Shown here: piece after piece, positions 1 to 64,000 of the stretch | Layout: each line of letters starts with the position of its first letter | How positions within the stretch are numbered: position 1 is the stretch's first letter | Assembly (NCBI GenBank): GCA_964035545.1 | Contig: OZ037768.1 | Coordinates: forward strand, 8,402,741-8,466,740 | Length of the DNA: 64,000 nt | Reading direction: 5' to 3' | Source of the DNA: Bugula neritina | Lineage: Eukaryota > Animalia > Bryozoa | The notes under the pieces: model-generated | The model's input: the letters and a program-made list of their open reading frames with translations, nothing else | Told to the model about the DNA's origin: nothing | The model's database searches: none | Position numbers and translations under genes: made by a program

Positions 1-52
1 ACAACACACAACACACACACACACAACACACACAAAACACACCACACACCAC
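1..52. repeat. Imperfect (CA)n microsatellite
   Basis: acaacacacaacacacacac... at the window start. Confidence 0.9.
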
Positions 53-1011
53 CTTAAAGATAGTTATAGTGCCCTGCTAGAAAAATGCACTATTAAAATG
101 CAGCTCCACAAAGTCAAGTAAATATATTTAGAGTTTAAAAGAAAATATCAGTAATTATATAAACAGTTTTAAAGTGTACTTCTCTCTGCAGTAAATTGTC
201 ATCAGCATTTCCCACTTGTGTGCTCGAAAGAAATGCTGTATCACATGTAATAAAACCACATATATATGCTTTACTAAACAGCAGCCATGAATTCATATCT
301 GCAAGCAGGCATGCAGGGAAGTTTTTTATAAGTATCTCATAAACTATGTCTATAATAACACAATATTTTTTATACAAATGTGTATGTGTATAATATGCTA
401 CATGCATTCTACTTGGTTATTTTATATAGTAATATTTACTGCTGTTTGTTTATAATTATTGTTTTCAAAAACCTGACATGGGAAGTCAAGGTTTTGCTAA
501 ACATGTAAAAATTATTAGTCAAGAAACTGTTAGTTCTAAGTTGCTAGTGGTTATAGCACAAATCACTGCCCTATATTAATCAGTACATTACTCTCCTGTG
601 GCAACTTTAGCTAGTTTCATTTCATTCAAATGGCTGTTTCAATCAACTCTTTGAATTTTGTGTACAAGCGGAATTAGGTTGAATCAATAAATGATTTCAA
701 TAAAAAACTAAAGAATTTTCAGGTACGAGTTGTTTACTTTGAGCAATATAATGCCATCATAGCAATAAGTGCAGAGTCATGCAGTTTTTTCTAATAGCAA
801 ATCAAACTAGCTCTAAAGAAAGTTTGTAGCATGAGAAGTTGCTTGCTTTCGGAATAAAGCGATAACACTCACAACCCAAATTATAAACTAAAATGATACA
901 ACCAATCAATCATAGCATGATACAATTAAGTAGAATTAAAAACCCACTTAATTGTGTAAAAACTTGTACAACTCTAATCCCAAGTCACAATTTTTTTATC
1001 AATCTATGCAG

Positions 1012-4000
1012 GTTCTGTGTGGAGTTTTCTCCCTCTTTGGCGCGTACTGCTATGCAGAACTTGGTACTATGATAACCAGGTCAGGCAGTGACTACGCTTA
1101 TGTCTTTGAAGCCTTTGGCCCATTCTATGCTTTTCTTAGAATGTGGGTGGAATGCACAGTGATCAAGCCTACTCTCACTGCAATACAGGTTAGTTATAAG
1201 CATAGATATCCATTCCAGTAATTATGTTATATTACTTTGTACCAAAATTCAATATGTGACTTGAAGTTTAATTATCTAGTTGTGTGAACCTTGCTTTATA
1301 CATTACTGCATTAAATTATTTTTAGGGTCTAACATTTGCACAGTACATCGTGGAGCCAATCTTTTCTGGTTGTGATAAGCCAGATACAGCTGTTAAACTG
1401 CTAGCCATCTCCTGCATTGGTAAGCTAGAGCCGTGCATCTCTGTAACTATCCTATAAGTTGACAGTTGTTGGTTATGATTATAGCATTGCATATTCTATC
1501 TAATGTTCATATAGTTTACTAGGTGAAAGCTGGGCTTATTAGTTATCTTGTCTACTTGTAAGCTTAATAATATTATTAGATTAACTCTAAAATGTGTTAA
1601 TGTACCTATATGTTAATTGGAAATTGTTGATATTATGACTTGTATTATTGTGTAATTTACTATTTTTAAACAATAATTTATAAATTAGGGCATATTCTAT
1701 GGGATCGAATTTTAAAACTCGTCTCAAAATTGCTCACTATAAACGTCTGAGTTAGCCGGGTCTTACTGATTTATATAACATAGCAATTGTAATGCAGTGC
1801 AGTTGCAAATCATTCACGTGAACAAAGTTTCAAAAACCATTATGTTTAGCTTCGACTAGCAAAGAATGTCTTTGCATTCCTTCAAACAGCATTCAGATTG
1901 TGTTATTAATTTGTTGAATTACATGCATGCGCAATCTATTATAGCACTGGTCTATGTTGTAGTGTAGATTGCAGCCTATACTATTATAACATTAAGGCCT
2001 GTAGTAGTGTGTTTTTTTAATTACACCCTCCCAGCATGCTTCAGTCATTCTTATCTTGTAAAACTGTTTTGTTGAGTGAGCTTTGATAACAAGCATCCGA
2101 ATTTTCACAGCACCAAACTTGAGCTGTTGTTAGAAAATTTGCCATATAATGCAGTTTACACATTATAAGATGCTTAAAGCAAATATATATCAAGTTTCCT
2201 ATATACTTTTGGTATTACACAATGACAACAAATTTCTTTTAACAAATATGCATAGTTTGTTTAGAAAGGTGATGTTCTCAGACAGTTTCTAATAAAAGAA
2301 GACAGCTTACTATTTTGGATTGAACCAATCATATACACCATTATCTAGTATTTAATAAAATTGCATGTAATAATATTTTATCACGCTAATTTGCACAAAT
2401 ACAAATTGGCCAGATTATATTTTCCATTATTTATCAGATCCAACAATGAATATGCAGTATTTGGCTAAACATGAAGCTTCTTCAGTTCATTTGGTTAGCT
2501 TATTATCAATTATCTACAAAATGTATAGTTTTTGAAAATAAATGTCAGTTACTGTTCACACCTCTGCTGTATCAGTAACTCATGAATTAGTAAACTGTCT
2601 ACTAATTGTTGTAGTACTTCTAACGGTTGCCAACTGTATAAGTGTGAAGCTATCGGCAAGGATTCAAGACGCCTCTACAGTGGCCAAGACACTTGCTTTA
2701 GTTGTCATCATTATTACTGGTCTGGTTAGACTGGGTCAAGGTATATAATAAATAATAATAGTAAACAATATTAGTTTATTAAAAGTTGAATTTGGTTTGA
2801 ATATATATTACAAATATTAAAAGTGCCAAATTTAGTTTCAGTTTTTGGTACTGATAAGAGCATAATTTAATATAACTGCTAGATATAGCTTGCCCTTTAA
2901 ATGTTTTTTTTTATAGCATTTGTCAAATTACTCTGTGTGTTAATATATTAATTAAAGTCTCAACATTTTAGAATATTTAAATTTCATTGAATGCCTCAAC
3001 CACTTGCAGCCACTTGTTTTATTGCTATTAGCAAAGAGTAGCATATCATATTGTCTAATGAGCAGTCTGTTGGTTTTAGGATATACTCTCAACTTCAATG
3101 ACTCATTCTCCAAAAGTATTGACGAGGACATCAATGTGACAACAATCGCCTTATCCTTCTACTCTGGACTATTTGCATACATTGGCTGGTATGTGATGTG
3201 ACACATAGATGTATTATAGCTGCTGTATATCTTTGCGCATGAAAGGGGTTTATTCTTCATTATTATCTATACTCTATAGTATACATTATATAGTTTTATT
3301 CTGATCTATTTAAAATGCTCAATCGATTTCTTTTTATTAACTTTTTAAATTAGTAACTCTATGCAGTAAGCAGTTTAAGTTGATTAAAGAAAAAAAATTA
3401 TTTCATCTCAGATGCTTAAATTTAACATAAAGGCTTACTGAGCAAGACTGTGATACATGAAAACTTCATTGTGGCCACTGCGCATTTTTTGCATTTGCTT
3501 TATAGCTATATATTTATTAAAACTATCTAATAAACTATGAAAGGATATTAAAAATATATTATATTTTACTGCATAATACATTGCTAATAACTTAGCATCT
3601 CTAATATATTTAAATTACTTGATGTCAATTCATTCTACTTTCCAGGAACTACCTGAACACTGTGATGGAAGAGTTTCAAGATCCGGAGAAGTAAGTAGTG
3701 TTATATTTCTCATAGCTTTTGCCTCTCAAAAATTATTTTGTTATATTGTGATATTTGGCCTAATCATGGCTGCATAGCCCAAAAGCAAGTATGGTCAAAT
3801 GACCTATCTACTATCAACTTTTCTTGGCTCCAGCTTCAAACCAGTGTCTACTTTTAGGCAGGCAACTATCTAATTGGCAGCATTTGCATTCTTTAACTCA
3901 CTTGTTTTACTTAATAGTATATTTGATTTGTATGTGTTGCCACTTGCCATGTATAAATCAAACCATATTATTTTAAGTATTAATATTTAAATTTATGCTT

Positions 4001-7000
4001 CAACAACTCTCTGTTATCTTAATGGTTTTAAGTTTGCCTCAATTACTAATAGAATTCTGCATTTTTTTTCAGAAACCTGCCAAGAGCCATTTTTATTGCT
4101 GTTATATCATGCACGGTGCTGTATACACTTACAATTGTGGCCTACTTCACTACTGTCAGTCCAGAAGAAATGATGTCCAGCTCGGCTGTGGCCGTGGTGG
4201 GTTGAATACCGTTGTCTTAAACATCTCTGCATATCAGCCAGTTAAATGACTAATTTTCTGCTAAATCCTGTGTTGAGAATCAAATTAACAAAAAGTACAT
4301 TATCGTATCAGTATCAACTGCCAAGCTGAAAAACTAGATTGACTGAGTATTAATGCATTTTTTACAATACATTCTAAATCTCTTTTGTTTTACATGTTTG
4401 TGGAGCAGTGTTGAAGCTGCTAACAGTACTGTCATGCATTTAATAATTAAAGTTTAATTTTAGACATTTGCCAACAAACTGTACCAACCAGTAGCATGGT
4501 TGATGCCAATATTTGTTGCCATCTCTTGCGCTGGAGGTATGAATGGAAATTTACTGACGACATCGAGAATATACTTTGTTAGTGCTAGAGAAGGACATCT
4601 GCCACAAATTATGGCCGGAGTTTCTACTCGGTTTATTACTCCAATGCCTTCAGTTATAGTCATGGTGAGCCCTCAATGTGTTACTGTATACAATATATTC
4701 AACACTCTAACACTTGCATGGTGCAGGCTACAGTAAAATAATAATTTTGGTTTGAGACTAACCAAGCATGGAGTAGCCATTTGTAGCCATAGTACAAATT
4801 AGGTCAGATACAATAGTGTTATTGTTCTACTGTTTGCAAAAGCTAATAATGAATGTAACATTGCAGGGGCTGCTGTCTTGCATCTACACGCTAGTAGGAG
4901 ATATATTTACTCTTATCAACTACACTAGTTTCATCCAGTGGTTTGTTATCGGACTGTCTGTCGCTGCACTGATTTACTTTAGAAAACAGAGGCCTGATGC
5001 TCCTCGGCCTTTGAAGGTTTATTCTTTGTTAATATTATTCTGTAAACCCAAAAACAGCTAATTTCAGACATACGATTTGAAATATTACAAGCAATGTATA
5101 TAATAAACAAGAGGGGTGTCACTAACTAAGACAATTTATAAAATTAAATTTTGCTATATTACTAGCTTGGCAGCCTATGGTAATAAACTCAAATAGTTAT
5201 TCAAAAACAATTTATTAGCTACTACCCACAAAAGTTGGTTTTGTTGAAGAAAACAAAGATTGTGCAGTATTTGAGCTGCACTAGACTGTACTCAGTATAT
5301 GTAGCCAGTAGTTTTAAAATTATAAGGCCACAGACAGTTGAAGTATATTCAACGTGGTAACCTTTTGGAAATGAGGTTATAGTTTGCTTATTATCTAAAT
5401 GTAAAAAATGGGAAGCATGTAAAATTGAGTCACAACTTTTTTTCAGCCACATATGTCACCATTTATAGCAGCTATTGTGATGATAGTTATTAAATAACTC
5501 TTAAGTTATAGAAAAAATATTCTCAAAGTCGATATTTAGTTCCTTTGGTTATATAACCTGCCATAATCAAAGCTACTCTGTATTGTTTTTCATAACTAAA
5601 TAAATATTTATTATTGCATCGAATTAAATATGACTAGAAAGATTCAGATTACCTTCAAACTTATACAGCAGTTGTCTGCGCTCTTCACAAGAATTAGTTA
5701 AACAACTCTTATAGTCTTAAAACATACTTGGCAGGTTTTTTCTTTATATATTATTTTAAGTTCTATACTAGTGATAGAATTAGGCTGGCTTTTTATTTTG
5801 ATAGATACTGTAAGTCTATATAAACACTACATCAGAAAAATTGAATAACCTGTAAAAATATTGAAACAATAATTTTTATAATTACATAAAAATTGTATCA
5901 ATTTAAATTTTGATGATTTCATATGTAATACATGTATAACTCAACAGATGGTAAAAACTCAGTCTTTATTATTTGGTGCAGTAAAGTTGTGTTTATTGTA
6001 ATAATATCACAACTTTTGGTTAAAATTGCATTCATCTGTTATGCCGCTTGCGTTTGTAGATTTCCTTGTTTTGGCCGATATGTTACCTAATAATGACAGT
6101 GTTCATATGTGCCGTACCATTGATGACTGCGCCACAGGAAGTCGGTATGGGCCTGCTCATTGTGTGCACGGGAATACCTGTCTACATAATATTCGTCAAA
6201 TGGCAACCAAAACAACTCCTTCGATTTACTGGTAAGATTTTCCCTTTTATTCACGGTGGCTAAAAATGGAGATAAGTAGCTAACTGTGCTATATTATGGT
6301 GGTAAAGCTGTTATATATAACTTAGAAGGTGTTCTAACAGCTTTGTTGTTACTCAACATTTCCTGTTGCTGGAGTATTTACCAGACTATAATGTACTAAT
6401 TACTAGTAGAACAAAACTTAGCAACAAAGTGTTGGTAGCATTTTTTCAGTTTTGCAATAAATACAATCTTGTCTTTTATTATTCTGTTTTTAGTATTTAA
6501 TATAAGCAAAGAGCTTTCTAATACATGGTGGTTTTAAGGTTTTTCTTTGAATAAACTTCAAAATAATATGTTAAAATTTTAAGCAATACTCCAAAGAAAA
6601 TTTTCACAATATACATATAGTCTTATGTCCCAGTCATATACAATAGCATAGACACATATACTTTAAATATGATTTTGTATTGCTCCTCTGCATAATAGAT
6701 AATTTTACAGGCCATAAACATTATCACACACAGCCTTTTGCTTTATATATACATGTAAATCATTTTTTATTTCAATTTTCATAAATTTTATAAAATAAGA
6801 TGTGTTGCTATAGAATATAGATGATCATGTTATGGCATAATATATTATAAGTAAATTGCAGTTTGTAAATAATTGGTTAAAAGTAAGCTTCAGATTTACA
6901 ACATAAGTAATAAACTGCTTTTTGCCCTACAAATTTGTAATACTATTAACTAGAGAAGTCTCAGTCATAATATAATACAATATGAACTGTATCCTTACAT

Positions 7001-7202
7001 TTTATTAAAATTTTACTCTAAATAATATTTCCTGAAACTGCAATTCACAAGTTGAATCTTTCAAGTTTTATAGTATATTACAGGTCTCTACAAGCTGCGA
7101 GTTGATGATTACATGCTTGTATTGATTTATTTTGCAGTTAAGTTCACGAAATTCTTCCAGAAACTTCTCATCATATACCCAGACACTAACAAGTTGGATT
7201 AG
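1012..7202 (+). CDS. SLC7 L-type amino-acid transporter light chain (LAT/y+LAT-like), 5'-partial, 10 exons in window
   Basis: In-frame GT-AG exons 1012-1188, 1326-1419, 2615-2740, 3080-3188, 3646-3690, 4073-4196, 4464-4664, 4867-5016, 6060-6231, 7138-7202 (TAG). Motifs [67 protein letters not shown]. Extracellular Cys (IFSGCDKP) at the position of the SLC3 heavy-chain disulfide. Confidence 0.95.
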
Positions 7203-7924
7203 TACTGACGTGAATAAACAGCCATGTCTGAGTTTTGTATATAATATGATTTCGGTATGAATACAAGATCTAAAAATTAATGATTTTAAAGTTTTTAATT
7301 TCTATGATTTGATAATCAATAACAATATCTAAATATCAAATATGTTTCTTAGTTAGTATTATTTAATCAAAAGCTCTTTTCAGTGAATTATGTTTTACTT
7401 TACTTAAGCCTTTGCATATTATTAAACTTGTAAAAGAATTCTGTTATTTATAATAATTCAATATCCCGCATTCACCTGTGTATGTTCATTGTTGATATTA
7501 AAATTTTTGTTCTAAAAATGCTTTGATAAATAAAATCAAAAAGCCACTGATCAATAAATGAATCTGCGGCTATATGTTGCTGAATAAAAAGATTAGTACA
7601 CACATCTATGACTCATGATATCACAGCTGTTCCAGCAATGTTATTTTTGTGTTTTCAAATCACTTGCATAGACTGAGCAGCATAACTATCACAAGACATA
7701 ACACTCTGTTGCAGTGCTAAGTATATTCAATGAAACAGGTATAATGTTTATACGTATATTTTTATAATTGTTAAGTAACGTTAGCCCCCAAAGCTAACTT
7801 GCAGGGTAAAATTGCATGCAGAGATATTAGTTGTAATATTGTATAACATGTTGCTTTACTGTCAAATACTGTTATTTTTCTTCTATATAATATTATGATG
7901 ACTAAAGTAGGAGTTGCCAGGTGT

Positions 7925-10900
7925 TTATGACTCATCTTCATACTCGTATTCGTAGTCTTCTTCCCCTGCTTTCTCCGTGTCATTCTCGCTAGACTTAGTG
8001 CCATCAGCTTCTTCACTGCCTTCATCGGCTGGCTCTACAAATATTATTATTGTTTCAAGTGCTGCCACCTGCTGAATGTATTTGAAAGTACTCTGTAAAA
8101 GGCAAATCTAGTTTTCTATAGAAATAACTTAGACTATAAAAGAAGTTACACATATTGATACATTCTTAGAAGATATACAAAGTAATAAATCATTTGCATT
8201 TAACTTTTGGTTCAAGAAAGTAAACTGCTTCATAATTTCAACATTTATTTAGGCAATTATTGTTGTTTTGTATCAAATAAAAACCAATTAGTAAAGTTTA
8301 TATTCAGTTAAAAGTATATCCTAGCATCAGAGCCAATTACTTTTTGAATTGAAATTGTCTTAACTACACCGATTCACTCACTAATAAGATACCATAATAT
8401 ACTCTATTCTATTCCCAGTTGCTCCCAATTTTACTCGACTTACGAGGTGCTGCACGAGGTGCTGCACAAGTTGCTTCACGGGGTGCTTCAAAAGTTTTAG
8501 TAAACAGCGGCTCAGGATTGGCTAGGATTGGCGCAGCTATTGGTGCAGCTCCTTGAGGTGGTGCCATCATGACTTGAGGTCCAGCAGGCACGTCATCAGT
8601 GTATTGGTATTGGTACTAAAATATTATATATATTATATATATATATATATATATTATACACTATGCATTATATATATAATGTACATATAATATGCTTATA
8701 CATTTTAAATTGTATATATGCTAGGTGAGAGCTAAGGACAAATTTGATGAATTTGTAAAAACTTAATGATAAAACAACTGACAGTTTCTGCCTAATATTC
8801 TCATCACCAATGACATTATGTTGAAATGTGGTTTATATTTTATACAAATAACATATATTCAAAATATCTAAGGAAAGCTCCAAGTTAAATTAAAAATTTA
8901 AATTGAAAACACACCAAAGCAGCATCTATTTCTATTATTTTCTGACATTTTAAATAAATAACAAGTTTTTCAAAGATTCATTAAAAAAATATTTTTTGTT
9001 GTTGATAGAAACAAAAGAAAGGCAGCAAACATGCTACATGCACGTAAGTATACCTGATATTCGTATTGGTACTCATATTCGTCGTCGTCGTCATCGTCGT
9101 CATTCTGTTTAGACTTGTCTTTTTCTTTTACCACCATTACAGGTACTTGAGCCTTAACAACACCAATGCTATTAGATTTCATAATATCACTAACTACTGA
9201 AACTGCTCACACTTGCAGGATGAATCTTCTTACAAACATTTCCTTCACAAACTCTTAGAAAGCATTTACATAAACAGTTCGATGTGTGCATATCAAACAG
9301 ATTTCAACATATAAAACATTTAAAGATCATCAACTATTGTAGTTTCTCTACTTTGTCAGCTGAAACAGACAATGGCAATCTTCAAACATACTTATTTTGG
9401 TCATTCTTTTGTCACAGTTTTTGGCTTGTAAGTAACTAAGTACTGTTTATACTCTATAGTGCTTAGTCACTAGTAATATAGGTAGTAGCACTAGTACTTA
9501 ACTACTATCTATAGGACTTATAGCTACTAGTGCTACAGATAGTACCTATAGAAACTAAGTACTATAGATAGTGCTATGCTAAATTAGTCTTAAAATTATT
9601 TTCCACCAATCGAATTCCGATATTAATTCAACCAATAAAAGTAATTCATTTGATCAACTGAAGCTGCTTGTAATTATTGCTACCGCGAATGTTTAATGCA
9701 AGCGTATCTCTATCTCTGTAATAACATAAAAATCTTGTATGTAGTGAGAATGGCTGATTTTCATTGGGAATTATCTGCTCGTAGCCAACCATAAGCAATT
9801 TGCTAAAGTGCAATTTATCTTCAACCGAAAACTTCCATTTCTCAAAAACTATTAACAGAAAGACAGTTGAATTAAACTAAACTCTCATCACACATGAAAA
9901 TATTCTAAATGCTTAGCATAAACAGCTTCGAATGATATGTTGATATATAGCTAACTTGCTAGTATGCAAATGGTAAATTAAGGTTAGAATAGTGTGTGGT
10001 GAGGCTATACTAACAATATTTGGTGCGTCAACAGCATCTGAGCCAACACCACCACACTCTTCTCTGTGGTCGTCTGTACGCTCAATGATGTTTCCATCAG
10101 CATCTCTCTGCTTCCTTCGTTTCATGATAGCATTCGGTGGAATAGTTCTATCGGTTTGTATAATCACATTTACTTTACCTACAAAAACATAATACCAATG
10201 TATACAGCACCAATGAGTTTCCAATTCAGCCTAGAAAAGTTTTCTTTCTAGCATGACAAAATGGCAAGTATTAATTCTATGTTTAAAAAAATGTTATCGA
10301 AATATGCATAAAATTAATAACCCAAAGAACAACAATATTAAATTGCACAGGTTAGGACAGCGTGGGTTGTATAGCACTGAATAATTAATATCAAAATTAA
10401 TCAATTTTTTAACAGAGCATTATAATATTACACACCATATAAAACTGACTAAAATAAATTTAATTTACAAAACCAGAAGTTAAAAAATGACAGACCAGGT
10501 TTAGCTGGAGGTGTTATTCTTCTTTTCATAGCCTCAGCTTTTTTCAGAGCTTGGTCGGCAGCAGAGTTAGCTGCCTGCTCAGCTTGCTGCTTGGCAAGCA
10601 GCGCCATCTGTAGGGCTTCTTGTTGCTGCTGAACAAGCTGCGCTTGTTGCTCCAGTAGCATGACTTTCTGCTCCTCAAACTGAAACAATGGAATGACAGC
10701 ATTATAACATAATATTATCTATAAACTTATACATAAAATCCCTAGCAACATATTTTCTTGCAATTTACCTACAAACTTAAATACTATTTACTGATACACA
10801 CATTAGTTTGCCATAATTTTCTAATAAGTTCAAAAACTAATAACCTGCACAACTGATGCAAAAATCTAGTGAATGATCAGTAAAAGACAAACATGCCACA

Positions 10901-11672
10901 ATTTAGTAAATACAAACATCTGTCAACTCTACAGGTTATGATTTCCTGTATGCTGTGCACGTTTTGCCGCACCTGCTTAGCAGTAATCTCTTGCTGTATC
11001 CTGGCATTCTCTAGAGCCTCTGCCTGGAGCTTAATCTGCTGTTGCTGCTGTGCGGCGATCTGCTCTTGTTTTCTCATAGAAGCTTGTTGCGTCTCCGTCA
11101 GCTTTTGGCTATAAACACAGTCAGTAGAAGTGTGAGTTACACTTACTTATACAGCGGCCAAAATTCTATGCATTACAACTAACATTTAGGTAAGAGAATG
11201 AAATTATATTCAGATAAAAGAATTGGAATGTGTTATAAGGGTGAAGTTTTTTGGTGACAGTTTTAACAAGCAGATGGTAAAAATTTAATTAGTTTTCACA
11301 TATTATGTGTTGAACTGTGTTTAAATAGTACTTAGCCTGCTATGTTACAGATACACTGCTTCAACTTCAATGTACTTACAGGTCATGACCTACAAACAAA
11401 ATTGAATATAAATAGCTCTGATAAAACTAATTTCTTCAAAATGGTAATCACATTTATTTTGTTGAAGAAAGTAAAGAAAGATTTTCATTTTTCAAGTAGT
11501 GGTCCCAACTGTTCTTTTTTGTTGTCAGAATTTATATAAAACTGCAAATTCTGTTTTTTCAGCAAATCTTTTACATAGAGAAGAAAATTATGTTCAGATT
11601 TGATTTGCCATTTCAACTAAAAATAAACATGTATATGCAATCTTTCTTACCTTTAGAACCTCCACAACCCAT
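7925..11672 (-). CDS. Uncharacterised protein: N-terminal MGCGGSK acylation motif, Gln-rich coiled coil, acidic/Tyr repeats, Pro/Ala-rich segment
   Basis: Exons 11672-11651 (MGCGGSK), 11389-11380 (microexon), 11108-10973, 10679-10496, 10178-10015, 9196-9054, 8615-8444, 8034-7925 (TAA), with canonical splice sites and exon-like GC content. The phase between 10015 and 9196 does not match with the best donor, so an extra small exon or an alternative donor is unresolved. Confidence 0.75.
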
Positions 11673-12298
11673 GACGATTTTTGTTTAGGACTATTTCTGT
11701 GTTTTATTACAGTTTTAGTTACAATTCTATCAGATTCAACAATGCTTTTAGTTGCTGCTATTGGCAACACGTTAGTGAAATTTATGGTATGCAAGCTGAA
11801 ATGTTATAATAATTGTCATGAAAGAATGGTTTCACCTCCTTTCTATAATGAAAAACAATTAATTTCAGCCCAATATAGCCTTAAAAGATATTCAACAGAG
11901 CAACGTTTTATGCACTTTTGTGAAATTATTTTGTCAGCTATAATAATTCATATATTTATTTTAAATAACACAACAGCTCCAAGAGAGATAGTGTTTTTTC
12001 AGCCTAATAAAACTATTGGAAAATCAAGTAATTTCAGTTGGCTAATTGATAGTAATTATTGCACAAAACCCTTCAATCACTTTATGTACCAACTTTAATT
12101 CAATGCTTTGAAACATTTGAGCCTCCTTACCAAGAACAAACCTGCTTTCTCAGTTTCAAAATGCCTACTGTAGATAAACCAAGTACGACTTTACGTTTGC
12201 ACAAGACCCATCCAGTAACTTATACTTTAGAACATAATAACTAAAACAAGCTTAGAAAAATTTAAACAGGTTTTTAGAACACAATATATAACATAACA

Positions 12299-12489
12299 GC
12301 TGTGGTATAGAGCGCTGGCTTAATAAACACGAGGTCATGGGTTCAATCCCAAGCAAAGGCCATCGGTGATGTTAGAAAAAGCCTTCAGCCATAATTGCTC
12401 CTGTGCCATATAGCCTTAGCTTAATTTAAAAACTTTTTCCCTTGAGGGTTCCCTCAGGGATAATGACTATAAACTTGTGAGTTTTATGC
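12299..12489 (+). mobile_element. tRNA-Thr-derived SINE, copy 1
   Basis: tRNA-like head with B-box GGTTCAATCCC; body and tail similar to the copies at 24993-25199 and 55085-55259; flanked by the direct repeat aacataaca (12290-12298, 12490-12498). Confidence 0.85.
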
Positions 12490-12814
12490 AACATAACAAA
12501 TCTAAATGGACCTGCAAAACCATTAATATATAATTGGCAGTCTATCTACATAATATAGGCCCTAGTAATTAAGCCATACTTATTGGACACAATAAAGTGT
12601 ACTGAAACTGCACAAAACAATGCACATCAGTAAAAATATTGGTAACTATTGCAAGAAATTGTTAATCAATAAAGTGATTGTAAAATATAGTAAGATGTAT
12701 TGTTATGCATATTCAGACGCAAATTATGGGTAACCATTGATTAGCTTACGTGTAACTTGAGTTACCTTCAACATTATCCATCTTCCACATCAGCAATCTA
12801 CTCATACTGGCAAC

Positions 12815-14746
12815 ATGTCTTTACACAGAAGTAGCGTCATAATAAAATACTTTCTAGCTCTTATTCTATCAGTTTCTCAGGCATCAAAAGTTCTACATTA
12901 CAGCCGTGATGTGCATTTAATTGAGCATGCTGTTGATTTGGACACCATTACTTTTGACAAGGTAAAAGAAAAATTATCACTTGCTCTAAGCTGCATGTAG
13001 TATAATTTTTCATCTTGAGTTTGCTTCACAAAAGAAGCTGACTGTATCAACAATTGTAAGCTGCAATATTTACTGTCAACATTTAGATTAGTTGCTGCTT
13101 AAACAGAAATGCTGTGAGTGATGCTGTGTTTCAGGTTGTCTCAAATCAAAATGTAACAGTCGTCTTGTTTATGCATTACCTGGCATCTGGAGTTGTCAAC
13201 ACAGAGTTTAAGAATTTTGCTGAGAGTACCGGCACTCAACCTGAAGTGATTGCTGCTACGGTTCCAATATTAGGTAAAGGACTATCAATACTTTTAAAAA
13301 ATGAATAGAAAAATCCCAATATCCTTGCTCTCTACCCTTATAATATTTCGAAGTTATGAAGTAACTGAAAACAATATTGCTAAATGCAAGGAGTTTGAAA
13401 TGCAGCATACACTGCAGAGTTGCTAGTGTGTGTGTATGTATATAGGCAAGTTGAGATTTAAATCCCTTTCTAATTTTTATTTTAATAGTATATAAGAAAA
13501 TTTTTTGGGCAGAAAGTAGTTAGTAGTTCAAACATTGAAGTATCTTGAGCATAAACATTTAAAGATTTCTAAATTACAATTGCAATGTGGTTTACAGATG
13601 GTGGTCATCAAGAGAATTGGGAAATAGCGCAAAGGTTCAACTTATCCATGGATCAGTTACCAGTAATCAAAGTGTTTGTTAGAGGGAAGGAAGTTGCTCA
13701 CATGGAGGAGGTAACAAACTGCGATGATATCAGACAGCTGGTTCGAGAACATACAGGTAAATTTATTATAAGAATAATTTAAAGAAATTATACTATTACT
13801 AAAACCTGTTTTCGAACATTCCCATTTGTTTAATATTGGAACTTTAACTTGATATGAGAAGTAGTTCAATAACTACTCAAATGAATAAAGATGTGTGCTA
13901 ACTACAGCTAGCTGCTGTGCATTACTTCATATCTAAATCATTGCTAATATTACTACAGTACATCGTGTTAGACAAAAGAGGTAGGTGCCATAATGGAGAA
14001 ATTTAGAAAAGCCTGTGTTCTGGATTAGAAATGTAGCAAAAGTTATGTTCTCACAAGAATTTCAACCTGTGCTCCAAAGAAAAATTTATAAAGAAATCTC
14101 CACCACTGCTCCTAAATGAGACAAAAGACTTGCATTGAAGAATAAATAGCATATAAGTTGAGGGGTAAATGCCATATTATAGGACTATGGATTGGTAGAC
14201 CTGGAACACTGCAGTACTTGGATGAATTGGTTAATGAATTTATGAAGACTGGGCAAGAAAAGAGAAGAGAGGAAATTATAGAGCTAGCCAGACAGTTTAG
14301 GGACGACGAATCTATCAGCGATGAGCATTTCAAGTCCGCAACATACTATGTTCGGATATTTGTAAGTAGAATAATATAGGTACTGTAATTTTTATAGCTT
14401 AAACTACAGCTGCAAGCATCTGGAAATAAGATAAGTTGAATTTGGAGCTCTGATTGGAGCATTACAAGATTCCTTGATTAGATAGAGTTACATAAGGTGC
14501 TTTAGACAGTTTAGTCTCAAGAATTTTTATTGGACGGTGCGTCAAATTATCTGATGTTATTCTCTTGCATAGGAGGAGTTTATGAAGCAGGGGCCAGCCT
14601 TTATAGGCATGGAGGATGGAAGAGTAAAGGTGCTGAGAGCCAGGCATAAGACACACAAGGAAAATCATTGCGGGATACTGAAGCAACTCAACATTCTCAG
14701 AACATTCCAGCAACTCAAAGTACACATGCCTCATGACGAACTGTAG
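12815..14746 (+). CDS. ERP29: ERp29/Windbeutel-like ER-resident protein
   Basis: Exons 12815-12961, 13135-13273, 13598-13756, 14183-14361, 14573-14746. Hydrophobic signal peptide, LDTITFDKVV, ENWEIAQRF...LPVIKVF thioredoxin-like b domain without CxxC, helical D domain (SATYYVRIF, LNILRTF), C-terminal HDEL-stop. Confidence 0.85.
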
Positions 14747-15399
14747 AAGCCACAACGTGGTCGATCACATGTACTGTTTCGACACGAGAAATAGACAAGA
14801 GAAGACAACTCCTCACCATTATAATATACTTTTATTATCCTATGTGGCACAGTAGTCTTTGATTTATTCACTTCACAATTTGCACACAACTAGGATTTTC
14901 ATCTAGGAAGCTAACATATTATATGCACTGCTTATGCCTTATAAGACTACCATGGCCAAGTAGAAATATGATTTTTAATCTCTAGCCAAGTTACTATGCA
15001 CAGTCATTTACCATTGCTCATCCAGCAAAGTTCAAATAATTGCACTTACCATGGTTATTGTAATATGTTCATATTATTTATTTTTAGATTGAGATAAAAC
15101 ATTGTATACTATTGATTGAGAAAATGTCAAATGTTTACACATGACACGCAAAATCAATATGAGTATATAAACTTGTAATCTTTTTTTACCAAAATAATTT
15201 TACAATACTAAAAAATGACTATAAATATGATACAGATCACTGAGAAACATTAAAAAACTAATCACAAACTGAGATTGAAAATTGGACTAGCATACCTCGC
15301 GTCTCCAATGGGAGTTAGAGAAACAAATAATGGAGTCTAAGTATGAGATGATTTAAAAATGAAACCTGCTATACTAAAAGCTGGCAGACACACATAGAG

Positions 15400-18300
15400 T
15401 TAGCTGTCTCCGTGTGCACCAACTGTTAACTTGTCTAACTTTTTAGACACATCATCTGTAGTTGTGTCCTCGGCCGGTTTTTGGTTCTCTTTTTCCTCTT
15501 TATCCTCTGAAATACAATTCAAGTATTGGCCAGCTAACGCCATAAAAGTGAACACTCTATCGCTTTAGAAATATCAGCTTTACGTTGATTAAATTATAGT
15601 AGCACACGATAACGTTTACTGAAAAAGAGGCAGCCCATTTGCTAAAAATGAAATATAACCAATAACCAATAATAAATATTCACATCTTTACTAGTTAATT
15701 TTACTTTAAAATACTTCGAATGAGTTCTTACCTTTATCCATCATCAAGCATCAATTTTTATTTGTTATAAAATATTTACAGTTAAAATTTTAGATCAGGT
15801 TTTGCTGCAAGTAAAATTGAAAACATAAACACAAATGTGGGATTTCCACTAGCTACATGTTTTCAACAATGTATGAGCCAACACACACATTTACAAGCAA
15901 CAGAATTGGTGCAAAATGTAGATAGAAGTATGTGATAGTTACAATATACCCATAAAGCATAGCAACAGCACAGCCCACGTTGGCATAGCAAGCATCACAA
16001 AGTGCAGAACAAATATTGAAATCAACATACCAGTTTTTTTAAAATCCACATCAGTTAAGCTTGCTTGTAACTCTTCAAATTTTTCTCGGAATTTACGAGC
16101 ACCTATAAATGTAACCTATAATGTTCATCACTTGTAAACAGAGACAATTATGAACATTTAATAAGCGTGTAGTGTAGCATCATTGGTTATCATCATTAGA
16201 TAACGCACAGAAAAACATTACATCACATCAACCTACTGTTTAAAAGTCAAAATTTAATGATATATTTTCACAAGTATTCTGAAAGTATCCTGTATTGTTT
16301 TGAGTAATTGCCGAGTAGGATCACACTGTTGTGAGTTTAAATGGCGAAGTGACACACTCAGTAAAAGAGCTAATTATAGTCTACTGAAAAGCCACTGCCT
16401 ATAAAAAAGCTGTTGCTGAACACAGGTGGTAATTTTATTCCCTTATGAGATATAGCTGCTGCCTTCACCTCAAAACCATGTGACATTACTCAAAATATCG
16501 CCGATGTGATCCTAATTTAAATACAGTCACACTAATAACTTTAAAAATATAAGAATGGCGAAAAGCAAAGAGTAAAGATAACTGACCGTCTGAATCTCTA
16601 AACCGAATGGCAAACAATTCCTGTTTGGGCTCTTCATCTGCAAAATCAGCCAGTGTAGTCCACACAAACGCCCGGTCAGAACTGGCGTGTGATTTCAACT
16701 TCATTGCTTTAGTTACTACATAAATTATACACCATGTCATCACTATTACTTTTATAATTAAAAACAAAGCTGGTACAAAACATTATATTAAGAGAACTTG
16801 AGGGGTACACTTCTTAGTATAGGATATATATAGAATAAGCAACGCAGTCATGGCCAGCATAACACTTTAAAGTCTCAAGTATTGCTAAAACAAGGGCCTG
16901 AAAGTTGCAAAAAATGTGTGACATGAGAGTTGTAGCTTATTTACCTATCTAGGTTAATCTTAGATGTATTTTTAGTTTGTTTTAGTAACATTTGTAGCAA
17001 TAGACATAGCCAGTATTTTAAAATTCACAATTATTCTATTAAAAAAAAACAAAAACCTACTTACAATTTCTTAACTTATGATTCCTGCCAGTTATATTTA
17101 GTTCAAATATTTAGCTTACAAAAGTGATTGCAGCAAATTTTTAGCACTTTATCTCTTCTCATAACTAAACGAATACGGGGCAATTCTTTGTGTTTGAGTA
17201 TTCGTATATCACCAACACCTCTTTCTTTCCATTCAGCCGGGTCAGCTACACTGTCAAATCTAAACAATTTAGCCCGTCTACAAGTAGATACAGCATACAG
17301 ATTACAGGGTGAAGATAGTCAACATGCCTTTTAAATACTTTGTTTATAGCATTATCAGAAATCAGTATGAATTATATCAAGTTAGTTAGTATGTCAGAAG
17401 TTTCAAAGTAAAGCATGAGCATTATTTCAACTCATCGCTTACATGACATAGACTATAAGCGAGATCATTTACTAACATTGTAAATATTTCTTCCTCGTCA
17501 TCCTCTAGAGTATTGATAACAACAGGTGCCAACTGCACTACTGGCTTAAAATGAATATCTGCTTCAGCTTCTGGGTTGTTTTCCTAACATGAAAGCAATG
17601 CAATTATCAATGTGCAACAAATATAGGCTCAATATAGACTCTTTCATTCAAAAGTCATGCAGTATGGTTATGAGTATCAATAGTGGTTGGTTCCAGTGAA
17701 TTTAGTATAACATTAACTACTTACAAGTTCGGAAATTGAAATCATATTTATTTATATTAGACACTGATTTAAAGTTTAAATTGGTAGCTAATTAGTGGTT
17801 ATGATACCCTTTAAGTTTAAGTTTAACTCTAAGTTTAAATCAAAGGGCACCATAACCACTAATTTGCTACAAACTAACTCAGTAAGTGTAACTCACTAAC
17901 TGTAAGACCCAAGGCTAAAGCTACAATTAATGTTACACTTACAGTTAGTCATAGTGCTACAAGTACCTACAAGTACAAGTACACCTACAGTTGGAATTAC
18001 TGAGTTTAACTTTAACATTTGTCTTTTTAGTTTTACCAATTTTATTTTATTCATATTGGCTGATGGCTAAGAGTAATAGTAATACTAATTGCGTTGAACT
18101 GAAGAGTTAAAATTTAAATTAAATTTAATGTTATAAAATAAAAATGTTTCTGATAATTTTCTTCGACTTTCAAAATTAGCAATTAACATTATGGTTCTCA
18201 TAACTCTTTTTAGATTTTCAAATGAAAACATTCTATAGCCACAGTCGTGTTTATATTTTGTTGAGCCATTGCCATGTCAAACTCAATTATAATGATAATT

Positions 18301-18445
18301 ATAATTAATCAGAACGTCGATGATAATCATAATGTGCTAAACCCTGCAACTAAAAGTAAGTCTAACCAAATTGCATACAGAAACAAATTGCTTAGTTATA
18401 TTAACTGATGATCAAATAAATACAACTTACATGATCATCAGCCAT
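15400..18445 (-). CDS. RANBP1: Ran-specific GTPase-activating protein / Ran-binding protein 1
   Basis: Exons 18445-18431, 17583-17477, 17277-17120, 16715-16587, 16102-16031, 15506-15400. RanBD motifs [59 protein letters not shown]; C-terminal NES-like KKLDKLTV. Confidence 0.95.
17784..17870. repeat. Inverted repeat, 29-bp arms, in RanBP1 intron 1
   Basis: gtagctaattagtggttatgatacccttt (17784-17812) versus aaagggcaccataaccactaatttgctac (17842-17870); 26/29 complementary. Confidence 0.8.
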
Positions 18446-20625
18446 TGTAATGGTTTAATGCTTTAGATGTGTTAGATTAAATTATTACATCTGCTTGCAT
18501 TCATGCATTTAGTTTAAAGTGGGCATTTTATTTTCCTCCAGTAGTAAAACGTTTCTACGAAACAAATGTGCAATTTAGCACACACAAAATATTTTGTTTT
18601 ATTACTTTTGCAAAATATTGTGTGTTTATTTTATTGTAACAAAAAATTAATCCAAGTATTTTAAAAATTAACACTGATGAAAAAAGTGGTGCAGTGTGAG
18701 TGTATCGAAATTTTAGAAAACAATCGAGGATATTATAATAATTCTTCTAAACTTCCGTTCTAGTACTATTATCAGCAATAATATTAATATAATTCAGTTT
18801 TATTAATGGTTAATCATAATGACAATAATATATGTTTGACTCATTACTCAAAATGAATAGAATCAATGTTCTGTTATATTAATTGATGACTTAAGTTTGT
18901 TTGTCATTCTATTTATTGCTAATTGCGCTACACTTACACAGTTACTTCACTTACTAGTTACTAGTTACTAGTTAGACTTAGAGTTAGTGTTACACTCCTA
19001 ATCTAATCATTAGATTAGGCTAATGGCTAATACTAATGTAATATTAATAGTATAAGTAATAGTATACCATGTATAATAGTAATACTAATAGGCAGTATCT
19101 ATGAATATCTATGAATCTAGTTCTATTTCTTAGTTATTGTGATAAGTGATAGTCATGGTCATGGTGTTACACTTACAGTTAGTGTTACTCTTAAAGTTAA
19201 ACTTAATGGTATTCCAACACTTACAGTTGCCTGTTGGCTGTTATTCTAAGAGTAAGTTAGACTTGGAGTCTAAGTCTACTAGTACTAGCATTAGTTATTA
19301 GTTATTAGTTATTATTAATGTTAATATTAAGTTTAATATTTGTAAAAATATTTAGTTAGTGATATAATAATATCAATTATTGAATCATAAAATTAAATGT
19401 AATTAATGATTATTGTTCTTTTAATATTATATCTTTATGATACTAAATATTGTAGTAACACTAACTGTTACTGCAACTGCAAGACTAAGATAACAAAACA
19501 TATTATTTATCACTAAGTTTAATTACTAAATAAATTGAACTTGTTTGAGAGCATCTAATTTAAAGCTACTCTATTCATGAATTATGAATAGCATTGCATG
19601 ATTGTGATCATGAAACTGAAAGTAAAAACCAAAGGGAAAAGTAGTTAAACTTGATTACTATTAAACTAAGAGTCACTCAATAGATTTAGTGTTTTTTATT
19701 ATTGGCTTTAGGTCAAGCAAGTTGAAGTAATTTTAAATTGTATTTAGTCACAGTCTTATTTTTGGTTTTTATTTATAAAACACGGTTTCAATTGATTTAT
19801 ATGTGTAGGTTCCTCTCATTTTTGATGATTGCATTATGACAGTTGTGAGATTTAGATCAATTTAAAAATTAATAGTAATTGTATAAATATCTTGTATGAC
19901 AATGACTAGTAAATTAATTGTGAAATATTATTAAATAATAACATATTGAGTCCTAAAGCATATATTTTACTATTTATTACTATAATAAAATTTAGCCTAC
20001 ATCTGTCAAATCTTAGACTAAGTAGTAAGCACAATTACACATAATAGTTATATTTACAGTACTACCAAGCTTTAATTATGGCTCCTAGTAACATTTTTGC
20101 ATATATTTGTACATTGCAAGTTTCATAAATGGTTTTAATTAAGTTTTTGTCTGTATAGATACTCATTCAAACTGTGTATAAGATACTAAAACTCATGACG
20201 AAGCATTATTGTGGAAGAATAAGAATTTAATAATAATTCAGTAATTGTATATATTTTGTTGTTTCATTAACCGGCTAATCTTACAACTAAATACTGGCAT
20301 GTCAATAAATAAATTATTTACATAAATATAGCCGATTGGTAATAAAAATTTTTGCAGGTTATCATGCATTACAGCAGCTATCTGTTTGACATTATGTTGG
20401 TGAATTGTATTTTCTAGGCCCATAGCAAGATGTATAATTTATAGCATAATTTATCAAAGAGATTTTTCGTTTTACATGCTACCATTTTATCTACATGAAC
20501 GTAATGGAAACTATCATTTTAACCATTTATTTTTAATCTTTCTTAAAATATGATTTGTTTAATATTAATCATTGGTGTTTGATGCTAGCTGAAAGTCCTT
20601 TCCAAATATTTTGTAGCATTCTGGC

Positions 20626-41807
<21,182 letters not shown>

Positions 41808-42997
41808 TCCCCATTAAACTTTGTATACTTACCTGGTCATTGTTGTATTTCAGTGATGAATATTTTGATTATTTTACTACCAGAATTTTTGTCTAGAATA
41901 TATATATTTGAATTAGTTGCATTTTTTATGATAATTATATGAATGAAAATAGGAGCTGTAAAGCTATTCTCAATCTTCAAACAAGATTGAAAATAATTTT
42001 ATTTTGTTCTAAGATTTTATAAGGAGATTCCTTTATTTTATTAATAGATGCAATCAAATTTTCTCATTCTAGAACATGCCACTGCAATATTTTTATATAA
42101 CATTTGCCATACCCATTATTTATTAGTACATAATAAATAATATTATGCTGTTATAATCTCCTCTGCTATCTTTATTCGGTGCAACACAACATGTTTTACT
42201 ATATAATTTGTCAACAAAATTGTGTGTTTTTTATTTATATAAAAAAGAGAGGTAATACACTTATTCAAAAGATATATTCATTCTTGCTCAACACAACGAC
42301 CACAGCTGCAATCATATTAGAAAAAATATAGTATATCTTTATAATATATAAGTTTTTTTGTAAGAATACATATCATTATTTCTTTGTGACATGTTAAATT
42401 TTAGGCTCATCTTATGTTAATGCATTAATTAATATACAGCATGTGATTCAGGTTTTGTATTGGGCTAATCTAGTTTTTCAGCGATGATAAGCAGTTGCAC
42501 CAATAGATTATTGTATACCCAGCACAGATAGAATGTATTATAGAATATCAGAAGATATCATTTCCAAGTTTAGTTTCTGTATTCCGTAGTTTCAAAGACT
42601 TTTCCATTTAAAACATACCTTCATCACAGTTTGTTGGTGCACGCCTGGTGCAATACATGCAAACCTTCATTTGGTTATCGCAAGGCTTATAATTAAGTTA
42701 GTCTAATTACAATTCTGAAAAAGAGTTTCAATCATTTATTATAAAATGGGCTATAAATAACCAAACTAAAATAAAGTTACTTTAATAACTTTTGAGTTAA
42801 TTATTAGTGATAAATTTGATTTAAGGGGTCATCTTTATTTAAAATTATAGCACAAATTCATCGTTACAGCAAGCAGTTGTCCTACCTAATGGGAATACAC
42901 GTTTTGAGCATTATTATAATATTATAACAACATAGTAATGGTGACTAGTAACAATTCAGAGTCTATAGCGATGATGAAACACGAGGAAGCATTAAGC

Positions 42998-45900
42998 TTA
43001 AAGGTTAAAGTTTTGTTTCGCTGACTTATGCGATCTCAGTGTGGTAGCGGGGTGAGAGTGCGCTGACGCCTGGTCTACCACATAGACAGGTTGGACTGCA
43101 TGGTTGGGGTGAACTCTCTGCACATACTGCACTCCTGATGCTTGGTCGTCATCTATCATGTAGGCTTTCTTGGCTACCTTTTCAGATGCTACAACACACG
43201 GCATTCAACACTTATATAGTTTTCAACACTTATATAGTATTCAACACTTGCATTATATTCAACACCCACACAGCAATACTATTACAATAGTGGTTATGGC
43301 ATAGTAAAAATATAATATCACAGCATATTACATATCATATTGAAATGAGTTCTTTTTAATAGAACAAACATAATATTATATAGTATAGTAAATATGTGTA
43401 ACAATCGACTTATACAAATATTGTCAGATTGCATGCAAACTGAAGCCACAAAAGTAATTCAGATATAACAAAATACTTGTGAATGTACTGTGCAGTGTAT
43501 TATACGTTGTACAGTATGTATTCAAATAGTGTTCTGGCAAATTTAGATACCATGGTAATAGCTGCTACGTAATGTTATCTTCTATGGCTTCACCATGGTA
43601 AATAATCAAAATCTATGAGGCATGCTGCAAATACTTCATTCGATGCGCAGTTGCTAATGGCAACAGTGGTGATATAATTTGCTGTACTGTAGAATATATT
43701 GTAGATTTTGACAAAAATTGTAACTTTTGGTAAAAAATATAATAAAAAAGCATTGCATAGTTGTTTCTATTTATTATTTATTCTTATATATATGGCTTCT
43801 TGTTATTGATGTTAAAAACTGTTTCATGTACTCATGTGATGGACACTGGTGTTTTTTCTCAGGCCAGTGACATGGTTATACATACACAACTTACATTGCC
43901 AAGGCAGAAGTTTAACTTGTCTGTAAGCAAGAACAAACGCAAGTATTGCCAATACAATTGCGTCAAATATGCTGATGATGGCCAGGTAGTAGGTCCACTG
44001 GATGTAGCATTTGCCAGAGACGTATGAGTCAGACTGACAAAGTTGCTGCACAACATCTGCACTCCATCCTCCCGGGTAAATCACACACGCCAGAAACATA
44101 AACAACGCTGCAATGGAAGCACGACAAAAGTAAATTTTCAGAAAATTGATAAAAAAGTAATCGACTGAAAAAAAATTATACTATTTTCAGCTATAGATGC
44201 TAAATATATGATATGTATTCTAGCCAAAGTAATTAAGTTAGTAGTTATATAATATTATATATACATATATAGCATCTTTACAATAAATAATAGTTGCTAG
44301 ATGCCTCACTCACTCAAACATGGATAATCAGTATAGGTGCATGAAGTCAAGTATTGTTATTCACTATTTCTATTATAATAGAATATATTATTTCGCATAT
44401 CTTCCAGACTACAAATCTATAATATTTTATATTTGAGTGTTATGTAAGATAATGCTTTTAAAGCACAAGTATGAAGTATCCAAAACTACTATTACAAGGG
44501 AGTCATACTGCCCTGTAGTGTTTTATATGTAAAGTAAACAGAGAGTAGCCTGTGTACAAATAAAAATTCAATACATTGCAAACAACCTTTCCTCTGTACT
44601 AAGTAGCTATACAGCTAGTCTGTGCTACCAAAATACAAAGTCTGAGAACTAAAATTCTATTAGATTTTAATAAAACTGGGTGCATTGCAAAATATTCAAA
44701 GCTTAAGCAATTGATGCTGTTTATAGGGTGTTATAATGCTTTGCTAAGCAAAACTTTATGCAGTTCTAACATGGCAGAAATCTAAAAACATAACGAAAAT
44801 AATTTATTCTTGTCAGCCTTTGTTAGGCAACAAAAGTGATTCATTGATGCAGAAAATAGTTCATGCTTAGTAACTGCATCACCTTTGTAATCCCGCACCT
44901 ATGGGTAGTTTGGTGTAGTATTACTTATAGATATGATCAACCTTTCTATAGTTGGGTTTGTACTTGTTACATCACTATAAGTAGGTTTTTGTCACTGAAA
45001 AGTAGGAATGTTCATTGGCAAACAAAATGAAGCCTTAAATTTGCAATGTAGCTGCTTTTAGAGGTTACTTTTAAAACTCTATTAGCTAAACACAAGCATA
45101 TAAAAACAGTCGATTAAATCTAAAAAATGTCATTTCATCCAATGCAACTATGATGTATATATGCTTCTACATACGTAATAATGGCATATAGAATGTAAAA
45201 TAATAAATCCTTTTATTTATGATTCAAGTATACTGGGATTTTTGTTACTCAAATTCACACAGATATCATGATTTTCATTTTTCTTTCTTTAGAATTTAAT
45301 TAAAATAATTATGCTTTACCCTTTAAGTTTTTATTTATTTACTTTCTTGTTTAAATTGTCTTTTTTTCAGGATCTGGCAATTAATTTTATTTTCAAAATG
45401 CAGTGTTCAATAATTAAATTAGAAGAATATTGTGCAGGTAAAATAACTTCACTTTTTAAGCCCTGTGTCAGCAATCATCATGTTAAAGAAATGGCCTTCT
45501 TATCTTTGCTGGTATACACTCAAGTTAATGGAGCTTTTTCAACTGTTTAATTGTTGCAATTTAGAAAAATCATTAAAGTTTAGCTTACCATTAAATACAA
45601 GGATCCAGCCGCATATGATGAACACAATCTTGTGTGAGACACACATAAAGAGGAAGAAGCAGAAGACGCAGATAATAGTCAGCAAAACTGTCAATCCAAC
45701 AAATATAGTTGCGGCTTGAAAGGAGGCTGACGGGATCTGAGCCAGATCCAGAAATTGTCCTCTCTCTATGATTTGGTTGTCTTCGTTAATGTAGTATCGC
45801 CATAGACCAAAGTATCCTTGGCCAGGGGCATCTCTCTGCGTGCCCAACCACGTAGGTTGTATCAAACAGACCAGAGCTATGATCAGGAAGCACAGCACCA

Positions 45901-46006
45901 GCACAGCCCACATTACAGCAATAGCTCTGCTGTAAGTAACATACTTTGAGTGATAGTATTTTACTCTTTCATCTCCTGTCTCCGGTTTGCTGTTATTTTT
46001 ACCCAT
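42998..46006 (-). CDS. LHFPL/TMHS-family tetraspan membrane protein (LHFPL3/4/5-like)
   Basis: Exons 46006-45589, 44107-43895, 43188-42998, phases consistent. Motifs SRAIAVMWAV, QPTWLG, GYFGLWRY, IPSASFQAATIFVG, VFIICGW, IYPGGW..VQQLC, YVSGKCYIQWTYYLAIISIFDA; four hydrophobic segments. Confidence 0.92.
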
Positions 46007-46507
46007 TCTTGCTCAGTTTAAACAATGATTTGAAATAACTCAACTAAATTATACCACGAATTCAGTCTGTACAGAGTCAGGTTTGCTGATTCTAGTTCTC
46101 AGGTAGCAACTTTTGTACTGTAAGTATTGATTCATGCGACACAATAGTCTTATCCGTATAATCTTATTCTGCATTGAGAACCAAAGCTCCGCCCATTTTA
46201 ATTTGTTGTCCAAACAAGTCTCAATGTAGGTGAATACAACTTCTAATTACAAACAGGAACTACTGATATACTTATATTTAAATTGTCCATAAGCCAGAAT
46301 TTTAGAATGCAACCAGTTTTAAAGTCATGTAACCTAAAATCTAAATTAATTGTATATAACCTTTAGAGGCAGTTTTTAATGAAAAGTGAATTAAAGTTAT
46401 ACTGAGTTTCTGAGTTTTATAAATAGTTGCAACCACTAAGCTGTAAAACTTGGATAATATTATTGAGTTCATTGGCTGCAACTTTGTGGACAAAGAAAAA
46501 AACGGTT

Positions 46508-47000
46508 TCATCCCAGTTAGACACTTCCCACTTGGGCACTTCTCACTTGGACACTTCCTAATTAGACGCTTCCCAGTTGGACACTATTTTTTATTTTGGT
46601 ACAATATATATAGTAATACTAATGTACCTATAATATATACCTGTATAACTATTGTATTGATTGCTAAACATAAAATAATAGTTAATATAAATTGTTTGGA
46701 ATAATATTCCAATTTTCATGGATTTGTGTGGGACAAAAAAAGCAGTGCATTGTCTTTTATCAATACTTCTTATTGAAATATAATTTTTTTCAAACAACAA
46801 GAAGTATAAAAAAAGCAAAATTGATAAGTTAATGCAGATCAAAGGAATTTATTTATGTGCTAAATAACAAATAATTGATCCAAATTTATTTAAATATACA
46901 TATATTTCAATAATACTCAGATAAATTGCACATAAAATACATATATTGTATCAAAATAAATAAATAGCGTCTATAACTGGGAAGCGTCCATATGGGATGA
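46508..47000. mobile_element. Non-autonomous DNA element (MITE/foldback-like) with inverted arrays of 15-bp subterminal repeats
   Basis: Left: tca plus five units tcccagttggacact-like (46511-46585) plus attt. Right end in reverse complement: tca tcccatatggacgct tcccagttatagacgct attt (46962-47000). AT-rich interior. Confidence 0.7.
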
Positions 47001-50000
47001 CAGAATAGAAACTAGAAGGCAGTTTTTGTGAAGCATTTTTTTCATTAAAAATGAATTGAGTTTGTTTACTCAAGCTTATTGTAAGACACTAGCTAAAATA
47101 TTTTTATTGATTAATATTACTAAAGATTTGCTGTGTTTTATCAACATATTGCAGTGCAGCCGATAGGAGAGCTTTTTATGAATAAATGGCTCTGTAAACT
47201 ATAATTCTAGATTACTTGAGCTGGGTAATAGTGACTTCATTAATTATTATTTCTCACTACCCAAACGATGCATAAGTAAAGGGAAGATAACTCTTATTTT
47301 CTATTACTCAACTGTACTGAACATTTTGCTAATCCCATACGTTGGTTTAATGATTACCACACTACTATCAGAGTCATATATTTAAGCTTTACATAAAGCA
47401 AACATTTTTTTGTTGCCTGCAGTCTAAAAACTAACATATATTCATAAAAAATGTTTAGACATAGAAAATTTCATTTTGAAGAAGAAACTCAGAATGTCAA
47501 AATAAATGATATACAATCTGAACTTGAACTTAACTTGACCTAAAGAATGACTCATTTTGAAAATGAAAAGAAAATTACTATAATATGATGGCAAACAGAG
47601 GATCGTTAGTGTTCAGCATAATAATAGTAGTGTCAGAAGGCTTGAGAATGTTAATAGAAGTATACCACCTTATTTTAAATTTAGCCAAGCTGACTAAGTA
47701 TCAACAAATATTATTGTAGAATAATCTAATTAGATCAAATACTTGTCTAAGTACCTTATAGCTACAATTTTTTATATTTACTTATAATCTATTAATTTTG
47801 TTTTGCTATCTGTATCATATTATATATTTCTAATAATTTAATTTCTCTTTGCACTTAACATAGTAATTTAACAAAATAATTATAATGATTTTCATCTAGT
47901 ATGGGCTTTTGCAATGTATATTATGAAACTAACCATCCATTATTAAATTTGGAGTTTTGATGAATGTATGTTTTAATAGTTTAATGTAATATTATACTAT
48001 TTGTTGCAGACCTTTCTTTCAAATAAATTGTTCCACTAATTGGAATTATATTGTGATACGAATAAACAGCAGCATTCTAACAAATAAAATTATGACTGTA
48101 ATTGCGTAATAAATTAAGCATTACTTAAAAAGTCAATTTCTTTTGAGGATCCATCAACAGTTCATAAAATGCATTTTCTATTAACAGTTTGGAGTTGTGT
48201 GTTCAACTCTTGCACTGCACCTGCTGACAGGTGTTAAATGCATAATGACTACAAATACGTATTGAACGATGACTAATGGTTTATGCAATTCTGATATGTA
48301 AGCTATAATGTAGTTAACCAAAATTATTTATCTATTTGCTATAAAAATCAAAACATTACATCCTCATGTGATTATTTACACCGCTGTAGCCTATGGAAAT
48401 CTAATATCTCAGGTAGTGCAATACAATGTTTAAAAAATGAGGTTTGGTTTGTGGAAATTTCCACCAGACTTTCCAAAGAACAACTTTGCACTTTTTACAC
48501 CTATTAAGTGTAACTGCAGCTGGTGCTTTTCAGTCATCGCACTGACTAAACACCCTTTGATTTGTATCAGGTGAATACAAATTGGGTTTGAGAACGACTT
48601 ATGATCTAGCTTGCCAACACAATTAGTCTTGTGCTTTCAATCCTCATTAGTTACAAAGAATACAGGTTAGAAATACAATACTGCTAAATTTTGCTTACAT
48701 TGTAAAATAATCAAAGCATAAATTAACTTTTATCTCCTAATGTGGATGCTTCTTTATAAATGCATTACCACACAAAATAATAGCAAGATAACTTATTGAT
48801 GTGGAACACATTTTGTTTAGTTCTTTTGTCATTTTATTGTGAGCTTTACTATTATTATTTCATATAGCTGTACACCAGCCTGGCTATAGCAGCTTCTAGT
48901 GTTTAACTTACTGTCAAACCCCTAAATGGACATTATAATAGTAATTAGCTCTACAACTAGCATTGTAGCTATAAATTGATTATTATACAAACTCTGTTTT
49001 GAAATAAAGTCATGTAACATGAAAATACGCCAATAATCTGAAGCAACTGTTGTTGATGTGGCAGCTTATATTACATCAACAATAGAAACTGAGTGACTTT
49101 ATGCTCTAAATACAAATTAGCATTAAACTCCATAATTATTTCGCAAAGCAAATAAATATTAGGGACTTTAAGTGCAATATTTTATTCTGTAACTTCCTAG
49201 CAATAAATAATTCATACATAACCCAGTGGGAATGTTGACAAAAAGTCAGGTTTCAAAACAAACTATATTACATTGTGTATTAGTCATCATTTAATACACT
49301 ATTGCTAATATAACAATATCAACATGTCAAGGAAATAGTACTATTTTAGGGCAATAGTGAAACTTAGGCCTGTTTTACACCAGCTTAGTGACTTATTTCT
49401 GCACTGGTTGAATTGTATTTAGCATAATGTAGTCATATATTTACTTCTTGATAAGTGTTTAAACTTGAGTGTTGACAAATATTTTTAATTAAGTTGTGTG
49501 AATAAATAACACTAATAATTAGTATAGTATGCTACACCTTAATTACTTTTGATTCTATATGCTGTTGATTACAACTAATACAATATAACGAAGTATATTA
49601 GATAATAGTATATGTACAAGCTGGCTTCATTTTACTTCAATTCGATCAGGCTTGACTTCCATTTCAATTGTTGCTAAGAAAGTTGTCTAACATTATTATG
49701 ATTCACTTCGATATTTGGAAGAACTAAATGATCATCTTTTGTAAATCGTACATAAAAGAAAGCCTTCTATACTCTGCATGAATCATGATGTATAAAAACC
49801 ACAAAGTGTACTGATAAAGTGTTTTTAGCTATAGGTACAATGTTGTCATAGATAACACCCTTTACATGGATTCTCTGGCATATTCTATAGATCCTACGTC
49901 TGGGAAAGTTCAAGGTGCCGTGTCACTCTCTCTCATCATCACCGTGGAAACACAAAGTAGTGAACTTTGTTGCACCTAAACCCTTCTAGCAGTAATACTG

Positions 50001-51657
50001 TTAATTACTTGATACATGAGAGCTGGTCCTCTTTACTTGGCAACTTCAATACTCAAGTTTGTTTACCAAACAAGTTGACAATTGCTTGAATTTTCAACTT
50101 CAATTACCCATAGGAAATGGTATATGGAACTTACAGAATCAATTAAACTCTATCTTGAAAAGTTTACGGATTTGTAATTTATGCATATATGGTAGATTTC
50201 AATTATATTGGAAGAACATTGACATGACATTTCCTAAACATGACAATCACATTTATTCTAATTATATTCCTATCACTCTATAAATAGATCAGCTTAAGAA
50301 CTTTTTGCAGGTTGGTAGGTTTTTTTTCATAGAAATCCTACTAATGCAAGTTGAAGTCCGCATTATACACTTTTTATGTTTTTATACTAAATGGCACACC
50401 CATAATTTACTTGCCAGAATTTGTAAAAGCCAAATAGAAGCAGTGTAAACGCTGGGTTGCTATTTTCTATTTTATGTAACAGAATTTTGGCTGGCTTTAT
50501 GCATATTATTTCTAAAATATTGTTAGATGTTAAATATTAAATCTACATAACAATGCATAACAATGCAAACTCGATCCGTGATACTAACTAAAGGATTAAA
50601 TTATATATTAAAGTGTGCCTAGCAATGTATCAAAAGCTTTGCATTGCTCTAAAAAGCCCTAGTAAATTATATTAATGTTTGTTGAAATAGCTTATTATAC
50701 TTAAGTTTATTCTAAGTTTTTACAAATACTCTGCGTGAATTTATTGATATGACAAAGACCAGAAAATTCATCCCCTCAGTTGCTGTCGCATAGCTGTCAG
50801 CTGTCTTTTCAAGCATAGTAAATTAATCAACAAACTACTAAAATAAGTTTTTCAAAAGTGAAAGTGCAACTTTTTAGGAAAAACTTGATTAATGTAATTC
50901 ACTTTCTATGGCAACCAGCAACCATAGCCAAGGCACAAGTGGATCCTAAAATTATAACCTGAAGGCTGTATCTATATTTTATTTATTACTCTGCTGTGAT
51001 AAAGGCATGTAATCACATCTTAATACTAACACTTGAATGTTTCTAATATCATTCAACACATAATGTGATTATTGTGAATTTCATTCCTTTGTATTTATTT
51101 AAGATGACACAACAAAATAGACCGTTACAAATGAGTACATATATAAATTTACACTCACTGGAATTTTGTATTTTCACCAATAGATTTTACTTATAATATA
51201 CCCATCTCTCTATAATTATCATACTGCAACTTTAAGTGATTATATCATTTAATTTTGACACTTGCAATTATGAATCGTGTTCCAAAAATCACATTGGCCA
51301 GTTGCATTATGAGTAGTTTGTGTTTAGGTGTTGCAATAGAGTGTATGATTATGATTGCACCATCAATAGGCAAAACCATATCGTTTCCTTCCTTGAGTAT
51401 TATATCATTGGCTCAAAGTTAGTAAACCTTATTCTAAGGATATAATGATACGTATACAGTATATGCTTTTGTCACTCCAATTCAAATTAAATTACTGGCA
51501 TGACTAATAGCAGTATGGAAATGAAAACTGACTGCATTGGAAGAATAAATTTTCCCATTTAAAAGTGGAACAGACTGAAGGAAGCAATTCATCATACAAG
51601 TGAAATAAAAGAGTTTTAATCACTACTCTGAGTAATTATTGATCATTTGTTTGTCTT

Positions 51658-51671
51658 GTTGTCATAGCAAC
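51658..51671. promoter_or_regulatory. Candidate RFX X-box
   Basis: GTTGTCATAGCAAC fits the GTHNYYATRRNAAC consensus; related sites at 43650-43664, 49842-49856, 50902-50915. Confidence 0.45.
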
Positions 51672-54600
51672 CACGACTAGCTGTCACAAATACAATAGAA
51701 AATGGTTCTTTTGTGGTTTCTTCATTAAAATTAGAAAATTTAAGACCAGGTCATAAATCCATAGCCGTATAATGTAATTACTTTGTAATTTTGTCTATAA
51801 ATAAAATGTTACACTGACAACTTTCTATGAATATAAATTATTTTGTTACTGGCTTTAGCATAATAACAGATTAGGCATGATTTAAACAATATCACAACAC
51901 AGTAATTACATAAAGATATTATTTAAGTTGATTGATAAGGTGTTGCCTGTTAGTGTTAGAAATCTATTTTTATTATATTGTGAGTATAAATAGAGATAAT
52001 TATTTTGATTACTAATTTATTTTATGACCTACTTGTATTATCTTCGCTCAACAGTTTCAGATGAGTAGGACAATAGGGAAAAACTGTAGTACACCTCGAA
52101 TATGAATTTAGTAACACTTGAAGAGGCAATACTATCTCCATGGAGGAGAATTGTAATAATAACTGCTGCACTATACATAGTATATAGTATATACTATGTA
52201 GTATATACTATATTATATATCATATTTTATATATTATATATTATATAGTATATGGTATATAGTATATAGTATATAATATATGGTATTGCATTGGTAGTAT
52301 AACAAATAAAGATAATTGGGAAACAATATACTAATAAACAAAGAAAAATAAGTCATCTTTTCTAAAAAAAATTATGGAACACCTAAATTAGTAATGAACA
52401 TGACATTGTACACAGCTAGAGATTTCAAATTGCAAATAATTATATTGAAGAATTGAGAAGAAGATAAATTAGAATATCGGCAGCAATATGCACTAAACAG
52501 ATGCCGACCATTGAATTTAGAAAATAATAGACTATTAGTAACATATTATAATAGAATAAAAGTAAAGATGTTTGTAAAACTTGAAGCAAACAAGACTTAA
52601 ATAAACAAGAAAGCTTCTTCTCATAGAAATAATTTTAATAAGCAATTTTTTAAAAGCATTGAGTTTGTGGGTTTACTTCTTTCTTTAATTTATCCAACAT
52701 ATAGTAATAATATAATGCCTTGTAAATAAATACATTATAGCATAATATTATTCCAAAGTTTGATATATTGGGAATACTATAAGCTCCATGCTAAACTGAG
52801 ATGTGTTATTTAAGGTAGCAGTTTAGCATAGCATTCTTAACATCTTGCTGCAGAGGCTTAAAAAGAATTGCAAAAGTTAATTACCACTAAATAGGCAGTA
52901 GAAAAACTATTACTTGCTCATGGATAGCAGCTTTTGCCATTGGCTTTCCTGCAAAGTTTTTTGCCAACAGGAGCCAACAACTGGTTGATTTTTTACTATT
53001 TAACAAAATATTCCCTGGTGGTGCCAAAGTTTCCACATTTCTAAAGAAACAATAAAGAAGCTAAATTTTGCATTGTTTTGTAGCTCCCTTAGGGGTGCCC
53101 CCTACTAAGGTCTACAGTCAATATTTAGTGTAATTTTCCTCAAATTTTCCAACTTAATGTTTTCATCAGCAATTAGTCAACAAAAGTTTGTTTCCTCTCT
53201 TGAATCTTTTGCTACTACAAAGCAATAGCAAACCAAAAATAAACTTCTCCTTGTAAAGGGTTAATCAATATATGATGATGGAGGTTTTGTTCATTGTTGC
53301 TCCAGCAACGTAGCTTTAAATTAAAGGCTGATTTACAGCACATGAGTTTATACAGGTGAAATAATTTGTTTAGATAATCATTTTCATTAGAAAACATCAA
53401 CCCTACTTTGTTTTTTGCTGGTAATTGTTTCAAATAAAGCAAACAGAGATTCCTTTGAGTTTGTATAGGGAGGCTAGCAGTGTTATGGTACAAAACAGAT
53501 CGCCCTATCCAGATAACCTTTCAGGGCTAATTATGTAAATAAGCGTATTTTGCTGAAGTTGATTTCTTTGTTGTACCTTCAATAGACTGCAGTCACTTTA
53601 ATAAAACATCCAACTAAATGTATTATTATATTCAAGGCGATGCTATTATATATATAATTATTAGCTACCCTAGATGAGTAACTTGATCCGATGTAAAGAT
53701 TTTACTGCAACTAATAATATTATAATAGAGGTAGCTAGCTTGTGGTCTCGCTTCACTGCCTTCATCTCACAACTGTCAGGTGTTGGTGATGAATCACCCT
53801 GCCAACAGCTAACGTATACACAATAGACTCGAAGCTGAATCTATCATGATGGAATAATTACGCAGTAGACACCTATTTGCCCAAACACTAGGCTAATATT
53901 TTGGTGCCTAGATAATCTATGCTGCTATAAAGGCAATAAAACCTTTGATATAACGGCTTACCTCGTATGTATAGCCAATAGGCTTCTATCCTTTCTAACA
54001 AAGGCTGACTGATATAAAACTGTTTTTGGCATTGGTCCAAAACCGTTGCCAGATAATTATTATTTATTTTGACATGTTCCGTCTTTTGAAACATAAATGT
54101 GCAAAAAATATTGCCAGAGTGTCTTTTAAATGAATGTTTGCCAAAAAACACCAACAACAGTAGTATTTAGTCACGTGCTATATTCCTAATCTATGAGTAT
54201 ATTCTTAATAACTCTTTAATGTGGGTTAATGTCTTTTTTATTCATTATTGCAAATGTCCATGCAAATAGGAAGAGTAAGATAGCTCAAGTAGGAAGTATT
54301 GAGGTTAGCTGAATATGTTGTAATATTTCGGATGAGTGATATTTTAGCTCCAATATGATCTGTAGGATAATTCTGTCATATACGATAAGCATAACAAGCT
54401 AAGAAATTATCAATTAGATTGATACAATATTGATTGTACAGGATGTTACTTTACATATCATAAGCTAAAGTCACTGCCTAGTTCTAATGATAATAATATT
54501 AATGTCACTAGAAATGGCAAAAAATAATTTCTTTGCTATTTCTATCTGGCACATATCCTTGATGGAAATATTAGCTAAAAATAGTACGTTCTGCAAAATA

Positions 54601-55084
54601 ATAGTTTGATATTTCTCACTCAAACGAAAAATGTCCGAGGTGTATTTTTTGGGTTTGGCAGGCAACATTTACATATTTTCAGTTTTATAAATCTGGAAGA
54701 ATATCTATTATTAAGCATTATTTTCTTTATTACAGTTTTTATACACCACATGAAAGTACAGTTAATCTCGGGAAGGCTGTAACTCGAGAAAATGCCCCCA
54801 GCTGTACACAGCTGCACGCCTCATCTGCGACTACTTTGAAGGTGTTGCAATAGCTGGTATGACTAATATCTAGCTTAGTAATGATAATAATATTAACCTG
54901 AACAGATAAGCCTACACAGTATTAGCATTGGGGCCTACTGCCATAGTTCACGCTGTCTGTCTGTCTGTCTGTCTGTCTGTTGGTGGGTATTAATCATACA
55001 AGGGGATGTTTGACAGCACCTACTTAGTATTCTTATTTCTCTGTGATATTCACCACCAACCACTCTTCTCTGCTTACCCTCCTG

Positions 55085-55259
55085 TAAAAATTCACGTAAG
55101 TTTATAGCCACCATCCCTGTGAGAAACCCCCCCCCCCTGCTAAATCGGGCTAAGGACTCATTCAGATGGGACACAGGAGCACAGTGCTGTTCTTCCTGAC
55201 AGCACCAATGGCCATGACTCCGTGCTTACTAGGCAAATGCTCAAACCCTCAGACCACGG
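55085..55259 (-). mobile_element. tRNA-derived SINE, copy 3, internally deleted
   Basis: Shares ccctgtgagaaacccc, gggctaaggact, cacaggagca, caccaatggcc, ttactaggcaaa, accacgg with copy 2; lacks the B-box segment; diverged TSD ending accctcctgt. Confidence 0.85.
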
Positions 55260-58200
55260 CTGCTCTCTCTGTTCACCCTCCTGTCTCTGTGTTTATTCAT
55301 CTGGAATTACTAAGATTACCAAGTGACCTACAAATGATTGATGCAGACTATTTACTATATTTGACTCCTTGCATTGACATTGCTACGGCATGACAACAGA
55401 AAGTCATCACCTCTATTATTTGCTGATTAGTTACACAAACAGATCAATAAAATTATGGAATATTCTCATGATTTTCAGGTTCTCCAGGGATTCGGCTCAA
55501 TTGTCATTTTATTAAGTTGGGTTCATTATTGAAAATGGTGCTTGAGACAACCCTGAGAAAATTTATCATCCTTTCTTCTCCAATTACTCTTAAACAAAAA
55601 ACTATTGACATTAATCATTATTGGATTACACTGGCTCAATAATCTGCTGCTATTAAACTTTGTATAAAAATCATGTATTTGTTTACTTGTGTCTCAGCAT
55701 TGATATTGTTTGCAACTGGTTGAAACATTATTATAGGTTATAAATAGTTTTTTGGCAATAGGTCAATACTTTTGACTTCAATACACAAATGCATCATTGA
55801 ATACAATAATTTGTGGCATAGGCAATTATACAATGGCATTATTATATTTATTATTCCACCTTGACTTTACTTTCATTTTCAACTTAAAATGTTAACAAAT
55901 AATATAAATTAATAATAATGGCCAATAAGATAAAAGCTGTTGACATGTATTTATAATAATAAACAATGTTATATTAAAAACCAAGGCTGAAAGCAGGCTG
56001 TGGCCATTATTCTGCTTGGAGTTAATTATTTTGACTCTATAATTACAACCCGGGACATTATTAGTGTAGTTTCAATATAAGTTTATTAGTTTAACTTTGA
56101 AATAACTGCTTCATATTCAGTGCTAAGGCGAGTTCAACTTAGTAAAAGCCAAGGTTTAGCTAAACACTTTCCAGCTTATGACTCATGATTATTGATTTGC
56201 CCTTTCATAACTGTACGGCTCACAAAGGCTAATTAACAGCCATATAAACGTAATTGACAGAAAAAAAGTTGAACAATATCTTGGCTTTGATGTTACAGCT
56301 ATTAATTTGTTGCATAACAACAGAAAATTTGAAATGCAAGCGCTGCCGCTGCCCAAGCTCTAGTGTATGTCAATACTCATTCTTCCCAGGTGGCAGTTTA
56401 AGTCTACTGTACTGCTCATTCTGTCCCAATGCAACTGTCATGTCTGCTAACTTATCGTACTTGTTATCAGCTTATATGGCATATTATAGCAGGGATTAGA
56501 TATTTTCTAGAAACCATCATAACAATACAAGTCTCATGGACGCAGTAATTCTGGATATAGCATAGGTATATAAATAATATAGTACAAGTGTCTGGGGGGG
56601 GGGGGGGGGCTGAGTGCTACACCCCATCAATATCACTGCTTCTATATAATAAATCAGTAAAGCTGTAACTGCTTCTAATCATATACTTTACAGGGGTTTT
56701 CTATAGTCTACGCATTATCTTCCTATAATGCTATTAAACAGGTCATTAAAAATTCAGGGATAGCTGTTGCAGATCTTCCCACGGTTCAATAATTAGGCAG
56801 CATTATAACGCAGGTCCCAGTGGTGCCGTAATAGCACTAGAATCACTCTTTATATTTGTATATTGACTTATGATACGCTATTGAGATAATTAATTACTGA
56901 CTAGAAGTTGTAATTTCCCACAATTCTTATCTAAAATCAGCAAGAGTACTGTAAATCAGCAGCCTTAGTATGAGGCTGGCAGCATTAATTCCTCCAACAG
57001 GAAAGTTTTTAATTGTTCCGATACTAGTTCTCACAGATTGAACAAAACATACTGTGACTTAGAACAGTGAGCCTGATTAAACTCTAATTTCTATCCCCTA
57101 TCGCTTTAAAGTTTTAAAAATAGAGCTTTTTGATTCATGATTAAAGTTTGACAGTTGAAATTTAAATAATTTGCATGAGCGTGTTAAAGTAATTAAATAG
57201 GAAACGAGACTTGGTGACTGGCTTATAAGCTGTTTATCTATATTTCGTTATAGCAGACGTGTCACTTATCCCTTTATCTTCTTTTATGAAAAGTAAAATA
57301 CGTGTATGTTTGGGTTGACAGATACAAATGATATATAGCAGGTTGTAATGATTGTTATGTAACCCCATCCAGGGGCCGAAACAAACTCAGAACTTTACCT
57401 CATTACCATAGTGTGTGCTGGCTTATACTGTTTTAGATTATTATAATTATTATAATAAAATCTAAATAAGGGTCCAGTGTTAGTAATTAAAACAATTCGG
57501 CAGTTGAGGTGAATAATATGAATGTATTATATAATCTTTAGTTTGACTGTTGAAGCAAAGCAAAAGTTGAAACAATACAAATTATATTATTACTATTTGT
57601 ATTTAAAAAATATTATTATTTTGCAAGTAGCACTAGATATAAACTATAAAATAATTATAGTGTATTATGTTATATTACATTATGTTATATCATAATACAA
57701 GAAAATGACAACAGATTTTATGCTAAGTGTTATAATAATTTGATCTGTCATTAATTACAGTTCAACAGATTTTAGGGACTAATGTTTTGGCCCAGACAGG
57801 TATTGCATAGTAAGTACCTGCTATACAGCTTTGTATGATAGCGATGAGTCATCTTTTTATTACAGCAGATACCTTGTATTATTGTCAAAGCAGCAGATGG
57901 AGGGCCAGGAATGTTTATAAATTGTTGCAGAATGCATGATGTCAAATACATACAATATTTTAGTTTGGTTTTGAGATTATTGGTCACAATATTAACTTTA
58001 TCAAAACTAGCGCCTACTAATGAGGTTACTATTTATGAGGTATTTAATGTAGCCTTAATTAATTTTAAAATATTAACTTCTATTGTGATGCTAAAGTTTT
58101 TGTAAATATAGAATAACATTTGTGAAGACTAACAGTCACATTATTGAAAAATGTACATGCTATAAACCAAATTAAACTGATTGACTTCATATTGTAACAA

Positions 58201-59909
58201 TAACAGTCCAAAGATGGCCAACTGGAACTTTTAATAATGGTTTGAATTTTCATATTTTAGTAAAAAACAGAGCTATTTGTTACTTTTGGCTATAAATCAC
58301 AGTTCAATATCAAAGTTTTTCAAGTTTTGGAAAATCATACTTTACGTTGAGATATGCTGCATAATTGGAGTCCAAAAAGCAATTGCCTTGAACCAGTAGG
58401 CTTCATTTATGCAGAAAATATAGCAATATTTCCCTAAGGAGATTCCTTTGTTGTTTATATAAAATTTAACCGTCCTATTTGGCTTTAAGTTTTGCTGGAG
58501 TTAAGCAAAAGCACTGTAAACAAAGCTCTGTTGCTTTACTAAAATAAAAATAACATTTTCAAGGAATATGCTTACAAAATTTAGTAATCTGGAAGTTGCA
58601 TTTAAGAAATGTTGTTATATCTAATATACAGTTTTTGAGAAGACAAATGTATTTTAAGAGCTTTGCGGTATGCTACTGAGTGCTGAAAGAAACTCTTTAT
58701 GTTATCTGGTTATACCTGATGTGTAATGATGATGCAACTTGTAGGTAGCTACCCAAATAATATCTTCAACGTTTTAATCTTCACCTGAAGAATAAATGTT
58801 TTTGTTAAAAGGCACAGGTTGCCAATTACGAGTTGAAACTTTTTATTTATAACTGGCTATGTACTTATTGCCTCATAGTAATAGGTGCAATGAATCAACG
58901 TGCCACATTGTCCTCAACAAGAGATAAAGATCTCATTTTCCACCAACACTACTGCGACATACAACTGGATTATATAGCAGCTATTAGTGGTTTCTACCGC
59001 AACGTGGCTTGCTCTAATTAATATTAAGTGTATGTTAGTCTATTAAATAGATATAGGCTGATTTCATGAATCCAAATATCTTGAAAAACAGTTTTGGCTG
59101 CCAAAATCTGCGATACTGGCACTGGATTGCTATATATTTCTGATAATAATTTTATAAAAAAGTAATTAGTATTTTGTTGATATCACAAGGAAAATGAGAT
59201 ACTCAGCGCTATAGCTATCAGCATTAGATAAACAGCATTTTAATAATAGTAGTACCAGATGACATATTTATTGCTTTCTCAGTTTCAATTTATTTCACAG
59301 TATGGAGGCGGGTCAAGCAACTTTACATGTAAGATTTCAAATCTCAAATAAGTCAATCATTTCAATAATGACAAACTTCTGGTTCTGATTTAATACTGTA
59401 ATATCATACAGTATATGCCATAAAGCAGTATATGCCATATGGAGTATAATTATCCTATTTTGTAGTTTGCTATATTATTGTTCTTCAGACCAGACCATAC
59501 CCATCTAATTAACATAATAATGCACACGCATTGAAATTAAGCTGAAACCATGAGCAAGGTGTCAAAAGATATAATTATAGCATGAGGCTGGCCCCTGGAT
59601 CTAAGGGTACAGACTCATGTCTGATAGTGTTTGTTCTACTCTTTAGAACTATTGTAACAGATGAGCTTTTAATGTCTGCAACCACGACTAAACTCTTATA
59701 ATCTAGATAAGTTATCAGATCAGGAACAATGGAAAAGACAGTAAAACTTGTTTGGCTGCCATAATTTTTGTATCTATTTGTTATTTTTGTATACTGTATA
59801 ATATGAATATCCCTAATGCCATGCTTTAACTTAAATATAATATTCAAACTGCAAATACAATTATCTTGGGCAATTGTTCCTGCTTTTAATTATTTCTAAT
59901 AATTTTTTA

Positions 59910-59974
59910 AACACACAAAAAAATGCCTCATATTTATTTTGCTATTTCTATAATAACTATATAGATATTTTATT
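59910..59974 (-). promoter_or_regulatory. Candidate polyadenylation signal for the minus-strand BH3-only transcript
   Basis: Minus strand AATAAA (59974-59969), AATAAA (59938-59933), then TTTTTTTGTGTGTTT U/GU-rich downstream element. Confidence 0.5.
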
Positions 59975-60219
59975 ATAGTAACATAGACACACTCATCAAA
60001 TGAGTTTAGCACCTTCAATTGTTTTAATGGCTTCATAGAATATAAGATTAATATTGAATACTTAATTCATATAATAAAAGGGCAGTCTAACTGACTTATT
60101 GTCATAGCAGTAAGAAGAGTAAAGCTGTTCAACATAAAATAATAACATTTGTACACAACAACAACAATAACATAAATATTATATACATAAATATTAATAT
60201 ATTAATATCGTAATGAGAT

Positions 60220-60240
60220 TGAGATCAGTAGAAAACTGAT
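60220..60240 (-). promoter_or_regulatory. Extended bantam microRNA target site
   Basis: Plus strand TGAGATCA-GTA-GAAAACTGAT, so the minus strand pairs with bantam nt 1-8 and 13-22 (UGAGAUCAUUGUGAAAACUGAUU as recalled for lophotrochozoans). Confidence 0.65.
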
Positions 60241-63143
60241 AAAGTGAAAATAACACAATTTTAATTAAAGTAGTTTTTACAAATATAAACACTGTACTGA
60301 TGAAAAATATATTACAGCATATTGTTTAATAATATCAAATACAATATCTTTAAATACAAGACTTTAGTTGAGCTAAAAATAGTTGCAAGAAGTAATCTCT
60401 GGAACTGGATTGCTCAAACTGAGTTAAATAATTCAAATGATTGTAAAAAAAAGCAGTCCTTCAGCAATTCTGACTATGAATCTAAATGTATATATAAAAA
60501 AAACTTTGAATATGTTAGTCAATTTGAATACAGCTTTTAAGGCTAAGAACTGAATTGTTTGTTATTGCATGTTAATTCTCCTAGCCTTCTGGTGTGTATT
60601 GAATAGTATAACCAGAAGTTGAATATTGCAATAACTTGCAGTAGTTAAGTATTGCACTAGTCAATTTCACTGTGCCACTTTGACTATTGCTGCAAGTCCT
60701 TGTGAAATACGCCCAGCTGAATTTTATTAACTTCATGGCCATCTTTGGTCAAGAACTAGCAATTAGCCAACTATTAACTTGGATAAACCCTCTTTGCAGG
60801 AATGCATTTCTCAATCTAAAATATAAAAGGACAGTGGTTAGTACTATAATATTTTGCAGAGTCACCTGTTTATTCAAGCATTGTTACCTCAAATTCAAAG
60901 TTAATTGTTATCATATTGCAGTGTTTGTTGTTAGGATTATATAAATTAGATCAGCTACAGTTTTTAAAGTTGTCACTTGGTAACTTATATTTTCAGCTTT
61001 TATTAGATTTTGTGTCAATATTTTGCAATGTGAGATGCCTCCAAACTTAGCGAGTGTCACTAAATGATAAGAATAGTTTATATAAGTCAGGATTATTGTC
61101 ATAGATAGCAGCTTCGATTGTGCCAGCTTTGTTTCAATGCTGGCCTTGTGTTTTGTTTGTGGGTTGTGCTCTTAAAAAATACTAAAGGGTGTGGGATGTA
61201 AATGCAAGCAAATGGGTTTCTTTGTTATTAAAAGTTGGCTGTTGAACAAGCTAGGCAAAAAAGTCAATTATGGACATGAAACACCAACTTGCCTGAACTT
61301 GCCCAAAAAACTTAACCGTTATTGTTTAATACCTGGCTAGGAAGTTATGGCATGTGGTTAGCAGTTGGTGATGGCTATTCCATAGCTTCATGGCCACAAC
61401 TAGCAAATGTTGACTACCAAAACCTAAACTCATAAAAACACTGTGGTTTCTCGGTTCTTAGAGAAGTTGCTAGGGGTAATGTGAATGCACTTAAGAACCA
61501 CCTAGCAAGGCCAGTGCAAGTCTTCATAGTATTGACGTTTTGTTGTGACAGGAGAGTTTGCCTATTGCCAAAGAAGGTGAAGCAAGGGTCATGTTATATT
61601 TACTATGAACTTTATGACATCTGCTCTCTTATCAATCACCAATAGTGATACTTACTCATAGCTATAATATACTCCTGCATGTTTATGCTTTTTAGCTTGC
61701 ATAGCTGATATCAGTAGTTCTATTTTAGAACAATATACATATGATATAAACAAAGTAGTATTGTTATTTAATTACCTTTCTAGCCTGATTACTAGCCTAG
61801 TTAATTATAATAAATAGCACTATATGCATATCAAACTATATCAATATATTGAGCTATATTATAACAACTACAGTAAGTTTCTATGATTGATATACATGAA
61901 TACTGTTGATATCAGCGTAATACAATTATTACCTAGCTAGCTATACTACACGATGGGCTTAATGAGTCACTGTTACAACTCAGAAGGTCATAGTCATGTG
62001 GAACTATTAGTAACCTTAGTGACCTTATATTATATAAAGTGTGAACTAAGCCACTGAATAATTAATTTAGAACCAGGAAAGTAACATTAAGTGTGCAACA
62101 CTTCCTAGTTGAAAACTCCCATAGAAATAAAGCATAGAAAAAGAAAGTCACTGAGTGCAATATAATAATATAGTCTGCAAGTAGACTCTAGTTTGTCATA
62201 ACGTGTTGTTTTATAAAGTTGCAGGGGCAGGTGAATAGAGAAGAATTAACAGCTGATTAAATCTACATCACTAACACATCACTTAGATATCTGTTGATAG
62301 TAAGATGCACCTATTAACACCATGTGGACAAACAATAGCAACCGTGATGTAACGCAGCACTAGCTGTGGCCTGGTACAATAGCAATAAACACAGACTCAG
62401 CGATGGTGGACAGTTACAGCATGAGGAGTGCACTCAGCACCCTAACCTTTTATTAGACAAGCTGTTGGCATGACTACGTCAACTTCTCATGACTGTTTTA
62501 TTAAAGCTTTTATAGCACTATGTATCAATATTTTAAGTTCAATTTTAATATTATTATTAATATTAATAAGCAAATAAAAACAGCATTTTGCATTTTTGAA
62601 GGCAGTTGAAGGGAAATTTTGCAAAAACTCGTTTTTAAATTAAAAATGGTGTAAAATAGTATGTTTTATTTTGAGAATTTCAGCCCACATTCTGAACCAA
62701 AATCTATAAACCAATTGAAATTTCTTCACTACCACATGTTCATTACAGAAAATAACTGGTTTTGCACTTACTAATAATATACTATAACAAACACACTAAT
62801 AGCTATACTATATTATATGCCTGTAGTATACTACACTGTGCTATATTGACCTGTTTTACTTCTTACTCTCACCTTTAACACACCCAACCCAAAATTTGAT
62901 AATAAAATTAAAGAACTTAGGCTATCTCAATCTCTCCACTACTGCTCCTTATAAATGCCTGATCTAGTGTCTTTTGCAAACCTTACAGATACAGGCTTTA
63001 TCAGTTTTTATTTTGCATATTCAATATTGGTTATTACTACAAAAACCAAACAAGTTTCAAATACAGCTGCATTTTATAGCAACAGATATTTATATAAAGT
63101 GTACTTACTTGAGATTCCATTTAAGTTGCACTCATCTCCTTCC

Positions 63144-63431
63144 TTATTCAATTAAAACATCGACTGTTAAAGCTATTCCTATACAAATGGCTGAGCAGAG
63201 CAGTACAGTTTTTAGCTCACTGAAAATTATATTTTGCTGATCAAATAAATCACGACGTCGTCGTTGCTGTTCGTCCAACGTATCTGCAACTATTTGCAAC
63301 TTGTTGCCAATGGCTTTGTACTGATCGTCTGGATTCGCCAGCCTGGGTGGCATCCCATTCTCCTCAATGTAAGGCATGTCAATAATGATTACTCGCAATG
63401 ACTCATATGGATCTGTAACTTGTCTGCACAT
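63144..63431 (-). CDS. Candidate BH3-only pro-apoptotic BCL-2 family protein with C-terminal membrane anchor
   Basis: 95-aa ORF, GC-richer than flanks. BH3 motif YKAIGNKLQIVADTLDEQQRRRR (I41,G42,L45,V48,A49,D50,L52) and hydrophobic tail TVLLCSAICIGIALTVDVLIE; no BH1/BH2 (no NWGR). Start could be M1, M19 or an upstream exon. Confidence 0.72.
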   Translation of the reverse strand: MCRQVTDPYESLRVIIIDMPYIEENGMPPRLANPDDQYKAIGNKLQIVADTLDEQQRRRRDLFDQQNIIFSELKTVLLCSAICIGIALTVDVLIE

Positions 63432-63576
63432 TATATTTAAAACCTGATGTTCTTATAAATATGCAGCGAAATGATGCTTAGTAAAAAGTTCGTTATTGTA
63501 AAGGTGATATCAGTTAGAATGCTAAATGTAATGTGTTGCCATCCCACCCTATTCGTGGTATTCATAGCCCGCTATA

Positions 63577-63668
63577 ACCACGTGGTCACGCTGTATCTGT
63601 ACGACTAGTTTTATGAAACAGCTGATTGGGAGGCGGAGCTTGTTTATGATGAGCAATAATAGTAAACA
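63577..63668 (-). promoter_or_regulatory. Candidate proximal promoter of the BH3-only gene
   Basis: Palindromic E-box ACCACGTGGT (63577-63586), CCAAT on minus strand (63625-63629), GC box (63628-63638), forkhead motifs TTGTTTAT (63640-63647) and GTAAACA (63662-63668), in a locally CpG-containing patch. Confidence 0.5.
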
Positions 63669-64000
63669 TGGAATTTCCCAGAAACCACAGGCAAGCTTAC
63701 GCTTATATAATCATTATGGCACATAATTTTCATGAAAAAATAATTATAATATTATGATGAAACAGCTAGGAAGTGATTTATTAATAAGAATTAAGACCTC
63801 ACAAGATTATGGATTATTCATGCCTTGTAGAAAAATTGCAGCTAGTGATTTTACTAATGATGGATAATTAATAACGAAATATAATAGATAATCACAGGTG
63901 ATTTTATTATTGATCCACAAGTGAAAAAAATCATAAAAAAACTAAAACTTGTATATAATTTATAGTGAAAATTCCTATCACTGTAGTTATAGTACTTTGT

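Follow-up and report, generated by a model that had tools for sequence, protein, structure and literature searches.

A candidate bantam microRNA site lies just beyond the mapped 3' end of a BH3-like gene in the bryozoan Bugula neritina

A 64,000-nucleotide (nt) stretch of the Bugula neritina genome (G000:C4:8402741-8466740), referred to here as the window, contains at positions 60220 to 60240 a minus-strand site that is complementary to bantam, a microRNA encoded by the same genome, and that lies just past the mapped 3' end of a small gene for a BH3-like protein. The analysis directly established the site and its cognate microRNA gene, showed the match to be unique and conserved in a sibling lineage, and yielded the gene model. 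We consider it possible that the site is functional, in an extended isoform of the gene that is minor or made only under some conditions; this reading stands marginally ahead of a chance match.

The plus strand at 60220-60240, read directly, is the 21-mer TGAGATCAGTAGAAAACTGAT, as the initial annotation of this DNA had it. The site and its local elements are as follows.

60220..60240, minus strand: bantam-complementary site, minus-strand RNA AUCAGUUUUCUACUGAUCUCA (from sequence, duplex energy, and genome-wide uniqueness)
60220..60227, minus strand: 8mer seed match UGAUCUCA, opposite bantam nt 1-8, kept in the sibling lineage
60228..60230, minus strand: central loop with the sole between-lineage substitution of the site (UAC here, AAC in the lineage of assembly GCA_010799875.2)
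60231..60240, minus strand: 3' pairing block AUCAGUUUUC, opposite bantam nt 13-22, -10.4 kcal/mol here
60180..60187, minus strand: Pumilio-type element UGUAUAUA, also present in the sibling lineage; on the RNA strand it follows the site by 33 nt

The RNA read from the minus strand offers a Watson-Crick match to bantam seed nt 2-8 and an A opposite nt 1 (60227-60220), and the pairing as a whole comprises nt 1-8 and nt 13-22; between these blocks nt 9 is in a U:C mismatch, nt 10-11 may pair, and nt 12 bulges out. The 8mer seed and the nt 13-22 pairing, initially proposed against the bantam sequence used in the initial annotation, thus hold against the genome-derived microRNA, with a predicted duplex energy of -23.5 kcal/mol versus -31.9 kcal/mol for a perfect complement. 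The mismatch or bulge proposed for nt 9-12 stands for the mismatched nt 9 and the bulged nt 12; nt 10-11 can optionally pair. Only seven 6-mer seed matches to bantam occur on the two strands of the 64-kb window, the second-best duplex reaching -13.4 kcal/mol. The Pumilio element had been placed correctly at 33 nt from the site (UGUAUAUA at 60187-60180); the window has roughly one motif of this type per 2.9 kb of each strand. Site and BH3-like open reading frame (ORF) share the minus strand, also as stated before. The sequences ATCAGT and ACTGAT in the two blocks of the site form a 6-bp palindrome (ATCAGT-N5-ACTGAT) by which the site folds on itself into a hairpin of about -5 kcal/mol; the seed block and the 3' block are therefore not fully independent.

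The bantam hairpin of this genome is located at G000:C5:3855576-3855655. It scores 53.1 bits (E = 1.8e-8) against Rfam family RF00727, whose gathering score of 61 it does not reach, although the alignment covers all 82 model positions; its fold has a z score of -3.1. The predicted 3p arm is UGAGAUCAUUAUGAAAACUGAUU. A genome-wide pattern search for the bantam sequence of the initial annotation gave one close relative, at C5:3855626, and an RF00727 search of the whole genome returned the C5 locus only, indicating a single bantam hairpin. The sequence of the initial annotation differs from the predicted 3p arm at nt 11 only, a position within the loop, and matches it everywhere else; a bantam with the 3' end that the pairing needs is thus encoded in this species. 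A literature search found no bryozoan small-RNA paper.

A chance match without function, i.e., an AT-rich palindromic 21-mer in non-transcribed or nascent sequence past a poly(A) site, is a serious contender, although we would not give it even odds. Under i.i.d. and first-order Markov models with the composition of the window, the expected number of occurrences, on both strands, of an architecture of 8 plus 10 matched nt with a spacer of 0-8 nt is 3.5-4.6e-5 in a window of this size and 0.12-0.16 in the genome. In the 216-Mb genome (~32% G+C) this architecture was observed twice only, in the bantam gene and at 60220-60240, which rules out a repeat or transposon origin of the site, and reversed and swapped-block control patterns gave no match genome-wide. 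The site is therefore very unlikely by chance within one 64-kb window, bearing out the earlier remark that eighteen matched bases would be improbable there. Genome-wide it is mildly unlikely (p ~0.13 for bantam alone) and becomes less striking once other recognisable microRNAs are counted, so that the weight of the match comes from its location. Given many microRNAs and 3,375 scanned windows, an expectation of 0.12-0.16 per genome for bantam alone, with other recognisable microRNAs uncounted, is not negligible and speaks for chance. The same is true of a relaxed 8-plus-8 search, in which four matches were found genome-wide, one of them the bantam gene and three (including the site) outside it, versus ~1 expected, and of the palindrome, which accounts for part of the match.

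Two further sequences bear on the same reading. One of the other two non-gene matches of the relaxed search is a bantam-like stretch of 20 nt, TGAGATCACTATGAAAACTG, at L002:1501-1522 (G000:C3:20810805-20810826, plus strand); it is identical to bantam at 19 of its first 20 nt, and the odd base would make a G:U pair in antisense RNA (-29.6 kcal/mol). Its first base is the second base of an intron (AAAG/GTGAGATC) in a DEAD-box helicase gene on the plus strand; the stretch lies in sense, has no hairpin (z -0.05), and does not match RF00727. Such a look-alike is far rarer than chance predicts. Lying in sense at an intron donor, it indicates that striking bantam look-alikes can exist without being target sites, which favors a chance origin of the site as well. 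In addition, a metagenome scan for site-carrying RNA contigs returned an identical 21-mer, ATCAGTTTTCAACTGATCTCA, in two contigs that are homologous to each other (L015:1562-1582 and L016:12499-12519) and share nothing but this 21-mer with the window. These copies of the A variant in unrelated metagenome DNA, which also count on the side of chance, could reflect coincidence, given the size of the database, or mark a site of the bantam type in a different organism.

Location, and with it the transcript model of the neighboring gene, is therefore central. Contigs of four public runs were placed on 59001-65000 of the window at a threshold of 95% likeness. The RNA contigs stem from another, ~7%-diverged lineage (12 of 13 variants match GCA_010799875.2), and they can show neither strand nor exact ends. 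The resulting features of the gene are listed below.

63452..63461, minus strand: TATA-like box TATTTATAAG, ~27 nt upstream of the first RNA-contig base (suggested by sequence)
63431-63144, minus strand: open frame of the BH3-like ORF, 95 amino acids (from translation)
63109..63430, minus strand: exon 1 with the BH3-like ORF, stop codon 35 nt before the donor (from RNA contigs)
60816..63108, minus strand: intron in the 3' untranslated region (UTR), GT..AG (from the contig joint in two RNA-type runs, X1 and X3, of two studies)
60296..60815, minus strand: terminal exon 2, all 3' UTR (from the X3 contig of 803 nt, which joins it to exon 1)
60325..60330, minus strand: ATTAAA, probable poly(A) signal of the main isoform, 28 nt upstream of the contig end at 60296

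The splice sites conform to consensus (donor AAG/GTAAGT, acceptor TTTTAG/; the joint is CT..AC on the plus strand). The 803-nt X3 contig, the only spliced RNA contig that reaches the region, ends exactly at 60296, and the GU-rich tract GUGUUUAUAUUUGU follows directly. Since AATAAA or ATTAAA is as infrequent here as 1 per 305 nt per strand, the ATTAAA at 60330-60325 very probably marks a true poly(A) site. Contig end, ATTAAA, and GU-rich tract taken together make 60296 very probably the poly(A) site of the main isoform, and the main mRNA seems to be ~840 nt long and to end near this position. The bantam site lies 56-76 nt past the mapped mRNA 3' end, on the sense strand. The initial annotation had assigned it to the mRNA, about 270 nt ahead of the poly(A) signal; this does not hold for the main isoform, whose mapped end is 56 nt short of the site, so that any action of the site would require an extended isoform. 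An RNA contig that stops short of the site in a standard poly(A) configuration is what a chance match would lead one to expect. A seed scan of the mapped 3' UTR found no bantam seed match, and no RNA contig covering the site was placed from the four public runs at 95% likeness. With this threshold and RNA runs diverged by ~7%, a minor extended isoform could have been missed, and contigs over the more diverged DNA downstream would stay out of view.

At the 5' end, the TATA-like box and the contigs starting at 63430 indicate that the mRNA probably starts near 63430, which makes the ATG at 63377 (77 amino acids) likelier than the ATG at 63431. The latter seemingly lies at or before the transcription start, and a 5-codon out-of-frame upstream ORF with its ATG at 63397 precedes the ATG at 63377. 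Searches for spliced mRNA contigs by exact protein products (the ORF, its parts, and two small ORFs of the UTR region) gave nothing or unspliced, genomic-type contigs (L010-L014 and L017-L019). The unspliced contigs from "symbiont metagenome" RNA-seq (L012, L013, L019) run colinear with the genome through intron and intergenic sequence alike; DNA carry-over is their best reading, and the coverage of run X14 is scattered, low-depth, DNA-like, and uninformative on transcription.

The 3' UTR intron has features of its own. About 60 nt at 62889-62949 are covered by very many short contigs with diverse loose ends in four runs, with a summed depth of up to ~35,000, and this is probably a dispersed, highly repeated or highly expressed element. 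Run X3 also has low-depth contigs (3-6x versus 16x for the exons) at 61000-61237 and 61276-61472; they overlap a locally conserved part of the intron (61400-61599, 97-99%) and could represent a retained intron or an alternative exon.

The ORF protein is 99% identical to the Bugula neritina hypothetical protein EB796_002428, but non-coding DNA is only 92-93% identical to the B. neritina assembly GCA_010799875.2; the window therefore comes from a sibling lineage of the species complex. Over 58126-63953, non-coding divergence from GCA_010799875.2 and from RNA-seq runs under the same label is ~7-8%, as would fit the cryptic species known in the B. neritina complex, and mapping of reads across lineages in this complex requires relaxed thresholds. 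Divergence by region is as follows.

Exon 1: 2.2%
Exon 2: 5.6%
Intron: 7.2%
60295-60183 (113 nt after the cleavage site, with site and Pumilio element): 4.4%
60182-59900: 11.2%
59899-58126: 9.1%

In the sibling lineage the site reads AUCAGUUUUCAACUGAUCUCA in four independent copies (L010, L011, L018, L019), with both blocks intact and the loop alone altered. The loop change lengthens the 3' pairing to nt 12-22 (3' block -12.0 kcal/mol) and leaves a 3:2 internal loop, with a duplex energy of -23.9 kcal/mol. Conservation of both blocks, which the initial annotation had proposed to check in related genomes, thus applies to the one sibling lineage compared; its statistical weight is low, since 18 nt would stay unchanged with a probability of 0.18-0.44 at 4-9% divergence, and it would support function only mildly. 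This statistical weakness again favors chance. Against chance, the blocks are intact although the loop and the immediate 5' flank have changed (two of the four bases directly 5' of the site differ between the lineages). The divergence of 4.4% over the 113 nt makes the site-bearing stretch as constrained as the UTR exon and is below that of the surrounding non-exonic DNA, and a Pumilio element adjoins the site. A chance match also leaves unexplained why the site is on the correct strand and <80 nt from the 3' end of a gene in the functional class classically tied to bantam.

How well the gene fits this class depends on its protein. The translation shows a BH3 pattern, I41-G-N-K-L45-Q-I-V48-A49-D50-T-L52 (I-x3-L-x2-V-A-D-x-L), a short and degenerate motif in which the four hydrophobic positions and the small residue followed by Asp are all present, and a C-terminal hydrophobic membrane anchor. 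The ORF has no Pfam match, an Atlas search gave no informative neighbor, and among 5.8 billion plus 1.84 billion proteins only its own orthologue was found, with no homologue beyond the species complex. Sequence homology to known BH3-only families, including EGL-1, was not detected. BH3-only proteins are often orphans, so that missing homology leaves the function possible. Bcl-2 family proteins are encoded in the genome (PF00452; best locus C4:4809881, 85.5 bits). At least three such loci are above the Pfam cut-off (C4:4809881, C5:9338436, and C4:13463480; L020, L021, and L022), and at C4:4809881 and C5:9338436 the BH4-to-BH2 region lies within a single exon, whose end is at the conserved GGW intron position. 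A complex predicted between ORF residues 27-72 and a Bcl-2 homologue (L020:1324-1797) reached an ipSAE of 0.51 (0.50-0.52 in three runs), versus 0.02 for the best of three controls; passes of this prediction at 0.60 or below are mistaken in most cases where the complex was not likely a priori, and the result was graded as weak support (partner pLDDT 58-60, run agreement of at least 84% of contacts, no interface given). From the motif and the predicted complex, we put the odds that the ORF is a BH3-only protein at roughly even.

Tandem alternative polyadenylation adds or removes microRNA sites, and it would offer the most economical functional model for the arrangement seen here. A small, TATA-driven gene would encode a tail-anchored BH3-like protein, with the bantam site just beyond its proximal poly(A) site. 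The short main mRNA ending near 60296 would escape bantam, while read-through transcripts to a distal cleavage site would carry the bantam site together with the adjoining Pumilio element. A possible distal end is near 60175, with an AAUAUA hexamer upstream and the tract UUGUUGUUGUUGUGU downstream. Bantam-loaded Argonaute would then bind the extended isoform by the 8mer seed together with 3' pairing over 10-11 bp, repressing the pro-death message. In this model we infer the extended isoform, the expression of bantam, the repression, and the pro-apoptotic role of the protein. The arrangement resembles tandem alternative polyadenylation elsewhere in that a microRNA site just distal to a proximal poly(A) site is isoform-specific; it differs from established cases in that the distal isoform in Bugula is proposed from the genomic arrangement.

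A close parallel is Caenorhabditis elegans egl-1, which is repressed by the miR-58 family (PMC5322734) and restrained by this bantam family, miR-35, and the Pumilio homologue PUF-8 (PMC5322734, PMC10565243). As in egl-1, a bantam-family seed site and a Pumilio/PUF element are found beside a small gene of the BH3-only type of death activator in a protostome. In contrast, the worm sites are of the seed type and lie inside a short, mapped 3' UTR (PMC5322734, PMC10565243), while the Bugula site, known from its sequence, is 56 nt past the mapped poly(A) site and has 10-11 bp of extra 3' pairing. In Drosophila, bantam represses hid (Brennecke et al. 2003, as cited in PMC12573233), and the candidate site would share with this pair the microRNA family, the anti-apoptotic logic, and a death activator as target. 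The hid gene differs in encoding a product that is an IAP antagonist, not a BH3-only protein, and in having several seed sites in its 3' UTR; in Bugula there is one site, with much more pairing, outside the main UTR. A third parallel, the BCL2L11 (BIM) trigger for miR-221/222 (PMC8653786), also has, within a BH3-only transcript, a seed together with extended 3' pairing, and suggests reciprocal control. It involves another microRNA and a site within the 3' UTR that was validated by CLASH and knockouts in mammalian cells, whereas the match in Bugula is one of geometry. The biology that had been cited for this locus, i.e., bantam and hid, the miR-58 family and egl-1 (PMC5322734), and BCL2L11-triggered degradation of miR-221/222 (PMC8653786), is thus sound. 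Plain repression has better precedent than target-directed microRNA degradation (TDMD): the miR-58 family, miR-35, and PUF-8 all restrain egl-1.

TDMD with mutual antagonism, in which an induced, extended BH3 mRNA would pair with bantam and direct the ZSWIM8-dependent destruction of bantam-loaded Argonaute, appears improbable to us. The geometry largely agrees with published criteria (PMC10899785), which call for an 8mer seed, at least 6 bp of contiguous 3' pairing from nt 12 or 13, and a central region that is unpaired at nt 9-10; the site has 10-11 bp of contiguous 3' pairing, its 3' energy of -10.4 to -12.0 kcal/mol is inside the range of validated triggers (-9.6 to -17.1 kcal/mol; PMC10899785), and the 3:2 internal loop of the sibling lineage is clean. 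A BH3-only mRNA also provides the precedent, as BCL2L11 triggers TDMD of miR-221/222 (PMC8653786). However, the site is beyond the mapped mRNA end, and a trigger must be abundant relative to a microRNA that is usually very abundant. In this lineage nt 10-11 are pairable, which narrows the loop. Bantam in Drosophila S2 cells is unchanged by Dora knockout and serves as a loading control (PMC10102002, PMC12573233), and in the Bugula genome the SWIM Pfam model finds a ZSWIM2-like locus only, with no ZSWIM8 orthologue identified by that model. An elaboration of the same idea, a bistable survival/death switch in which bantam would silence a BH3-only isoform that has a TDMD-grade site beside the Pumilio element, and distal poly(A) switching or gene induction would titrate or destroy bantam, is a long shot.

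The site could also be a conserved stem-loop or DNA palindrome that is unrelated to bantam, e.g., a hairpin bound by protein or an element in the downstream part of the poly(A)/termination zone, although we regard this as quite unlikely. A hairpin of 6-7 bp and about -5 kcal/mol is present in both lineages, the lone substitution falls in its loop, and the 113 nt after the cleavage site are conserved. Yet the conserved bantam match continues for 6 nt outside the palindrome (with GAAA and CTCA on its two sides), beyond what a hairpin would account for; no Rfam family scores above its threshold in the window, and wider folds are no better than shuffles (z -0.33, -0.65). A decayed or active plus-strand bantam paralogue, suggested by the resemblance of the plus strand to mature bantam in sense orientation and named in the initial annotation as the reading that would undo the target site, is effectively refuted: neither strand folds better than shuffles (z -0.33, -0.65), RF00727 has no match over 59900-60600 even at E<=10, no 5p-arm-like sequence is present and the flanks are unlike those of the true precursor, and the genome-wide RF00727 search gives the C5 locus alone.

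If the match is due to chance, near-perfect complementarity to a microRNA can arise accidentally beside a plausible gene, and transcript ends need to be mapped before target sites are called. If a functional bantam site in an extended isoform is the correct reading, the candidate would join a known pattern in which the bantam family controls a death activator. The pairing of the bantam family with death activators would then extend from flies and nematodes to a lophotrochozoan, which would argue for an ancient protostome circuit, and if the bistable switch were true, the link from bantam to BH3-only genes would be older than the split between Ecdysozoa and Lophotrochozoa. A functional site would also clearly exemplify, in nature, how tandem polyadenylation can gate a microRNA site, and it might turn out to be the first TDMD trigger for bantam. 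For Bryozoa, it would open a first functional approach to an orphan gene of the BH3-like kind.

Follow-up and report, generated by a model that had tools for sequence, protein, structure and literature searches.

A candidate tail-anchored BH3-only protein in the bryozoan Bugula neritina, encoded on a spliced mRNA with bantam and miR-92 family sites

BH3-only proteins of other animals and the Bugula candidate

The vertebrate proteins BIK and HRK are small and carry a BH3 motif followed by a C-terminal hydrophobic anchor; in HRK, which has about 91 aa, an Arg-rich stretch lies between the BH3 and the tail. Among protostomes other than nematodes, the BH3-only proteins of Schistosoma and Sayonara of Drosophila are among the few cases with experimental support (PMC7022251, PMC10107002), and prediction of BH3 motifs in silico is notoriously error-prone (PMC10107002). 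By 2017 oyster had yielded no BH3-only protein and none was on record for molluscs (PMC5550854). Seed searches between lineages recovered none across protostome branches (PMC8998228), and bryozoans are absent from a 2024 survey of apoptosis in lophotrochozoans, which dealt with multi-motif BCL-2 proteins (PMC11463336). Our literature searches returned no work combining BH3-only proteins, bantam and protostomes, and no related publication among the ten best matches for Bugula, apoptosis and Bcl-2. Some BH3-only genes are controlled by microRNAs. In C. elegans, egl-1 is repressed through a miR-58/bantam site (PMC5322734). Mouse Bim has two miR-92 sites among the dominant AGO2 sites (PMC6942046), and the BCL2L11 mRNA is a TDMD trigger against the anti-apoptotic miR-221/222, which strengthens killing by BIM (PMC8653786).

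We have analysed a window of 64,000 nucleotides (C4:8402741-8466740) within the 216-Mb genome of Bugula neritina, which contains a 95-codon ORF (Table 1). We read its product, with a probability of about 0.77, as a canonical-type, tail-anchored BH3-only apoptosis initiator of a bryozoan; that is, a well-supported new candidate of a known class, in a phylum for which we found none described. By analogy, the candidate is BIK/HRK-like at the protein level and BIM/egl-1-like at the mRNA level. With BIK and HRK it shares small size and the order of BH3 and anchor, but no sequence homology, and since BIK is restricted to vertebrates (PMC10107002) the likeness to it is an analogy. Like EGL-1 it would be a short protostome BH3-only protein with a bantam-family site in the 3' UTR, although no homology was detected between them, EGL-1 acts by releasing CED-4 from CED-9 while Bugula has BAX- and BAK-like genes, and the second regulator is miR-92 in Bugula and miR-35 for egl-1. 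Moreover, the consulted part of PMC5322734 reports no extended 3' pairing for the egl-1 site, whereas the Bugula site has 10 3' pairs. The BIM (BCL2L11) mRNA resembles that of the candidate in having several miR-92 sites (PMC6942046) together with extended pairing, but there is no protein homology, the extended site in Bugula is for bantam instead of miR-221/222, and TDMD is there a prediction. The Schistosoma proteins and Sayonara gave no similarity to the candidate in our searches, and Sayonara, a coiled-coil member of PTHR21974, is larger than it and has a motif specific to flies.

Table 1 Features of the candidate gene and its mRNA (positions in the window)
Feature	Position	Strand	Basis
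CDS, 95 aa, candidate BH3-only protein	63144..63431	-	EB796_002428 in GCA_010799875.2
BH3 motif, residues 41-53	63273..63311	-	sequence; helical in model, pLDDT about 90
Arg run R57-R60, after BH3	63252..63263	-	sequence
Predicted hydrophobic tail anchor, residues 76-94, acidic C-end	63150..63206	-	KD 19-residue mean 2.58
Exon 1 (5' UTR, entire ORF, 35 nt of 3' UTR; 5' end is a minimum)	63109..63557	-	contigs of 4 runs
GT-AG intron, 2,293 nt, begins 35 nt past stop codon	60816..63108	-	junction in 4/4 runs
Exon 2, non-coding 3' UTR	59969..60815	-	contigs read to at least 60128; probable end after AATAAA
Upstream ORF, six codons, strong Kozak context	63522..63542	-	within longest RNA contig; present in both lineages
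Promoter-like stretch	63579..63629	-	consensus matches alone; both motifs present in other lineage
Dispersed repeat copy, 67 nt, inside intron	62883-62949		match to high-copy repeat
bantam site, 8mer seed match and 10 consecutive pairs to miRNA 3' end	60220..60240	-	duplex -23.2 kcal/mol
miR-92-family 8mer site	60650..60657	-	conserved in other lineage
miR-92-family 7mer-A1 site	60624..60630	-	conserved in other lineage
miR-92-family 7mer-A1 site	60563..60569	-	conserved in other lineage

Gene structure, expression and selection

The 95-codon ORF is a real gene of the Bugula neritina species complex. It was single-copy when the genome was searched with itself (no paralogue at E<=10), and the sole database relative of its product is the B. 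neritina hypothetical protein EB796_002428, which differs at 1 residue. The original prediction had placed the ORF and its motif correctly, but had taken the gene to be unannotated, which is not the case: the protein had already been predicted, without an assigned function. The assembly GCA_010799875.2 and four further contigs showed 89-94% identity to the window around the gene, indicating that they come from a diverged lineage of the same species complex.

RNA contigs from 4 runs belonging to 3 studies revealed a two-exon mRNA with the entire ORF in exon 1. They carry the alleles of the other lineage and show neither the level of expression nor the true transcript ends. One of them covers 63557-63109 and 60815-60128 in a single piece that starts in the 5' UTR and extends past the bantam site, and the probable end of exon 2 lies after an AATAAA at 59974-59969 (or 59938). 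In the same 4 runs the final intron of the Sel1-repeat gene upstream is removed as well, which shows that they represent spliced RNA and fixes the strand; among their contigs none bridges the Sel1 transcript and that of the candidate. An in-frame stop lies just ahead of eight codons leading into the ATG, the 5' UTR is contiguous past that stop, and none of the three frames of exon 2 stays open or is long, so the ORF is not an exon of a larger protein. Splicing into the ORF as a last exon, at AG sites near 63440 or 63411, disagrees with contigs that run unspliced to 63557 and was rejected, and a Met-Glu-Ser-Gln frame across the exon junction closes after 17 codons. Junction-dependent decay generally follows a 50-55 nt rule, and the exon junction, 35 nt past the stop, is too close to provoke it.

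The short upstream ORF is kept in the other lineage despite three base changes (including a synonymous Ile codon and a TAG/TGA switch of the stop), and may place translation under stress control. Within the promoter-like stretch there are a CCAAT (63629-63625) and a CACGTG E-box (63584-63579). The 67-nt repeat in the intron has at least 40 scored copies with 88-95% identity, of 1,189 candidates, is found also in many RNA contigs, and is possibly the end of a MITE or SINE.

Between the two lineages the ORF showed 98.3% identity, with 5-6 substitutions, no indel and a single non-synonymous change (V48I), in comparison with 92-93% for the 5' UTR, intron, exon 2 and upstream DNA, the last three gapped. 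The dN (pN) was 0.0045 and the dS (pS) 0.065-0.081, a dN/dS of about 0.06-0.07 that derives from one diverged lineage, the two being too close to single out the BH3 from the rest; at the flanking rate, one non-synonymous change or fewer would be expected with P about 5e-6. The synonymous sites of the ORF evolve at the flanking rate, and constraint at the codon level together with this rate indicates that the protein itself is selected, so that the ORF is presumably translated. V48I is conservative and allowed at h3. Codons 1-35 had zero changes, which favours M1 over M19 or M27 as start, short of proof.

The same-strand Sel1-repeat gene ends about 950 nt ahead of the ATG; it was searched exon by exon, unjoined, as were the BCL-2 homologues described below. 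Further upstream there are an MSP-domain gene (head to head), a DHX16-like helicase, an RNF170-like gene and a citron-like kinase, the last three named by eye from their translations. Downstream (window 38600-46006) an LHFPL gene and an OSBP-related gene stand tail to tail, and the two are paired likewise in related animals. About 14 kb (46006-59900) without a recognisable gene separate LHFPL from the BH3 candidate, and here blocks of low divergence between lineages (0-2%) near 59400-59800, 56600-57000, 55400-55600 and 53600-53800 are candidate regulatory elements or unannotated exons.

The protein and its possible partners

All BH3 positions are filled in the candidate motif, by I41 (h1), G42, L45, V48 (h3), A49, D50, L52 (h4) and D53, giving the BH3-only signature of four hydrophobic positions, two small residues and the invariant Leu and Asp. 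The pattern is the same as in the BH3 of the BAK-like and BAX-like genes of this genome. The minimal LxxxA/G/S-D core, as in PMC10107002, appeared in 10% of shuffles and is uninformative. The full pattern of 12-13 residues, written as regular expressions of the consensus, appeared in 0.04-0.10% of 100,000 shuffles and, among the 201 ATG ORFs of at least 50 aa in 161 kb, only in the candidate. In 322,000 six-frame residues of the genome there were 4 occurrences: the candidate ORF, the BAX-like BH3, the BAK-like BH3 and one chance match outside any ATG ORF. A whole proteome is still expected to hold dozens of chance matches, so that the motif alone is insufficient; its weight is raised by the context, i.e. 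a protein of 95 aa with a Pro/acid-rich N-terminus of low model confidence, a helix, an Arg run and a hydrophobic end.

Residues 1-36 include 5 Pro and 7 Asp/Glu vs 3 Lys/Arg, with a hydrophobic patch at 12-17, and had a pLDDT of about 45-55 (45-54 over residues 1-30) in a single-sequence AlphaFold model. This model, for which no alignment was used, gave one continuous helix from 34 to 94 with a pTM of 0.35, which any amphipathic tail-anchored helix could give as well. The predicted anchor is the best 19-residue hydropathy window of the protein, and D91 and E95 make the C-end acidic. From its composition the tail probably inserts in a membrane, and the acidic end makes a preference for ER over mitochondria a reasonable expectation. 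The complete set of BH3 positions, the Pro/acidic N-terminus and the hydrophobic last ~20 residues without a basic tail were thus all as originally predicted. After the stop, and in frame (63143-63132, minus strand), the DNA encodes Gly-Arg-Arg followed by a second stop (the window has TGA and the other lineage TAA); its presence in both lineages means that an older or a read-through form could end in a basic tail, and the tripeptide could be a former C-terminus or belong to a read-through form, which would favour mitochondria.

Searches for relatives returned only Bugula or nothing. A word search of 5.8 billion proteins gave Bugula matches alone, with no orthologue outside the B. neritina complex, and full HMMER against 1.84 billion representatives detected no homologue beyond Bugula, its sole other match, a repeat-rich protein of 1,786 aa (E 3e-4), being taken as chance. 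A back-translation scan of metagenomes found no non-Bugula homologue, PDB sequence searches with the whole protein and the BH3 region were empty or spurious, and Foldseek with the model gave no credible structural match. The whole-Pfam scan was empty at E<=10, including BH3-only families and SNAREs, and genome scans with the BMF and BIK profiles (PF15185 and PF12201) did not pick the locus. Homology to the named BH3-only families (BMF, BIK, PUMA, HRK, BIM, EGL-1) was therefore not detected by Pfam or profile scans, as expected given that the BH3-only class is polyphyletic (PMC10107002). The resemblance to BMF, PUMA and EGL-1 pointed out in the original prediction did not reappear as database matches and stays a proposed likeness.

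Synteny was equally uninformative. Via the downstream LHFPL gene we reached three other animals, probably bryozoans, and of their contigs only one extends far upstream, where it carries a sulfatase; a 79-aa call on this contig was an antisense artefact. Exon 1 of the Sel1 gene led to a contig of 975 nt and to distant animals, none with the ORF. Short fast-evolving ORFs are easily missed or left uncalled, so these failed searches do not show that the gene is young.

PXT1 is a protein that carries a BH3-like motif. In a feature search of the ESM Atlas (7.7 million clusters), which is blind to the hypothesis, four of the five best matches were BH3-bearing by name, namely BCL2L1 isoform X2 (rank 1), BIK (ranks 2 and 5) and PXT1, with scores of 0.77-0.80. 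Shuffled proteins often reach this range and a second query with residues 26-95 had no return, so we take the result as a lead only.

These data bear on the possibility that the gene encodes a real tail-anchored microprotein with a non-apoptotic job, such as a SNARE-like or coiled-coil membrane adaptor or an autophagy/ER factor, in which the BH3 match would be due to chance and the miRNA sites to growth control. The lack of any family match, a model consisting of a long helix and a tail, Atlas scores <0.9 and a chance rate of about 0.1% per 95 residues, enough for dozens of matches per proteome, are all compatible with it. However, far fewer than one chance match is expected among small tail-anchored proteins, no pocket position is left empty, the Atlas neighbours point in common to BH3 proteins, no SNARE profile matched, and the two miRNA families are the same that are known to repress egl-1 and Bim, and we consider this alternative unlikely.

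A PF00452 profile search of the genome gave 24 matches (exon pieces). Among them are a BCL-xL/BCL-w-like gene at C4:4809881, in which BH1 (QWGR) retains the Arg partner of the BH3 Asp, another BCL-2-like gene (C5:9338436), a BAX-like gene and one whose BH3 is BAK-like. Groove-bearing partners and BAX/BAK-like effectors hence share the genome with the candidate, making a three-tier pathway possible. Many divergent BCL-2-fold exons were also found on C2, C3, C6 and C8, several of them in tandem on C3 and C8, which suggests a lineage-specific expansion of the family in Bugula.

If the candidate is a BH3-only initiator, a status that is decided by binding and killing, the steps can be drawn from the BCL-2 family. 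The tail would anchor the protein in the ER or the mitochondrial outer membrane and the BH3 would fold as a helix in the groove of the pro-survival homologue at C4:4809881, with I41, L45, V48 and L52 filling the four pockets and D50 salt-bridged to the BH1 Arg. Binding to the groove would free or activate BAX/BAK, leading to membrane permeabilisation and caspase activation, and in healthy cells miR-92 and bantam would keep the mRNA low. The original prediction of an apoptosis initiator is supported by these partners and by the expression, the purifying selection and the independence from any larger exon described above.

bantam and miR-92 family sites in the 3' UTR

The miRNA sites that had been put forward as independent support lie on the same mRNA, as one contig shows, and genes for bantam and for a miRNA with the miR-92 seed exist in the genome. 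In the bantam duplex, positions 1-8 and 13-22 of the miRNA are paired around a central loop of 3 nt vs 4 nt, and the site of the other lineage has a single difference, at an unpaired loop base. Outside the bantam gene itself this is the only extended site in the genome; as ~0.5 are expected genome-wide by chance its uniqueness is unremarkable, and the chance of finding one in this 0.9-kb UTR is about 1e-6. In metagenomes the extended pattern hit 77 loci, and no related ORF or UTR accompanied any of them. A single bantam hairpin is present in the genome (C5:3855576-3855655, Rfam E 5e-9, below the gathering score), with the ends of the mature miRNA set by the Rfam alignment rather than by small-RNA reads. 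The common lophotrochozoan form differs from Bugula bantam at the central position 11 (A in Bugula), a position that stays unpaired in the loop of the duplex.

Three 7-8mer miR-92 sites lie in exon 2 vs 0.3 expected (P 0.0014, for a family chosen post hoc, after seeing the UTR). A hairpin with the miR-92 seed was located by pattern search at C9:2907803, although the Rfam miR-92 model does not score it. None of the 40 paired positions of the sites differs between lineages, by itself P only about 0.1. A possible miR-137 site was discarded since it is not conserved in the other lineage, and there are conserved matches to the seeds of miR-9 (8mer at 60749-60742) and miR-1175 (63117-63111), both on the minus strand.

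By the pairing criteria published for TDMD triggers (PMC8653786, PMC10102002), the bantam site has the seed at 2-8, more than 8 consecutive 3' pairs, a bulge within 1-6 nt, a non-coding location and a duplex energy below the cut-off of -16 kcal/mol. The genome also contains a ZSWIM4-8-family gene, not narrowed to ZSWIM8. The site probably serves mainly to silence the mRNA; that the induced mRNA would instead destroy bantam by TDMD we propose tentatively, at somewhat under even odds, because many sites with such pairing are not triggers. The TDMD papers examined describe no trigger for bantam, and in fly cell lines bantam is used as a control that does not respond to Dora. Joining both activities, the locus could be a protostome double death switch, its mRNA encoding a BH3-only killer and also destroying bantam, an anti-apoptotic miRNA, via ZSWIM8-dependent degradation, an idea that we regard as doubtful.

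The pairing of this site, its uniqueness in the genome and the ZSWIM4-8-family gene would also fit an mRNA selected mainly as RNA, to trigger the degradation of bantam or act as a sponge for it, whose ORF would be minor or incidental, but the codon-level purifying selection, with synonymous sites evolving at the flanking rate, makes this very unlikely. Still slimmer are the chances that the gene is a remnant of a multi-domain BAX/BAK-like gene, keeping a BH3 helix and a tail anchor like BCL-xS-type products, and not an independently evolved BH3-only gene; a BH3-type mechanism would remain compatible and only origin and family would change. The motif and its N-flank (Ala-Ile-Gly before Leu) resemble the BAK-like BH3 of the genome and the top Atlas match was a short isoform of BCL2L1, but BH1, BH2 and BH4 are absent, the locus has no PF00452 match, the modelled structure is one helix without a BCL-2 fold, no paralogue exists at E<=10, and BH3 and tail are on one exon while in the multi-domain genes the tail has a separate exon. 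Finally, an ORF that arose by chance or forms an exon of some longer, unrelated gene, which the lack of homologues could suggest, is already largely refuted by the spliced mRNA in 3 studies, the closed frame upstream, the absence of an open frame in exon 2, the separate transcript of the Sel1-repeat gene and the dN/dS.

Bryozoan zooids undergo repeated degeneration and regrowth of the polypide, which would be a natural setting for a BH3-only death switch. The candidate bears on the question of BH3-only initiators in lophotrochozoans beyond flatworms and is concrete and cheaply testable, its named partners being encoded by the same genome. It yields, in addition, a search recipe that does not depend on homology: a small ORF, a BH3, a tail anchor and bantam/miR-92 sites. 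If the double switch were true, it would parallel BIM and miR-221/222 in a different branch of animals and, together with egl-1, suggest that bantam control of a BH3-only gene is an old protostome circuit, and that bantam and miR-92 sites could help to locate the BH3-only genes still missing from molluscs, annelids and brachiopods.
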